Source of the DNA: Pseudomonadota bacterium
GTDB taxonomy: Bacteria > Pseudomonadota > Alphaproteobacteria > Paracaedibacterales > CAIOTO01
Assembly (NCBI GenBank): GCA_040387495.1
Contig: JAZKDQ010000001.1
Location: 124,001 to 188,000, forward strand
Direction: 5' to 3'
Length of the DNA: 64,000 nt
In this document: piece by piece, positions 1 through 64,000 of the stretch
Layout: every line of letters starts with the position of its first letter
Position numbering within the stretch: position 1 is the stretch's first letter
Notes under the pieces: generated by a model
What the model was told of the DNA's origin: nothing
Database searches by the model: none
The model's input: only the letters and a program-made list of their open reading frames with translations
Position numbers and translations under genes: made by a program

Positions 1-416
1 ATGGACAAGCTATTGTGCCTGAAATGGGATCTTATGGCATCGGTGTATCACGTTTGGTTGCGGCTATTATTGAGGCGAATCATGACGATGCAGGAATCAT
101 TTGGCCAGATGCGGTTGCGCCATTTAAAGTAGCGTTGATTTCAGCAAAAACAAGTGATGAAGCGTGCGATGCGATTGCGAATGATATCTATGGAAAGCTT
201 ACACGTGCTGGCGTTGAGGTGTTGTTTGACGATCGTGACGATCGCCCTGGCGCAAAGTTTGCAACGATGGATTTGATCGGCATTCCGCATCATCTGATTG
301 TGGGTAATAAAGCAATTCAAGAATCGATGGTGGAATATAAAAATCGCCGCACGGGTGCGCGTGAAATGATTGCGTTGTCAGCTGTTGATGCGTGGATTGA
401 CGGGATGCGTGGGTAG
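1..416 (+). CDS. proS: Prolyl-tRNA synthetase, C-terminal part (5' end outside window)
   Basis: [11 protein letters not shown] motif 3, GIIWP..APF, anticodon-binding domain [21 protein letters not shown]. Confidence 0.95.
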
Positions 417-639
417 CATCAATATTAATTTAAAATTATTGTAAAAAATATAATGTGTTATTTTTATTGCAAGGTTAAGTTGTTTGGATTTTTTAATAAA
501 ATTTAATAGCGCTGCAATAAGAATAGCAAATTATAATACCGGATTTTGTTTTTGTAATGATAAGGTAAACTCTGCTGGATGTAGAGAAAATATTAAGATC
601 TACTTTTGGTATGATGATCAATCAAGCAAAATTTATTCT

Positions 640-828
640 TTACACATAGTAACACCATAAAGAACCTATGACGATGCTCGCAAGAACCATAATTCTTCGC
701 CTAACATATACCTCTTTCGGATGCGTGAAAAACTCATTGGACATTGCCTGCTGCAAATATTGCTCTACGCTTTTTCTTTTGCTTCTTCTTTGAATAAAGA
801 AATCTTGCTCATACACGATATGCGACAT
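640..828 (-). CDS. Small protein (62 aa) with C-terminal hydrophobic segment
   Basis: AAGAGGA Shine-Dalgarno-like motif upstream of ATG; ends RRRIMVLASIVIGSLWCYYV. Confidence 0.55.
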   Translation of the reverse strand: MSHIVYEQDFFIQRRSKRKSVEQYLQQAMSNEFFTHPKEVYVRRRIMVLASIVIGSLWCYYV

Positions 829-1352
829 TTATTATGTTCCTCTTATTTCTAACGGTTCATTAAATATGTTTTGTTTGGGTTAAAAATCTTATAAAGAAAA
901 CATAACCTGATTAAAATTATAATGAAATGTGAATAAGTCTTTGTTTTTCTCGGTTTTATGTGCATTTTTAGTTATTTTTCAGAAAGATGTTTTAAGATTC
1001 AACTTAAAAGTGTATTTGGTCCTTGTTGCCACTTGTGTGATTTAATGAGAGGGTATTATTTTATAGGGCCTGATTCTAAGTATGTTACGAAAAATTTCAG
1101 GAATAAATTACTTTTCATTTTTGATTACAGGATGAGTGGTATGTTGATGAAATACAGTAGATACGGCGGAGCTTGTCCATCTTCCGTACGTGGGACAAAG
1201 CTCGGGAGATAGCCATTATTCTTTTATTGAATTGTATTTAATGCAATATTAATTTCCAATCGAAAAATACTTTATACTCGCAAAAGTGCCGCTGTTTCAT
1301 AAAAATCTGTTGTCAATTGGTTCTATGAAACTCTGAATTTTTGTGAATTTCA

Positions 1353-1381
1353 TTGAAACTGCGGGGTGTCTCCGCTATCTT
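1353..1381 (+). promoter_or_regulatory. Putative sigma70 promoter of lepA
   Basis: TTGAAA-N17-TATCTT ending 54 nt before the lepA ATG. Confidence 0.4.
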
Positions 1382-1434
1382 TAAGGGTGACATTTTTATT
1401 TCCACATAATCAGAATTGATAAAGTATAAATCGT

Positions 1435-3243
1435 ATGAAAAATATTAGAAACTTCTCCATCGTTGCTCACATTGACCACGGAAAATCAACGCTTGCCGAT
1501 CGGCTAATTCAATTTTGCGGCGGACTTGAGATTCGTGAGATGAAAGAACAAGTTCTTGATTCGATGGATATTGAACGTGAACGTGGCATTACGATTAAGG
1601 CACAAACCGTGCGATTAACGTATAAAGCAAAGGATGGCGAAACCTATTATTTGAATCTGATGGATACTCCAGGGCATGTTGACTTTGCATACGAAGTAAG
1701 CCGTTCATTGGCGGCGTGCGAAGGTTCGCTGCTTGTGGTGGATGCTAGTCAAGGTGTTGAAGCACAAACACTAGCCAACGTATATCAAGCTATTGATAAT
1801 AATCATGAAATTGTAACGATTCTCAATAAAATTGACCTGCCGGCAGCAGAGCCAGAACGCGTCATCGCACAAATTGAAGAAGTGATTGGCATTGATGCGT
1901 CAGAGGCCGTTCATATTTCAGCTAAGACTGGGCTTGGTATTCCGGATGTGCTCGAGGCGATCGTAAAACGTTTGCCGGCGCCTAAATCAGAGTTTGGTGA
2001 TGATACAAAAAACAGGCCGTTAAAGGCATTGTTGGTTGATAGTTGGTACGACACGTATCTTGGCGTTATCATTCTTGTCCGAATTATGGAAGGCACCTTA
2101 AAGGGTGGTCAAAAGATACGGATGATGAATAGTGGCTCAACACACGAAGTGGATCACGTTGGGTATTTTACACCGAAACAAACGATTGTGCCGGCCTTGT
2201 ATCCGGGTGAAATTGGTTTCTTTACAGCTAGCATTAAACATGTGGCTGATTGCAATGTAGGCGATACTATTACCGAGGAAAAACGTCAAACAGCTTCGGC
2301 GTTGACAGGCTTTAAGCCATCGATTCCTGTTGTGTTTTGTGGTTTGTTTCCAAGTGATGCGGCTGAGTTTGAGCGCCTTCGTGATTGCCTTGCGAAACTT
2401 CATTTGAATGATGCAAGTTTTCATTTCGAGGCTGAAAGTTCAACAGCATTGGGGTATGGTTTCCGCTGTGGCTTTTTGGGATTGTTGCATCTTGAGATTA
2501 TTCAAGAACGATTGGAACGTGAGTTTAACCTTGATCTGATCACAACTGCACCAAGTGTTGTGTATCGTATGCATATGACAAATGGCACGATGATTGAAAT
2601 GCATAATCCAGCTGATATGCCTGACGTGGTTAAAATTGAGAAAATTGAAGAACCTTGGATTCGCGCAACAATTTTAGTACCAGATGAGTACTTGGGATCA
2701 ATCCTAACGTTGTGTACTGAACGGCGCGGCGAACAAATCGACTTAACATATGTTGGCAATCGTGCGATGGCTATCTATAAATTACCACTCAATGAAGTTG
2801 TGTTTGACTTTTATGACCGTCTGAAATCCGTTAGTCGCGGTTATGCGTCGTTTGATTATCAAGTGGATGAATATCGCGAAGGTGATTTAGTTAAGGTGAA
2901 TATTTTGGTAAATGCTGAACCTGTTGATGCACTGGCGATGATCCTTCATAGAGGACAGGCTGAGACACGCGGCCGCATGCTGTGTGTACGTCTAAAAGAT
3001 CTTATCCCAAAACAGCTGTTTAAAATAGCAGTGCAAGCGGCCATTGGCGGTAAAATTATTGCACGTGAAAATATCTCGGCTATGAGTAAAGACGTGACTG
3101 CGAAGTGTTATGGCGGTGATATTAGTCGTAAGCGTAAGTTGCTGGATAAGCAAAAAGCCGGTAAAAAGCGTATGCGTCAATTTGGAAACGTCGAGATTCC
3201 ACAAAGTGCGTTTATTGCCGCGCTTAAGATGGGGGATGATTGA
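1435..3243 (+). CDS. lepA: Elongation factor 4 (LepA)
   Basis: [26 protein letters not shown]-terminal [14 protein letters not shown]. Confidence 0.99.
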
Positions 3244-3887
3244 TGCCGAGCCATTCAGTTGTAGAAGAAATGAATGCCAAGCCAGCTGCTCAACCAAAGG
3301 GTTGGCTTTATCGTCTCTATAATAAAACATTGGATAATGCGAATTCACCAAAAGCTTTTTGGATTTTTCTAGGCGTTGCATTTGCGGAAAGTTCATTCTT
3401 TCCGTTGCCACCAGATTTGATGATGATTCCTATGGTTGTCGCAAATCGCAATCTTGCATGGCGTTTGGCCTTTTGGGGAACCGTGGCATCAGTACTTGGT
3501 GGCGCGCTAGGCTATTTTATTGGGTCAGCATTATATGCGACGGTTGGTCAATGGTTGATTGAGCTATATCATCTTCAGGCAGGTGCGGAGAAATTTCATC
3601 AAGGTTATAATGAATGGGGCTTTTGGATTATCGTCCTTAAAGGCTTAACACCCGTACCTTACAAAATTGTGACAATCGCTAGTGGTATGGCAAATTATCC
3701 GTTTTGGTCATTTATTGGCGCGTCTGTTATTGCGCGATCATTCCGTTTCTTTTTGTTAGCAGGCTTGCTTTGGAAATTCGGCGCGCTTGCAAAACAATTG
3801 ATGGATCGTTATTTAGGCTGGTGTTTGATGGCATCTTTTGCTCTAATTATAGCTGGATTCATTTTAATAAAGCTGATTACTGGATGA
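3243..3887 (+). CDS. YqaA/DedA (VTT domain) membrane protein
   Basis: FAESSFFPLPPD, SVLGGALGYFIG, GLTPVPYK; TGATG coupling to lepA stop. Confidence 0.88.
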   Translation: MPSHSVVEEMNAKPAAQPKGWLYRLYNKTLDNANSPKAFWIFLGVAFAESSFFPLPPDLMMIPMVVANRNLAWRLAFWGTVASVLGGALGYFIGSALYATVGQWLIELYHLQAGAEKFHQGYNEWGFWIIVLKGLTPVPYKIVTIASGMANYPFWSFIGASVIARSFRFFLLAGLLWKFGALAKQLMDRYLGWCLMASFALIIAGFILIKLITG

Positions 3888-4417
3888 CGACAACACATTG
3901 TTCCAAGAAAATTTTTGATTGTATTACGACTCCCCGAGGTGTTGCTATTGCGTTATTTGCGATGGCGCTTGGTGCATTAATATTTGCGCTTGCTGCTGAA
4001 CATTTCTGGAGTGTTAAGCCATGCGTTCTATGTATGTATCAGCGTTATGTTATGCTTGCCTTGATAGGCGCCGCTGTGATTGGTTTTTTCATCCAGGCAC
4101 GTGCCTTTAGCTGGCTTTATGCACTTATTGTGCTGGCTGGACTTTCAATTGCTGGGTACCATATCGGTGTTGAGCAGCATTGGTGGAAAGGCCCTGATGC
4201 GTGCAGTACGACAGCCCCTGTGGTTGATGCAAAGGCGTCACAAGCTGATCAAATCAAAGCATTTCGTGCAAAAATGAAACAACAATCAACAGCAATTGTT
4301 CGATGCGATGAAGTCAACTGGCGCATCCTTGGTGTATCAGCGACAATTTGGACATTCGTGTTGTATCTAGGAATATTAGGATTCTTGGGTATGAGTTGTG
4401 TTTGTCGAAAATATTAG
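3884..4417 (+). CDS. dsbB: Disulfide bond formation protein B family
   Basis: PCVLCMYQR motif, YHIGVEQHWWKGP..C, second Cys pair; start reassigned to the ATGA overlap at 3884. Confidence 0.85.
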   Translation: MTTTHCSKKIFDCITTPRGVAIALFAMALGALIFALAAEHFWSVKPCVLCMYQRYVMLALIGAAVIGFFIQARAFSWLYALIVLAGLSIAGYHIGVEQHWWKGPDACSTTAPVVDAKASQADQIKAFRAKMKQQSTAIVRCDEVNWRILGVSATIWTFVLYLGILGFLGMSCVCRKY

Positions 4418-4429
4418 TTAGGGTAGTTC

Positions 4430-4942
4430 GTGACTTTACATGATAAAACCGATGAAATGATTCGTGTGAATCACGCGGGTGAATACGGGGCAACACGTAT
4501 TTATGCGGGGCAATTATTTGTACTCGGCAACGATCCAACCATAAAACACATGGCAGAACAAGAGCAGGCGCATCTTGATGCATTTCAACGTATGATTATT
4601 GAGCGTCGGGTACGTCCGTCTGTGTTGCAGCCGCTTTGGTATGTTGGCGGATTTATGATGGGGGCACTCACAGCAATGGCGGGGAGAAACGTCGCGCATG
4701 CTTGCACAGCGGCTGTTGAAACAGTGATTGATACGCATTATAAAGAACAAATGGAAGAGCTCAGCTTTTCTGGAGATGCCGAACTCAATGATTTGGTTAT
4801 AAAATGCCACAAAGATGAATGCGACCATCACGATGTCGTAAACGCTGAGGCTGGAGTTGATTTAGCTGCCACATATCCTATCTTGACATCCGTCATCAAA
4901 CGCATCACCAAGACCGCAATTGAAATTGCGAAAAAAATTTAA
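4430..4942 (+). CDS. coq7: Demethoxyubiquinone hydroxylase (COQ7 family)
   Basis: IRVNHAGEYGA.RIY.GQ, EQAH, AVETVIDTHY, DECDH di-iron motifs; GTG start. Confidence 0.93.
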   Translation: MTLHDKTDEMIRVNHAGEYGATRIYAGQLFVLGNDPTIKHMAEQEQAHLDAFQRMIIERRVRPSVLQPLWYVGGFMMGALTAMAGRNVAHACTAAVETVIDTHYKEQMEELSFSGDAELNDLVIKCHKDECDHHDVVNAEAGVDLAATYPILTSVIKRITKTAIEIAKKI

Positions 4943-5616
4943 AAATCCAAATCTCCGTAGGTTGCAGATGGAGTGATTCCAGGCAACCTGTCATGTAAAA
5001 GTGCTCTAAAGCTTGGACGCGACTTGATGCGTGCATACCAGCTTTTTGCATTTTCGTGTTTGTCCCAAGGTACATCGCCAAGATAATCAACGACTGATAA
5101 ATGCGCTGCGGCAGCAAGGTCTGCAAGTGAGAACTCGTCGCCAGCCAACCAATTACGACGATCAACAAGCCAAGAAATATATTCAAGATGAAAATTGATG
5201 GCCACCTTTGCTTGCCTGATGAGAGGCGAATTTGGTCCCAGTGTATTCATGCTTGCAATGTTTCGTTTGATTACTTTTTCAAAAATAAGGGGCAAGCTAA
5301 ATTCACCTGCACCTTTGCCATCAAACCAGGCCATCAAGCGTCTGACTTCCGCTCTGTGCACGAGCCCATCACCGATAAGCGGTCGATCTGGGTACGCATC
5401 TTCGAGGTATTCACAAATAGCTGAACTATCACATAAAACAGATCCATTAAGATCGATTAATACTGGCACCTGTCCTGCAACGTTAAGTTTTTGAAACTCT
5501 GGACGTTTTTCCCAAAACTGTTCTAACTCGAGTGCAAAATCAAGCTTTTTTTCATGTAAAGCTAAGCGAACTTTGCGCGAAAATGGACATAATGGAAAAT
5601 GATAAAGTGTGCGCAT
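4939..5616 (-). CDS. fzlA: Glutathione S-transferase family, FtsZ-binding FzlA type
   Basis: LYHFPLCPFSRKVRL, SLADLAAAAHLS..DYLG, WYARIKSRPSFRALL, C-terminal DLDF. Confidence 0.85.
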   Translation of the reverse strand: MRTLYHFPLCPFSRKVRLALHEKKLDFALELEQFWEKRPEFQKLNVAGQVPVLIDLNGSVLCDSSAICEYLEDAYPDRPLIGDGLVHRAEVRRLMAWFDGKGAGEFSLPLIFEKVIKRNIASMNTLGPNSPLIRQAKVAINFHLEYISWLVDRRNWLAGDEFSLADLAAAAHLSVVDYLGDVPWDKHENAKSWYARIKSRPSFRALLHDRLPGITPSATYGDLDF

Positions 5617-5696
5617 CTGTAAATTAACCTTCTTTCCCTTTTAGTATAAGCAATATCATGGACGAGGGAAACAATACGATATCATTATCTTGATAT

Positions 5697-8600
5697 TTAT
5701 GTGGATATTTTTCGTTTTTCTTCAATCCAAACATAAAAAAGTGGCGTTATATAAAGCGTGAGCCACTGTGACACGAGTAATCCACCAATAATGCAAACAC
5801 CTAAAGGTTGCCTGAATTCGGCGCCTGACCCATTCCAAAAAGCGATAGGCAAAGCGCCAACGATGGCAGCAAATGTTGTCATCATAATTGGTCTAAAACG
5901 GCGATGGCATGCTTCTGTGATGGCATTCAGTGGAGACAAGCCACCTTCTCGTTGTCTCTCTAGTGCATAATCAATCATCATAATGGCATTTTTCTTTACA
6001 ATACCAATCAAGAGCACAATACCGATAATACCAATAACATCGAGATCAAAACCTAATGCCCATAAAAAGAACAATGCACCAAGTCCTGCGCTCGGTAGGC
6101 CGCTTAGAATTGTAATAGGATGACGAAAACTTTCATACAAAATTCCCAAAATAATATAAATCGTAAAGATTGCGCTTAAGATCAGCATAGCTTGTCCGCC
6201 TTGCGATGACTGGAATGCTTTAGCAGTTCCTTGGAACGTAGTGCTTATTGTCGCCGGTAGTTTGATGTCCTTTTCAATTTGTTTAATAGCAAGAACGGCG
6301 TCACCAAGGCTTTTCCCAGGTACAAGATTAAACGATACGGTTGCTGCAGCCAATCGATTTAGATGGCTAATTGTTAAGGGTGCATTTTTACGTTCCATCG
6401 TAGCAAAAGCTGACATGGGAATAAGTGCGCCATTTTTGTTTGAAACGTAGAGCTTTGATAGATCAGACATCGTTTCAGACTCAGCTTTATTAACACTAAT
6501 GATGACAGGATATGTATCGGCTTCTGTATAAATAGTTGAAATTTGCTGATCTGAATATGCATAACCAATCGCCTCTGTAATTTTTTGTGCCGAAAGACCT
6601 AAACGAGAAGCAACATCACGGTTGATTTTTATATTTGCCTGTAAACTATTCATTTTAAGGTCAGTATTCACGTCCAGAAACCCTGGTGATTTGGAAAGCT
6701 TAGATTCAAGTAAGTTTGTATATTTAGCTAATTCTTTGAAATCTTGCGTTTGAATTGTGTATTGATATTGGCTTTTTGATAATGACCCGCCAATACGTAA
6801 GTTCTGCACGGCTTGCATAGAAACCTTGATATTAGCAACTTCACGAATGGCTGTCCGTAGCTCTTTAATCACTGATTGAACGTCTTTACGCTGGCCGATT
6901 GGTTTTAACACGACAAAAAATCGCCCTTCATTACTCGCAATAGTAGAGCTCGACGATCCTATAGATGTATTAAAGGATTCAATATCTTTGTGTTTTGAAA
7001 GGACTGCAATAAGTTTCTTCTCAGTTTCTATCATAGAAGCAAAGGATGTTTCGGGTAGGACTTCACTTACACCATAAATAAGGCCTGTATCTTCATTAGG
7101 GAAAAATCCTTTAGAAATACACATATAAAATACAACATTGATCACAAGAATAGACAGAACAAAGTGAACAATGTATTTCTGGAATTTAAAAACGCGATCA
7201 AGACTTTCTTTATAAGCCAACTCCATTTTTTCATAAAATAGTTTAAACCAAACAACCATGAAATTCTTGTTTTCATGGTGCTGTGGCGCTAAATATTGAC
7301 TCATCATGGGGATAAGCGTTAGCGATACAAAACCTGATGCTAAAATTGCAATAGCAATGGTCATTGCAAATTCATATAAGAAACGTCCAACAATCCCTGG
7401 CATAAAAAAGACTGGGATAAATACAGCGACGAGTGATATTGTCATCGAAATGACAGTAAAAGAAATCTCACGCGACCCCTTAAAGGCTGCTTCACGGGGG
7501 GATAAGCCCTGCTCACGGCAGGCAATAATATTTTCTAAAACAACAATAGCGTCGTCAATAATGAAGCCAGTAGATAGCGTTAGTGCAAGTAAGGTTAAGT
7601 TATTAAGGCTGAAATTCAAGAAATACATAGCAGAAAATGTGATAAAAATTGAGATGGGTAAGCTAAGAGACGGAATAAGTGTGGCTTGAAAATTACCTAA
7701 AAACATAAAAATAACAAAAACAACAAGTGCAATTGTTAATAAACCTGTTATTTTCACTTCGCTTACTGATTCTTTGATGGATTCTGTTCTATCCACGATG
7801 ACATTCATTTTGATACTTGCAGGCAGTTGTTTTTGAATTTCAGGCAGAATTGCTTTAACGCTGTTTGCAACTTCAATTGAATTCGAACCTGGTTGACGGC
7901 TCACCATCAAGACAATGCTGCGCTCTGAGTTATACCACGCAGCGGTGTACATTTTATCTGTGCTCTCTGATATAGTAGCAACATCTTTTAGTCTAAGGTT
8001 TGTTTGCCCATTCAGCAAAATTTCACCAAATTCTTTTGCCGTCTGAAGATCCGCATCTGGTGAGATTGCATATACTTGATCATGACCCTGTAAAAGCCCT
8101 GCGGCACTATTGACATTTGCTTCACTTACATCACGTGCTACTTGGTCGATACCAAGTCCACGTGCACGTAGGATTTCAGGATTAACACCTATTCGAACAG
8201 CATATTTTTGTCTGCCATTAGCATCAACTTTTGCCACATTTGGTAACATAGATAAGCGCGGTACAATGAAATTATCTGAAAATTGATTAAGTTTCCAAAT
8301 AGGCATTGTATCTGTTCTTAGCGCTATGATGATCACAGGTTGTTCAGATGGATTTACTTTTTTGAAACTAGGTGCTGTTGTCATAGTGGCGGGTAATTTG
8401 CTTTGTGCTGCAGAAATAGCCGTGCCAACATCTTGCGCTGCTGTGTTAATTTTCACATCTAGGTTAAATTGCAATGTAATTTGTGTGACTTCTTGTGCAC
8501 TATTGGACGTCATCACATCAAGGCCTGGTATGGTTGAAAATTGTTGTTCTAACGGCAATGCTACGGCTTGCGACATTGTTTCAGCGCTGGCGCCAGACAA

Positions 8601-8750
8601 ATTTGCAGTTACGACTATCGTTGGAAATTCAACACTCGGCAATGCATTTACAGGTAGCTTTTGATAAGCAAGTATGCTCATTAATACAAGCCACACCATT
8701 AAAAGCGTAGTCATTACAGGTCGTCTAATAAAAAGTGCTGAAACGTTCAT
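5697..8750 (-). CDS. RND efflux transporter permease (AcrB/MdtBC family)
   Basis: FIRRPVMTTL start, IIDDAIVVLENI, GIVKKNAIMMID, RFRPIMMTT; 1017 aa. Confidence 0.96.
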   Translation of the reverse strand: MNVSALFIRRPVMTTLLMVWLVLMSILAYQKLPVNALPSVEFPTIVVTANLSGASAETMSQAVALPLEQQFSTIPGLDVMTSNSAQEVTQITLQFNLDVKINTAAQDVGTAISAAQSKLPATMTTAPSFKKVNPSEQPVIIIALRTDTMPIWKLNQFSDNFIVPRLSMLPNVAKVDANGRQKYAVRIGVNPEILRARGLGIDQVARDVSEANVNSAAGLLQGHDQVYAISPDADLQTAKEFGEILLNGQTNLRLKDVATISESTDKMYTAAWYNSERSIVLMVSRQPGSNSIEVANSVKAILPEIQKQLPASIKMNVIVDRTESIKESVSEVKITGLLTIALVVFVIFMFLGNFQATLIPSLSLPISIFITFSAMYFLNFSLNNLTLLALTLSTGFIIDDAIVVLENIIACREQGLSPREAAFKGSREISFTVISMTISLVAVFIPVFFMPGIVGRFLYEFAMTIAIAILASGFVSLTLIPMMSQYLAPQHHENKNFMVVWFKLFYEKMELAYKESLDRVFKFQKYIVHFVLSILVINVVFYMCISKGFFPNEDTGLIYGVSEVLPETSFASMIETEKKLIAVLSKHKDIESFNTSIGSSSSTIASNEGRFFVVLKPIGQRKDVQSVIKELRTAIREVANIKVSMQAVQNLRIGGSLSKSQYQYTIQTQDFKELAKYTNLLESKLSKSPGFLDVNTDLKMNSLQANIKINRDVASRLGLSAQKITEAIGYAYSDQQISTIYTEADTYPVIISVNKAESETMSDLSKLYVSNKNGALIPMSAFATMERKNAPLTISHLNRLAAATVSFNLVPGKSLGDAVLAIKQIEKDIKLPATISTTFQGTAKAFQSSQGGQAMLILSAIFTIYIILGILYESFRHPITILSGLPSAGLGALFFLWALGFDLDVIGIIGIVLLIGIVKKNAIMMIDYALERQREGGLSPLNAITEACHRRFRPIMMTTFAAIVGALPIAFWNGSGAEFRQPLGVCIIGGLLVSQWLTLYITPLFYVWIEEKRKIST

Positions 8751-9925
8751 ACAGCAACCTTTTCTGATGTTTTTTTCGTTAGTTTCTCATTTTGAATCAT
8801 TGCTTTTGCACCATTAGTTAGCCTTATTTGTCCCTCAGTCACGATAGCGTCTTTGTCCGAAATGCCAGACTCAATAACTACAACTGCATCAAGTGTATCT
8901 TTGACAACAATAGGTTTCTTTTTCACAGTTTTATCTTTTTCATCGTAAGAAAAAACAAAGGCTCCATCTTGCCCCATTTGCAATGCTTCTATAGGGATTG
9001 TGATGGCATTTTTATGTTCACCAAATTGAATTTTACCAACCACAGACATGCCAGGACGTAACATTAGATTTTTATTTTCTACTTCAACCTTAACCCATAG
9101 CGTGCCCGACTTTGTATCAACGCCGCTGTTGAAGGCTACAACTCGCGCGCGAGCCTTAATAGGCTTATCTGCAATGTCTGTCAAAGAAACATCGATTGTT
9201 TCCATTTTTGACTGCAGCAATGCTGGCGCAAAACGTTCGGGCACTTCAAATAACACGGTAATTGGATCCACTTGTTTGATCGAAACCAGAGGTGTATTCT
9301 CACCCTGCCTAACAAAATTACCAATATCAACTTTTAGAAAACCTGCAATTCCATTAAGTGGACTTTTAATATGTGTGTACCCAATTTGAATTTTAAGTGA
9401 ATCGATGAGTGCCTGATCCGAGGCGACGGATGCACGAAGGCCTTTTGCTGTTGCTTCAACTTTATCAAAAGCAGATTTTGATGACATATCACGTTTAGTA
9501 AGTTCCGTATTGCGTGTTAATTCTTTCTCGGCTTGAGACAAAAGCGCAATATCTTTAAGCATGGTGGCTTCGGCCTGACGCAGTTGTGTTTGTAATAACT
9601 CATCGTCAATTTCGATGAGAAGATTGCCTTCCTGTATTGGCTGTCCCTCCTTGAAATGCACTTTTTTGATTGCACCATCGACGCGGTTACGAACAGATAC
9701 TTCTGCCTTTGCTTGAAAGGTGGATGGGATGGAAAGAGTGAGGGGTAGTGTTTGACGTTTAGGCGTTGCGACGCTGATATATGGTATATCTTTTTCAGCT
9801 TTTTTTTGCTTGTTTGTTATTAAGAAAATAATAAGTGTTGCTACACATAGTGTTATTGCAGCAATGACCTTTTTTTTCTTATCAAGCATTATGGTGCTAA
9901 TGATTTTATGTATTTTATCAAGCAT
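8747..9925 (-). CDS. RND periplasmic adaptor (MdtA-like membrane fusion protein)
   Basis: N-terminal TM, lipoyl-like VDGAIKKVHFKEGQ, IKSPLNG, LRPGMSV; overlaps permease start. Confidence 0.93.
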   Translation of the reverse strand: MLDKIHKIISTIMLDKKKKVIAAITLCVATLIIFLITNKQKKAEKDIPYISVATPKRQTLPLTLSIPSTFQAKAEVSVRNRVDGAIKKVHFKEGQPIQEGNLLIEIDDELLQTQLRQAEATMLKDIALLSQAEKELTRNTELTKRDMSSKSAFDKVEATAKGLRASVASDQALIDSLKIQIGYTHIKSPLNGIAGFLKVDIGNFVRQGENTPLVSIKQVDPITVLFEVPERFAPALLQSKMETIDVSLTDIADKPIKARARVVAFNSGVDTKSGTLWVKVEVENKNLMLRPGMSVVGKIQFGEHKNAITIPIEALQMGQDGAFVFSYDEKDKTVKKKPIVVKDTLDAVVVIESGISDKDAIVTEGQIRLTNGAKAMIQNEKLTKKTSEKVAV

Positions 9926-10005
9926 TCTCTTTTTTTCTTATATAAAGCCTCATGGGTCCTTTATATCAGATCTGCCTTAACAAAGACTTAATGCCAAAAA
10001 ACTGA

Positions 10006-11235
10006 TTATTCTTCCTTAAAATGTTCGGGAGGTACTTCTGGTGTCATAACATCACACATAATAGGCTGAATAATATTTTTGCGCCAACCCGTTACTAATG
10101 GATGGGTGTCACAAGGCATGAGAATGTAATCATCTAACATCGCTGATGGAGCTAAATAATGCATAGGCATTACCAAGCGATTAGCTTCAGCATTAAGACG
10201 GACTTTTGCATCAAAAAGTTGCTTTTGTTGTGTTCCTGTAAACATCGTGCCAAGTCCATAACGCAAATGCGAACGCAGTTGACGAAAGTTTTGAATTGAA
10301 TAAAAAGCTTCGAAGCTTGCATTTTGTACGTCGCTAAAAGCAGCCAGAAATTCTGGTGTTACTTTATCAAGTGGCGGTAGTGGATGCAGTGATAATAATG
10401 TTATTTGTTCTTGTTCTTCGAATTCCACTACCTGTGTATCACTCTTTTTATCGCGTACATAAATTGCCATTTGCTGACATAGTTGAATTAAATCAGCATC
10501 GTTTATAACACGTGTTCTATTGTAATTTGATTCTTGTGCGAGTTGTTCTCTGAGGGTGGAAAATTCCTTGCAAAAGAATAGTTCGGTTTCATTCTTAAGA
10601 TGTGAACGGAGTTTGACCCAAGCGTGTTCTGGATTAGTGACCAACCGGGATGGTTGTTCGAGTAATTCACAAAATTCTGTTATCCACGTATGGCGTTCAA
10701 GAGACTCGAGCTGTTCGCAGACGGTCGGATATAGTTCAATTAAATAATGTGCATCCATGGCAGCATACGAAATCTGTGCGGGACGGAGAGGGCGCATTTC
10801 CCAATTACTATGTTGTTCCGACTTGTTTGGTGACTCACCAAGCAATTGTTCGACGAGATCACCAAGGCCAATACTGTGACCAAAGCCCATAAATGCAGCG
10901 GCAATTTGTATGTCAAAAATGGGGCTAGGCAGTGTTTTGAAAAGTCTTAAAAATCCTTCTAAATCCTGACGCGCTGAATGAAATACTTTTACGATCGAGG
11001 TATCTGAAAAAAGAGATAATAGTGGTGACCAATCAGTAATGATTTTACAATCAATGACTAAAATGGGTTCGCCTGGAATACCTATTTGAATGAGCTCAAG
11101 GCGCGGCCAATAGGTTGTGCGTCGCGTAAATTCAGTGTCGATCGCAAGGAACATTGGCTTTTGTGAATGAAACGCTGCAATGGCTACTTTTAGCGTATTA
11201 TTATCTTGTATTAGTTGTAGTGGGATTTGAGTCAC
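10006..11235 (-). CDS. rnd: Ribonuclease D
   Basis: LAIDTEF.R..TYWP.L.LIQ, KVFHSARQD, W.MRPL..AQISYAAMD, HRDC-like region, GWR. Confidence 0.92.
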   Translation of the reverse strand: MTQIPLQLIQDNNTLKVAIAAFHSQKPMFLAIDTEFTRRTTYWPRLELIQIGIPGEPILVIDCKIITDWSPLLSLFSDTSIVKVFHSARQDLEGFLRLFKTLPSPIFDIQIAAAFMGFGHSIGLGDLVEQLLGESPNKSEQHSNWEMRPLRPAQISYAAMDAHYLIELYPTVCEQLESLERHTWITEFCELLEQPSRLVTNPEHAWVKLRSHLKNETELFFCKEFSTLREQLAQESNYNRTRVINDADLIQLCQQMAIYVRDKKSDTQVVEFEEQEQITLLSLHPLPPLDKVTPEFLAAFSDVQNASFEAFYSIQNFRQLRSHLRYGLGTMFTGTQQKQLFDAKVRLNAEANRLVMPMHYLAPSAMLDDYILMPCDTHPLVTGWRKNIIQPIMCDVMTPEVPPEHFKEE

Positions 11236-11239
11236 AGAA

Positions 11240-12622
11240 TTAAGCGCTTAGCTCTAGGTTTGAGAGATGATTTACAATAAGACTTACTTTACTCCCTTTT
11301 GAGCCTTTTACAAAGATAACATCGTTGTCTTTAAGCGAAGTCGTTATATGAGGAATAAGGTCAACTGAAGTGTCTGTATGTGCTCCACGAATTGATTCGG
11401 GTAAAACATCGTATAAATGACGCATTGAATCACAGCAAGAAAACACAAGATCAACATCAGCTTGAATAATTGATTCCAACAACTCCCGGTGATATCTGGC
11501 AGAATCATCTCCAAGTTCACGCATTTCACCAAGAACAGCGATGCGTCGTCCAGTTTTTTTTGTGGATTTTAAGGACAATAGGCCAGCGCGCATGGATGCA
11601 GGATTGGCATTATATGCATCATCAATCAGGGTGATTGAAATATTATTTGGCAGTGTTAATGCGTATGTTGTACCTCTGCCAGCTGGAAGTGTAAACGTTT
11701 CCATTGTTTTTGCCGCTTTTGCCACATCGAGGCCTAATTTATGGCACGCCTCGAGTGCGAGAATGCTGTTCCCTACATGATGCATGCCCGAAAATGGCAG
11801 TGCATAATGCACGTGCGTGCCACCCACTTTAGCGTCGATGTGCGTGATTCCGTTTAATACATACGCATTTATTGAATCCATATCAAATAATCTATGGCTG
11901 TAATTTATTGCCTTATTTGCAAGCAGTTGGTCGCATGTGGCTCCACCATGAATCAATGCATGTCCATTAGGCTTAAGTGCATTTAAAATAGTACTTTTCT
12001 CAGCAGCGATGGCTTCGATTGATCCCATGTGGCCGATATGTGCCTCGACAATTTTTGTGATGATGGCAATATCTGGTGTAATCATGTATGCAAGCGGTTC
12101 AATCTCACCAGGATTATTCATACCTACCTCAAACACGCCAAATTCGGTATCTGGCGTAAGCTCAAGTAAGCTAAGCGGTACACCCCAGCAATTGTTATAG
12201 CTGGCTTTTGATGCGACCGTTTTACCAAATTTTTTTAGAATATGCCCAAGCATTTCTTTTGTAGTTGTTTTGCCAACGCTCCCCGTAATGGCAATCACTT
12301 TTGCGTATGTAAGGCTTCTATTATACACACCAAGTTGTTGCAGGGCGACCAACGTATCGGGTACAGCAATACAAATGCCATTTACGGTGGATGTATCAAA
12401 TGTTGCTGCGACAATTGCTGCCGCGGCACCTTTAGCAAATGCATCGGCTACGAAAGCATGGCCATCACGTTCGCCGCGCATTGGAACGTAGATATCCCCA
12501 GATTTTAATGTGCGGGTATCAATGGATACACCGAAAACAGACGCGTCAGTTGCAAGCAAAGGAAGATCCAATGCCGCAACCAATTCATTTAAATGCCACC
12601 GTGGCTTATGCTGAGTATCCAT
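11240..12622 (-). CDS. murF: UDP-MurNAc-tripeptide--D-Ala-D-Ala ligase
   Basis: ITGSVGKTTTKEM, SYNN..GVPLSL, IDDAYNANPASM, VKGSKG. Confidence 0.97.
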   Translation of the reverse strand: MDTQHKPRWHLNELVAALDLPLLATDASVFGVSIDTRTLKSGDIYVPMRGERDGHAFVADAFAKGAAAAIVAATFDTSTVNGICIAVPDTLVALQQLGVYNRSLTYAKVIAITGSVGKTTTKEMLGHILKKFGKTVASKASYNNCWGVPLSLLELTPDTEFGVFEVGMNNPGEIEPLAYMITPDIAIITKIVEAHIGHMGSIEAIAAEKSTILNALKPNGHALIHGGATCDQLLANKAINYSHRLFDMDSINAYVLNGITHIDAKVGGTHVHYALPFSGMHHVGNSILALEACHKLGLDVAKAAKTMETFTLPAGRGTTYALTLPNNISITLIDDAYNANPASMRAGLLSLKSTKKTGRRIAVLGEMRELGDDSARYHRELLESIIQADVDLVFSCCDSMRHLYDVLPESIRGAHTDTSVDLIPHITTSLKDNDVIFVKGSKGSKVSLIVNHLSNLELSA

Positions 12623-13205
12623 TATAATATGTATAGTGATCTTGTATGAAACCGTATATGGAATTTAACAGAATCATATCCGAAAGAACACCACTTAATT
12701 CAGGTTCTGTGGGATTTAAACCGCATGTTAATTTAGAAATACTAAAGGTCAATAAAAAAAATCTTAATGAATTAACATTATTATTATAGAACATAGTGAT
12801 TAGACTTGAAATTATAAAAGTGGCATGTACGTCAAAAAACATTGCACCAAGTGGTGTTGTCATGAGGCGTCCTTGTGTCATGCTTGAAAGTGAGTTATAT
12901 TTTTCCTGTGCGATTGCTCTAATAGTCTTAAAACCTAACGTAGTAAGATTTAAACTAATGCATTGATGTAAAGTGTTATTTGCGCTTATATAAGACACTG
13001 CTAGCGGAGTAACAATTTCAGTTGCAATTTTATATCCATTTTGTTCAATGAAAGTTACAGGGTTATTGAAAGATTGTTTTTTTTGTCTATTGCTAGCGTT
13101 TAGTGAAAAAATACGCGTGTTTAGATTGTTTTGCTCATAAAACTCTTCAGCTGCAAAAGTCATTGTTCCAAGTAAGCATATAAAAATGATTCTAAATAAA
13201 TACAT
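12606..13205 (-). CDS. Hypothetical protein with signal-peptide-like N-terminus, between murE and murF
   Basis: 199-codon ORF in AT-rich DNA; MYLFRIIFICLLGTMTFA; overlaps murF start by 17 nt. Confidence 0.65.
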   Translation of the reverse strand: MYLFRIIFICLLGTMTFAAEEFYEQNNLNTRIFSLNASNRQKKQSFNNPVTFIEQNGYKIATEIVTPLAVSYISANNTLHQCISLNLTTLGFKTIRAIAQEKYNSLSSMTQGRLMTTPLGAMFFDVHATFIISSLITMFYNNNVNSLRFFLLTFSISKLTCGLNPTEPELSGVLSDMILLNSIYGFIQDHYTYYNGYSA

Positions 13206-13292
13206 CTGTAAATTTCAAAAATACATGATATTTTATGTTGAAGGTGAAAGTTGTTTTTTAGCAAGCTGAAAATGATTGCAATATGAATATAA

Positions 13293-14789
13293 TTACAAAT
13301 TTTCAAGAATCTCTTCTCGGTCATCGAATGGAAACGTTGTGTTCCCAATAATTTGCCCTTGTTCGTGCCCTTTACCAGCCACCAGTACAACATCACCAGG
13401 TTCAACGTTGCTGATTACATAATTAATTGCATCGCGACGATTCGCAATTTCGATTGCGTTAGGGCAGGCGGCTAAAATTTCTGCTCTGATATGGCCAGGC
13501 TCTTCGAACCGTGGGTTATCATCCGTCACAATGCACACATCCGCAAGCGATGCTGCAATTTTTCCCATGATAGGACGCTTTCCTGCATCACGATTGCCTC
13601 CGCATCCAAAAACAACCCACAGTTTACCTGTTGCAAAGGGACGTAAATTATTCATCGCTTTTTCAAGTGCATCTGGCGTATGTGCAAAGTCCACATAAAA
13701 GTGGGCATTATTTTTAGTGGCAACGCGTTCTAATCTGCCTGTGGCACATGTGAGTTTAGGAAAGGTTGGTAAGCAATCTTGAATAGTGAGTCCCGATGCT
13801 AATACAAGTCCCAATGCTGCCAAGACATTTTCAACCTGGAAATCACCGCTGATGTTGATGCGCACATCCTTAAATGTTTCGCCATCTACGACCAAATCGA
13901 ATAATTGTGATTGCCCTGCAATGCGGCAATTTTTTGCCTGCAAAGTGGCATCTGTCAGGCGTGAAAAACTAACTACTTTTTGATTGCGCTTTGTACATAA
14001 ATTGATCAATGCATTAAAATAAGGTGTATCTTTGTTAATCACAGCCGTCATGCCTTCGCCTAAAACTTCTGTAAACAAACGCGCCTTTGCATTAAAATAA
14101 TCGTCCATTGTTTGGTGATAATCCAAATGATCCTGGGTCAAATTTGTAAATGCCGCTGCCTTTAATGACACGCCATGTATACGGTATTGATCAAGGCCAT
14201 GGCTTGATGCTTCGAATGCTAAGTAATCAATATGATTTTGATTAAGGCGTTGCATCAACTGATGGAGACGAAGCGAATCTAATGTTGTAAGTGATGCACC
14301 TTTCATAACAGGTGTAAATTCGTTTTGAATATTTGCCTCAATAGTTGATGATACGCTAAGACCAAGCGTTCCCACACTAGCGCAGGCCCGAGCGGCACCT
14401 TCCCAAAATTGACGCACATAGTGAACAGTTGAGCTTTTTCCATTGGTACCCGTTACTGCGACACTATTTTTTGGCATACCAGCATAGAAAACAGAAGCAA
14501 GTTTTGCCAGCGCCAAACGTGGGTTAAAATGTGGAATAACTAACACATCATGTTCTTGAAACACTGGGTGATCAGCAAGCTCGGATTCTGCAACAACAAC
14601 GCGGCAACCTTTACTGATGACGTCTTCTAGATAATCAATTTCCGTAGGGCTAGGCGTTGATACAAAAATATCAAACGGTTCAACACTGCGAGAATCAGCA
14701 CGAATGGCTTGAATAATGCGTTGACCATATGGCGATGGCAGCGGGTTATTGATAAGGCCGGCTTGTTGGAGAAGAGCGTTAAGTTGCAT
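13293..14789 (-). CDS. murE: UDP-MurNAc-L-Ala-D-Glu--meso-DAP ligase
   Basis: VTGTNGKSS, EASSHGLDQ.R, FTNLTQDHLDYH, DNPR (DAP specificity), AGKGHE. Confidence 0.98.
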   Translation of the reverse strand: MQLNALLQQAGLINNPLPSPYGQRIIQAIRADSRSVEPFDIFVSTPSPTEIDYLEDVISKGCRVVVAESELADHPVFQEHDVLVIPHFNPRLALAKLASVFYAGMPKNSVAVTGTNGKSSTVHYVRQFWEGAARACASVGTLGLSVSSTIEANIQNEFTPVMKGASLTTLDSLRLHQLMQRLNQNHIDYLAFEASSHGLDQYRIHGVSLKAAAFTNLTQDHLDYHQTMDDYFNAKARLFTEVLGEGMTAVINKDTPYFNALINLCTKRNQKVVSFSRLTDATLQAKNCRIAGQSQLFDLVVDGETFKDVRINISGDFQVENVLAALGLVLASGLTIQDCLPTFPKLTCATGRLERVATKNNAHFYVDFAHTPDALEKAMNNLRPFATGKLWVVFGCGGNRDAGKRPIMGKIAASLADVCIVTDDNPRFEEPGHIRAEILAACPNAIEIANRRDAINYVISNVEPGDVVLVAGKGHEQGQIIGNTTFPFDDREEILENL

Positions 14790-15085
14790 AAATGAATCTT
14801 TTAATGAGTAGTCAGTTTGTTGGCAGTATAGATGAAATTTGCTTTTTTCATAAGTGGATAAGTTAAGTTTTCCTGCTTGACGTTAGCTATAAACAAAAGA
14901 TAAAATTTTAGGTATTGTTTTGAAATTCACTTCATTCAAAAATCATTGATATATAAAATTTATCTATTTGTATTCGTTTATATTAGGAAAATAAAACATA
15001 TTTTTCATGTATTAATTTTAAACTTACTTCTTTGCTGCTAAACATATTTTATGCTACTGTGCAACATCAAGAATAGGAGCCACAC

Positions 15086-16591
15086 ATGCAACCCCACAAT
15101 GCTGCTGATATCGTATCGTTATTTCAAAGTCAGGGGCAAGCTGATACAGCCAATAAAAATGTGGTTGCTCATGAAACGGTGCCTTATAATATAGAGGCTG
15201 AACAAGCCCTTTTGGGTGCACTTATTCTTAATAATGGTACATTTGAACACATTTCAGATTTCCTGCGCGCCGACCATTTCTCGCAAAAAGTACATGGGCT
15301 TATTTTTGGTGCCATTGCACATTCATTAGAGCGCGGACGCATAGCTGACCCAATCACATTAAAAGATGTTCTTAATAACGATGCCGAGTTCATTGAACTT
15401 GGTGGGTATCAATACTTGGTTGACCTATCGGATTCCGTTTATTCACTTGTTAGCGTTGCTGATTATGGACGTTTGATTTACGACATGTACATGCGTCGCC
15501 AGTTGATTGCCATTGGTCATGATACGATTGTTGATGCGCGTCTGTTAGATGGTGAGCGCATTGCATCAAATGTGATTGAGGATGCTGAACGCCGACTTTA
15601 TAATTTAGCAACATCTGGAACCTCAGGGCAAGGCGCCGTTTCTTTTGGGCACGCCCTTGCGCAAGCGATTACAACGGCCGAAGGTGCTTTTAAGCGTGAC
15701 AGCCATGTTGTTGGTGTGACCTCTGGCTTTACCGATATGGATAAATGGCTTGGTGGATTGCATCCATCAGATTTGTTGATTTTGGCAGGACGTCCTTCTA
15801 TGGGGAAAACGGCGTTGGCAACAAACATCGCGTTTAATGCCGCCAAAGGTTATCACGAACAAAATAAAGATGGCGCACCTGTTCTTTTTTTCTCACTCGA
15901 GATGTCATCAGAACAACTCGCGAATCGTATTTTATCTAGCGAATCAGGGGTTTCATCGGATTTAATTCGTCGTGGTGCCATTCGGGCGGAAGATTTTCCG
16001 CGTTTGGTGGATGTCAGTCGCCGCCTTGGTGAAGTCCCTTTGTTTATTGACGATACGCCTGCTTTAACTGTTACAGCAGTTCGAAATCGTGCGCGTCGTT
16101 TGCAGCGTCAGCATGGGATTGGTATGATCGTAATTGACTATTTACAGTTGCTCTCTGGCAGCAGCAAAAGTAGTGATGGCAATCGTGTACAAGAAATTTC
16201 TGAAATTACACGATCATTAAAAGCACTTGCAAAAGAATTGCACGTGCCCGTTTTGGCATTGTCACAGTTATCACGTGCGGTTGAGCAGCGTGACGATAAA
16301 CGCCCACAGTTATCCGATTTGCGTGAATCAGGCTCGATCGAGCAAGACTCGGACGTTGTTATGTTTGTGTATCGTGAAGAATATTATGAGGGCCGGAAAG
16401 AGCCCACCCCAGGTACAGATAAACATGTCGAATGGCAAGCGAACATGTCAAAAGTACATAACAAAGCAGAGGTGATTATTGCCAAGCAACGTCATGGCCC
16501 AATTGGTACGGTGCGGTTGTATTTTGATGGTTCTGTTACTAAGTTTGGGAATTTGGCGAAAGAAGATCAGCCTGATCCTCATGGGTTTTAG
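15086..16591 (+). CDS. dnaB: Replicative DNA helicase
   Basis: EAEQALLG, GRPSMGKT, FFSLEMS, IDYLQL, DLRESGSIEQDSD, KQRHGP; AGGAG RBS. Confidence 0.99.
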   Translation: MQPHNAADIVSLFQSQGQADTANKNVVAHETVPYNIEAEQALLGALILNNGTFEHISDFLRADHFSQKVHGLIFGAIAHSLERGRIADPITLKDVLNNDAEFIELGGYQYLVDLSDSVYSLVSVADYGRLIYDMYMRRQLIAIGHDTIVDARLLDGERIASNVIEDAERRLYNLATSGTSGQGAVSFGHALAQAITTAEGAFKRDSHVVGVTSGFTDMDKWLGGLHPSDLLILAGRPSMGKTALATNIAFNAAKGYHEQNKDGAPVLFFSLEMSSEQLANRILSSESGVSSDLIRRGAIRAEDFPRLVDVSRRLGEVPLFIDDTPALTVTAVRNRARRLQRQHGIGMIVIDYLQLLSGSSKSSDGNRVQEISEITRSLKALAKELHVPVLALSQLSRAVEQRDDKRPQLSDLRESGSIEQDSDVVMFVYREEYYEGRKEPTPGTDKHVEWQANMSKVHNKAEVIIAKQRHGPIGTVRLYFDGSVTKFGNLAKEDQPDPHGF

Positions 16592-16604
16592 TTAAAGGTT
16601 AATA

Positions 16605-17411
16605 TTATCTTCTAAAAGTACTTGATAATAATCGTCCACCTAGAAATAACCCGAAACCAACAACAACACTGGCTGATCCAACGGGCCAGTCCATCCAAAA
16701 ACCGATAACAATTCCACCGATAAGCATAAGAAGTGCCATGAATATGGCACGTCGAATCATGCCCTCGGGTGATCGTGAAAACTGCGCAGCAGATGCGCCG
16801 GGTAACAGCATTAATCCTGGAACGAGTAATGCCCCGACAATGGGTAATGTAGCGGCCACCACGCACGATAACATCAACAAAAAAACGAATGTCATATGAT
16901 GTGGCGCGATGCCTTCAACAGATGCCCAATCAGGATCGAGGGTGATAAGAATTAATTTGCGCCAAAACAAAAACAAGAATGCACCTACGGTCAGGGTTAT
17001 GCCGACTAAGATTGCTATGTCAAATGAATTGAGCAGCAACAAATCGCCAAACAAGAATTGTTCAACACTTGCACCGCCTTTTGCGCCGCCACGTGGTAAT
17101 GATCGCATCACAATAAATGCGATGGCCATGAGGGTGTACGATAAAAGCCCAAGCCATGCATCAGATGGTAGCTTAAAAACGAGTGGACCATACGCGAGCA
17201 GAGCCGATAAAATTGTACATATTAGTAGTATTCCCCACAAAGGTGCTGCACCCCACATCAAACTAACAGCAACACCAAGCATTGCACTATGCGCCATGGC
17301 GTCACCAAAGAAAGCTTGGCGTCTCCACAACAGAAAACACCCAAGCGGTGCAAGACTAAAGGACAAACAAACAGCGGCGATGAGAGAAAATAAAATAAAG
17401 TGATCAAACAT
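16605..17411 (-). CDS. znuB: Zinc ABC transporter permease
   Basis: PLGCFLLWRRQAFFGDAMAHSAMLG, FLFGDLL; start reassigned to ATG overlapping znuC end. Confidence 0.9.
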   Translation of the reverse strand: MFDHFILFSLIAAVCLSFSLAPLGCFLLWRRQAFFGDAMAHSAMLGVAVSLMWGAAPLWGILLICTILSALLAYGPLVFKLPSDAWLGLLSYTLMAIAFIVMRSLPRGGAKGGASVEQFLFGDLLLLNSFDIAILVGITLTVGAFLFLFWRKLILITLDPDWASVEGIAPHHMTFVFLLMLSCVVAATLPIVGALLVPGLMLLPGASAAQFSRSPEGMIRRAIFMALLMLIGGIVIGFWMDWPVGSASVVVGFGLFLGGRLLSSTFRR

Positions 17412-18150
17412 GAGCATGCTCACAATTTGAATGATCAACGCCATCGTGTGTATGATCATGATGGTGCGTATAGGGTAAGAATCCACCAAAAAGGCTCTGT
17501 ACAATCGGGTCTTGCCGCACGTGATCTGGATGCCCCATACAGCATATATGTTTGTTGAGACAAATAACGGTATCGCTTGCATCCCAAACCAAATGCAAGT
17601 CATGTGAAACATGAACAACTGCACAACCAAGTGTATGTCTAATATGGTGCAGCATGCGGTAAAATTCAGCTTGGCCTACTAAATCGAGGCCTTGCACGGG
17701 TTCATCTAAGACCAGTAAATCAGGGGATTGCAAAAGTGCGCGCGCTAATAGTACACGTTGCCATTCACCACCCGATAATGTGTGGATGCTTTGTTTAAGC
17801 GCGTAGGCAGCGTTTACTTGTTCAAGAACAGCGGTTATATGCGTGCGTGTATTTTTTGTTACTGATTGAGAGAGTGATAAAAAACGTTCTACAGTCAAAG
17901 GTAAGCTTGCGTTTAAGTTGAGTCTTTGTGGCATATAGCCAAGCTTGATTCCCTTTTTACGTGAAATACTGCCGGTCGATGCGTTCAAAAGTCCCAATAT
18001 CAAACGTAAGAGTGTGCTTTTTCCAGCGCCGTTTGGCCCAATAATTGTTGTGATCGTCTTATCGTCAATACTAAAAGTCACATCATCAACGAGACGTTGC
18101 CGCGTGGTCGGACATGTATATGTGGCATGCAATAATGTGACGAGGCTCAT
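17404..18150 (-). CDS. znuC: Zinc ABC transporter ATPase
   Basis: GPNGAGKST, LSGGEWQR, LDEP, VSHDLH, CLNKHICC.GHP and His-rich tail. Confidence 0.95.
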   Translation of the reverse strand: MSLVTLLHATYTCPTTRQRLVDDVTFSIDDKTITTIIGPNGAGKSTLLRLILGLLNASTGSISRKKGIKLGYMPQRLNLNASLPLTVERFLSLSQSVTKNTRTHITAVLEQVNAAYALKQSIHTLSGGEWQRVLLARALLQSPDLLVLDEPVQGLDLVGQAEFYRMLHHIRHTLGCAVVHVSHDLHLVWDASDTVICLNKHICCMGHPDHVRQDPIVQSLFGGFLPYTHHHDHTHDGVDHSNCEHAHV

Positions 18151-18662
18151 AGTTTATTCTCGTGTGGGTAAGTACCCCAAATGGATTGACGCGGTAACCA
18201 GCCTTTATAGATCTTATTTTTGTTAGCTTCACCAGCAGATTTTATTTCAACACGACACCATTTTGCTTGGCATTCGTGAAGGACTCCAATGACAGTTGCT
18301 TCGACAAATGCTATTGTTTTTGCTTTTTCGTCAGGTTTATCTTTTAATTCTTGTGTTTTCCCAAGTGTCCAAAAGGATCGTTTTCCTTTCAGTAGACTTT
18401 TGTGTATCCATCCTTCAGTTCCTTGCCAGTCACGCACTTGCCGCCATGTGTCAAACTCAGCAATAATTTCAACAGGCATGCCAGGACGAAGCAATAGCCA
18501 ACTAATAGGGTAATTAGGTCCGGGTCCTACGTGCAAATTTGCTTTTGTGGCACGAAGGGTTGCAAAACGAGGCAAGGTAAGTTGTGTTGTTGGCGGGTGT
18601 GCAGACAAACTCGTTGTCAGCATGATAAAAATAAAGAAAATAGAGTAAAATCGACTAGTCAT
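18147..18662 (-). CDS. Bacterial SH3-domain protein (alphaproteobacterial type)
   Basis: Signal peptide, LPRFATL, GPGPNYPISW, WRQVRDWQGTEGWIHKSLL. Confidence 0.88.
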   Translation of the reverse strand: MTSRFYSIFFIFIMLTTSLSAHPPTTQLTLPRFATLRATKANLHVGPGPNYPISWLLLRPGMPVEIIAEFDTWRQVRDWQGTEGWIHKSLLKGKRSFWTLGKTQELKDKPDEKAKTIAFVEATVIGVLHECQAKWCRVEIKSAGEANKNKIYKGWLPRQSIWGTYPHENKL

Positions 18663-18773
18663 AAAAGTATACGCACATTTTTTCTGTTAATTATAGTGTA
18701 TGATAATTTTATAAGTGATTCCAGAATATTCTTTTAGGTACACTTCAGCGCTTTTTATGAGCAGAATATAAAG

Positions 18774-19214
18774 TTATACGCCTGTTGAACCAAATTTACC
18801 AAGACCACGCTCTGTTTCTGTTAATACATCAATTTCACATAAAGAAACTGTTGTGTACGGAGCAATAATCATTTGTGCAAAGCGCATGCCTGGAGTAATA
18901 ACAAATGGTTGGTCACCAGAATTCATAATGAGTACAAAAAGTTCGCCACGATAGTCAGAATCAATTGTCGCTGGTGAGTTTAATACAAATGCACCGTGCT
19001 TAAGTGCTAGGCCCGATCGTGAGCGGATTTGTGCTTCATACCCTGGCGGTAATTGAATGCCGAACCCTGTTGGAACAAGCGCACGTTTTCCAGGGTTTAT
19101 TGTTAAATCAGTTTTGATGGCTGCCCGTAAATCAAGACCTGCGCTGCCTTCGGTTGCATAAGATGGTAGGGGCAAATCAGCTGCATGTGGTAAACGTTGT
19201 ATATTTAAGTTCAT
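18774..19214 (-). CDS. dut: dUTP diphosphatase
   Basis: GSAGLDL, RSGLA, TIDSDYRGE, AQMI, RGLGKFGSTG. Confidence 0.98.
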   Translation of the reverse strand: MNLNIQRLPHAADLPLPSYATEGSAGLDLRAAIKTDLTINPGKRALVPTGFGIQLPPGYEAQIRSRSGLALKHGAFVLNSPATIDSDYRGELFVLIMNSGDQPFVITPGMRFAQMIIAPYTTVSLCEIDVLTETERGLGKFGSTGV

Positions 19215-20944
19215 ACGGCTATTTCATTCTGTTTTTGAGTTTTATCTTTTTCGTCTGAAGGTATGGAATGATCATGATCAATTTCTGCTGACGAGTTTGA
19301 CGGAACATCACTGCTCAGCAAAAATTTACGATAACTATCTTGCTTAAAGAAAGTAGGTGTTTCATCTCCAAAGCCTTTAGCTTGCATGTTTGGACCATAG
19401 GATTCAGTGTGGTCTCTGCGATGCTGCTGCGGGGGGGATTCGTTATTGAATCGTTTTGGCTCGTTCTGTTTCGTGCGATCGTTTCTATCATGTCTTTGGC
19501 GCGGGTGAATATTCTTTACAGAATCCACAACTGGAGTATCGCTATTTACGACAGAAATAGGTGCATCACTACTGGTAGTTTCGATAGGCTCACCGTTTGC
19601 CACTAGGCTATTAGGTGTCGTGTTTTCTTCTTTTGTGGCTTTGCGTGGTGCTCGGAGAGGACGTCTTTTGCGAGCCGCTGGTTGTGCCACCGTAGATGGT
19701 ATATTTGTATCAGCTGCTGATTCAACCTCCAAAATTGATGTCTCAGACTTTGCGTTTTTTGCTTTTGGCGGCAACCTTTTAGTAGGGGCTGGTGTATTAA
19801 TCACGTTCTCAGGCACTACGAATTCTCGAATATCTTGTTGTGTGAGGGTTTCAATTGCTTTCCATTGCTTTTGATCACGTTTTTCAACAAGTGTGAACGC
19901 AAAACCTGATTTGCCAGCGCGCCCTGTTCGACCAATACGGTGTACATAGTCTTCTGCATTCACTGGCACGTCAAAGTTGATAACAAGGCCAAGGTCCTCA
20001 ACATCAAGGCCGCGCGCAGCAATATCACTTGCGACAAGAATGTGAATTTCACCTGCACGAAAACGTTCGACTGTCTGGTTACGGGTAGATTGTTGCAAGT
20101 CACCGTGCAAACTATCTGCTGCAAACTTATGGCGTCGAAGTGAGGACACAAGTGTCGTAACTTGGGTTTTCCGGTTGCAGAAAATAATTGTTGGGATTTT
20201 TGTATCCCCTTGCATGCCATGCATTGCAATAATGTGACGTGTGATATTTCGTTTTTGTTTATCATCTGACATTGCAAAGTATTGTTCAATGGACGCAACC
20301 GTACTGCCTGCACGTGAGATATTTACAATTTTTGGTGCTAACATGAATTGATGAGTCATCTTGCGAATCTCATCATCGAAAGTTGCACTAAAAAGCATTG
20401 TTTGACGTGAGAGAGGAATCTTTTCCATGATGCGTTTTACATCAGGTAAGAAACCCATGTCGAGCATACGATCAGCTTCGTCAATGACGACATAACGAAT
20501 GCCAAATAGCATTAGCTTTTCACGTTCACATAAATCAAGTAAACGTCCTGGTGTTGCAATAAGTACATCTGGATTTGTTTTAAGAACGCGTTCTTGTTGC
20601 GTCATAGATTCGCCACCAACCAACAACGCCGCTTTCAATGATCCGTCTGAAAAGCGTGTGAATTGATCGAAAACCTGCAAAGCGAGCTCACGTGTAGGTT
20701 CCATAATAATGGCGCGAGGCATACGTGCTTTTAAAGGAATATCATTGAGAATATGTAAAAGAGGAAGTAAGAATGAAGCTGTTTTGCCGCTACCTGTTTG
20801 AGCAGATGCAATAACGTCTTGACCATGCAACACTAATGGAATTGCTTCTTCTTGTATCGGTGTTGGTGTATCAAAACCCAGCGTAGCTAAATGCTGGCAT
20901 AAGCGTTCGTTTAAACCTAAATGTTCAAATGAGAGTGGTTTCAA
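19211..20944 (-). CDS. DEAD-box RNA helicase with long low-complexity C-terminal tail
   Basis: Q motif, AQTGSGKT, PTRELA, DEAD, SAT, HRIGRTGRAG; TTG start. Confidence 0.96.
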   Translation of the reverse strand: MKPLSFEHLGLNERLCQHLATLGFDTPTPIQEEAIPLVLHGQDVIASAQTGSGKTASFLLPLLHILNDIPLKARMPRAIIMEPTRELALQVFDQFTRFSDGSLKAALLVGGESMTQQERVLKTNPDVLIATPGRLLDLCEREKLMLFGIRYVVIDEADRMLDMGFLPDVKRIMEKIPLSRQTMLFSATFDDEIRKMTHQFMLAPKIVNISRAGSTVASIEQYFAMSDDKQKRNITRHIIAMHGMQGDTKIPTIIFCNRKTQVTTLVSSLRRHKFAADSLHGDLQQSTRNQTVERFRAGEIHILVASDIAARGLDVEDLGLVINFDVPVNAEDYVHRIGRTGRAGKSGFAFTLVEKRDQKQWKAIETLTQQDIREFVVPENVINTPAPTKRLPPKAKNAKSETSILEVESAADTNIPSTVAQPAARKRRPLRAPRKATKEENTTPNSLVANGEPIETTSSDAPISVVNSDTPVVDSVKNIHPRQRHDRNDRTKQNEPKRFNNESPPQQHRRDHTESYGPNMQAKGFGDETPTFFKQDSYRKFLLSSDVPSNSSAEIDHDHSIPSDEKDKTQKQNEIAV

Positions 20945-21029
20945 ATTATGGAGTCCTTAAAATCTCTTTTAGATAATCATGTCAGGGTACAAATACAATA
21001 AAATAAAATTTGTATTACTAATAATAATA

Positions 21030-21512
21030 TTAATTCTTTTGTTGGAAAGAATCAATTGTTTTTAGAACATGATCCCAATGTTCGGGTACTTTTACTTTAC
21101 GCCAAATATGACGGATAATAAATGAATCGTCAATATAAAATGTCGACCGTTCTATGCCAAAATAAATTTTTCCATACATAGATTTTTGTTTCCAAACATT
21201 GAATGCTTCACAGAATTCACCTGTTGGGTCACTTAGTAATGGAAAATTTAAATCGAATTTAGAGGAAAAACGTTGATGTGAGGCAGAATTGTCTTTCGAA
21301 ATGCCAAAAATCATACAATTGCGACGTTTGAATTCAGCCAGTTGATCACGTAGATCACAGGCCTGTTTGGTGCAACCGGATGTGTTATCTTTTGGGTAAA
21401 AATAAAGAATGATAGGCTGCCCTTTATAAGACTTTAATGACAATTCTTTGCCATTAGCATCGTGTAATAGGCACGCCGGTGGTGATTGATCCAATAATTC
21501 ATCTATAACCAT
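21030..21512 (-). CDS. bcp: Peroxiredoxin BCP/PrxQ
   Basis: LYFYPKDNTSGCTKQAC, IERSTF; start reassigned to ATG at 21512. Confidence 0.93.
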   Translation of the reverse strand: MVIDELLDQSPPACLLHDANGKELSLKSYKGQPIILYFYPKDNTSGCTKQACDLRDQLAEFKRRNCMIFGISKDNSASHQRFSSKFDLNFPLLSDPTGEFCEAFNVWKQKSMYGKIYFGIERSTFYIDDSFIIRHIWRKVKVPEHWDHVLKTIDSFQQKN

Positions 21513-22819
21513 ATCAAACTCATAATTAAAAAGAGGGGTAACAGTATCAACAACGACCAACCCATGTACCCTAAAAAGCTAGGCATAGTGATACCATGTT
21601 GTTTCGCAATGCTCCGTACCATAAAGTTAGGTGCATTACCGATATACGTTAGCGCACCCATGAAGACGGCGCCAAGCGAAATTGCAATAAGGATAGGTGA
21701 ATGTTTGGTTGTAAGTTCAGCAGCATTTCCACCCGCTAGTTTGAAAAACACTGCATACGTGGGGGCATTATCAAGGAAAGATGAGAAAAGACCAGTTAAC
21801 CAAAAATAGTAAGGGGCTGGGTTGGTTGTTGTCATAAGAGTTAACAATGGCGCAAACGGGCCATTCTTTCCTGCTGCTAACATCTGACTGACGGGCGAAA
21901 GGGTGATGAAAATGCACAAAAATACGCGTGCGATTTCAGATATAGGTTGAAAATTGAAATGTTGCTTTTTGTGAATATGGTGCGGGGTTATGCTATAAGA
22001 TAAAAAGCCCAAGCTAAAAAATGTAAAAACACGTATGGAATCAATTAATGTAATGTGTACGTCAAACATTTTTGCTAATTGTATGGTTGGCAGGATTGGT
22101 GTTGCGATGACGGTGATAATAATAACAAACAGAAGTCCTATGTTTCTTTTTCCCTCGATGCTCATTTTAAACGGCATATCAACGCTGTGAAAAGCTTCTC
22201 GTCTGAATAAATAAGAATCAACACACCAATACATAGCAGTCAAGGCAATAAAAACAAACAAGAATGGTTGCCATAAATGCGTTAATGGCCAGAAGAAAGG
22301 AACTTTCATAAGGTATCCCAGAAACAATGGTGGGTCGCCTAGTGGTGTTAAGCATCCAGCGATATTTGATACGATGAATATAAAAAAAACCACTGTATGT
22401 ATCAGGTACGTTCGATCTTTATTAAAGTGTAGAAGGGGTCTTATGAATAAAATCGAAGCGCCTGTTGTGCCCACAAAACTTGCCATAAATGAAGCTATGG
22501 TTAAAAGACATACGTTTTTTAATGGCGTGCCACGCGAATTAAGATGAATATGAACGCCACCCGTAATCGTAAACAAAGCAAAGATCAATGCGACAAAAGG
22601 AATGTATTCAACCCAGATTGTTTCAAACAGGATATGTGAGGCGCCGCTAAGTGTTGTGGATGACATAATAAAAGCGATACTTAATGTACCCCAGAAACCA
22701 AGAATGTGGTTTTCAAAGCGATGCCATATGGTCGGCGCAAGCAGCGGTAAAAGCGATAAACTAAGTAGCGCCCCGATGAAGGGGGTGGCTTGCCAAAAAG
22801 AGGACATAATTGATGCCAA
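21503..22819 (-). CDS. Sodium:proton antiporter / citrate-transporter (IT superfamily) membrane protein
   Basis: Many TM segments; GTTGASIL.IRP, LTPLGDPPLFLGY, LDNAPTY, TYIGNAPNFMV. Confidence 0.88.
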   Translation of the reverse strand: MASIMSSFWQATPFIGALLSLSLLPLLAPTIWHRFENHILGFWGTLSIAFIMSSTTLSGASHILFETIWVEYIPFVALIFALFTITGGVHIHLNSRGTPLKNVCLLTIASFMASFVGTTGASILFIRPLLHFNKDRTYLIHTVVFFIFIVSNIAGCLTPLGDPPLFLGYLMKVPFFWPLTHLWQPFLFVFIALTAMYWCVDSYLFRREAFHSVDMPFKMSIEGKRNIGLLFVIIITVIATPILPTIQLAKMFDVHITLIDSIRVFTFFSLGFLSYSITPHHIHKKQHFNFQPISEIARVFLCIFITLSPVSQMLAAGKNGPFAPLLTLMTTTNPAPYYFWLTGLFSSFLDNAPTYAVFFKLAGGNAAELTTKHSPILIAISLGAVFMGALTYIGNAPNFMVRSIAKQHGITMPSFLGYMGWSLLILLPLFLIMSLIWL

Positions 22820-23053
22820 ATTGAGTGAGATAAGTTAGTGTAACCAGGTTTTGTTTAAGGCTCAATGGGGTTGGCAGATTAAAGTGTTATGCATACGTTC
22901 ATGTTTTGAAAAAAATTAAGTGTAGTGATAGGTCGCGATAAAAATTCCTGTATTTCAAAGACCTTTTGAATTAATGTATGAAAAAGCGAATGAAATGGAG
23001 AGCGTTGATTTCATGTTTAGTGCGTATTTTATAGTTTTTTTTGAGGCCTTTTT

Positions 23054-23890
23054 ATGAAATCAATCTTTAATTTTAAGCATATAATGACGGGCATGCTTCT
23101 AATTTATATAATGATTTGTATTGGAGTATGGGGATTTCAACGACATCTAATTTACAAACCAGATACAAATATTCAATCTCCTCAATCGTATGGTTTGCAA
23201 GGATTTGAGGACTTACGATTAAAAGTTGCAGATGGAACAGTAGTACAAGTTTGGCATCACCCAGCTCAAACAGGGTTTCCAACCCTTATTTATTTTCATG
23301 GTAATGCAGGAAACTTAGGAAATTACGTTAATATCTTTAAGATATATGCGCACGCAGGATTTGGTATCTTAGGGTTAGGCTACAGAGGATTTGGTGCAAG
23401 CCAAGGAAGTCCTGCAGAGCAGGGTCTTTACCAGGATGCACGCGCTGTCATTCATTATGCACTGAAAGATCTTCAAATTCCGAAAGATAAAATTATTCTT
23501 TATGGGAAGTCTCTTGGCAGCGGTGTTGCCGTTCAAATGACGATCGAGTCCCCTATGGCTGCTTTAGTTTTGCAATCTCCCTATACATCCATTGCAAAAA
23601 GAGGGCAAGATCGTTACCCCTTGCTTCCTGTGAATTTACTGATACAAGATCGTTTTGATTCGCTCAGTAAAATACAGCATATTCATAGTCCATTACTTAT
23701 TTTACATGGAGAGCAAGATACGATTGTCCCTGTGGAAGATGGAAAAGCATTATTTGCAGCAGCACCTTATCCTAAAACTGTGGTTTATTTTCCTCTCAAG
23801 GGTCACAATGATTTTGATAATGAAAAATTGCTAGAGGAGTTACTGACTTTTTCTAAAGAAACTAAGCTCATTTCGCTAAAAGGTTCATAA
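23054..23890 (+). CDS. Alpha/beta hydrolase (ABHD13/BEM46-like), N-terminally anchored
   Basis: YFHGNAGN, YRGFG.S.G.P.E.GL, nucleophile GKSLG, HGEQD, GHND. Confidence 0.92.
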   Translation: MKSIFNFKHIMTGMLLIYIMICIGVWGFQRHLIYKPDTNIQSPQSYGLQGFEDLRLKVADGTVVQVWHHPAQTGFPTLIYFHGNAGNLGNYVNIFKIYAHAGFGILGLGYRGFGASQGSPAEQGLYQDARAVIHYALKDLQIPKDKIILYGKSLGSGVAVQMTIESPMAALVLQSPYTSIAKRGQDRYPLLPVNLLIQDRFDSLSKIQHIHSPLLILHGEQDTIVPVEDGKALFAAAPYPKTVVYFPLKGHNDFDNEKLLEELLTFSKETKLISLKGS

Positions 23891-24595
23891 ATGCAAAAAT
23901 ATAGAAAAATGAATATGAAAAAACATGTTTTTAGAATAATTGGTTTAGTATTGATCGTAAGTGCGTGCATCGGAGTATATATGTTTATGAAGCCAAATCC
24001 TATGCACATGAAGGCAAATTCTTGGGAAACATATTTAAAGAAAACGTTGGATTGGTCAAGCAGACCTTTTATTGTTAGCACTTTAAGCAAAATTCCTAGT
24101 CCAAAAGAAGGTGCAATTGCGCTTGATATGGGAGCCGGCGCAGGAAATGAAACATTGCTTTTGCTAGGAAAAGAATTTGATGTAATTGCAATTGATAGTG
24201 AAAAAGTAGCGTTTGATTTAATGCTGAAGCGTCCTGAAATTATAAAACATCAAGGTCGTTTGAAAACGATTCAATCAAACTTTCAAAATCTTGACTTTGA
24301 AAGTTTGCCCTTAGTAGATGTTGTCGTGGCAAGCTTTTCGATTCCTTTTTGTCCACCGAAATATTTTGATCGATTTTGGCAGGACCTGGTTTCTAAAATT
24401 AAGCCAGGTGGATATTTTGTTGGCAACACCTTTTCTTTAGAAAGTGGCTCTTATTTTATAAAACGTAAGAATCAAATGACATTTCATAATGATAAGCAAA
24501 CCATCGATCTTTTTAAAGATTTTAATATTATATCAAAAACTAAGGATGCAGCGACTTTTGAAAGTTATATGATTTTTGCACAAAAGAAACAATAA
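23891..24595 (+). CDS. Class I SAM-dependent methyltransferase with N-terminal hydrophobic segment
   Basis: ALDMGAGAGNET, VIAID, IKPGGYFVG. Confidence 0.87.
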   Translation: MQKYRKMNMKKHVFRIIGLVLIVSACIGVYMFMKPNPMHMKANSWETYLKKTLDWSSRPFIVSTLSKIPSPKEGAIALDMGAGAGNETLLLLGKEFDVIAIDSEKVAFDLMLKRPEIIKHQGRLKTIQSNFQNLDFESLPLVDVVVASFSIPFCPPKYFDRFWQDLVSKIKPGGYFVGNTFSLESGSYFIKRKNQMTFHNDKQTIDLFKDFNIISKTKDAATFESYMIFAQKKQ

Positions 24596-24722
24596 TTTTG
24601 TCTATGCCCAGGAACGCTTAATTATTAATATAAGGCATCATTGTAGAAAAAACATACTTGTCAAATGTGTTTTTTTAAGCCTTAATAATTAATGTGAAAA
24701 TTTATTGAAATCATAACGTTCT

Positions 24723-26660
24723 ATGACGCATCCTGCTCACTCATCAGGCTCTTCTTTTGATGTATATCACGAAATGTATCGCGAATCTGTGACAAATCCT
24801 GAATGTTTTTGGTTTGTTCAGGGTCAGCGTCTTACTTGGTTTAAGCCTTATACAATTGCTAAAAATACATCATTTGAACCTGGTAATATTAGTCTGAAAT
24901 GGTTTGAAAATGGTGTACTTAATGCATGCTACAACTGCGTGGATCGGCATGTTGTTACCAAAGGTGATAAAGTTGCTATTATTTATGAAGGTGATAAGCC
25001 GGTCAACCATGGAACGTTGACGTTTAGTCAACTACAGGATGAAGTTTCTAAATGTGCTAATGGTCTTAAAGCGTTGGGTGTCACCAAAGGTGATCGTGTT
25101 ATTATTTATCTGCCTATGATACCAGAGGCTGCAATTACAATGCTTGCCTGCGCTCGTATTGGTGCTGTCCATTGCGTGGTATTTGGCGGATTTTCATCTG
25201 AAGCGTTGGCGTCTCGCATTGCTGATTGCGCGCCAAAACTTATTATTACTGCAGATATTAGCTATCGCGGTGGTAAGCCTATCCATTTTAAAGCGAATGT
25301 CAATAAAGCGTTAACATATGCAGGAACTGATTCTATTAAAAATGTATTGGTGGTTTCCAAGACGAGTGCCTGGCAAGGAGACTCAGATAAAGATATTCAT
25401 TATGAAACATTCATAAGTACGCAGGAAAATGCATGTCCATGCGAGCCAATGAATGCTGAAGATCCATTGTTTATTTTGTATACATCAGGCTCAACTGGCA
25501 AACCAAAGGGCCTTGTGCATACAACGGGTGGCTATCTTGTTTATGCTGCTATGACGCATGAGCATGTTTTTGATGTTCGAGAGAGCGATGTTTTTTGGTG
25601 CACGGCAGATGTAGGCTGGATCACTGGACATTCATATGTGGTTTATGGCTCGCTTTGTAATGGTACAACGACATTGATGTTTGAAGGCGTGCCAAATTAC
25701 CCTGATGCAAGTCGTTTTTGGCAGATTGTTGATCGCTATAATGTTTCACTTTTTTATACTGCACCGACGGCGCTTCGTGCTTTAAAAAGTATGGGAGATG
25801 ATTATCTTGTGACAACATCGCGTGCATCTCTAAGGATACTTGGCACAGTAGGGGAGCCAATTGATCCAACAACATGGAAATGGTATTTTGATAAAGTCGG
25901 AAATAAGAAGGCTTATGTTACTGATACATGGTGGCAAACGGAAACAGGTGGCCAAATGATTGCGCCGATGGCGCGATATAATACGCCAAATAAGCCGGGA
26001 TCTGTGGCATTGCCATTTTTTGGTGTGCAGCCGGCAATTCTGAATAATGATGGGACTGTAGTCAAAGGCGCGGGCCGTGGTAATTTGTGTATAAAGGATT
26101 CATGGCCAGGTCAAGCACGAACGATGTTTAACGCGCATGCACAGTTTGAACAAATTTATTTCTCACCATTTGACGGGTATTATATAACTGGCGATGGTGC
26201 TGAACGTGATGCAGATGGATATTACTGGATTACAGGCCGCGTTGATGATGTATTGAATGTGTCAGGGCATCGTTTGGGCACAAATGAGTTAGAATCAGCG
26301 TTGTCTAAACATGAAATGATTGCTGAAGCAGCTGTTGTTGGGTATCCTCATTCTATAAAAGGGCAGGGGATTTATGCTTTTGTGGTCTTGTATGATCAGA
26401 ATGAGGCGACTGACACACTTAAAGCTGAACTAATTTCTCATATGCGTCAAATTATTGGTCCAATAGCAACGGTTGATGTGATTCAATGGACAGAGGGACT
26501 GCCAAAAACACGGTCTGGTAAAGTTATGCGTCGGATTTTACGTAAGATTGCCGAAGGAGATGTAGATAGTTTGGGTGATGTGAGTACATTGGCTGATGAG
26601 GGCGTCGTCGGACGACTTGTGAATGGTAGTTTGAAAAACAGGTCTTCTTCTGCAAAATAA
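24723..26660 (+). CDS. acs: Acetyl-CoA synthetase
   Basis: YTSGSTGKPKG, DTWWQTETG, GRVDD, LPKTRSGKVMRR. Confidence 0.98.
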   Translation: MTHPAHSSGSSFDVYHEMYRESVTNPECFWFVQGQRLTWFKPYTIAKNTSFEPGNISLKWFENGVLNACYNCVDRHVVTKGDKVAIIYEGDKPVNHGTLTFSQLQDEVSKCANGLKALGVTKGDRVIIYLPMIPEAAITMLACARIGAVHCVVFGGFSSEALASRIADCAPKLIITADISYRGGKPIHFKANVNKALTYAGTDSIKNVLVVSKTSAWQGDSDKDIHYETFISTQENACPCEPMNAEDPLFILYTSGSTGKPKGLVHTTGGYLVYAAMTHEHVFDVRESDVFWCTADVGWITGHSYVVYGSLCNGTTTLMFEGVPNYPDASRFWQIVDRYNVSLFYTAPTALRALKSMGDDYLVTTSRASLRILGTVGEPIDPTTWKWYFDKVGNKKAYVTDTWWQTETGGQMIAPMARYNTPNKPGSVALPFFGVQPAILNNDGTVVKGAGRGNLCIKDSWPGQARTMFNAHAQFEQIYFSPFDGYYITGDGAERDADGYYWITGRVDDVLNVSGHRLGTNELESALSKHEMIAEAAVVGYPHSIKGQGIYAFVVLYDQNEATDTLKAELISHMRQIIGPIATVDVIQWTEGLPKTRSGKVMRRILRKIAEGDVDSLGDVSTLADEGVVGRLVNGSLKNRSSSAK

Positions 26661-26762
26661 AATGTGTAGAAACATTCTGTAATACTTTGTAACAAACCAC
26701 TCATTGAGGTTTTCGTATCTATCACTTATCCTTAGTATATAAGAATTTATTTGATTTAAGTT

Positions 26763-27707
26763 ATGCGCACGCAGCTAAATATTGTTCCTACTGTACAGCC
26801 TGCCATTTTCTCGATGCCGGTGATGGCTGTAAACCAATCACCTTTCATGCAAGCAACACTTGCACATGAGGTTTCGTTTGAGGGTATTGGAATGCATTTG
26901 GGGTTGCCTGTTAGCATGACAATTCGTCCCGCTGCACCATATACTGGATTTGTATTTATCCGTAGCGATATTCAAGGTAAAGATGCCCGTATTCCAGCAG
27001 TCTATGATGCTGTTGTTGATACGATGATGTGTACAAAAATTTCGAATGTGTATGGTGTGACTATTTCTACAGTTGAGCATGTTATTGCTGCTCTTCAAGG
27101 TATGGGCATTACGAATGCTGAAATCACCGTTTCGAGTGCTGAAGTTCCAATTATGGATGGTAGTTCTTGTATTTACACAGAGCAACTAGCGCATGTTGGG
27201 CGTTCAGTTCAGTCAGCACGTCAACGTACACTTAAAATTCAAGCACCTGTTCGTGTGAGCAATGATACGGGGTTTGCTGAATTTGTACCATCTCATTCGC
27301 GCATATTTGATATTAATGTTGATTTCGCTGGTCGTTTAACAGGCAGCGGCTTTGAAACACGATTTACATTTGATTTAGATAATGATGATTTTCATGTGTT
27401 GTTGTCTGATGCAAGGACATATGGTTTTTATGAAGATGCAGTAAAGCTGCAGAAAGCTGGCCTTGCAAAAGGTGCATCACTTGATAATGCAGTTGTGTTT
27501 CAGGATAAAATAGTTTTGAATGAGGGCGGTCTTCGTTCGAACGACGAACTTGTACGCCATAAAGTGCTTGATGCAGTCGGTGATATAGCATTAAGTGGTT
27601 GCGCTATTATGGGAACGTTCCGTGCGCATAATCCAGGACATGGTCTTAATAATCAACTTTTACGTGTATTGTTTGCAACGCCGAGTGCATTTTCCTGGGT
27701 TGATTAA
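26763..27707 (+). CDS. lpxC: UDP-3-O-acyl-GlcNAc deacetylase
   Basis: TVEH, EVPIMDGSS, ARTYGF, HKVLDAVGD, GH.LN. Confidence 0.96.
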   Translation: MRTQLNIVPTVQPAIFSMPVMAVNQSPFMQATLAHEVSFEGIGMHLGLPVSMTIRPAAPYTGFVFIRSDIQGKDARIPAVYDAVVDTMMCTKISNVYGVTISTVEHVIAALQGMGITNAEITVSSAEVPIMDGSSCIYTEQLAHVGRSVQSARQRTLKIQAPVRVSNDTGFAEFVPSHSRIFDINVDFAGRLTGSGFETRFTFDLDNDDFHVLLSDARTYGFYEDAVKLQKAGLAKGASLDNAVVFQDKIVLNEGGLRSNDELVRHKVLDAVGDIALSGCAIMGTFRAHNPGHGLNNQLLRVLFATPSAFSWVD

Positions 27708-27754
27708 TTAGTAAAATCCATTAGCTTGTTATTATATAATTGTTCTCTAGAATT

Positions 27755-27880
27755 GACATTATCTGATTTAATCCGATAATTTATAAAGTTAGAAAAGCAA
27801 ATACATGGAGTATTGTAAATAATATGAAATTTATATGCTGCTGAGATGATAGAGATCTTCGGATCAAGTCCGAAGATGAC
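27755..27880. repeat. Inverted pair of short REP/RPE-like palindromes
   Basis: GACATTATCTGATTTAATCCGATAAT (27755-27780) and, inverted, GATCTTCGGATCAAGTCCGAAGATGAC (27854-27880), between convergent lpxC and mnmA. Confidence 0.6.
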
Positions 27881-27905
27881 AAATGTGGGAAGTTCTGAGA
27901 GAAAT

Positions 27906-29018
27906 TTAATCTTCTTTATTAAAAATCCAACCACCACCTAATACACGATCTCCATCATAAAATACACCAGCTTGCCCTGCTGCAATGCCGTATTCTGGCT
28001 CTACGAAAGTAACGCGTGCCTCAGTTGGTGATATCGCTTGGATAGTGGCATCGATTGGTGTTGCTGATGATCTTATTTTAATCTGGCATTCATGCGCATC
28101 TTTGAATTGCCGAATGTCACTCAGCCAATTCACCTCTTTAAGATGGATGCTATGTTTAGCTAAAGCTTCTTTTGGCCCTACATAGACACGCTTTAGACCA
28201 GCATCCAGACGCACCACATACAGCGGCTCAGCGCTTGAGATGCCAATGCCTTTTCGCTGTCCTACTGTAAAATTAATAATGCCATTATGTTGGCCAAGTA
28301 TATTCCCATCAACATGCACAATTTCACCTGGATCAAGTGCGCCAGGCCTTAATTTTGAAACGATGGATGCATAATTGCCATTTGGAACAAAACAAATATC
28401 TTGGCTATCTGGTTTTTCAGCGACACTAAGTGAGAAACGTTGCGCATGTTTACGTGTTTCAGCTTTGCTAGCAAATGCACCTAGCGGGAAACGTAAATAA
28501 TCAAGCTGATCTTGTGTGGTTGTAAATAAGAAATAGCTTTGATCACGTGTTTTATCAATGGCTTGATGTAGTTCCGCTTTTTCATTCATAACACGTTTGA
28601 CATAATGCCCAGTTACAAGGGCTTTTGCACCTAAATCATGCGCAGTATCGAGTAAGTCCCGGAATTTCACTTTTTGATTGCAACGAACACATGGAATTGG
28701 GGTTTCACCGCGCATGTATGAATCTGCAAAATCATCGATTACATTTTGGCGAAAGAGCGTTTCATAATCGAGAACATAATGCGGAAACCCAAAACGATCT
28801 GCAACTTGGCGAGCGTCATATATATCCTGTCCTGCACAGCAGGCGCCTTTTTTTTGAATCATTGCGCCATGGTCATAAAGTTGCAGTGTTATACCAACAA
28901 CATCATAGCCTGCTTCAACCATTAATGCTGCTGCAACAGAAGAATCCACGCCGCCTGACATAGCAACAGCAATGCGTGCGCCTTTTTCAATTCCATCAAG
29001 TGCAAACGGTGAAGACAT
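27906..29018 (-). CDS. mnmA: tRNA 2-thiouridylase
   Basis: [44 protein letters not shown]. Confidence 0.98.
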
Positions 29019-29019
29019 C

Positions 29020-30129
29020 TTAAGCCTTTATTGCTTTTGAATTTGATTTGAATTTACTTAGAAGCTGGTACACAGAGAATGCCATGAGGAATGGATAAAT
29101 CCACTCAAGTATGTAGCCGAGCCAATTGCAAATAGTTTCAAAGCCTAGCAAAGATAATGAGAAGCTTGCAATGACAGTGAAAATAATCGCATGTGGACGA
29201 GAAATTTTATTTTTACAAATATCTTCTTTAACAAAATCAGCAAACAGTGCAGCAAGTATGGTTGCCGTTGCAAGGCATGAAATAGCAAGTGTGACAGCAA
29301 TAAATGGAACAGCATATCGACCAAGTGTTTGTTGCGCGATAACTGCTAACATTGATTCTTGCGGTACATTCGCAAGGAAAGGGCTATACAAATGCCCAAG
29401 CATAACAAGGCCTATATAGCATGCCGCTAATAAAACCCCGCCTACTAAGCTTGCTAAAATGCCCATGCGAATAAGTTTTTCGTCAGATTCATTTTTGCCA
29501 AGAGCGCTTTTTAAATAATGATAAATTGTACTAGCAAAAAAGAAACTCGCTAATAAATCCATTGTTTGATACCCCTTGTGCAAACCAAGGAAGAATGATG
29601 CTGAAGGTGCTATTTCTGAATGTGTAACGGGTGTGGCGAAATAAATGCCAACAACAATTAAAAGGATGTAACTACCTAGTTTTATTGGGGTCAAGAAAAG
29701 ACCAATGATGTCTACGATGCTATTTGTGCGCCAGATAAGTGCGCCAATGGATGTGCAAAAGAAAGCGCTAAATACCCATAATGGTAACGCTGGATACATA
29801 ACTTCGAATCCACCAAAGGCGACATCAACGCAACGTGGAATAACGCCAAAAGGTCCCATTAGCATGAGCATTAGAAGTGTTAAGATGAATGCTGGGGTTT
29901 TACCCAAAACAGAAAAATATTCCTTGCGATCACCTTTGAACTTCATCATGCCAAGCATTCCTAAGAATGGGACACAGACAGCGGTAATGCTAAAACCTAA
30001 AATGGCATAAATATAAAGACTTTGTGATTTGAACCCAATAAGTAATGGAAAAATCAAATTTCCTGATCCAAAGAACATTGAAAACATGGCAAACCCTGCG
30101 GTTAACACGAGCTTAGTTGTAGACGACAT
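29020..30129 (-). CDS. brnQ: Branched-chain amino acid transporter (LIVCS/BrnQ family)
   Basis: [40 protein letters not shown]. Confidence 0.92.
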
Positions 30130-30290
30130 TGTTAAAAACTCCTTCCCTTTGAATATAAGTATTAATACACGGAAAGTCTATAGAAAAATAAGAAATGTGG
30201 GAGATCCATATTTTTTTAGATCATGCTAAATAGATGAGAATAGAGCTTAATATTCAAAATATTTTTACGGTATTGATGTACGTTCTATTT

Positions 30291-30467
30291 TTACGTGCGT
30301 CCAAATAGTCGTTCAATATCTTTCTGGTGCAGTGTCACATAAGTAGGTCTGCCGTGATTGCACTGACCGGAATTGGGTGTTGATTCAATTTGTCGCAGCA
30401 GGGCATTCATTTCAGCTAGAGACAAGCTTTGCCCAGCGCGAATGCTGGTGTGACAGGGTGTGTGTTG
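30291..30467 (-). repeat. Diverged duplicate of the mutL 3' end (direct repeat of 31491-31666)
   Basis: Offset exactly 1200 bp; 11 mismatches in 167 bp; 30311-30418 identical to 31511-31618; frame intact, reads [16 protein letters not shown]...[12 protein letters not shown]; 5' part of mutL absent. Confidence 0.97.
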
Positions 30468-30470
30468 TTG

Positions 30471-31391
30471 TTATTTTAATTGTTTTAGAGCGTTTTGAGC
30501 TTGCACAAGTCCTTGATTAGCCGCAAGTGTTATCCATTTAATCGCTTCTGTTTTATTTTTCTCAACGCCATCCCCATTATAATACATTACTCCTAAGGTG
30601 TATTGAGCCTCTGGAAAACTTTGGCATGCTGCAAGGCGAAAAAATAAAGCCGCTTTCTGTTTGTTTTGTGTGGTACCTATTCCATCACGATACATCTCCC
30701 CAAGGTTATATTGAGCTTTAGCACTTCCTTGATCGGCTGCAAGATGAAGCCAATGCATTGCTTCTGTTTTATCACTTGTACTACCTAATCCATCACGATA
30801 CATAACACCAAGATTATATTGAGCTTTCACAAATCCTTGATTGGCTGCAAGATGAAGCCACTGTTTTGCTTTTGCCATATCTTTTGCAATATATGATCCC
30901 TCAAGATATATCATTCCAAGGTTATATTGAGATTCAGCATCCCCTTGATTAGCTGCAAGATTGAACCATTTTTCGGCTTCAGTTGCATTTTTTTCTGCAC
31001 CTATTCCAAGATAATAGCAAATACCAAGGTTGCATTGTGCTTCAATTAAACCTTGCTTGGCAGCGAGCTGAAACCATTTCTTTGCTTTTACCGCATCTTT
31101 TTCAATACCAATCCCGTCAAGATACATCATTCCAAGGTTATATTGAGCCTTAGACAATCCCTGATTGGCAGCAAGCTTATACCACCGTACTGCCTCTTTT
31201 TCATTTTTTTCTACGCCATCACTTTTTGCATACATCGTACCCAATTCATTTTGAGCATTTGAATCCCCTTTTTCGGCGGCATGTCGTAATGTGTCAATTT
31301 TATTTTTAGGTGGTTTAATTGACCAGGCGGGTGTGACCATGGTCGCGATGGACAAAAACGTTATTATTTTTTTAATTAATGATTTTTTCAT
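30471..31391 (-). CDS. Secreted Sel1-like repeat protein (7 full repeats)
   Basis: Signal peptide ending PAWS; 36-aa period AANQG...AQYNLG.MY..G.G...D...A..W. Confidence 0.95.
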   Translation of the reverse strand: MKKSLIKKIITFLSIATMVTPAWSIKPPKNKIDTLRHAAEKGDSNAQNELGTMYAKSDGVEKNEKEAVRWYKLAANQGLSKAQYNLGMMYLDGIGIEKDAVKAKKWFQLAAKQGLIEAQCNLGICYYLGIGAEKNATEAEKWFNLAANQGDAESQYNLGMIYLEGSYIAKDMAKAKQWLHLAANQGFVKAQYNLGVMYRDGLGSTSDKTEAMHWLHLAADQGSAKAQYNLGEMYRDGIGTTQNKQKAALFFRLAACQSFPEAQYTLGVMYYNGDGVEKNKTEAIKWITLAANQGLVQAQNALKQLK

Positions 31392-31490
31392 GTTGCCATC
31401 CTTTTATTAGATATATTTTATATGGGACTTGAATTTTTAATATCAAGGCCTTTGTATGAAATATTCATAAATATTGATTTTTTTGAGTTT

Positions 31491-33395
31491 TTACGTCCGG
31501 CCAAATAACTGTTCAATATCTTTCTGGTGCAGTGTCACATAAGTAGGTCTGCCGTGATTGCACTGACCGGAATTGGGTGTTGATTCAATTTGTCGCAGCA
31601 GGGCATTCATTTCAGCTATGGACAGACTTTGACCTGCGCGAATGCTGGTGTGACAGGCATGTGTTGACAAAAAATCTAACAATGCTTCATGGGATGTCAG
31701 TGTTGCATGCTCATCGCTTAAATCGGTTAATAAATCGCGGATCATAGGTTCTGGGTCGGCATGTTGCAATAGTGCTGGGATAGAACGAAAGGCTGCTTGA
31801 TTGCCAAATAATTCAAAATCAAAACCGAGTTGTATGAGTACATCCTTTTGTTGTTCGAGTGCTTCAGATTGACGTTCATCGATAGTAAGCACAAGGGGTA
31901 TCATAAGGAGTTGCCGTGCAGCTCCGCCAGTTAGATATTGTGTTTTAAGTTTTTCATACACAATGCGTTCATGTGCGGCATGTTGATCCACAATAATTAG
32001 GCCATTCGTTGTTTCAGAAATGATGTAGGTTTTTGCAATTTGTGCTTTTGCATTGCCTAAAGGGTAATCGTGCAGCAGGGCTGCGTTTGGCGCATCATCA
32101 AAAAAGGGCACATCGTCTGAATACATTGCGGGCGCATATGTTGGTCGTGTAGACGGTCCACTACTTAGTGATGAGCCTAAGGACGAAGCCATGAAAGGAT
32201 GTGTACTTTGTCGCATGTTTGGATAAGTATTTTGCGTTGAACTACGATAATCAGTTTGCGATGTAGGGCTGTGCATCTGTTCAGGTTGCCGTTGAAAGCG
32301 CATGAGTGCTTCACCACTTAAATGTGACGCTGTTTCACGACCATGGCGTTCTAATGTGGATTTCAACGTGCCAATCATAAGTGATCTCACGCCTTGCATA
32401 TCCCGAAAACGTACCTCTGTCTTTGAGGGGTGCACGTTGACGTCGACCTCGGCTGGATCAACCGTTACAAAGAGTGCGACTACAGGATGCCTGCCGCCTT
32501 CTAAATAATCTTGATATGCTGCTTTTAAGACACCAAACAAAAGTTTATCGCGTACAGGGCGTTGATTGACAAAGAAGAATTGCTCGGTCGCTTGGCTTTT
32601 GTGAAAAGTAGGTAGTGAAATGACGCCGCTAACGGATATGCCATCACGTTCCCCATCAGCTAAGCGTAAATTATCCAGAGTTTTTTGCCCTAACACATCA
32701 GCAAAACGTTCGCCCAGTGTTGCGCATGCCGTGTAATCAAATACGGTGCGTTCATCAGATCTAAATTTAAACGAAACAGTCGGGTAGGCGAGTGCTAATC
32801 GTTTGACGATATCAATACATGCTGAAAGTTCAGTTGTGTCTGATTTTAAAAATTTAAGGCGTGCAGGCGTCGCGTAAAATAAATCTTTAATCGTAATGCG
32901 CGTACCCTGGGTTGGAAATGAAACTGGCTTTGGCAAGCTAAGTACGCCGCCTTCAACACAGAGCTCCATAGCCATGGATTGCGTGCTATTTTTAGGGTGG
33001 CTTGTGATGGATAACCGGCTGACTGAACCGATAGAGGGCAGGGCTTCGCCACGAAAACCAAGCGTCATGATATTAAATAAATCGCCTGTGGGTAGTTTTG
33101 ATGTTGCATGGCGTTGAATGGCGATCATCATGTCAGCTTCCGTCATGCCGACGCCATCATCGATTACTTGGATAAGGCTTTTTCCGCCATCACGAACAAG
33201 AATATCAACTTGTGTAGCTTTTGCATCGATTGCGTTTTCAACGAGTTCTTTAAGTGCAGCAGCTGGGCGTTCTATGACTTCACCGGCAGCAATTTGATTG
33301 ATAAGTGTTGCGTCGAGTTGACGAATGATGGGGCGTGAAGATACCGCATCGTGTATTTCAAAGGTTGAAGTGAGTAGAGACGATGTTACAGACAT
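31491..33395 (-). CDS. mutL: DNA mismatch repair protein MutL (endonuclease type)
   Basis: NQIAAGEVIERP, GFRGEAL, DVNVHPSK, DQHAAHERI..E, CNHGRP; start uncertain (33395 or further upstream). Confidence 0.98.
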   Translation of the reverse strand: MSVTSSLLTSTFEIHDAVSSRPIIRQLDATLINQIAAGEVIERPAAALKELVENAIDAKATQVDILVRDGGKSLIQVIDDGVGMTEADMMIAIQRHATSKLPTGDLFNIMTLGFRGEALPSIGSVSRLSITSHPKNSTQSMAMELCVEGGVLSLPKPVSFPTQGTRITIKDLFYATPARLKFLKSDTTELSACIDIVKRLALAYPTVSFKFRSDERTVFDYTACATLGERFADVLGQKTLDNLRLADGERDGISVSGVISLPTFHKSQATEQFFFVNQRPVRDKLLFGVLKAAYQDYLEGGRHPVVALFVTVDPAEVDVNVHPSKTEVRFRDMQGVRSLMIGTLKSTLERHGRETASHLSGEALMRFQRQPEQMHSPTSQTDYRSSTQNTYPNMRQSTHPFMASSLGSSLSSGPSTRPTYAPAMYSDDVPFFDDAPNAALLHDYPLGNAKAQIAKTYIISETTNGLIIVDQHAAHERIVYEKLKTQYLTGGAARQLLMIPLVLTIDERQSEALEQQKDVLIQLGFDFELFGNQAAFRSIPALLQHADPEPMIRDLLTDLSDEHATLTSHEALLDFLSTHACHTSIRAGQSLSIAEMNALLRQIESTPNSGQCNHGRPTYVTLHQKDIEQLFGRT

Positions 33396-33754
33396 GATAT
33401 GTTTTTTTTTGTTAATGGCCATTACTATCTTTGTACACCATTTAGTATCGTTCATCGAGAGTATAGTGAAAAAAGAGATGCATATTTTGAGCCGCCTTAA
33501 ATGTGTCTTATTAATCTAGGTTAAATGTAAAACACTCATTTTGTTTGCTAATATTTGTTGTAAAATTTCATATTTTTGTTTAAGAGTGTATCAAATCAGT
33601 ATAAAACTTATTTCTCAGAGCATTAAAAATACATTTGCTGATAAAAATATTTTAATGTACACTTATTATTGTACTTGTAATTACTATTAAAAAGTCATAT
33701 AAGGACAGTTCCATTTAATAAAAAAGCATTAATTTTACGCATTAAAGAGATTGT

Positions 33755-34981
33755 ATGAATTATTTATGGGTTAGATGTGCGCGAAACATAGTATTGATGG
33801 CATTGTTGTTTTGCTTGCAGAACAAAGATAATTGTTTTGCAATGAATTCTGATATGAATAGTGAAGGCTTCCAGAAAAGCTTTTTAAACTACATGAAAAA
33901 AGCCCCTCAATTAGCAGCTACTGTTGATGAGAGTTTTTGTCTTCCTGCATCTTGCTACTCTTTCAAATGGAAGCGGATTCCAGCTTGGACTTTTAAATGG
34001 CCTTCAACGTGGACTTTTGGCTGTAAAATTCTTGCAGAACCTAATGTTGGTGTGCAAGATGAAGGTGCTGCAATAATGGATTTATCATTGAAAAGAAGTA
34101 AACCTAAAAGTGAAGAATGGCAAGCTAATGCTGCTATTGATGATGATTATGATGATAGTGTCACTGAACGTGACAGTACAGTTTTTAGACCACATTTAGC
34201 TTCTTGGGAAAAACCAATGACTCCGATAGAAGTGGATGATAAAGTAGTTTATCGTAAGCCGCTAGAAAAAATAGAAAGCTCTTCAGAACAAGCAAGCATT
34301 GATCCTCTTGATGCCTGTGAAAAAAGGACGGTTATTAATGAGAAAAGAGTGGTCCATCTTCTTTTTGTAGAAGATTCCATAACAATTCAAAAAATGTTCA
34401 ATCTATGGGTGAAAAATATTAATCAGGATTCATCGAGTGAATATACTATAGAAGCTGTTGTTTGTACCTGGGGATATGAGGCTCTTGAACGCTATAACGA
34501 TATGGTTCGTGAAGGTAAGCAACCTAAACTCATCTTAACTGATATTAATCTGGAAAACTTCTATCTAAAGAAAAACAGATGCATGTGTCGCAAAGGGGTT
34601 GTCACGCCAACTGGGTTTAAAAAGGCTGGGATTGAATTCGTGAAAGCGATCCGTGCTCAAAAACGTAAGAGTACTACGTTTGAACGTATTATGACATGGA
34701 AAACAGAAAAGTATACTTCTTTATATGCAGATGAAAAGTTAAGTAGCTCTGGTGATAAATATAATTATGTTGGAAGACAAAATAAAAATTATAGCATTTT
34801 CCCTTATACAGGTCCCATCATTGCATTAACGAGTACTCCAGATGATGTAAAGGATGGCGATAAAGAATTGTTTGCTACTAAAAAAATCGAACTAGGAGCA
34901 GAAATAAGTAAAACTCTTGTAGTTAGAGAAAAATTAAAGAATAAATTTGATCTCATAGAAATTATATCATTATGCATGTAA
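33755..34981 (+). CDS. Hypothetical protein with signal-like N-terminus and degenerate C-terminal receiver domain
   Basis: HLLFVEDS, GYEALE, KLILTDINL, GIEFVKAIR, PIIALTS occur in receiver order. Confidence 0.7.
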   Translation: MNYLWVRCARNIVLMALLFCLQNKDNCFAMNSDMNSEGFQKSFLNYMKKAPQLAATVDESFCLPASCYSFKWKRIPAWTFKWPSTWTFGCKILAEPNVGVQDEGAAIMDLSLKRSKPKSEEWQANAAIDDDYDDSVTERDSTVFRPHLASWEKPMTPIEVDDKVVYRKPLEKIESSSEQASIDPLDACEKRTVINEKRVVHLLFVEDSITIQKMFNLWVKNINQDSSSEYTIEAVVCTWGYEALERYNDMVREGKQPKLILTDINLENFYLKKNRCMCRKGVVTPTGFKKAGIEFVKAIRAQKRKSTTFERIMTWKTEKYTSLYADEKLSSSGDKYNYVGRQNKNYSIFPYTGPIIALTSTPDDVKDGDKELFATKKIELGAEISKTLVVREKLKNKFDLIEIISLCM

Positions 34982-35015
34982 TTATAAATAATTAATTGAG
35001 AGCAGCTGACCTTTT

Positions 35016-37460
35016 TTATTGAGGCTTCTCCTGTGGTTTTTTTACATTAGTTTTCCATGCACTTGTTGGTTTTGCATTGGTTCTTCTAATTGCTTTTTTC
35101 GGAACTTTTTTTTCTGCTTGATCTGGAGCAGCACTTGTTTTTTCAGATTTATGTGTTTCAGACTTAGCCTTCTTATATATAGCTTCTTCAGATCGTGTTC
35201 TTGTTAGTTTGTCTTTTTCTAGCCTGTTTTTTTCTAATCTAGCTTTATCTGGCCACATTTTTGGTTTAGGCTTTTTTGCACCCTGAATGTTGATTGTATT
35301 CTCTTTTAATTCAGGTTCTTTGACATTATGTTCCGAAGTGTCGCGTCTTGTAAATTCTGACTTACCAGAAGTGTCCCGTTTCTTGAACCCTGACTTAGTT
35401 GCACCTGGCTTACGTGTACTAGGTTTTTCAGTGCTTCGCTTATCTGCTGCAGGCTTTTTAGCACTCCATTCTCTTTTAGTCTTACCATTATCTGATTCTG
35501 GCAATGAAAACATGGTTGCGCTTGTGCGTGCATCAGCTGCATCTAATACCACTGTCAGCGTATCTCCTAATTGAAAAACGCGCTTAGTACGGCTGCCATA
35601 GTACCTATGGTTTTCCTCATCATGCACAAAATAGTCACCAGGCATACGTGATTTATGCAAAAACCCTTGCGCGCCACTACCTTCAAGTGCAAAGAAAATT
35701 CCAGCACCCGTCACACCAACAATTGTTGCTGAAAATGTGTGACCAACATAATCTTCAAGATGCAACACAAGATAACGATCCATTACCTCGCGTTCCATTT
35801 GTGCCGCTGTACGTTCGGTTTGAGAAATATGCTCACCAATCAATTTAAGTGCCGTAACAGGGAGGATATCTTGTCCACCTTCACCCAAATTAAAAGCTGC
35901 AATCAGTGCACGGTGCACTTGTAAGTCGGCATAGCGACGAATGGGGGATGTAAAATGTGCATAATGAGAAAGCCCCAAGCCAAAATGCCCAAGGTTATCC
36001 GGTGAGTAAATGGCTTGCGCTTGTGATCGCAGTACCAAGTCATGCACAAGACGTTTAAACGGAGTTTCTTGTTCAAGGATAGCATTAAAACCTTGCGGGG
36101 TCATCTTCGGCAGTTTAGGAACTTTAATACGCATTGTCTGAATGACACGTTTTAAATTATCCACGCGCGTTGCGTCGGGTTGATCGTGAACGCGGTACAA
36201 GCATGGCCACGTTTTGCCACTCAGTGCTTTTGCAGCTGATACGTTTGCTGCGATCATGAATTCTTCGATTAACTGATTGCTGGCCTGTTGAACACGCGGG
36301 ATAATTGCTTTGATTTTTCCAGCATCATCGAAAACGACTTTACGCTCAACGCTTTCAAGATTCAGTGAACCACGTTGATCACGTGCCATGCGCAAGCTTT
36401 TGTAGCAACCATAGACGGGTGCTAAAACAGAATCCCACAATGCTTTTGGAATCGTATCAAAAACACCATCAATTGCTTGTTGTACATTAGTATAGGTAAG
36501 TCGTGCCACGGATCGCATAAGACCACGTTTAAACTTATAAGACTTCAGATTACCCGTTGAACTGATGGTCATTTCAACCGCAACACAGGCGCGATCTTCG
36601 TTAGGTTTTAACGAACACATCTCGTTCGATAAACCCTCAGGTAACATCGGTACAACGCGATCCGCAAAATAAATAGAATTTCCTCGTTCATACGCTTCAC
36701 AATCAAGTGCATCGCCAGGGCGAACATAATATGCAACGTCAGCGATAGCAACAATAGCGCGCCAGCCACCTTTGTTTTTAGGGTCTTCATCAGGTGCAGC
36801 CCATACAGCATCGTCAAAATCACGTGCATCTTCGCCATCAATGGTAATAAGGGGAATTGATCGATAGTCTGTGCGATTTCCAAGGGGAGGGAGCATTGCG
36901 TGTTTTGCCTGATCAACGGCAGCTTTTGAAAATTCAAAGGGTACATCGTGGTTTTGAATTGCCATTAAGCTAAAGACTTTTGGTTCCGATAAATTGCCAA
37001 TAATGTTTTCGATGACGAGTTGCCCATTATCGCGTTTGAAATACACAACATCATTATTAATAAGCGTTATTCCGAGGGTTTCTTCTGCAGCTGAAACAAC
37101 AGCAATCGGACAACGAATAGGTGGGAATGCATCACGTCGATGTGATGATTCGATCCAGCGTCCGTCATGATTAATATGATAAATACCAATAGATGGTTTG
37201 TTATCCCTGAGACGACCTGAACGAGTATGCGTTGGTTTTAGTTCTTTGTGGGGTGTGGGCTTTGCTGACTCTGCAGTAACTGTTTCTACATAACCCGTAT
37301 TTTTGCCATAAAGACCATCACGTTTTAAATCTGCCAATAAGTGCTTGAGCTCAATACGACGTGCACCTTTGATATTGAGCAGTAGACACAATTCACGTTT
37401 TGTTATAAATCGTTGCTCTTTTTCAATGAGCTCTAAAATTTCGATACGTAATGATGACAT
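35016..37460 (-). CDS. rnr: Ribonuclease R with long basic C-terminal tail
   Basis: ITIDGEDARDFDDAV, IEEFMIAAN, HFTSPIRRYADL, S1 domain. Confidence 0.96.
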   Translation of the reverse strand: MSSLRIEILELIEKEQRFITKRELCLLLNIKGARRIELKHLLADLKRDGLYGKNTGYVETVTAESAKPTPHKELKPTHTRSGRLRDNKPSIGIYHINHDGRWIESSHRRDAFPPIRCPIAVVSAAEETLGITLINNDVVYFKRDNGQLVIENIIGNLSEPKVFSLMAIQNHDVPFEFSKAAVDQAKHAMLPPLGNRTDYRSIPLITIDGEDARDFDDAVWAAPDEDPKNKGGWRAIVAIADVAYYVRPGDALDCEAYERGNSIYFADRVVPMLPEGLSNEMCSLKPNEDRACVAVEMTISSTGNLKSYKFKRGLMRSVARLTYTNVQQAIDGVFDTIPKALWDSVLAPVYGCYKSLRMARDQRGSLNLESVERKVVFDDAGKIKAIIPRVQQASNQLIEEFMIAANVSAAKALSGKTWPCLYRVHDQPDATRVDNLKRVIQTMRIKVPKLPKMTPQGFNAILEQETPFKRLVHDLVLRSQAQAIYSPDNLGHFGLGLSHYAHFTSPIRRYADLQVHRALIAAFNLGEGGQDILPVTALKLIGEHISQTERTAAQMEREVMDRYLVLHLEDYVGHTFSATIVGVTGAGIFFALEGSGAQGFLHKSRMPGDYFVHDEENHRYYGSRTKRVFQLGDTLTVVLDAADARTSATMFSLPESDNGKTKREWSAKKPAADKRSTEKPSTRKPGATKSGFKKRDTSGKSEFTRRDTSEHNVKEPELKENTINIQGAKKPKPKMWPDKARLEKNRLEKDKLTRTRSEEAIYKKAKSETHKSEKTSAAPDQAEKKVPKKAIRRTNAKPTSAWKTNVKKPQEKPQ

Positions 37461-37565
37461 AGAGCAACCCCTTATTTGTTAATCGCAGTTTACCACAAAT
37501 ACACTTCATATCGCATCAAAAACTGTGTTATAAAAAAACAGACAAAATTGGAGTGATTTTATTTT

Positions 37566-38219
37566 ATGGATTTTTTTCTTGATACAGCAGACGTTAACGA
37601 AGTCAAAGAACTTGTTGATACGGGGCTTATAAACGGTATTACAACGAACCCAACCTTGATAGCAAAATCAGGTCGTGCATGGAAAGATGTAATCTTAGAA
37701 ATGTGTGAATTGATTGATGGGCCAGTAAGCGCTGAGGTTGCAGCACTCGACTATGAAACAATGCTCATTGAGGGTAAAAAACTTGCTGATTTGCACGAGC
37801 GAATTGCGGTAAAAGTTCCACTCACACCAGCTGGACTTCGTGTATGCAAAGAATTGTCAGACGATGGCATTATGGTGAATGTGACGTTGTGTTTTTCACC
37901 ATTGCAAGCGTTGTTGGCAGCTAAAGCGGGCGCAACGTTTATATCACCGTTTGTTGGTCGTATGGATGACATTGGGCACGATGGTATGGATTTGATCACG
38001 GATATTCGTGAAATTTATGAGAACTACGTCGATCTTGAAACATGCATTCTAGCAGCGTCAATTCGTCACCCCTTGCATGTATTGCAAGCAGCTAAAGCAG
38101 GTGCAGATATTGCTACAATTCCACCAAAGGTATTGCATCAGTTGTATCATCACCCGATGACAGACCGTGGCATTGATGCGTTTGTGAAAGATTGGGCATC
38201 GACAGGGCAGACGATATAG
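37566..38219 (+). CDS. fsa: Transaldolase / fructose-6-phosphate aldolase family (TalC type)
   Basis: FFLDTA, GITTNPTL, VKVP (Schiff-base Lys), NVTLCFS, ISPFVGR, AASIR. Confidence 0.95.
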   Translation: MDFFLDTADVNEVKELVDTGLINGITTNPTLIAKSGRAWKDVILEMCELIDGPVSAEVAALDYETMLIEGKKLADLHERIAVKVPLTPAGLRVCKELSDDGIMVNVTLCFSPLQALLAAKAGATFISPFVGRMDDIGHDGMDLITDIREIYENYVDLETCILAASIRHPLHVLQAAKAGADIATIPPKVLHQLYHHPMTDRGIDAFVKDWASTGQTI

Positions 38220-38224
38220 ACTGT

Positions 38225-38267
38225 TTAATTAGAGCATCCTAAGGAAGAGTTAGGATGCTCTAATTAA
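38225..38267. terminator. Perfect 18-bp hairpin, probable bidirectional terminator
   Basis: TTAATTAGAGCATCCTAA-ggaagag-TTAGGATGCTCTAATTAA between two convergent stops. Confidence 0.75.
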
Positions 38268-38432
38268 TTATTTACGTTCTAAATTATTTTTTGGATGTGC
38301 GATTCTTTGCATATTGGTGTCACATTCATGTAAAGATTTGCTTTCTTTTATTTTCTTATTATTTTCGTCATATATCATAGACACGTTATTTTTAGCATCT
38401 ATTTCTTTTGATAATTTATCAAATAAACTCAT
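38268..38432 (-). CDS. Small protein (54 aa), not in ORF track
   Basis: AGGAG RBS 7 nt before ATG; MSLFDKLSKEIDAKNNV...NNLERK; stop abuts the terminator hairpin. Confidence 0.55.
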   Translation of the reverse strand: MSLFDKLSKEIDAKNNVSMIYDENNKKIKESKSLHECDTNMQRIAHPKNNLERK

Positions 38433-38547
38433 ATTTGAGCTCCTATAATTATAAAAACAAGTTAATTGCTGTCTTTATATTAAAAATATCATGGTATGAG
38501 AGCTCTTGTGAAGGAATTGGGCTGATTTATTTTTTTGTGAGGTTTAT

Positions 38548-38835
38548 CTAACCCTCATCCGTCAATTTTTTGCGCAATGTATTACGATTAATTCCCAAAA
38601 TCTCGGAGGCCTTTTTTTGATTGCCATCAGTTAGGGCTAGCGTTTCTTTCAATAAAACTTTTTCAACTTCGCCCATCACCAGTGCATATAATTGGCCAAC
38701 GGGTAGGTGATCTTTGTGTTCTTCCAAATAAGCGGCAAGATAACGACTAACGACCGTATTAAGGCATTCTACAGCAATTTTTGGTGTGGGTTCCCCTAAC
38801 CTAATGCATGTTTTTTCAACGGAAACATCAGTCAT
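38548..38835 (-). CDS. fis: Fis-like HTH DNA-binding protein
   Basis: LYALVMGEVEK.LL...L..T.GNQKKASEILGINRNTLRKKL; about 95 aa from ATG at 38835 (alternative start 38877). Confidence 0.85.
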   Translation of the reverse strand: MTDVSVEKTCIRLGEPTPKIAVECLNTVVSRYLAAYLEEHKDHLPVGQLYALVMGEVEKVLLKETLALTDGNQKKASEILGINRNTLRKKLTDEG

Positions 38836-38895
38836 TGATAATGCCCGTGTTATAAAAGAGCCCTGTAGGCACAGCATCAGGTTTAGTAGTAATCA

Positions 38896-39867
38896 TTAAC
38901 ATAAGGATCCGTAAAATTGTCGAATTTCGTTTTTAAGTGCATGCACGGTTTCTGCTTGGTTGACGCGCACCCGAAAATCGGCGGAGTTCTCAAGACCTTT
39001 ACTATACCACCCAATATGTTTACGGGCAATCTTTGCGCCGGCATCTTCGCCATAATGTACCAACATATCTTCGAGGTGTTGTTCTAAAATGGAGTATTGC
39101 GTTTTGATATCAGGGTCGGGTAGGCGCTCACCCGTTTTTAAGAAGTGTCCAACTTGGTTGATAAACCAGGGGCGGCCATAGGCGCCTCTGCCAATCATAA
39201 CACCATCAGCACCGCTTTGTTCAAGCAATGTAAATGCGTCCTGCTCCGTCACAACGTCGCCGTTACCAATGACGGGAATCTTTACAGCGTCTTTTACGTT
39301 ACGAATAAAAGGCCAATCAGCACGCCCATTATAGAGTTGGCAGCGTGTGCGTCCATGAATGGTGATCATTTGAATGCCCGCGTCTTCTGCACGCTTAGCC
39401 ATAACAGGTGCGTTTCGATTCGCATCATTCCAGCCAGTACGCATTTTTAATGTCACGGGAATTTTAACTGCATTTACGACTGCATCCATAATACGGCCAG
39501 CAAGATCTTCATCGCGCATCAGCGCTGACCCTGCATATGTGTTTACTATTTTTTTAACAGGGCAGCCCATGTTGATATCGATAATGTGCGCGCCCATATC
39601 TTCGTTGAGTTTTGCGGCTTCAGCCATAACTTCAGGGTCGCATCCTGCAATTTGTACAACGGCTGGTAGTTCTTCGGGTGATTTTTCAATCATCTTCATT
39701 GTTTGGCGTGTGTGACGAATCATTGCTTGGCTCGCGATCATTTCGGATATAACAAGGCCGGCACCCATACGCTTAACGAGACGCCTAAATGGCATATCAG
39801 TCACTCCCGACATCGGTGCCAGGATGACAGGCATATCCAATTCAATGTCGCGAATTTTAAGAGCCAT
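38896..39867 (-). CDS. dusB: tRNA dihydrouridine synthase B (NifR3)
   Basis: [44 protein letters not shown]; start at MALKIRD overlapping the prfA stop. Confidence 0.96.
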
Positions 39868-40945
39868 AGCTTTCCTCAGCTGATAATTTTGCTGCTTGGT
39901 CTTCGGTGATGAGCGCATCGATCATTTCGTCGAGTGCTTCACCTTCCATAATTTGTGCAATTTTGTACAACGTTAAGTTAATACGATGATCACTGACGCG
40001 TCCTTGTGGGTAATTATAGGTACGGATACGTTCTGATCGATCGCCTGATCCTACCTGACTTTTACGGTCTGCAGAACGTTCCGATTCAAGGCGACGACGT
40101 TCTTCTTCGTATAATCTTGCGCGTAAAATTTTCATCGCTTTTGCTTTGTTTTTGTGTTGCGAGCGCTCATCTTGTTGGCATACGACAACACCTGAAGGAA
40201 CGTGTGTAATACGTACTGCGCTATCCGTTGTGTTAACGTGCTGGCCGCCTGCACCAGATGCACGGTACACATCAATAACCAAATCTTTTTCATCGATTTG
40301 GATATCGACTTCTTCAGCTTCGGGGAGAACAGCAACTGTTGCTGCGGATGTATGAATGCGCCCACTTGATTCTGTCTCGGGGACGCGTTGTACGCGGTGA
40401 ACACCTGATTCGAATTTTAGACGTGCATAAACACCTTTACCTGTGATTGAGGCTGAGCCTTCTTTCATGCCACCAATGCCGGTATCAGCTGCATCAAGCA
40501 CTTCAAATTTCCAGCCTTTTATGGCAGCATAACGTTGATACATACGGAATAAATTTGCAGCAAACAGGCCTGCTTCTTCACCACCTGTGCCCGCGCGGAT
40601 TTCAAGAATAACGTTACGATCGTCGTTCTCATCTTTTGGAAGCAAAAGTAATTTAACCTTTTGTTCGATCTCAGGCATGCCATTTTTTATGCTATAAATT
40701 TCTTCTTGCGCCATGTCTTTCATGTCGGCATCAATGCTTGAATCTTTGATTAATGCTTCTAATTCGACAAGCTCTTTTTGTTTTGTACGAAAAGCAAGAA
40801 TGGCCTCTGCAACATCAGTCATATCAGAATATTCTTTTGATAATTTTGCAAAGTCAGCTGGGTCAGACAGAGTATGCGTCGAGAGAGTATCGCGCAAAGA
40901 ATCAAAATGTTCTAACAAACGATCAAGTTTACGTGTAAATGACAT
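39857..40945 (-). CDS. prfA: Peptide chain release factor 1
   Basis: [16 protein letters not shown] (PxT), [19 protein letters not shown]. Confidence 0.98.
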
Positions 40946-41063
40946 TGTTTTTCCGTATTTTTATAATAAATAATGATGTATGGAATGTATATTCTTTAGA
41001 TATATACCATGCTTTGAATGGAAATGGCTACGAGAAATGTAAGGAAAAGAAATGATATTAATT

Positions 41064-41103
41064 AAAAGAAGGTGATGCATACCGAGCTCCACCACCTTCT
41101 TTT
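41064..41103 (-). terminator. Putative terminator after gyrA
   Basis: AAAAGAAGGTG...CACCTTCTTTT inverted repeat just past the gyrA stop. Confidence 0.55.
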
Positions 41104-41107
41104 ATAT

Positions 41108-43936
41108 TTATTCCTTGATGTCTACTATCTGTGCAGCATTACTTGAATCATTTTGTTCAGTAGACTCAGATGAAGTGTCTAGACCTTCTACATTAGCTGC
41201 ATCAACGACAACCTCACCATCAATGATCTCTTCATCGTCGCCTTCAACAGATCCAATTCGACTCACCGCCACAACTTTTTCATCTGCATCAACACGGAAT
41301 ATGATAACACCTTGCGCACGACGACCCGTCATGCGTATGTCTACTACAGCGCAACGAATGAGGCGCCCGCGATCCGTCACAAGCATAATTTGATCATTCT
41401 CATTAACAGGGAATGTGGCAACTAGGCCACCTGTCTTTGCTGTTACTTGCATTGCATCGAACCCGCTGCTACCGCGATTTGTTGTTCGGTATTCATAAGC
41501 AGATGTACGTTTTCCATAGCCATTTTCTGATATAGCTAAAATGAATTGCTCACGCTCTGCCAGTTCTTGAATACGCTCTGGAGCGAGTTGAACTGTTGCC
41601 TCAACTCCGTTAGTTGAATCAGCTGTTTCGATCGTATCAAGCTCTGTCGGCTCATTTGAATCATCGGTTTGGCGAAGACGTGTTGCTGCTTTTAAATAGG
41701 CGTCACGCTCTTCCGTATTTTGTGCAGCTGCCGACAATAGAATTGTCATTGCAATAACTTGGTCACCATCGGATAATCGAATGCCGCGTACACCATTTGA
41801 ATCACGTCCCGAGAAAATACGAATATCCGTCACATTAAATCGATTGCAAATACCATGTGCCGTGCTCAGCATTACATCATCTTCTTCAGAACAAAGTGCA
41901 ACAGCAACAAGAGATTCACCTTCATCCATACGAATTGCTTTTTTACCATTTGGCGAAATATTATGGAAATCACTCAATGCATTCCGTCTTGTGTTTCCGG
42001 CAGACGTTGCAAACATGAGGAATTGAGTCTCTTGATTTACATCGTATGGCACGACAAGAATGGTCGTAATCTTTTCATTTTCTGACAGCGGAAGGAGGTT
42101 CACAATTGCACGGCCTTTTGATTGCGGCGATGCAAGCGGTAAGCGGTATACTTTCATGCGGTAAACTTGACCAAGTGACGAGAAGAAGTACACCTGACTG
42201 TGTGTATTACCAACAAACACGTCGCTGATGATATCTTCTTCTTTCATAGTCATACCAGATCGCCCACGACCACCGCGTCTTTGTGAACGATAAGTGGAAA
42301 GAGGGACACGTTTAATATAACCTTCAAGACTAACCGTTACTACCATATCTTCTTTTTGAATAAGGTCTTCCATATCAATAGATGAATCGCCTTCTTCTAT
42401 GTCTGTACGGCGTGCGCTTGGGTATTCATTTTGAATCGCAACAAGTTCTTCTTTCATAATGGCCAGTACACGTGGACGTGATCCTAGTATGATGACCAAT
42501 TCTTGAATCAGTGCCGTAACGCCTTCAAGGTCCGATTGAATTTTTTCACGTTCCATCCCTGTTAAGCGGTGGAGGCGTAGATCTAGAATCGCATTTGCTT
42601 GTGTTTCAGAAAGTTGGTATGAGCCTTCTTCAGGAAGTTTTTCTTCCATAAGCGCAAGCAAAGGTAAAACGGCAGATGCATCCCATAAACGTTCAATGAG
42701 TTGTTCTTTAGCTTCTGCGCGATCGGCTGCCGCACGGATAAGTTCAATAATTGGGTCGATGTTGCTAATAGCAATAGCAAAACCCATTAATGTGTGAGCC
42801 TTTTCGCGTGCTTTCCTAAGCTCAAATCGTGTGCGTCTTAAGATTACTTCTTCACGGAACTCAAGAAAGGCTTCTAAAATTTGAATAAGACCTAATTGTT
42901 CTGGTCTGCCATGCCTGATTGCTAGCATATTATAGTTTACGGTTGTTTGTAATTGGCTGTAACGATAAAGCTGATTCAAAATCACATCAGCGACAGCATC
43001 ACGTTTGATTTCAATGACAATACGAACACCGCTACGGTTTGATGTTTCATCACGAAGATCGCTTATTCCTTCTATAATTTTTTCTTTAACAAGTTCTGCT
43101 ATTTTCTCAACAAGGCGTGCTTTGTTAACTTGATAAGGAATTTCAGTGATAACAATGGATTGACGATCGTTCTTGCCCGTTTCAAAGTGTGCTTTGCCGC
43201 GTACAACTACGCCGCCACGGCCTGTACGGAATGCTTCATGAATTCCATGACGCCCAATAATAGTGCCGCCTGTAGGAAAGTCTGGGCCCGGAATAAATTG
43301 CATAATTTCAGGTAACGTTAGCTGCGGGTTGTCAATCAATGCACAGCAGGCATTAATTACTTCACCAAGGTTGTGCGTTGGGATAGACGTTGCCATACCA
43401 ACCGCGATACCGCTGCCGCCATTGACCAATAAGTTTGGGAACCGTGCAGGTAAAACTGTTGGTTGTATTTCTGTTTCGTCATAGTTTGGATAAAAGTCGA
43501 CAGTATCCTTGTCGATGTCTTCAAGTAATTCATGTGCTGACTTTGAAAGACGCGCTTCGGTGTAACGCGATGCCGCTGCAGGGTCGCCGTCCATTGAACC
43601 AAAGTTACCCTGGCCATCAATCAAGGGTACTCGTAAGCTGAAATCTTGTGTTAAACGAACCATTGCATCGTAAATGGCCATATCACCATGAGGGTGATAC
43701 TTACCCATCACTTCACCGACGACGCGCGCAGACTTACGGTAAGGTCGATTATACTCGTTTCCTGTTGCTTTCATCGCGTACAAAATACGGCGGTGCACTG
43801 GTTTTAAACCATCGCGCACATCGGGAAGAGCGCGTGATACGATAACGCTCATGGCGTAGTCGAGATAGGAGCGCTTCATTTCCTCTTCAATAGCAACAGG
43901 TTTAATATCAGTTTGTGATGGGTTTTGCGAGGTCAT
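41108..43936 (-). CDS. gyrA: DNA gyrase subunit A
   Basis: [33 protein letters not shown], active-site RYTE, GyrA-box QRRGGRG. Confidence 0.99.
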
Positions 43937-43958
43937 AATCGATCTTTTAAATAAAACG

Positions 43959-43974
43959 TTAAGAAACTGTTAAC
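43959..43974. promoter_or_regulatory. Putative CtrA box upstream of gyrA
   Basis: GTTAA-GAAACTG-TTAAC matches TTAA-N7-TTAAC on both strands. Confidence 0.45.
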
Positions 43975-44116
43975 GGATGATAGCATGTGCGGGTGAAAAA
44001 TTCACGTGTTATGTGTTTGATGTTTATGATTTGAAATTGGTTTTGTCGTATTTTTAGTGTGAATGAGATATACTTATTTTCGGTTACAATAGCAGTACAT
44101 AATTTCTGGATTAAAT

Positions 44117-45055
44117 ATGTTTAAATCACTTGTCACATCATGGCAACAAAATCAATACCGGTTTGAGAACTTATATGCTGGGCGGCATAAGCTTGTGCTT
44201 ATGCTTCCTTATGTATGGCTTTCCTTATTCTTTTTTGTTCCATTTCTGATGATTCTTAAAATTAGTTTTTCAAAGGCGATGATCGGTATTCCACCATTTA
44301 TGCCTGTTTTTGAATGGATGCAAGATCATACTCTTCGTATAACGCTTGCTCTTGCAAGTTATAAAACATTAATCAATGATAGTTTTTATGTATCCACATT
44401 TGCTTCATCACTTTATATGGCGGGCTCTTCGACACTTATCTGCTTAGGGCTTGGTTACATGATGGCGTATGGTATTGTGCGTGCTGCGCCACGATTACGT
44501 ATGATTTTCTTGTTATTAATTATTTTGCCATTTTGGACATCTTTTCTGATTCGAGTTTATGCATGGATGTCTCTGCTTAGCGCACAAGGCGTCGTTAATT
44601 CGATGTTGATTCATATAGGGCTTATTGCCGAGCCGCTTGCTTTGCTTGATAACCGCTTTGCAGTATGTGTTGGTATTGTTTATTGCTATTTACCATTTAT
44701 GATCCTGCCGATTTATGCGGCGCTTGAGAAAATTGATACTTCATTAATCGAGGCTGCGTTTGATTTGGGATGTACACCATGGCGTACATTTTGGCGTATC
44801 ACAGTGCCACTTACGATGCCTGGAATTGCTGCAGGATGTATCCTGGTTTTTGTGCCGGCTGTTGGTGAATTTGTTATACCTGAGCTTTTAGGTGGACCAG
44901 ATACACTTATGATTGGCCGTGCTTTATGGTGTGAATTTTTTAATAATCGTGATTGGCCTCAAGCATGTGCTTTGGCCGTATCAATGGTTGTTATATTTGT
45001 TGTGCCAATTATGTTTTTCCAATGGCAGCACCAAAAGATGGAAAAAGATTTGTAA
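44117..45055 (+). CDS. potH: Polyamine ABC transporter permease (PotH/PotB type)
   Basis: LPFWTSFLIRVYAW, YLPFMILPIY, EAA.DLG loop, EFFNNRDWP. Confidence 0.9.
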   Translation: MFKSLVTSWQQNQYRFENLYAGRHKLVLMLPYVWLSLFFFVPFLMILKISFSKAMIGIPPFMPVFEWMQDHTLRITLALASYKTLINDSFYVSTFASSLYMAGSSTLICLGLGYMMAYGIVRAAPRLRMIFLLLIILPFWTSFLIRVYAWMSLLSAQGVVNSMLIHIGLIAEPLALLDNRFAVCVGIVYCYLPFMILPIYAALEKIDTSLIEAAFDLGCTPWRTFWRITVPLTMPGIAAGCILVFVPAVGEFVIPELLGGPDTLMIGRALWCEFFNNRDWPQACALAVSMVVIFVVPIMFFQWQHQKMEKDL

Positions 45056-45114
45056 AGAACATCTACCAGGTAAAATATTATCACTCTCGTTAATGAGAGT
45101 GATAATGCTGCAGT

Positions 45115-46398
45115 TTACACTGCCTGAGCTTTTTTAGGTGTCAATATACGCTCCTGAAAAACTGTCTTTGGCTTAAGTAGGCGTTCTATTAATATATCCA
45201 CTTTTTCCTTTTCTGAATTAAAGTAAGTGCGTGTAGCGCAAAGAATTGTTTCAATATTTGTCTGTTCTACATTATCCATTTTGGTGTCATCTCGACTTAA
45301 TAAGGGGGTTAGCCTTGTATAACTATTAAAATAATGAGATTTGCAGTATTTATCAGTTTGTAATGATTGTGCTTCGGTAAACATGCCCGATAAATGAGGT
45401 CCCCAACTGAGAATTCCAGCATTATGCATGTTTTCAATAAATAAAGGTTTATTTGCACGCCCAGAACCAATTGATACAATTTCAAATATCTCGGCTTCTG
45501 GATAAAGCTTTTTCGCTTCTAAAACCAGATCGAAAGTGGGGTTATTCGCAACAACTCCTCCATCAATTAGTGTATAAGTTCTTTGGCCGCGTGGAGTTTG
45601 AGGGTTAGTGTCCTTCGAAACGTTGCTAACTACGCATGGATCAAAATAGGTTGGAGCTGCAGAACTTGCAGTTGTTACATCAGCTTTTATAAATACTTCT
45701 CTGTCCCAACTTGTTATTATTTTAGGAATACGCATGTTTATATCATAGGTAAAAATCGCAGTGTGAGTTGTTGTATTATTTGTTTTATCTTCGCCAAGAT
45801 ATTCTTCAATGACCGAATGTAATTTCTGAACTTTGTATCTAGTTCCTAATCTGCCCCCCAAAGATGTATATATAGGCTCAAACATGTCAGGTAAACGTCT
45901 ATGTATAATAGAAAATAGATTTTCTGCAGTATATTTTGGTTGTTTTGATTTAGGTTTGCTGGGTGTTGTTAGGAATGTTGCAAGTAAAGCGCCCGCAGAA
46001 GTTCCCCCAATGAGATGAAATGCATTACTGAGGTATACATGATCCTCACTTGGTGAAAGTTCATTGAGCCTTTCTTCAAGTAATCTTATAATTTCAGCTT
46101 CTACAATTCCACGAGCGCCACCGCCGTCTAGGCTAAGTATGCGAACTGTTTTTCGTGGTGCATGTGTAAGCGCTTCCTCGCCCATGTGAAGAAGAGGGGA
46201 AAATGAAGTATTTGCTGGATTTTCCAATGTTATGCTTGACGGTCTGCTTGGTGAGTTAATTGATAGCATGCTTAATCGATTAAGTGCATCCTCGTTAAAT
46301 GGAGGATTTACTGATGCGTCAAGCATTGTAGTTGATAGGTAGGTAACTAAAGCTATAAAAATCTGTCTTGTAAATATTGTCTTTTGGTAACTCTTCAT
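45115..46398 (-). CDS. Patatin-like phospholipase with signal-like N-terminus
   Basis: ILSLDGGGARG, GTSAG, SSAAPTYF, DGGVVANNP; GAGGAG RBS. Confidence 0.94.
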   Translation of the reverse strand: MKSYQKTIFTRQIFIALVTYLSTTMLDASVNPPFNEDALNRLSMLSINSPSRPSSITLENPANTSFSPLLHMGEEALTHAPRKTVRILSLDGGGARGIVEAEIIRLLEERLNELSPSEDHVYLSNAFHLIGGTSAGALLATFLTTPSKPKSKQPKYTAENLFSIIHRRLPDMFEPIYTSLGGRLGTRYKVQKLHSVIEEYLGEDKTNNTTTHTAIFTYDINMRIPKIITSWDREVFIKADVTTASSAAPTYFDPCVVSNVSKDTNPQTPRGQRTYTLIDGGVVANNPTFDLVLEAKKLYPEAEIFEIVSIGSGRANKPLFIENMHNAGILSWGPHLSGMFTEAQSLQTDKYCKSHYFNSYTRLTPLLSRDDTKMDNVEQTNIETILCATRTYFNSEKEKVDILIERLLKPKTVFQERILTPKKAQAV

Positions 46399-46783
46399 AT
46401 TTTATCTCCTCTATTTAATATTTTTTTACAAATTATGCCTTGCAAAAGCTTAATTAGAGAGAGACAATTAACAAAGTGTTAATAAATTTAATAAGTGTTA
46501 AATTTTAATTAATAAATATTAATACTTTATGATTTCAAATATTTATTTTTTGATGTTCTTGGTTGAATAACAGGGATTTAATGTAACTAAATTTTATTTT
46601 TGATCAAGATGAAGGCGTTTTATGCCTTGCAATATCCTTTTGTAAAGAAAAATCTTGTGTGGAAAATATTAAAATAAATTAATTTTTTATAATTGATTCA
46701 TAAATTAAATGCTGTTTACTATTTGTTTACGCGATCTATGATATGTATTGAAAGTGAGTGGTGTCTTTTATAAAGAGAGTTTC

Positions 46784-47038
46784 GTGAAGGAAATTATATA
46801 CACAATTATTTTTGGTTTTTCATTAGGTATGTGTGCATGCTATTTTATTGATTGCATAAATAGTAATGAGAATGTAAGGGAGAAAGTTGTTCATGCACAA
46901 CCTAAAAGTATTAATAAAGAAATATATACTTTTATAGGTAATGTGCGGGAAAATATTAATGACGAAAGTATGAATTCTTTAGCCTTGCCAGCATTATCTA
47001 CTGAAGATGATTTTCAAAACCACTCTCAGAACATATAA
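46784..47038 (+). CDS. Small hypothetical protein with N-terminal hydrophobic segment
   Basis: GTG start after GAGAG; KEIIYTIIFGFSLGMCACYF. Confidence 0.5.
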   Translation: MKEIIYTIIFGFSLGMCACYFIDCINSNENVREKVVHAQPKSINKEIYTFIGNVRENINDESMNSLALPALSTEDDFQNHSQNI

Positions 47039-47055
47039 GCTGCTAAACTAAAGAA

Positions 47056-47889
47056 TTAGATATGAATTATTTTGAATAACAATAGAAATGCGGTTGTTAT
47101 GATGACTAAGAATAAACTATCCAATCGATCAAGAACTCCTCCATGGCCAGGGATTAAATCGCCTGCATTCTTAACACCAAAATACCGTTTGACCAATGAT
47201 TCAATTAAGTCTCCACTGTGGCCGGCAAGTGAGAGTAAACAAATAAGTGCTGCAGTAGGGATTGTTGATGAAAGAGATATTTCAAACGCCTTTAAAAGGT
47301 ATTGCCCTACAATAATTGCTGTAACAATTCCACCAATGAAACCAGACCATGTCTTGTTAGGACTGATTCGTGGGCATAGCTTAGGCCCTTTTATGGTTTT
47401 ACCGATAAGATAGGCACCGCTGTCAGTTGCCCATACTATTCCATAAAGCCACAAAAGAAAGAGAGGGCTTTTTGCGCTATATTGACTTATTTGCACAAAA
47501 CACTCTACGGATGCTGTTATGTAACATAAGCCACCTAAAAAGATTGCCCAACGATGTGCTGACGGTAATGCTAATGTTGGATATTGAAAATAAAGAGCCC
47601 CAATAAATACCAAGGAAGAAACCATTTTTATATACGTTACATCTACGCTGCAGTGATAGATTGCTAATCCAATTAAAGCCGCAAGACAAAATGGATGAAA
47701 TATGCTGTTTGTTGAAAGTCGTGACCATTCACGTAACGCGCATATGAATACGAAGGTAAGCACGCTATAAAAAATCCATCCACCAGTATGGGTTACCCAT
47801 AAAAAAAATGGGATCAAAATGACGGCGCTGAGTACACGAGCTAATAATTCAAATTGTGGCTGCATTAAATGTGACTTCTTAAGCGACAT
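47056..47889 (-). CDS. cdsA: Phosphatidate cytidylyltransferase
   Basis: WATDSGAY, ISPNKTWSG, GDLIES.VKR..GVK..G.LIPGHGGVLDRLD; start approximate. Confidence 0.95.
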   Translation of the reverse strand: MSLKKSHLMQPQFELLARVLSAVILIPFFLWVTHTGGWIFYSVLTFVFICALREWSRLSTNSIFHPFCLAALIGLAIYHCSVDVTYIKMVSSLVFIGALYFQYPTLALPSAHRWAIFLGGLCYITASVECFVQISQYSAKSPLFLLWLYGIVWATDSGAYLIGKTIKGPKLCPRISPNKTWSGFIGGIVTAIIVGQYLLKAFEISLSSTIPTAALICLLSLAGHSGDLIESLVKRYFGVKNAGDLIPGHGGVLDRLDSLFLVIITTAFLLLFKIIHI

Positions 47890-48610
47890 CGAGACCATAG
47901 CGGCGCTCTCGATTTTTGAATTCATAAACTGCTTTCTCGAAATGTTCTTCTGTAAAGTCTGGCCATAAAACGTCACTAAAAACAAGTTCTGTGTACGCAA
48001 TTTGCCATAATAAATAATTACTGATGCGTTTTTCGCCACTTGTTCTAATAAACAGGTCAGGGTCTGGAATGTTGGTTGTATCAAGGTACTGCTCAAACGA
48101 TTTGTCGTCAATTGAGTCCAACACACCACTTTTAGCATCTTTAATGATCGTATTAACAGCGCGTACAATCTCATCTCGGCCACTGTAGCTTAAGGCAAGA
48201 ATTACGGTTATGCCCGTGTTATCCTTTGTTTTTTCTTCGGCTTTAGTAAGAAGATTTTGTATTTGGAGAGGTAAACGATAGCGATCGCCAATAGCTTTTA
48301 AACGTACATTTTTTTTATGAAGATGATTGATTTCATTTTCAAGGTACCATGCTAAAAGACCGAAAAGTTCACTAATCCAACGCTCATCACGACGCCAGTT
48401 TTCAGATGAAAACGTATAAAGTGTAAGGTATTCAATATTTTGTTTTGCTGCAGCTTCTGTAATTCTGCGCGCTGCTTCAGCACCAGCTTTATGCCCAGCA
48501 ATTGTTGGAAGGTTTTTTCTTTTTGCCCATCTTCCATTGCCATCCATGATAATAGCAACGTGACGAAGTGGGTTTTTTTCTATAGGGGGAGTGTTTAACA
48601 CAGGCAACAA
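47879..48610 (-). CDS. uppS: Undecaprenyl diphosphate synthase
   Basis: HVAIIMDGNGRWA, FSSENW.R, IRTSGE.RISNYLLWQ. Confidence 0.98.
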   Translation of the reverse strand: MLPVLNTPPIEKNPLRHVAIIMDGNGRWAKRKNLPTIAGHKAGAEAARRITEAAAKQNIEYLTLYTFSSENWRRDERWISELFGLLAWYLENEINHLHKKNVRLKAIGDRYRLPLQIQNLLTKAEEKTKDNTGITVILALSYSGRDEIVRAVNTIIKDAKSGVLDSIDDKSFEQYLDTTNIPDPDLFIRTSGEKRISNYLLWQIAYTELVFSDVLWPDFTEEHFEKAVYEFKNRERRYGLDVA

Positions 48611-48809
48611 ATATTATTTTAATGAATAGATTATGAACTGATCAAACAGCATCTGAAGCGTTACGTCAAGTTTTTCTTAACAATTAGTGTTGTTTTACAC
48701 AATAAAGATATGTGTTTCTCATTGTTTTGCATGAAAATGATGTTTTTTTGCCAATAGCACACAAAAGCATGCTAAAAAATAAGGGTGATCCTTTTAACTC
48801 AACGTTATT

Positions 48810-49919
48810 ATGCTAAGTTACTTATTAAAACGAATTTTGCTTATGATTCCAACATTATTTGGCATTATGCTTATAAATTTTATCATTATTCAAGCGGCTC
48901 CTGGCGGGCCAGTGCAGCAAATCCTTTCTAAGATGCGTGGTCAGTCATCAGATATTGATATGCGCTTTGGTGGAGGCGGTGATGATATGATGGCAGGTGG
49001 AGCAAGTGCTGGATTTGCAGGAGATCACATGTCTGCTTATAAAGGCGCACAGGGTATTGACCCTGCTTTTATAAAAGAACTTGAAAAACAGTTTGGCTTT
49101 GATAAGCCTGCGCATGAACGTTTTATTCTAATGATCAAAAATTATATAACGTTTGATTTCGGCAAAAGTTATTTTAGTGATCAGACAGTTGTCTCACTCG
49201 TGTGTGAAAAGTTGCCAGTGTCAATTTCTCTTGGTTTATGGACGACACTCTTTGTTTATCTTATTTCAATTCCTTTAGGCGTAGCAAAAGCAGTGCGCGA
49301 TGGTACGCAATTTGATGTGTGGACAAGTGCTCTCGTGATTATTGCATACGCGGTTCCAAGTTTTTTGTTCGCATTATTCCTTATTATTGTTTTTTCAGGC
49401 GGCAGCTTTTTCAGTATTTTTCCATTGCGGGGATTAGTTTCTGATTACCATGATAAATTGTCCTGGTTTGGACAAATTAAAGATTATTTTTGGCATTTGG
49501 CCTTACCTTTAACAGCTATGATCATGAGTGGTTTTGCAAAATTAACATTGCTTACAAAAAATTCATTTTTGGAAGAAATTAATAAACAGTATGTCGTAAC
49601 GGCACGTGCTAAAGGCGCGCCTCGCCAACGTGTACTCTACAACCATATTTTTAGAAACGCCATGCTGATTGTTATTGCTGGCTTTCCAGCAGCATTTATC
49701 GCGGTTTTGTTTACATCATCTTTGCTGATTGAGGTTTTGTTTTCGCTTGATGGGCTTGGTTTACTTGGTTTTGAGGCGGCGTTAAGTCGAAATTATCCTG
49801 TGATGTTTGGTACTCTGTATATGTTTACATTGCTAGGGATGATGCTCCATTTGTTGGGTGATGTGTGTTATATGTTAGTTGATCGACGGATTGATTTGTC
49901 TGTCAGTCGTGGTCATTGA
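48810..49919 (+). CDS. yejB: Peptide/microcin C ABC transporter permease
   Basis: IIQAAPGGPV, GFDKPAHERF, LTKNSFLEEI.KQYV.TARAKG. Confidence 0.92.
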   Translation: MLSYLLKRILLMIPTLFGIMLINFIIIQAAPGGPVQQILSKMRGQSSDIDMRFGGGGDDMMAGGASAGFAGDHMSAYKGAQGIDPAFIKELEKQFGFDKPAHERFILMIKNYITFDFGKSYFSDQTVVSLVCEKLPVSISLGLWTTLFVYLISIPLGVAKAVRDGTQFDVWTSALVIIAYAVPSFLFALFLIIVFSGGSFFSIFPLRGLVSDYHDKLSWFGQIKDYFWHLALPLTAMIMSGFAKLTLLTKNSFLEEINKQYVVTARAKGAPRQRVLYNHIFRNAMLIVIAGFPAAFIAVLFTSSLLIEVLFSLDGLGLLGFEAALSRNYPVMFGTLYMFTLLGMMLHLLGDVCYMLVDRRIDLSVSRGH

Positions 49920-49929
49920 GTTTTAGCTT

Positions 49930-50709
49930 ATGTATCTTATTCCTTTTCCTATGATTAATCCTGTTGCACTTGATCTTGGTTTGATTTCCATTCACTGGTA
50001 CGGCATTGCCTATCTCGTTGGTATTTCTTTGGCATGGTTTTATGCACGCCGAATTACGCATGTTTTTGATCTTGCACAAAAAGATTTTGACGATTTTATT
50101 ACCTGGGCAGTTGTAGGGATTATCCTTGGTGGGCGTTTAGGGTATGTGTTATTTTACGATCCGATGCATTTTTTAGAAAACCCTTTAGAGATTCTTAAAA
50201 CACGTCAGGGCGGAATGGCCTTTCATGGCGGGCTGCTTGGGGTTGTTATCGCCACCATTTTTTATTGCCGTAAAATGAAAATCCCATTGATGCGTTTTGG
50301 TGATTTACTTGCAGTTGTATCCCCAATTGGTCTTTTTCTAGGTCGTATAGCTAATTTTATTAATGCGGAGCATTTTGGGCGCCCAACCGATGTCGCATGG
50401 GCGGTGATTTTTCCAAGAAGTGATGGTTTGCCACGGCACCCAAGTCAATTATACGAGGCAATAGGCGAGGGGCTTATTATTGGCCTTTTAACTTGGATTT
50501 TGCTTAGCAGGTTTGCTAAAACACCTGGTCGTTTGTCAGGTCTTTTTATGGTGTCGTATGGTATGATTCGTTTCGGGATTGAGTATTTCAGGCATCCTGA
50601 TGGCTTTTTATCGCTTGGCTTTATGACGCTAACGTTAGGGCAAGCGTTGTGTGTGCCGATGGTGATCGTGGGCGTGTATTGGCTAAGAAGAGATGTTGTG
50701 CGTTCTTAA
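49930..50709 (+). CDS. lgt: Prolipoprotein diacylglyceryl transferase
   Basis: WYG, GGRLGYVLFY, GGMAFHGG, GRIANFINAE..GR, RHPSQLYEA. Confidence 0.97.
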   Translation: MYLIPFPMINPVALDLGLISIHWYGIAYLVGISLAWFYARRITHVFDLAQKDFDDFITWAVVGIILGGRLGYVLFYDPMHFLENPLEILKTRQGGMAFHGGLLGVVIATIFYCRKMKIPLMRFGDLLAVVSPIGLFLGRIANFINAEHFGRPTDVAWAVIFPRSDGLPRHPSQLYEAIGEGLIIGLLTWILLSRFAKTPGRLSGLFMVSYGMIRFGIEYFRHPDGFLSLGFMTLTLGQALCVPMVIVGVYWLRRDVVRS

Positions 50710-52847
50710 ATTCGATCAACAGACAAAATCGCTGGCACAGAACGCAGAGATGCTTTTAATGTTGATAAATGGTCAACGTCTTTGACTTCAACGTCAACGA
50801 ATAGATCCCAGAAATCCATCGTTCTGTTGGTAACTTTCAAGTTAACAATATCCGCAGATTGCTTGCTAATAGTTGTCGTCATGGCAGCTAGGCTACCTGG
50901 TTTATTAATAAATGTGACCTTAAGGCGCCCAACATGACGGTAATTATGTTTTTGTCCGTGTATTTCGTGCCATGCCAAATCAAGTACACGTTCGGGGTCT
51001 GGAATAGTCGTAATAACTTCGCAATCATGCGTATGGATCGTAACGCCTTTGCCTGTAACGACAACGCCAACGATGTTATCTCCAGGTAAAGGATGGCAGC
51101 AACCTGCGAAATGTACAGACATTCCTGAAATAAGCCCTTCAATAAACTGTGCAGGGTCATGAACAATTGTCTTTGCTGTTGTATTTTTTGCTTCTAGTAC
51201 ATTTGGCTCTTTTTTTGTACGTGGTATTTCAGGGCCGATGGCTGTGAGTACTTCTTTTGGAGACTGAATTCCTTCACCAATGGCTGCATATAAATCATCC
51301 AACATTAAATAGTGGAATTTCCCAAGAATCTTGGTAAAGCTCTTTTCGTTAAATGTCTGGTTCTCTTTTATACATGCTTTTTGAAGAAGTGATTTTCCAA
51401 GCTCGCTATATTGTTGTCGTTGTTGCCCCCGTATAAAACGACGTATGCAGGCGCGTGCTTTTCCTGTAACAACAAAACGTTCCCATGTTGGAGAAGGGCT
51501 TTGCGCCTTTGCCGTGATAATTTCAACCTGGTCACCATTTTTAAGTTGTGTACGAAGTGGCATTTGCCTGCCATTTATTTTTACACCAACTGTACGATTG
51601 CCAATTTCTGAGTGGATAGCATATGCAAAATCGACGGGTGTCGCACCACCTGGCAAATTGATAAGTTCGCCTTTGGGGGTAAAACAAAATACTTGATCTT
51701 GAAACATTTCAAGTTTTGTATGTTCCAAAAATTCATCAGGGCTTGACGCATGCTCTAAGATCTCTAAAAGACCACGGAGCCATGCATATTGCTTGCCATC
51801 ATGCATTTTATTGCCTTGTTTGTATTGCCAGTGTGCTGCCACACCATTTTCACAAACATCATGCATGTCGGATGTTCTGATTTGGATTTCAATACGTTGA
51901 TTTAATGGACCAATAAGACATGTATGCAGTGATTGATAATTATTTGGTTTTGGTGTGCTGATATAGTCTTTAAAACGTCCTGGCACAACCATGTAATGGC
52001 TATGCATGATGCCAAGGGCCTGGTAACATTCCGATGCTGATCCAACCAAAATACGGAAAGCCATAATATCGGATAGCTGCTCTAATGTTACATTTTTTTG
52101 CTGCATTTTACGCCAAATAGAATAAGGCGTTTTAAGGCGACCGCTTATGGTGCATTTTAAATCAAATGTTAGAGCAACCTTTTTAACGTCTTCTATAATC
52201 AGGTTAATTGTATCAACCGAAGCTTGGTAGATAAATTTGAGCCTACTTTTTATGGATTCATAAATATCGGGTTGAAGTTGACCAAAAGCGAGATCCTCAA
52301 GCTCATCTTTGATCCAATGTATACCCATTCGTTCAGCGAGAGGAGCATAGATTTCAATCGTTTCGTGTGCAATGCGCCGACGTTTTTCTTCAGAAGAAAT
52401 ATGATGTAGCGTTCGCATGTTGTGCAAACGATCCGCTAACTTAACGAGCAGGACACGGATGTCACTTGACATTGCGAGTACAAGTTTACGAAAGTTCTCG
52501 GCTTGCTTGGTTGCTTCAGATTGTAATTCTAGTTTGGATAATTTTGTTACACCATTAACAAGCTGTGCAATTTCAACACCAAAGTAGGCTTCTATTTCTT
52601 CGATTGTTGCAACTGTATCTTCAACTGTGTCATGAAGCAAACCGGTAGCAATAGATTGACTATCAAGCTTGAGTTCAGTTAAGATGCCGGCCACTTCAAT
52701 AGGATGTGAAAAATAAGGATCGCCTGAATCGCGCACTTGACAGCCATGGCTCTTAACTGAAAAAACATAGGCACGGTTGATAAGATCTTCATCAACTGAT
52801 GGATCGTAGGCCCTTAATCGTTCAACCAGCTCAAATTGACGTAACAC
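50706..52847 (-). CDS. spoT: Bifunctional (p)ppGpp synthetase/hydrolase (Rel/SpoT)
   Basis: HD motif LLHDTVED, KLADRLHNMRT, KDYISTPK.N.YQSLHT, TGS, CC and ACT domains; GTG start. Confidence 0.97.
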   Translation of the reverse strand: MLRQFELVERLRAYDPSVDEDLINRAYVFSVKSHGCQVRDSGDPYFSHPIEVAGILTELKLDSQSIATGLLHDTVEDTVATIEEIEAYFGVEIAQLVNGVTKLSKLELQSEATKQAENFRKLVLAMSSDIRVLLVKLADRLHNMRTLHHISSEEKRRRIAHETIEIYAPLAERMGIHWIKDELEDLAFGQLQPDIYESIKSRLKFIYQASVDTINLIIEDVKKVALTFDLKCTISGRLKTPYSIWRKMQQKNVTLEQLSDIMAFRILVGSASECYQALGIMHSHYMVVPGRFKDYISTPKPNNYQSLHTCLIGPLNQRIEIQIRTSDMHDVCENGVAAHWQYKQGNKMHDGKQYAWLRGLLEILEHASSPDEFLEHTKLEMFQDQVFCFTPKGELINLPGGATPVDFAYAIHSEIGNRTVGVKINGRQMPLRTQLKNGDQVEIITAKAQSPSPTWERFVVTGKARACIRRFIRGQQRQQYSELGKSLLQKACIKENQTFNEKSFTKILGKFHYLMLDDLYAAIGEGIQSPKEVLTAIGPEIPRTKKEPNVLEAKNTTAKTIVHDPAQFIEGLISGMSVHFAGCCHPLPGDNIVGVVVTGKGVTIHTHDCEVITTIPDPERVLDLAWHEIHGQKHNYRHVGRLKVTFINKPGSLAAMTTTISKQSADIVNLKVTNRTMDFWDLFVDVEVKDVDHLSTLKASLRSVPAILSVDRI

Positions 52848-52870
52848 TCAACGATCGCTCCATATTCTCT

Positions 52871-53311
52871 TTATGAATCTGTTTCTGCATCATCATCGGT
52901 GCTGTCTTCGTCATCAGCATCTTCTTCTGAATCTTCGTCATCACTACTATTTATGTCACTTTCATCACCATCATGATCGCCATCGTTGATAACAACAGCA
53001 CTCATTTCTTCGTCCCATTCGTTAATAGCTTCGTCAATGGACTCTTGTACTTCACTATCAAGCTCTGATTCATGGTTTTCAACAAACACGTGCCGTTGAA
53101 AGCTTTTGACTAGATTTTCACGTAGTGCTGTAATATCAATTGAATTTTCAGAAATCTCACGAAGAGCGATAACGGGGTTTTTGTCATTGTCACGAATGAC
53201 GGTTAGTGGAGAGCCAGCTGATATCTCACGAGCTCGTTTTGCACTGAGGAGTACAAGCTCAAATCGATTAGGAACGTTTAAAATGCAATCTTCTACTGTT
53301 ACGCGTGCCAT
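52871..53311 (-). CDS. rpoZ: RNA polymerase omega subunit with acidic tail
   Basis: [16 protein letters not shown]....[14 protein letters not shown]. Confidence 0.96.
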
Positions 53312-53402
53312 TCTCTTATCTAGCCTTTTCATATGTTAATTATTGATTAATAATACTAACACGTTCTAAAGTGAAACATCCACTGAAAACCAAAGTTTTT
53401 TT

Positions 53403-54758
53403 ATGACTGAGATCAAGCTTACCAATACAATTACGCATAAAAAAGAAATTTTTAAGCCAATAAATCCAGATCATGTTGGTCTTTATCTATGTGGTCCTAC
53501 TGTTTATGATCGTCCACACATTGGTAATGCACGTTCTGCAATTGTATTTGATGTGTTGTATCGGTTGTTAAAAAAATCATTTCCGAAAGTAACTTATGTT
53601 CGAAATGTAACGGATGTGGATGATAAAATTAATATTCGCTCAAAAGAATTAAACATTCCAATTCGTGAATTGACAGAGCAAACCTTAGCGCATTATCACG
53701 AAGACGTAGGCGCTTTAGGCGCTTTGTCGCCTGATATTGAGCCGCGTGCCACAGAACATATTGAGGAAATGATCCTTATGAATGAGGCGTTGATTAAAAA
53801 AGGACATGCCTATACAGCAGAGGGGCATGTATTGTTTGATGTGAGTTCATATCATAATTACGGCAAGCTATCACGTAAAAATCAAGACGATTTGATTGCT
53901 GGTGCGCGAGTTGAAATTGCACCATATAAACGAAATGCAGCTGATTTTGTGTTATGGAAGCCGTCCGATGATGATACGCCTGGTTGGGATAGTCCTTGGG
54001 GTCGTGGGCGTCCTGGTTGGCATATCGAATGTTCTGCTATGAGTGCAAAATACCTTGGAGAAACCTTTGATATTCATGGTGGCGGCGTGGATTTAGTGTT
54101 TCCACATCATGAGAATGAAGTGGCGCAAAGTTGTTGCGCGCATGGCACTGAAAAGATGGCCCGTGTGTGGCTACACAACGGACATCTGACCGTAAATGGT
54201 GAGAAAATGTCTAAGTCTTTGGGAAACTTTATAACGGTGCAAGATTTGCTCGGTGGTCATGATGGTGAAGTCATTCGTTTGGCCTTGTTGTTAACGCATT
54301 ACCATCAGCCGCTTGATTGGACTGATCAACAGCTTGTTTCAGCGAAGCAAATGCTAGATCGATTTTATGGTGCGCTTGATTTGGTGGAAGAGCCTTTGGA
54401 TGAGCATGTAGAGCCAGCGGGGGTGATGGATGCACTTGCAGATGATTTGAATACGCCGCAAGCACTTGCTGTTTTGCATGATATTGCGAATCAATTGTAT
54501 AAATCACCGTCGGTTGTTTTAGCCTCACAGCTCAAAAAAGGAGCAGCACTTTTTGGTATTTTACAGCGGAGCCCGAAAGAATGGTTTCAAGGAAAAGCTA
54601 GTAGTAATGAATTGGATGTTGAAGCTTTGATACAACAACGTAATGATGCTAAAAAAGCAAAGAATTTTGCCTATGCTGATCAAATTCGTGCAGACTTATT
54701 AGAAAAAGGCGTTATATTGTTAGATACAGGCAGTGGCACCACATGGCGTCTTGCATAA
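53403..54758 (+). CDS. cysS: Cysteinyl-tRNA synthetase
   Basis: CGPTVY, HIGN, GRPGWHIECSAM, KMSKS. Confidence 0.99.
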   Translation: MTEIKLTNTITHKKEIFKPINPDHVGLYLCGPTVYDRPHIGNARSAIVFDVLYRLLKKSFPKVTYVRNVTDVDDKINIRSKELNIPIRELTEQTLAHYHEDVGALGALSPDIEPRATEHIEEMILMNEALIKKGHAYTAEGHVLFDVSSYHNYGKLSRKNQDDLIAGARVEIAPYKRNAADFVLWKPSDDDTPGWDSPWGRGRPGWHIECSAMSAKYLGETFDIHGGGVDLVFPHHENEVAQSCCAHGTEKMARVWLHNGHLTVNGEKMSKSLGNFITVQDLLGGHDGEVIRLALLLTHYHQPLDWTDQQLVSAKQMLDRFYGALDLVEEPLDEHVEPAGVMDALADDLNTPQALAVLHDIANQLYKSPSVVLASQLKKGAALFGILQRSPKEWFQGKASSNELDVEALIQQRNDAKKAKNFAYADQIRADLLEKGVILLDTGSGTTWRLA

Positions 54759-54816
54759 AGATAAATAGTTGCTGAATTAGCTGACAAGTAAAAAAACAGA
54801 ATAAGGATTTAATTTA

Positions 54817-55395
54817 ATGAACAGAAATTTTATTTATGGTTTATGTGCTGCCTTCGTCATTATTTCGGCATATAAAACTAGTCAATCTTTATTGGACAAA
54901 AGAAGCGATGTCGTGCAGGAAGAAATTCCACTTAGTTTAATTGATATTAATTTCGCGCGCGAAACAAATCCAAAGAGTATGCCTGATCATGTTATTGAGA
55001 AGCATGAGAAAGAGTCAAAAGAATTTAAATTAGTTGACCTTAAAGGAAAACCTGTTGTGCTACATTTTTGGGCAACATGGTGCCAGCCATGCCAAAAAGA
55101 ATTACCATATTATGATAAGTTTATAGCTGGCCATGCAGAAATTACACATGTAGCATTAACGCCAGACGGAACGACTAAGGAAAAAAGCAAAGCCTTTTTT
55201 GCACAGCATGGTTTTAAGAATATTCCTGTTATGACGGATAAAGCAGGTGCTGTTTCAAAATATTTTGAGATAAAAGGTTTTCCATCAACATTATTTATTA
55301 ACAAAGAAGGTGTTTTAGTTGGGCGCGTTGTTGGTATTGTTGATTGGCAAGATCCGAAAACGGTTGAGTTATTGCTAAAAACGTTTGCTGAGTAA
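54817..55395 (+). CDS. TlpA-family thiol:disulfide oxidoreductase
   Basis: N-terminal anchor; LHFWATWCQPC..ELP; GFPST. Confidence 0.9.
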   Translation: MNRNFIYGLCAAFVIISAYKTSQSLLDKRSDVVQEEIPLSLIDINFARETNPKSMPDHVIEKHEKESKEFKLVDLKGKPVVLHFWATWCQPCQKELPYYDKFIAGHAEITHVALTPDGTTKEKSKAFFAQHGFKNIPVMTDKAGAVSKYFEIKGFPSTLFINKEGVLVGRVVGIVDWQDPKTVELLLKTFAE

Positions 55396-55405
55396 TGGTG
55401 GGCAT

Positions 55406-56608
55406 ATGACAAAAGCTTCGCTTGAATTGGCGCATAATCAATCACCAATTCCATTTACTATGCCAGTGACATTGCCTGAATCAATTGCGGCTGTTCATGC
55501 TTTTTTGTCCAGCAACCCGCGTGCATTCAGTGGCAATGGCGCGCAAACAAAAGCGTGTCAGTCTGCATTGACTTCTGTTTTTGGGTATAATAATCCTCTC
55601 CTTACATCATCGTGCACATCTGCACTAGAAATAGCGGCATTAGCATTAAAGGCACATATTGGGGATGCATTTGATTATGCAAATCCGCCCGTCGTTATTT
55701 GCCCAAGCTTTACCTTTGTCAGCACGACAAATAGCTTTGCTAAGTATGGCTTTAAGCTTCGTTATGTTGATATCAATCCAGATACGATGAATAATGATGA
55801 AACCGCGATTGAAGCTGCTATAACGCCCGATGTGGTTGCTGTTGTGGTTGTGCATTATGGCGGCATTAGTTGTGACATGGCACGTGTTGAGGCCTTTTGT
55901 AAGCTCAAGAATTTAGTACTTATCAGTGATGCCGCGCAGGCCATTGGTGCATTGTGTCATGGTAAGTCATTGCCGAATTATGGTGATATGGCATGTCTTA
56001 GTTTTCATGATACGAAAAATTGCACAGCCGGTGAGGGTGGCGCGCTTTTGGTAAATAACGAAGCGTTTTTGCCAGACACTAAAATTGCTCGTGAAAAAGG
56101 TACAAATCGTGAGCAATTTTTGCAAGGACAAGTGGACAAGTACACGTGGGTAGGCCTTGGTGGGCATTATCTGATGAGCGAGATTAATGCGACATATCTT
56201 TTGCCTCAATTAATAGGTTACGCAGCGTTGCATGAACATCGCTTGGCGCTTTGGCGGCGCTATCAAGATCGATTAAAGGATTTAGAAGCGCGTGTCGGGG
56301 CGGATGTATTTAAGTGCCCAAGCATCCCAACATACAATCAGCAGAATGCGCATCTTTATTATGTGAAGCTACGTGATAATGCTGCACGCGTGGCATTGCG
56401 TGATTATTTACGCACGCACGGAATTGAGTCGAGCTTTCACTATACGCCATTGCATTTGAATCCGTATGGGGCAAAGACTGGTACGTTCGCTGGTGATGAT
56501 CGGCATACCGTGGTTGAGACTGAGCGTTTGCTACGTTTGCCATTATACCATGCGCTGCAAGTGGCTGATGTGGATCGCGTATGTGATGCGATCGAGTCGT
56601 GTTATTGA
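55406..56608 (+). CDS. rffA: dTDP-4-amino-4,6-dideoxygalactose transaminase-like (WecE/RffA; DegT/DnrJ family)
   Basis: SCTSALE, PSFTFVST, DAAQA, SFHDTKN..AGEGG, REKGTNR..F..GQVDKYTW. Confidence 0.88.
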   Translation: MTKASLELAHNQSPIPFTMPVTLPESIAAVHAFLSSNPRAFSGNGAQTKACQSALTSVFGYNNPLLTSSCTSALEIAALALKAHIGDAFDYANPPVVICPSFTFVSTTNSFAKYGFKLRYVDINPDTMNNDETAIEAAITPDVVAVVVVHYGGISCDMARVEAFCKLKNLVLISDAAQAIGALCHGKSLPNYGDMACLSFHDTKNCTAGEGGALLVNNEAFLPDTKIAREKGTNREQFLQGQVDKYTWVGLGGHYLMSEINATYLLPQLIGYAALHEHRLALWRRYQDRLKDLEARVGADVFKCPSIPTYNQQNAHLYYVKLRDNAARVALRDYLRTHGIESSFHYTPLHLNPYGAKTGTFAGDDRHTVVETERLLRLPLYHALQVADVDRVCDAIESCY

Positions 56609-56681
56609 TTGATTTAATTGCATTTTTAATAATTCTATGATACAAATTTGTTGTATTTAAATAAAAGAAAGTTTTTTAATA

Positions 56682-57212
56682 ATGCAAAGTTTGTTTTCTC
56701 AGTTAATTACTCCTGCTCAGAAAAATAGTGCACCAGCTGCCTTTGTACTTAAGTTGTGGCTTGTTATTATTTTGTCTTTTTGGTTGTTTTCCGAGTGTGT
56801 TGATTATGCCATCACACATATCTTGCGAGGTTTTTTAATCTCAGTATCAGCCCCATTACTCGCATTTTTTGTGATGTTAAATATATTTATTTTTTTTCAA
56901 GTTCTGAATTTTGTGTGCAATAGTTTTAATGAAGGCTCTAAAGAAAATCATTCTTTTTTAATTTCTTTTCCTTCTGCCCCTCAAATGTTTGTTTTTTCGT
57001 TTTTAATATTTAATGTAATTACGGTTTTTGGGCTTATTTTTACATATATTATTATTTTACTTTCAGGCACAGATTTTATTTACATGCTTGCGTATCCTTT
57101 TCCTTTAATGTTAATTTTTATTACTCGTGTTTTAATAATTATTCTTAGCTTTTTTGTTTTTCGGAAAATGCTGCAGCTAGGTTGGTGCGGTGTAATTGTT
57201 GAAAAGAAATAG
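56682..57212 (+). CDS. Hypothetical membrane protein (about 4 TM)
   Basis: 176-codon hydrophobic ORF filling the gap between two genes. Confidence 0.6.
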   Translation: MQSLFSQLITPAQKNSAPAAFVLKLWLVIILSFWLFSECVDYAITHILRGFLISVSAPLLAFFVMLNIFIFFQVLNFVCNSFNEGSKENHSFLISFPSAPQMFVFSFLIFNVITVFGLIFTYIIILLSGTDFIYMLAYPFPLMLIFITRVLIIILSFFVFRKMLQLGWCGVIVEKK

Positions 57213-57323
57213 TCGCATTTAATCACAGGTATCGTTAAATACGTTTGGCACATTCATTTAAAATGTGTGTGACATGAATAAATCAGCTAAACTGTATTAA
57301 CTTTATGATAATGTGGCAAGCAA

Positions 57324-58664
57324 ATGTCCTACGATTCTCTTTTTGATATACCTACCTCAATGCATACCAAAGCGATTTTGGTGCATGTGTATAATAAACG
57401 TCAAAAAGAACCCTTAACGCGCACCATTGAGGCTAGCATCGAGGAGGCTTTAGGCCTAGCCGAAGCAATTGATTTGGATGTGTGTTATCACCAAGCGATT
57501 CCTATTCAGAAAAAGAATCCAGCAACCCTTATTGGGTCAGGTAATGTGGAAAACTTGTGTCAGATCGTGACGGCTGAAGATGTAAAGCTGGCTGTATTTG
57601 ACACAACGCTTACGCCTATTCAGCAGCGCAATCTTGAAACCGGCTTAAAATGTAAAGTGATCGATCGCACGGGATTGATCCTTGAGATCTTTGGAAGACG
57701 TGCACGCACAGCCGAAGGGCGCCTGCAGGTAGATTTGGCGTTGCTCAAGCATCTTCGTAGTCGACTTGTTCGCGCATGGACTCACCTTGAACGTCAGCGT
57801 GGTGGTTTTGGTTTTACGGGAGGTCCTGGAGAAAGTCAGATTGAACTTGACCGTCGTATGATCGATGGCAAAATCATGAAACTTGAGAGTGACCTTGATC
57901 AGGTGAAACGCACACGAAGCCTGCACCGGAAACAACGCATCCGATCTGACGTGCCAATGGTCGCACTTGTTGGGTATACGAATGCTGGAAAATCAACACT
58001 TTTCAATCGATTAACCAACTCTAATGTCTTTGCAAAAGACTTATTGTTTGCAACGCTTGATCCGACGATTCGCCCGATTAAATTACCTAATGGTCGTACT
58101 GTATTGTTGTCTGATACGGTGGGTTTTATTTCAAATCTACCTACGCAGCTTGTGGCAGCTTTTCGTGCAACGCTCGAAGAGGTATGTGAAGCATCAGTTA
58201 TTTTGCATGTGTCGGATGTAGCGCATGATGATCATGAAGCGCAAAAAAAGGACGTATTTCATGTGTTGGATCAACTTGAAGTTGATTATGATGTTGAATT
58301 TGTAAAGCCAGCATTAATTGATGTGTATAATAAAATTGATTTATTGCCAGAGGATATGAAGAATGCTATCGTTAATCGCTCGGATCGTTCTCACCAGTCT
58401 GTTGCAGTCTCTGCAAATTCTGGAGAAGGCATCGAATCACTTTTGCTTGCTATACAGGAGGCTTTGCACGAAGATGTTGCCCTATATCAGCTGAATTTGC
58501 CGATTGAAGATGGCGCCCTTTTGGCGTGGTGTTATCGGCGTGGTGTTGTTGCTTCTCGTGAAGATACCGACTGTGGTGCAATGTTGAAGCTCAGTCTTAA
58601 TCCAGCCCAGTATGACTATATTAGTCAGGCTGTTGCAGAGGGTTCTATCTCCAAAATTTCGTAA
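57324..58664 (+). CDS. hflX: Ribosome-splitting GTPase HflX
   Basis: LILEIF..RA.T.EG.LQV, GPGESQIE.DRR, GYTNAGKST, DTVGFI, NKID. Confidence 0.98.
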   Translation: MSYDSLFDIPTSMHTKAILVHVYNKRQKEPLTRTIEASIEEALGLAEAIDLDVCYHQAIPIQKKNPATLIGSGNVENLCQIVTAEDVKLAVFDTTLTPIQQRNLETGLKCKVIDRTGLILEIFGRRARTAEGRLQVDLALLKHLRSRLVRAWTHLERQRGGFGFTGGPGESQIELDRRMIDGKIMKLESDLDQVKRTRSLHRKQRIRSDVPMVALVGYTNAGKSTLFNRLTNSNVFAKDLLFATLDPTIRPIKLPNGRTVLLSDTVGFISNLPTQLVAAFRATLEEVCEASVILHVSDVAHDDHEAQKKDVFHVLDQLEVDYDVEFVKPALIDVYNKIDLLPEDMKNAIVNRSDRSHQSVAVSANSGEGIESLLLAIQEALHEDVALYQLNLPIEDGALLAWCYRRGVVASREDTDCGAMLKLSLNPAQYDYISQAVAEGSISKIS

Positions 58665-58729
58665 ATATTGATATACAGAGGATAACCATTCTTCAAAATT
58701 TGGTCTATCCAAAAGTAGGAGCATTTTTC

Positions 58730-59944
58730 ATGCAAAAATTATTATTCCCCATTCTTATTCTTTCGTTGGTCGTGTTATGTATTGAAACAGACATGTCTGC
58801 ACCAAGCTTTCCTGATATGTCTCGGCATTTTAATGTGTCAGAGGGGATGATTCAATATACAATTGCTATTAATTTTCTTGGCTTTTGTTTTGCGAGTCTT
58901 TTGTACGGAGCACTTTCTGATACTTATGGCCGTAGGCCTATTATGATTATGGGTAATGCCATTATGCTTGTAGGTGCTATAGGATGTGTTTGGTCGCCAT
59001 CGATTGAAATACTTTTACTAGCACGTTTTATCCAGGGAATTGGCGCAAGCACCTCTGCTGTTGTGGTGTTTGCTATGATTGCTGATACCTATAAAGGAAC
59101 AGATGCTATTAAACGTATAGGTATTATGAATTCAGCATTGACGATTTTTATGTCAGTGGCCCCAATTGCGGGCAGCTATATCAATCAAGCCATTGGTTGG
59201 CGTGGAAATTATGCCGTCGTGGCCGCTTTGTCGCTTTTGTCATGGTTGCTTCTTGTGTTCTTTTTACCCGAGACGCGCCAAGAACGCTCTAGCTTTTCAA
59301 TGAAACAGCTCACATGTGATTATAAACGTGTTTTTAGTAATAAAACATTTATTTACGCATCAAGTGTGCCAAGCTTGCTAAGTGCAGCCTATATGGCCTT
59401 TATTGCATGTGCGGCCTTTTTGTATACAAAAACATACGGGTTATCATTAAATGGTTATGCGTTACATCAAGGGCTAATCATTGGTGGTTTTGCAGTCATG
59501 AGTATCTTTGCAGGTAACCTTATGGAACGTATTGGGAAGCGAAGAAGTGTTGCTATTGGTATGGGACTATTTGCGGCAGGTACGCTTTGTATTTTATTGT
59601 TAGGTTTTGCGGGCTCTCACGCGGCAACTCTTGTTACAGCTGGTATGATGCTTGTGTCATTTGGTGATGCCATTGTGTATGCAATCATTTTCACTTTGTC
59701 TCTTGAGATTTTTCCAAATCATAAAGGTGTTGCATCATCAGCCATTATGTCGTCACGGGCATTTTTAGTTTTTGCTTTTGTTGGTCTAATGGGGAACGTA
59801 TACAATGACGAACTTATTTCGTATGCATGGGTGTGTTTGCTTATTTTTGTTCCAACCTGTTTTTGCGTATTTAAGTTATTTCAAGCTGGTTTTTTGGACG
59901 AAGTGGTGTCTGAATTGCCTGCTAAAGAAGCAAAAGCGTCGTGA
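58730..59944 (+). CDS. MFS drug efflux transporter (Bcr/CflA family)
   Basis: Motif A GALSDTYGRRP, ARFIQGIG, GWRG; AGGAG RBS before ATG at 58730. Confidence 0.9.
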   Translation: MQKLLFPILILSLVVLCIETDMSAPSFPDMSRHFNVSEGMIQYTIAINFLGFCFASLLYGALSDTYGRRPIMIMGNAIMLVGAIGCVWSPSIEILLLARFIQGIGASTSAVVVFAMIADTYKGTDAIKRIGIMNSALTIFMSVAPIAGSYINQAIGWRGNYAVVAALSLLSWLLLVFFLPETRQERSSFSMKQLTCDYKRVFSNKTFIYASSVPSLLSAAYMAFIACAAFLYTKTYGLSLNGYALHQGLIIGGFAVMSIFAGNLMERIGKRRSVAIGMGLFAAGTLCILLLGFAGSHAATLVTAGMMLVSFGDAIVYAIIFTLSLEIFPNHKGVASSAIMSSRAFLVFAFVGLMGNVYNDELISYAWVCLLIFVPTCFCVFKLFQAGFLDEVVSELPAKEAKAS

Positions 59945-60735
59945 TATCCATATCTTATACAAGCGAAGAGTTACTCAAGCGCAAGTTGCGGTACCAATGT
60001 CAGTATCGCGGTACGTGCGAACTTGATGTGATTCTTCGTAAATTTATAGCAGAGGGTAGGGATGCCTATATTATAGATTGGCCATTGTTTGAACAGTTTT
60101 TGGCTGAGCCTGAACCAGTTTTGACGGATTGGTTGATTAACGGTGATGAGGTGCCGGAAGAGTATCGGGTGTTTGTTCAAATAATAAAAAATGATAATTT
60201 AGATGAAAAAATTGAAATCGTTCCATATAATCTGAATTGGCCAAAGGCTGCAGAAGAAGAAATTTCAATAATAAAAAAGCTGCTGTCCTATAACTGGATC
60301 ATTGATATTCAGCATATTGGCAGTACTGCCATACCAGGATTAGCAGCTAAGCCTATTATCGATATCTATATGGGGGTAATTTCCATACAAAAAGCACAGC
60401 AAGCCATAAAACCAATTGAAGAGCTTGGTTATCAATTCTGGGCAGATAATCCAAATATGAAAAAAATGTTTTTTGTCAAAGGGATGCCACCTTTTGGTAC
60501 AGGAAGAACGCATCATATTCATATAGTAGAGCATGATAGCCATTATTGGAGAGCACGGATTCTCTTTAGGGATTGCTTACGTTCTCATGCTGAAGAAGCT
60601 CGAGAGTATGCAGAATTAAAACGCAAACTTATGCAAGAGCATTCACATGATAGAGAAGCTTATACGGATGCTAAGGCAGATTTTATAACTGCAGTCCTTA
60701 AAAAGGCCGGTTTTAATGAAAAAGTTCAACGTTAA
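59941..60735 (+). CDS. Fusion: SdhE/Sdh5-like domain plus GrpB (UPF0157) domain
   Basis: KRKLRYQCQYRGTCELDVIL (RGxxE), then IVPYN..W, HIGSTAIPGLAAKPIIDI, HHIH, FRD.LR, Y..LK, YTDAK. Confidence 0.82.
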   Translation: MISISYTSEELLKRKLRYQCQYRGTCELDVILRKFIAEGRDAYIIDWPLFEQFLAEPEPVLTDWLINGDEVPEEYRVFVQIIKNDNLDEKIEIVPYNLNWPKAAEEEISIIKKLLSYNWIIDIQHIGSTAIPGLAAKPIIDIYMGVISIQKAQQAIKPIEELGYQFWADNPNMKKMFFVKGMPPFGTGRTHHIHIVEHDSHYWRARILFRDCLRSHAEEAREYAELKRKLMQEHSHDREAYTDAKADFITAVLKKAGFNEKVQR

Positions 60736-60755
60736 TTAAAAGGAATTAAAACGAT

Positions 60756-60920
60756 CAATGGCATTCGGTTAAGGATATTCTCTTCATAAAGAGGAAAATA
60801 AAACACTAAGAGTTTAATAAATTATTCCTACTCAGTGTTTTTCAATAACCTCTTGAGGTAATCGGGATCAAGAAAAAGCAGAATACAAATAGTACAAAAT
60901 TCCTTAACCGAATGCCATTG
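60756..60920. mobile_element. MITE-like element, 165 bp, with 20-bp perfect terminal inverted repeats
   Basis: CAATGGCATTCGGTTAAGGA (60756-60775) and TCCTTAACCGAATGCCATTG (60901-60920); related copy at 61762-61860. Confidence 0.75.
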
Positions 60921-60987
60921 TTTCTTAAAAGGCCCAGTGTCCTGAAATTATTGTAGCGAATCATGCAATTTTTTTGAAAGAATGTAT

Positions 60988-61019
60988 AAAAAACTGCCTT
61001 GAGATAATCACAAGGCAGT
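60988..61019 (-). terminator. Intrinsic terminator of the FKBP gene
   Basis: ACTGCCTTG-N9-CAAGGCAGT stem with U-tract on the minus strand. Confidence 0.7.
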
Positions 61020-61047
61020 CATTTGAGAGATATAAAACATGAGTTGC

Positions 61048-61545
61048 TTACTCAATACCAAGCAATTCGACATCAAATTCTAACGTTGCATGTGGTGGAA
61101 TATCATCACCTGCACCAAGTGCACCATACCCAAGTGCTGCTGGAATAATTAGAGTACGTTTCCCGCCAACTTTCATTGTTGCAACGCCCTCATCCCAACC
61201 TTTAATCACTTGTTCAATACCAATTTGAAATTTAAATGGTTTGTTTCGATTGTGTGAGCTATCAAAGATTTTGCCATTTGTCAAACGGCCTGTATAGTGT
61301 ACGATGACTGTTTGGCCGCGTTTAGGGCTTGCGCCGTCACCAACTTTTGTATCTTTATATTGAAGACCTGTAGCTGTTGTTGAATAATCTTGATCAGCTT
61401 GTGTGGTGATAATATCATCCATTTTTGTGTTTTTGCATTCAGTGTTACTTTCGCTTTTTGAATGAGCTACATTGGTTGGTATACAAAAGAAAGATCCAGT
61501 AGTGAAGGCTGTGACGAGCATAATCTGATTGAATCTAAAGTGCAT
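61048..61545 (-). CDS. FKBP-type peptidyl-prolyl isomerase with signal-like N-terminus
   Basis: VHYTGRL..GKIFDSS, VIKGWDEG, LIIP..LGYG, IPP.ATL.FDVELL. Confidence 0.96.
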   Translation of the reverse strand: MHFRFNQIMLVTAFTTGSFFCIPTNVAHSKSESNTECKNTKMDDIITTQADQDYSTTATGLQYKDTKVGDGASPKRGQTVIVHYTGRLTNGKIFDSSHNRNKPFKFQIGIEQVIKGWDEGVATMKVGGKRTLIIPAALGYGALGAGDDIPPHATLEFDVELLGIE

Positions 61546-61688
61546 AAAAAAACCCTTAACATATTTAAATGAGATAAGAATAATAGCTCTTACTATTATA
61601 ACTTTTAATCTCGTGTGGAATAAATCGAGTCTACCAGAGAAATAGTGAGAGGGAAATATGCATCACCATTTTCTTAACCTTAAATGTA

Positions 61689-61761
61689 GGGTGTTAATCA
61701 ACAAACGACACAAATGTTTCATGGGATTAGAAACTTCTGTGTCGTTTGTTGATTAACACCC
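61689..61761. repeat. 73-bp palindromic element with 24-bp perfect arms
   Basis: GGGTGTTAATCAACAAACGACACA ... TGTGTCGTTTGTTGATTAACACCC. Confidence 0.85.
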
Positions 61762-61860
61762 AAGGTTGTAGAAAAACACTGAATTGTAGAAAAATTTTGA
61801 GCTACTTAGTGTTTTGTATGCTTCTTTAGGAAGAGTGTATTCCTTAATCGAATGCCATTG
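61762..61860 (-). mobile_element. Diverged, truncated, inverted copy of the 60756 element
   Basis: Reverse complement starts CAATGGCATTCGATTAAGGA and keeps CTCTTC.TAAAGA, AAAACACTAAG, TCAGTGTTTTT, AACCT in order. Confidence 0.72.
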
Positions 61861-62003
61861 GTGGTGGTATGACCCCGAAAGAGTACCAATTCATTTTGAG
61901 GTTAATGTGTAATTAATCATAAAATTATGATAATATTGTCAGAACCAGCCTATTTTTACGTATTTTTGAAATAATTTATATAAAACGAAAGGATTGTTTT
62001 TCA

Positions 62004-62786
62004 ATGAAGAATTTTATATTATTTTTGGTTTTTAAAATATCTACTAATGTTTATGCTCATCAACTTGAAGAGAATAAACCAACCAAGCAGAATACCGCAG
62101 TGCTTTGCATGGACATGATAAATAGTTTTTTCCAGCGTGAAGAGGGAGATTTAATCAATTCTGGCAAAGATGAATTTCCAGTGAACGACGCAAATAATAA
62201 TTTTGTTTCTTGTGTGAATAGTGTATTAACTCAATTTTATTCTAACAACATTGTGTATGTATATGATTGCTATCCTGAAAATCACTTAACGGATGTTGTT
62301 AACTACCCCGGCTTTAATGCATTTGATATAATTCCTTTTACAGTTGCTGGGTGTCAGGTACAAAATATGTGGCCAAAGCATGCTAAACCAGGGAGTTTAG
62401 GAGCCAATTTTCATCAGAATTTATCATTTTTAAGTAGTAATAAGCTTTTGAAAGCTACTGATGTAGAAACAGATTCTTTTACGGCCTTTATGGATAAGGA
62501 TAGAAAGGGAGTTCCTGCATTTGAAAATGGACACACTTTGGAAGATTTCCTGAAGCAGAAAAACATTAAGCATGTGGTGCTTGTGGGGGTAGATCCTAAA
62601 CATTGTATTTTTGGTAGTGGATGGCACGCGGCTCAATTGGGTTTTAAGGCATATGTGGTTAATGATGCAATTCGCACTGGGAATATGCATTCCCTAATAA
62701 GACCTTTTGAAGAGGAGGGTGGAGAAGTTATTCAACGTAATGACCTTTCCAATTATTTTCCATGGGTATCTGCAGCAGCCAGTTGA
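62004..62786 (+). CDS. Isochorismatase/nicotinamidase (PncA-like) family protein with signal peptide
   Basis: LCMDM.NSF, WPKH, K....TDSFTAF, GVDPKHCI, A.LGF; N-terminus ends VYA. Confidence 0.82.
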   Translation: MKNFILFLVFKISTNVYAHQLEENKPTKQNTAVLCMDMINSFFQREEGDLINSGKDEFPVNDANNNFVSCVNSVLTQFYSNNIVYVYDCYPENHLTDVVNYPGFNAFDIIPFTVAGCQVQNMWPKHAKPGSLGANFHQNLSFLSSNKLLKATDVETDSFTAFMDKDRKGVPAFENGHTLEDFLKQKNIKHVVLVGVDPKHCIFGSGWHAAQLGFKAYVVNDAIRTGNMHSLIRPFEEEGGEVIQRNDLSNYFPWVSAAAS

Positions 62787-63001
62787 TTGCTTTAAATCGA
62801 GGAGCTTGTTTTTTTATTGGAAAGTAAGGCTGTGAATCTTAATTTCCAATCTGTCATTTTAAAGTCATAGGGAATATTTTTATGCAAAGTGTTTTGTTGA
62901 GTAGGAGTAGGCTATGCAAAACACCTAACATTTCCATTTCTCCCTTTCAAATCCCAACACAATCCTCCATAATTAAATAAAATTTATGAAAAATAGTCAT
63001 T

Positions 63002-64000
63002 ATGTCTGCAGAAACACGTGATCGGTTTATAACGTACTACACAAATGAAATGACGTATCTACGTCATGCCGGCCATGCTTTTTCGCAAACACATCCTAAA
63101 ATCGCACGGCGCCTAGAATTATCAGACAAAGAATCACCTGACCCACACACAGAACGCTTACTTGAATCCTTTGCATTCTTAACAGCACGTCTGGCACAAG
63201 AAATTGACAATCGATTTCCAGAATCTGCAGGCGCCTTGTTGCAGGTGCTCTACCCGCATCTTGTGAATCCTATCCCATCGATGAGCGTTGCGCATTTCGA
63301 GACAGACCCAACAAAAGGGAAAATCACGAAAAGTCATACTATTGATAAAGGTGCATCGTTATTTTGTTATGCAAGCGATGATGTCGTTTGTAAATTTAGA
63401 ACTACTTATCCGGTAACATTGTTACCTGTAGAGCTTTCTGACGCTGATTTAGTGCAACGAACACATGACTCAAATGTACACCATGCTTGGCATTTAAGGC
63501 TGACACTTAATACTTTTGGCGGCACTGCTATGGCCGATGTTGAGCTTGATCACCTTATATTTCATATATCCGCTAATCGCCAGCTCGCTTATTCTATTTA
63601 TGAATGCTTATTTTCACAGAAACAGATTCGTCTTTTTGTGCGCACAAAAGATGGAGAGCAGACACTTGAATTACCCAAAGATTCTATTGTACCTATGGGA
63701 TTTGGCTCAGATGAAATGATGCTGCCCACGCCGCCGCATGGCACAAATGCTTTTTTGTTGCTGCAAGAATTCTTTCATCTTCCGGAAAAATTCATGTTTT
63801 TCAAAGTATTAAATTTGGATAAAATCAAGGATTCTTTTTCTTTAGAATCAGACTCGCTTGAACTATACATATCCCTCGGTGAAATTGGTAGTTTGCTCGA
63901 TCATAAAATAACAAAGGACAATTTTTTACTTGGTTGCACACCAATTGTGAACTTGTTTAAGAAAACAACCGACCCATTACGGCTTGATCGACGTAAAATT
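63002..64000 (+). CDS. tssF: Type VI secretion baseplate subunit TssF (3' end outside window)
   Basis: Translated by hand: YY..EM.YLR...F...HPKIARRL, DPHTERLLESFAFLTAR, LYPH...PIPSMS, LLQEFF..PEKF.F, LGCTPIVNLF. Confidence 0.96.
   Translation, partial: MSAETRDRFITYYTNEMTYLRHAGHAFSQTHPKIARRLELSDKESPDPHTERLLESFAFLTARLAQEIDNRFPESAGALLQVLYPHLVNPIPSMSVAHFETDPTKGKITKSHTIDKGASLFCYASDDVVCKFRTTYPVTLLPVELSDADLVQRTHDSNVHHAWHLRLTLNTFGGTAMADVELDHLIFHISANRQLAYSIYECLFSQKQIRLFVRTKDGEQTLELPKDSIVPMGFGSDEMMLPTPPHGTNAFLLLQEFFHLPEKFMFFKVLNLDKIKDSFSLESDSLELYISLGEIGSLLDHKITKDNFLLGCTPIVNLFKKTTDPLRLDRRKI

Follow-up and report, generated by a model that had tools for sequence, protein, structure and literature searches.

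The mutL gene of the genome under study (G000; 1.66 Mb, contamination 0.07%) is followed by a cassette in which one Sel1-repeat gene stands between the working 3′ end of mutL and a second, displaced copy of that end. At a little better than an even chance, we attribute this arrangement to single-crossover homologous integration of a small circle that carried the gene end of a related lineage together with its cargo. The features on which this reading rests are listed below with their positions in the window, that is, the whole 64-kb stretch of DNA that was analysed.

31491 to 33455, minus strand: intact mutL, 654 aa (open reading frame; Pfam HATPase_c_3, DNA_mis_repair and MutL_C)
31488 to 31657, minus strand: repeat copy 1, the last 54 codons of the working mutL, the stop codon and 3 nt (repeat search and base-by-base comparison); segment A 31619-31657, core 31511-31618, segment B 31494-31510
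31392 to 31490, minus strand: cassette leader, from the mutL stop to the Sel1 start, with blocks conserved in the G001 cassette
30471 to 31391, minus strand: cargo, a Sel1-repeat protein of 306 aa with 7 repeats (Pfam PF08238)
30458 to 30470, minus strand: novel joint, the 13 nt that separate the orphan from the Sel1 stop codon, spanned by one k=31 contig of the source run (30389-31540)
30291 to 30457, minus strand: repeat copy 2, the orphan mutL 3′ end, an open frame (tblastn, 93% to MutL residues 599-654; the repeat reaches 30288); segment A′ 30419-30457, core 30311-30418, segment B′ 30294-30310, stop 30291-30293
30130 to 30290, minus strand: ancestral mutL-brnQ spacer, now 3′ of the orphan (aligned with congener spacers)
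29020 to 30129, minus strand: brnQ-type branched-chain amino acid transporter, which is the gene conserved downstream of mutL (Pfam PF05525)

The mutL 3′ end is present in two diverged copies

A preliminary description of this DNA had claimed that the end of mutL recurs exactly 1,200 nt away around a single Sel1 gene, and that all differences between the copies lie outside a 108-nt identical core. Both claims were upheld. The repeat search returned a 170-nt direct repeat (30288-30457 and 31488-31657; 94% identity, spacing 1,200), and the sequence occurs at these two places and at no others in the whole genome (second match, E 5e-70). Comparison base by base at an offset of 1200 placed the 11 mismatches at 30297, 30300, 30308-30310, 30419, 30420, 30425, 30426, 30432 and 30435, leaving 30311-30418 identical. 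When 11 differences were distributed at random over 164 sites, a gap of at least 108 nt arose in 3e-5 of 200,000 trials. The core is not inherently invariant, 15-24 of its 108 sites differing from those of congeners, and the flanks of the repeat differ at 11 of 56 sites, which amounts to species-level divergence. In-register homology of the orphan stops at 30457, with mismatches throughout 30458-30464; the Sel1 stop codon occupies 30471-30473, so that the distance between them is 13 nt and not the 4 nt first reported. The orphan frame is open over 59 codons and continues in frame with Sel1 past the Sel1 TAA. We treat this in-frame position, and the spacing by a multiple of three, as chance, because the Sel1 cassette at the SDF gene has an offset of 17 nt and is out of frame.

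The identity of the target gene is clear from its GHKL ATPase, DNA_mis_repair and MutL_C domains, which lie within one open frame (Pfam), and from orthologues 71-89% identical in 6/6 congeners. Its translation contains CNHGRP, the C-terminal motif of endonuclease-type MutL. Of the two motifs previously placed in the repeat, CNHGRP is kept in the orphan, but ACH is not common to both copies, as the orphan reads PCH where mutL has ACH.

Contents and flanks of the cassette

The cargo contains tandem 36-residue Sel1 repeats in seven stretches, well over the Pfam threshold (PF08238, E 4e-79; 258.7 bits, cut-off 30.7), and the repeat search detected a corresponding 108-nt periodicity in the gene. 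The hydrophobic N-terminus of the protein looks, by eye, like a putative signal peptide. GC3 is 26% in the Sel1 gene against 34-36% in the adjoining genes. A homologue search with the Sel1 protein gave 5,274 matches, none of them above 50% identity, and hence pointed to no donor; a family-wide genome search likewise gave nothing above 49% identity.

The leader is identical to that of the G001 cassette at 63 of the first 105 aligned positions, including runs of 9-10 nt (TTGATATTA, CCCATATAAA; also AAAGGAT), and these blocks, judged by eye, may correspond to a promoter-like element and a candidate ribosome-binding site. Compared with the resident spacer, the leader has no comparable homology past ~40 nt. 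A promoter and terminator scan of 29900-31800 found 7 promoter-like sites, with 6.2 expected, and 0 terminators, and a search of Rfam over 29000-34000 returned a single chance-level tmRNA fragment (E 0.5). Beyond the orphan, the spacer at 30130-30290 can be aligned from one end to the other with the spacer between mutL and brnQ in G006, and its brnQ-proximal 70 nt align with the corresponding spacers of G003 and G002; the earlier proposal that the orphan carries the original host terminus is thus borne out by position.

Divergence between the copies is of the coding type

Synonymous and non-synonymous differences were counted by the Nei-Gojobori method, over 162 nt for the mutL copies of G000, and tested against a null in which one copy is neutral (omega 0.5), an orphan decaying in place being expected to show an omega of ~0.5 or more.

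mutL, G000: synonymous/non-synonymous 9/2; dN/dS 0.06; P versus omega 0.5 = 0.005
mutL, G001: 16.5/7.5; dN/dS 0.08; P = 0.004
SDF: 31/6; dN/dS 0.04; P = 3e-9
ABC-F: 41/6; dN/dS 0.03; P = 7e-13
cyt b561: 15.5/10.5; dN/dS 0.18; P = 0.012
helicase: 18.5/13.5; dN/dS 0.17; P = 0.012

The TLC (4.5/4.5) and FtsX (9/7) pairs are individually non-significant against omega 0.5. For mutL in G000, the two residue changes reported before (I/L and Q/R) stand, and the accompanying count of eight synonymous and three non-synonymous differences is replaced by that given above. That coding selection acted on both copies, as first claimed, is upheld against the null of one neutral copy, most strongly at ABC-F and SDF, and the mostly synonymous divergence implies that both copies evolved as working mutL ends. 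Duplication in place followed by neutral decay is rejected on the same grounds. The mutL copies of G001 differ with a pS of 0.56, which equals between-species values. At 4/4 loci tested the orphans are no further from relatives than the intact ends are, and the SDF orphan is nearer to G006 than is its intact counterpart (20 versus 8 sites, P=0.036). Open frames are kept in all orphans examined.

The mutL locus in relatives

Comparison of the mutL-brnQ junction among congeners (n=6, including G001, G002, G003 and G006) revealed both the empty sites and the alternative cargo for which the preliminary description had proposed to look. In G006, G003 and G002 (3/6) mutL directly adjoins brnQ. G001 (1/6) has a homologous cassette at the same place, with a Sel1 gene ~40% identical, a homologous leader and an orphan of its own, and the other 2/6 show a different synteny at mutL (NAGPA gene). 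The G001 orphan is eroded at its 5′ side (12-nt gap, 14/27 identity), and the longest identical run between the two copies is 22 nt, compared with 34 between the SDF copies. A further Sel1 gene of G001 is bracketed by a 63-nt copy of the spermidine-synthase gene end. Among 40 relatives searched, an orphan downstream of a full-length mutL was found only in G000 and G001, no larger island was found at mutL, and the further partial mutL matches are split genes or contig-end fragments.

Upstream of the repeat, the 3′ third of mutL leans towards G003 in quartet counts (Fisher P 0.005-0.36, depending on the outgroup), and controls show the same trend (P 0.14-1); a mosaic structure of this part of the gene is suggestive only. 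Native-copy site counts at mutL versus G006, G003 and G002 are 4/5, 4/6 and 5/4, too few sites to inform. A metagenome scan with the C-terminal 239 aa of MutL yielded 2 loci, which are 41-44% identical and too distant to help.

The same layout occurs at other genes

A self-BLASTN search, also proposed earlier, was productive: 8/13 other local repeats examined in G000 likewise combine an intact gene with cargo and an orphaned gene end, with repeat lengths of 78-815 nt. The duplicated part is the 3′ end at SDF, TLC, cyt b561, BipA and ABC-F, the 5′ end at the FtsX-like gene and the AAA_11 helicase, and the whole gene at tatC. Both Sel1 genes of G000 sit in such cassettes, and the distance from cargo to orphan is 17 nt at SDF. 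Among the relatives, G006 has an empty site at SDF, and G003 has one each at TLC and cyt b561. The TLC locus has two successive orphans of 78 nt (100%) and 190 nt (96%). The SDF orphan begins at an ATG and agrees with G006 over its whole length, with no visible switch point, and sliding identities comparing the SDF body with its 3′ end show no clear break. No shared junction motif was apparent by eye when six repeat pairs were set side by side. At BipA the repeat has, by eye, a hairpin followed by a T-run.

Recombination functions and read-derived contigs

The preliminary description had noted that the window contains no integrase, and we confirmed this: Phage_integrase and Resolvase domains are absent from the 64 kb, and Pfam assignments for 49/49 non-overlapping window ORFs of at least 110 aa include no recombinase and no transposase. 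Genome-wide, PF00589 has 1 weak Xer-like match (28 bits) on contig C15, between an M23 peptidase gene and mreB, and PF00239 (resolvase) has 1 match on contig C14; neither is near any cassette, and the context is a housekeeping one. RecA and a ComEC-family gene are present. A diversity-generating retroelement was considered and rejected, A being found at only 2/11 (orphan) or 3/11 (intact) mismatches and no reverse transcriptase among the window ORFs.

In k=31 contigs of the source run, the flank up to 30340 has a depth of 11, the core (30311-30418) of 29.3, a 1,152-nt piece that starts and ends in the core (30389-31540) of 11.1, and mutL from 31589 of 12.2. Four public runs, all in the form of k=31 contigs, were used, in which gaps in X2-X4 are uninformative; their contigs confirm the joint between Sel1 and orphan and a core depth two-fold or higher. 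These contigs do not allow phasing through the 108-nt core. They list no joint that skips the 1,200 nt, the sole joint listed (30718 to 31122) falling inside the Sel1 repeats, and they revealed no circle, excision junction or empty-site junction.

Proposed mechanism and alternatives

In the mechanism that we favour, a unit of ~1.2 kb from a related lineage, diverged at the species level, would have consisted of the 3′ end of mutL, followed by a leader of 100 nt that bears putative expression signals of its own and by one Sel1 gene. It would have entered the resident mutL by homologous recombination, without an integrase, most likely when a small circular molecule underwent one crossover with the chromosome. 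This would leave a chimeric working mutL whose last codons are the incoming ones, followed by the cargo and then by the resident 3′ end, displaced as an untranslated orphan ahead of the original spacer and brnQ. The identity of the 108 nt may stem from repair of heteroduplex DNA where the crossover took place, or from gene conversion at a later time; since the latter explains the core equally well, the core does not locate the crossover. The direct repeats should make the insertion reversible in principle, as a deletion of the RecA type would give back an intact mutL. Integration of this kind would have taken place at many genes of G000, and also in a sister species. For segments of 170 nt with a similarity of only 82-88%, recombination should be an infrequent event, and the gaps of 13 nt (mutL) and 17 nt (SDF) between cargo and orphan are not predicted by a random circle; they could be deletion scars.

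An alternative that we regard as unlikely is an eroded island or prophage that was inserted by an integrase at the mutL 3′ end and brought a replacement end, or an integrase-less element moved in trans, the integrase having later been deleted. The architecture is identical to that of e14 with icd and icdC (PMC13626634); the site and the leader are common to G000 and G001, the 13-17 nt between cargo and orphan resemble a deletion scar bounded by a selected gene, and the genome is small. However, neither the window nor the surroundings of the 9 loci contain a recombinase of the tyrosine or serine type; at least nine different target genes, two of them at their 5′ ends, would each need a lost integrase of their own; and neither a common core motif, by eye, nor a larger island in the 40 relatives searched came to light. 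Because so many target genes, 5′ ends included, share the layout and no integrase is found, this history is less economical. A shade less probable still is the entry of linear DNA by one-sided homologous recombination with an illegitimate joint (homology-facilitated illegitimate recombination, HFIR), in which the crossover lay upstream in mutL and the foreign end was ligated 167 nt before the resident stop. HFIR combines one homologous anchor with a joint at 3-10 bp of microhomology and, in experiments, usually deletes recipient DNA, duplications of the homologous locus having come from circles (PMC3240628); it has been proposed for comparable displaced 3′ ends in T6SS effector-immunity arrays (PMC5361080). 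The ComEC-family gene, the lack of a switch point in the SDF orphan and the weak hint of a different affinity in the 3′ third of mutL would suit it, but that mosaic signal is not robust. Here an anchor is plausible, and recipient DNA is duplicated rather than deleted.

Three further explanations carry much less weight. The cassette could be unintegrated in G000, an empty chromosomal site and a separate 1.2-kb circle sharing the core having been threaded into one contig by the assembler; the source-run contigs form exactly such a graph, and either resolution fits it. We nevertheless consider this very improbable: integration predicts the equal depth of cassette and chromosome, DNA of 1.2 kb encoding only Sel1 would be unlikely to persist at one copy per genome, contamination is minimal, and the integrated form of G001 lies on one contig with copies that share no more than 22 identical nt (no more than 34 in the SDF cassette). 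Comparably small is the chance that the orphans are useful in place, as small proteins, as 3′ UTRs or terminators for the cargo or as spare recombination ends, with conservation reflecting selection where they now stand. The open frames, the ATG of the SDF orphan, the frame of the mutL orphan past the Sel1 TAA and the BipA hairpin with its T-run would be in keeping with such roles; yet unrelated fragments (MutL, SDF, ABC-F, cyt b561 and TLC) would each need a function, the mutL orphan has no terminator-like site and no Rfam match, that of G001 is eroded, and three congeners manage without one. Hardly credible is duplication in place, by slippage, template switching or illegitimate repair at or after the Sel1 insertion, which would make the orphan a dead copy of the host's own gene end. 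It needs no donor, and the identical core looks young, but the flanks are diverged at the species level, only 2 of 11 differences are non-synonymous, the orphan frames are open, and gene conversion could not be expected to strip only non-synonymous changes from a neutral copy.

Comparison with known systems

A close architectural parallel is that of e14 (and phage 21) at icd in Escherichia coli K-12. There the element lies in the 3′ end of a housekeeping gene, which it provides with a substitute end, and the original C-terminal fragment survives beyond the element as the pseudogene icdC; the two copies differ mainly by synonymous or conservative changes, and excision rebuilds a chimeric working gene (PMC13626634). 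The mutL cassette shares with it direct repeats derived from the target gene (170 nt) and a gene kept intact by an element-borne end (full-length mutL). In contrast to e14, a prophage remnant of 15 kb that recombines by a site-specific system of its own and excises upon SOS induction, the cassette is 1.2 kb long, holds one gene and has no recombinase, with neither PF00589 nor PF00239 in the window, and its layout recurs at many genes, 5′ ends included.

In the displacement of rhs C-terminal ends (Jackson et al. 2009), an incoming part of the conserved gene with new DNA shunts the resident end, giving strings of dissociated ends, and homologous recombination through small circular intermediates without a dedicated recombinase was proposed (PMC2935791). 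The mutL locus and eight others likewise have an intact gene and, after it, a separated 3′ fragment whose beginning is a partial copy of conserved gene sequence. In the rhs case, however, the tips that are displaced encode toxin domains with no homology to the new ones, and the protein is changed, whereas here the ends are homologous stretches of conserved housekeeping sequence, with 2 residue changes among 54 codons, and a distinct gene, Sel1, forms the payload; and rhs core fragments within a locus are reported to be identical, whereas the present copies differ at the species level. Successive displacements give rise to arrays at rhs; at mutL there is one orphan, and at TLC there are two. 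In E. coli conjugation, insertions flanked by duplications of 109-950 bp of the homologous locus were ascribed to a single crossover with a circular molecule (PMC3240628), a range that spans most of the 63-815 nt repeats found here. These single-crossover and HFIR precedents are laboratory events with engineered plasmids or models of toxin loci, in contrast to the natural, fixed insertions between diverged lineages described here. A literature word search for gene-end duplications of natural origin, by single crossover or of the Campbell type, in endosymbionts or in transformation returned nothing relevant, which is no proof that such cases are unpublished. The cis-mobilizable elements (CIMEs) of streptococci keep short att sites and rely on the integrase of a related element, and exchange of the minimal mobile elements of Neisseria takes place by double crossover within the genes on either side, with no duplicated gene end. 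The mutL cassette would resemble both of these in being a small integrase-less cargo unit at a fixed address between conserved genes that is exchanged between strains.

Implications

Reduced host-associated genomes are usually thought to be closed and poor in mobile elements. The host lineage is probably intracellular, as TLC ATP/ADP transporters and LRR, ankyrin and Sel1 proteins are present, and the nine loci in the 1.66 Mb of G000, with at least two in a sister species, form a footprint of additive homologous integration, which suggests that genes were gained through ordinary homologous recombination and not with the help of an integrase. If this is right, an orphan gene end with low dN/dS relative to its intact neighbour would be a sequence signature of recent integrase-free gene gain, the loci would document recombination between lineages about 15-18% apart, and the model of a circle and a single crossover, so far proposed for rhs toxin tips, would extend to ordinary genes and effector-like cargo. 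For annotation, the warning is that short gene-end "pseudogenes" beside accessory genes are marks of insertion borders and not products of decay.

Going further, and only tentatively, since we think it rather doubtful, the lineage might use a recombinase-free, homology-addressed system, in which small circles, each combining one accessory gene with a promoter and the end of a housekeeping gene, pass between relatives diverged at the species level and enter the matching gene by RecA single crossover, the orphan serving as the repeat for loop-out. The gene end would then be an address label and the orphan a return ticket, and host-interaction genes could be exchanged without the machinery of mobile elements. 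The accessory gene in the proposed circles is typically of a repeat-protein, effector-like kind.

The mutL locus and its repeat

Full-length mutL is followed by a Sel1-repeat gene and then by a detached second copy of the mutL 3' end, here called the orphan. The leader (the DNA between the mutL stop and the Sel1 start) and the cargo gene, together with the bracketing gene-end copies, are referred to as a cassette. The features of the locus are as follows.

27906-29018, minus strand, mnmA-type tRNA methyltransferase
29020-30129, minus strand, brnQ-type transporter
161 nt, minus strand, mutL-brnQ spacer behind the orphan
30291-30457, minus strand, mutL 3' fragment (orphan)
30471-31391, minus strand, Sel1-repeat gene, 306 aa, 7 repeats
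99 nt, minus strand, leader ahead of the Sel1 gene
31491-33455, minus strand, full-length mutL, 654 aa, all three MutL domains present

A repeat search detected the direct repeat at 30288-30457 and 31488-31657 (170 nt, 94% identity, spacing 1200), and its sequence is found in only these two copies across the whole of G000, the genome carrying the window. Base-by-base comparison of the copies yielded 11 mismatches and an identical run at 30311-30418 (the core), in agreement with the preliminary description, which had reported a 1,200-nt spacing and a 108-nt identical core with all 11 mismatches outside it. The distance of 4 nt to the Sel1 stop reported there has to be corrected: in-register homology ends 13 nt away. 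When 11 differences were placed at random in a simulation, a gap of at least 108 nt appeared in 3e-5 of trials. Since 15-24 of the 108 core sites differ in congeners, the core is not an invariant stretch, indicating that the copies were homogenised.

Two other ORFs of the window were observed. A 408-aa ORF upstream of mutL (33755-34981, plus strand) is without a Pfam match and is 28-31% identical to the same-position ORFs of congeners G006 and G001, while its neighbouring genes are 88-97% identical, which suggests a very fast-evolving or replaced gene. A 427-aa patatin-like phospholipase ORF (45115-46398, minus strand), surrounded by housekeeping genes, is possibly a host-interaction gene.

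Empty and occupied sites in relatives

G000 (1.66 Mb in 20 contigs, 99.9% complete, 0.07% contamination) and 40 relatives were searched for MutL. Only in G000 and its congener G001 was full-length mutL followed by a further C-terminal mutL fragment; every other partial match is either a split gene (G007, G030) or a fragment at a contig end (G012, G023, G037). The preliminary description had proposed that relatives should show empty sites or different cargo at this junction, and both were found. In three of the six congeners (G006, G003 and G002) brnQ directly follows mutL, and in G001 the gene is followed, on one short contig, by a 269-aa Sel1-repeat ORF, ~40% identical to the Sel1 protein of the G000 cassette, and by an orphan of its own. 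G004 and G005 carry a NAGPA-family gene after mutL.

The spacer behind the G000 orphan aligns over its full length with the mutL-brnQ spacer of G006, and the G003 and G002 spacers match it in the promoter-proximal 70 nt. This native spacer indicates that the orphan occupies the former place of the resident mutL end. The leaders (~100 nt) of G000 and G001 are homologous (identity at 63 positions among the first 105 aligned) and share blocks such as TTGATATTA, CCCATATAAA and AAAGGAT, from which we conclude that the two mutL cassettes are of common origin despite their far-diverged cargo proteins. In the mutL tree G000, G006 and G001 form a near-trichotomy (81-83% nucleotide identity) with G003 outside, G006 and G001 being grouped at 75-77% bootstrap; the distribution of the cassette needs either one gain and one loss or two gains.

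Probable integration of the cassette

The window derives from a metagenome-assembled genome, and its arrangement was compared with four public runs, all as k=31 contigs. With the intact repeat copy denoted B-core-A and the orphan B'-core-A', a contig of the probable source run covering 30389-31540 (depth 11.1) reads core, A', the 13-nt joint between orphan and Sel1 stop, Sel1, leader, B and core; the core reaches a depth of 29.3, against 11 and 12.2 in the flanks. The joint between Sel1 and the orphan and the link between the mutL end and Sel1 are therefore real. This arrangement of k=31 contigs fits a G000 chromosome that is empty at the site, accompanied by a separate 1.2-kb circle at equal copy number, as well as it fits an integrated cassette. 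The equal depth of cassette and flanks favours integration, as do two cassettes with short identical runs: that of G001, assembled on a single contig with a longest identical run of 22 nt, and the sodium:dicarboxylate symporter (SDF) cassette of G000, with one of 34 nt. Judged from these assemblies, the cassette is probably integrated in the G000 chromosome.

In run X3, a soil metagenome of a different study, two 151-nt contigs (30597-30747 and 30843-30993, depth 13-15) were identical to the Sel1 interior, and no match to mutL, the orphan or brnQ was found; the Sel1 gene could lie in another context there, or this could be a filtering effect.

Coding selection on both copies

Changes between copies were counted by the Nei-Gojobori method and dN/dS was compared with a null omega of ~0.5 rather than 1, because constraint persists on an intact copy even if its dead counterpart drifts.

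Divergence between gene-end copies (synonymous/non-synonymous changes; dN/dS; P against 0.5)
mutL, G000, 162 nt: 9/2; 0.06; 0.005
mutL, G001, 126 nt: 16.5/7.5; 0.08; 0.004
ABC-F: 41/6; 0.03; 7e-13
SDF: 31/6; 0.04; 3e-9
Cytochrome b561: 15.5/10.5; 0.18; 0.012
Helicase: 18.5/13.5; 0.17; 0.012
FtsX: 9/7; 0.20; 0.09
TLC: 4.5/4.5; 0.29; 0.23
BipA: 1/0; n/a; uninformative
tatC: 1/1; n/a; uninformative

The earlier proposal that both mutL copies had been under coding selection thus holds in its substance, mostly synonymous divergence being seen in G000 (P 0.005) and G001 (P 0.004), but its count of eight synonymous and three non-synonymous changes becomes 9/2. At the other loci listed the bias towards synonymous changes recurs, most strongly at ABC-F and SDF. 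In G001 the copies differ at a pS of 0.56, equal to the between-species pS, and the orphan has decayed in part at its 5' side (a 12-nt gap, 14/27 identity). The G001 and G000 orphans differ by 22 synonymous and 3 non-synonymous changes, a comparison confounded by core conversion in G000. Repeated gene conversion would be unable to create the synonymous bias, because a neutral copy loses synonymous and non-synonymous changes alike. The bias therefore indicates that each mutL end belonged to a functional mutL during the period in which they diverged, and that their joining is recent in comparison.

Similar cassettes elsewhere in the genome

We picked 13 local direct repeats by eye from the many in a G000 self-BLASTN (roughly at least 88% identity and at least 1 kb spacing), a non-exhaustive set. 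Eight of the 13 have the layout of gene, cargo and orphan gene end, bearing out the expectation that other duplicated gene ends would flank accessory genes; the rest are two transposase copies, Wzy_C paralogues, an LRR gene region, and a repeat in the intergenic DNA next to lon.

Cassettes found in G000 (gene; repeat; cargo; location and remarks)
SDF; last 318 nt, 88.7%; 95-aa ORF and 533-aa Sel1 protein with 13 repeats; contig C1:27627-31168 (L033), orphan an intact 105-codon ORF with an ATG start
TLC ATP/ADP transporter; orphans of 78 nt (100%), then 190 nt (96%); antidote-type gene, then fatty-acid hydroxylase and DCC1-like gene; contig C14:94161-99451 (L038)
Cytochrome b561; 310 nt, 92%; MFS transporter and HTH_38 protein
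BipA; 94 nt, 96.8%, with hairpin and T-run (by eye); 292-aa repeat protein
ABC-F ATPase; 586 nt, 88.7%; 230-aa ORF
FtsX-like permease, 5' end; 173 nt; DUF4143 ATPase
AAA_11 helicase, 5' end; 406 nt; 417-aa ORF
tatC, whole gene; 815 nt, 99%; DDE transposase fragment and GT90 glycosyltransferase; contig C6:84565-88261 (L045), just upstream of serS, both copies intact 250-aa ORFs

The TLC cargo differs between the successive orphans, which looks like two sequential displacements, the nearer orphan being the younger. Both Sel1 genes that tblastn detected in G000 at E < 1e-10 lie inside such cassettes, and in both the cargo ends 13-17 nt ahead of the orphan. A third Sel1 gene (396 aa), on G001 contig C55 (L074:1133-3002), lies between the copies of a 63-nt direct repeat (95%) made up of the 3' end of an opposite-strand spermidine-synthase gene; it was the only one of four Sel1 loci of relatives with a bracketing repeat when ~1.5 kb was scanned on each side.

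Empty sites were found in G006 for SDF (SDF, then nusG) and in G003 for TLC and cytochrome b561, and no SDF orphan was detected in any of the five congeners searched. In G001 the site between cytochrome b561 and dCTP deaminase holds, in place of the G000 cassette, a different 301-aa ORF without a Pfam match and without an orphan (C171; L069:2217-3122), and this stretch between genes looks like a hotspot at which the cargo varies. Cargo GC3 is mostly lower, at 19-31% (three of 13 genes are higher, at 34-43%), than that of the adjoining conserved genes, at 33-45% (BipA, 27%). At mutL, SDF and TLC, detectable homology stops at or just past the stop codon.

Which copy is native

Judged by its position, the mutL orphan is the native copy; at the sites where the copies differ, each agrees about equally often with relatives, a comparison of low power. 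Compared with G006, 20 sites match the SDF orphan and 8 match the intact SDF end (P=0.036); compared with G001, the numbers are 20 and 10. Identity to G006 is 88.5% for the orphan, 84.9% for the intact end and 83.1% for the gene body. This pattern fits a native orphan and an imported intact end. Alternatively, the crossover may have occurred in the nearly identical last 68 nt, leaving an orphan that is mostly donor DNA from a G006-like lineage. Under either reading the SDF orphan is not the faster-evolving copy, which, like the mostly synonymous divergence of the mutL copies, argues against duplication in place followed by decay.

Upstream of the repeat, the 3' third of G000 mutL (31658-32120) is as similar to G003 (77.0%) as it is to G006 and G001 (76.0%). 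In this region G003 shows 72.1% identity to G006 and 70.4% to G001. Quartet site counts move in the same direction (Fisher P 0.005-0.36 by outgroup), but control quartets show this trend too (P 0.14-1). This amounts to a weak hint of mosaicism, in which import would have extended beyond the repeat into the mutL 3' region.

Mechanism and relation to known systems

In agreement with the preliminary description, profile searches detected no integrase in the window: none of its 49 ORFs of at least 110 aa carries a recombinase or transposase domain, and no tyrosine or serine recombinase lies near any cassette in G000. In the whole genome, Phage_integrase gave one 28-bit match, to a 458-aa tyrosine-recombinase-like ORF that is flanked by an M23 peptidase gene and mreB (C15:68668-70044; L083:2669-4045); a separate XerC/XerD pair was not detected with PF00589, and there is one small resolvase. 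RecA and a ComEC-family gene are present. By eye, no junction motif was shared among different loci, and cassettes occur at 3' as well as 5' ends of genes.

The earlier interpretation, a small circle that carried a mutL 3' end from a related genome and crossed over with the resident gene, is supported. According to PMC3240628, when a circular molecule joins the chromosome by a single crossover, the experimentally documented outcome is an insert surrounded by a duplication of 109-950 bp of the homologous locus, and linear DNA that recombines on one side usually causes loss of recipient sequence. On these grounds the route that we favour is single-crossover homologous integration, with a small circle as the incoming molecule. 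Such a circle would consist of a xenologous gene end and cargo and would enter the resident gene by one crossover; it could form in the donor by recombination between both repeats of an integrated cassette. The identical core would then be the heteroduplex tract of the crossover or a product of later gene conversion. The circular intermediate and the exact crossover position are inferred.

The same layout is found in e14 at icd/icdC (PMC13626634) and in rhs C-terminal displacement, for which Jackson et al. proposed a circle and a single crossover to explain displaced tips (PMC2935791). The e14/icd type has an integrase, whereas the mutL cassette is without a recombinase, and it also lacks the variable tip of the rhs systems. 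Nor is it a diversity-generating retroelement. A word search of the literature found no description of such cassettes in endosymbionts or natural transformation, which does not prove absence. What is new is the combination: single-gene, recombinase-free cassettes with conserved housekeeping ends as their address, species-level divergence between both copies, repeated occurrence at nine loci in a single small genome as well as in a sister species, and Sel1-repeat genes as repeated cargo.
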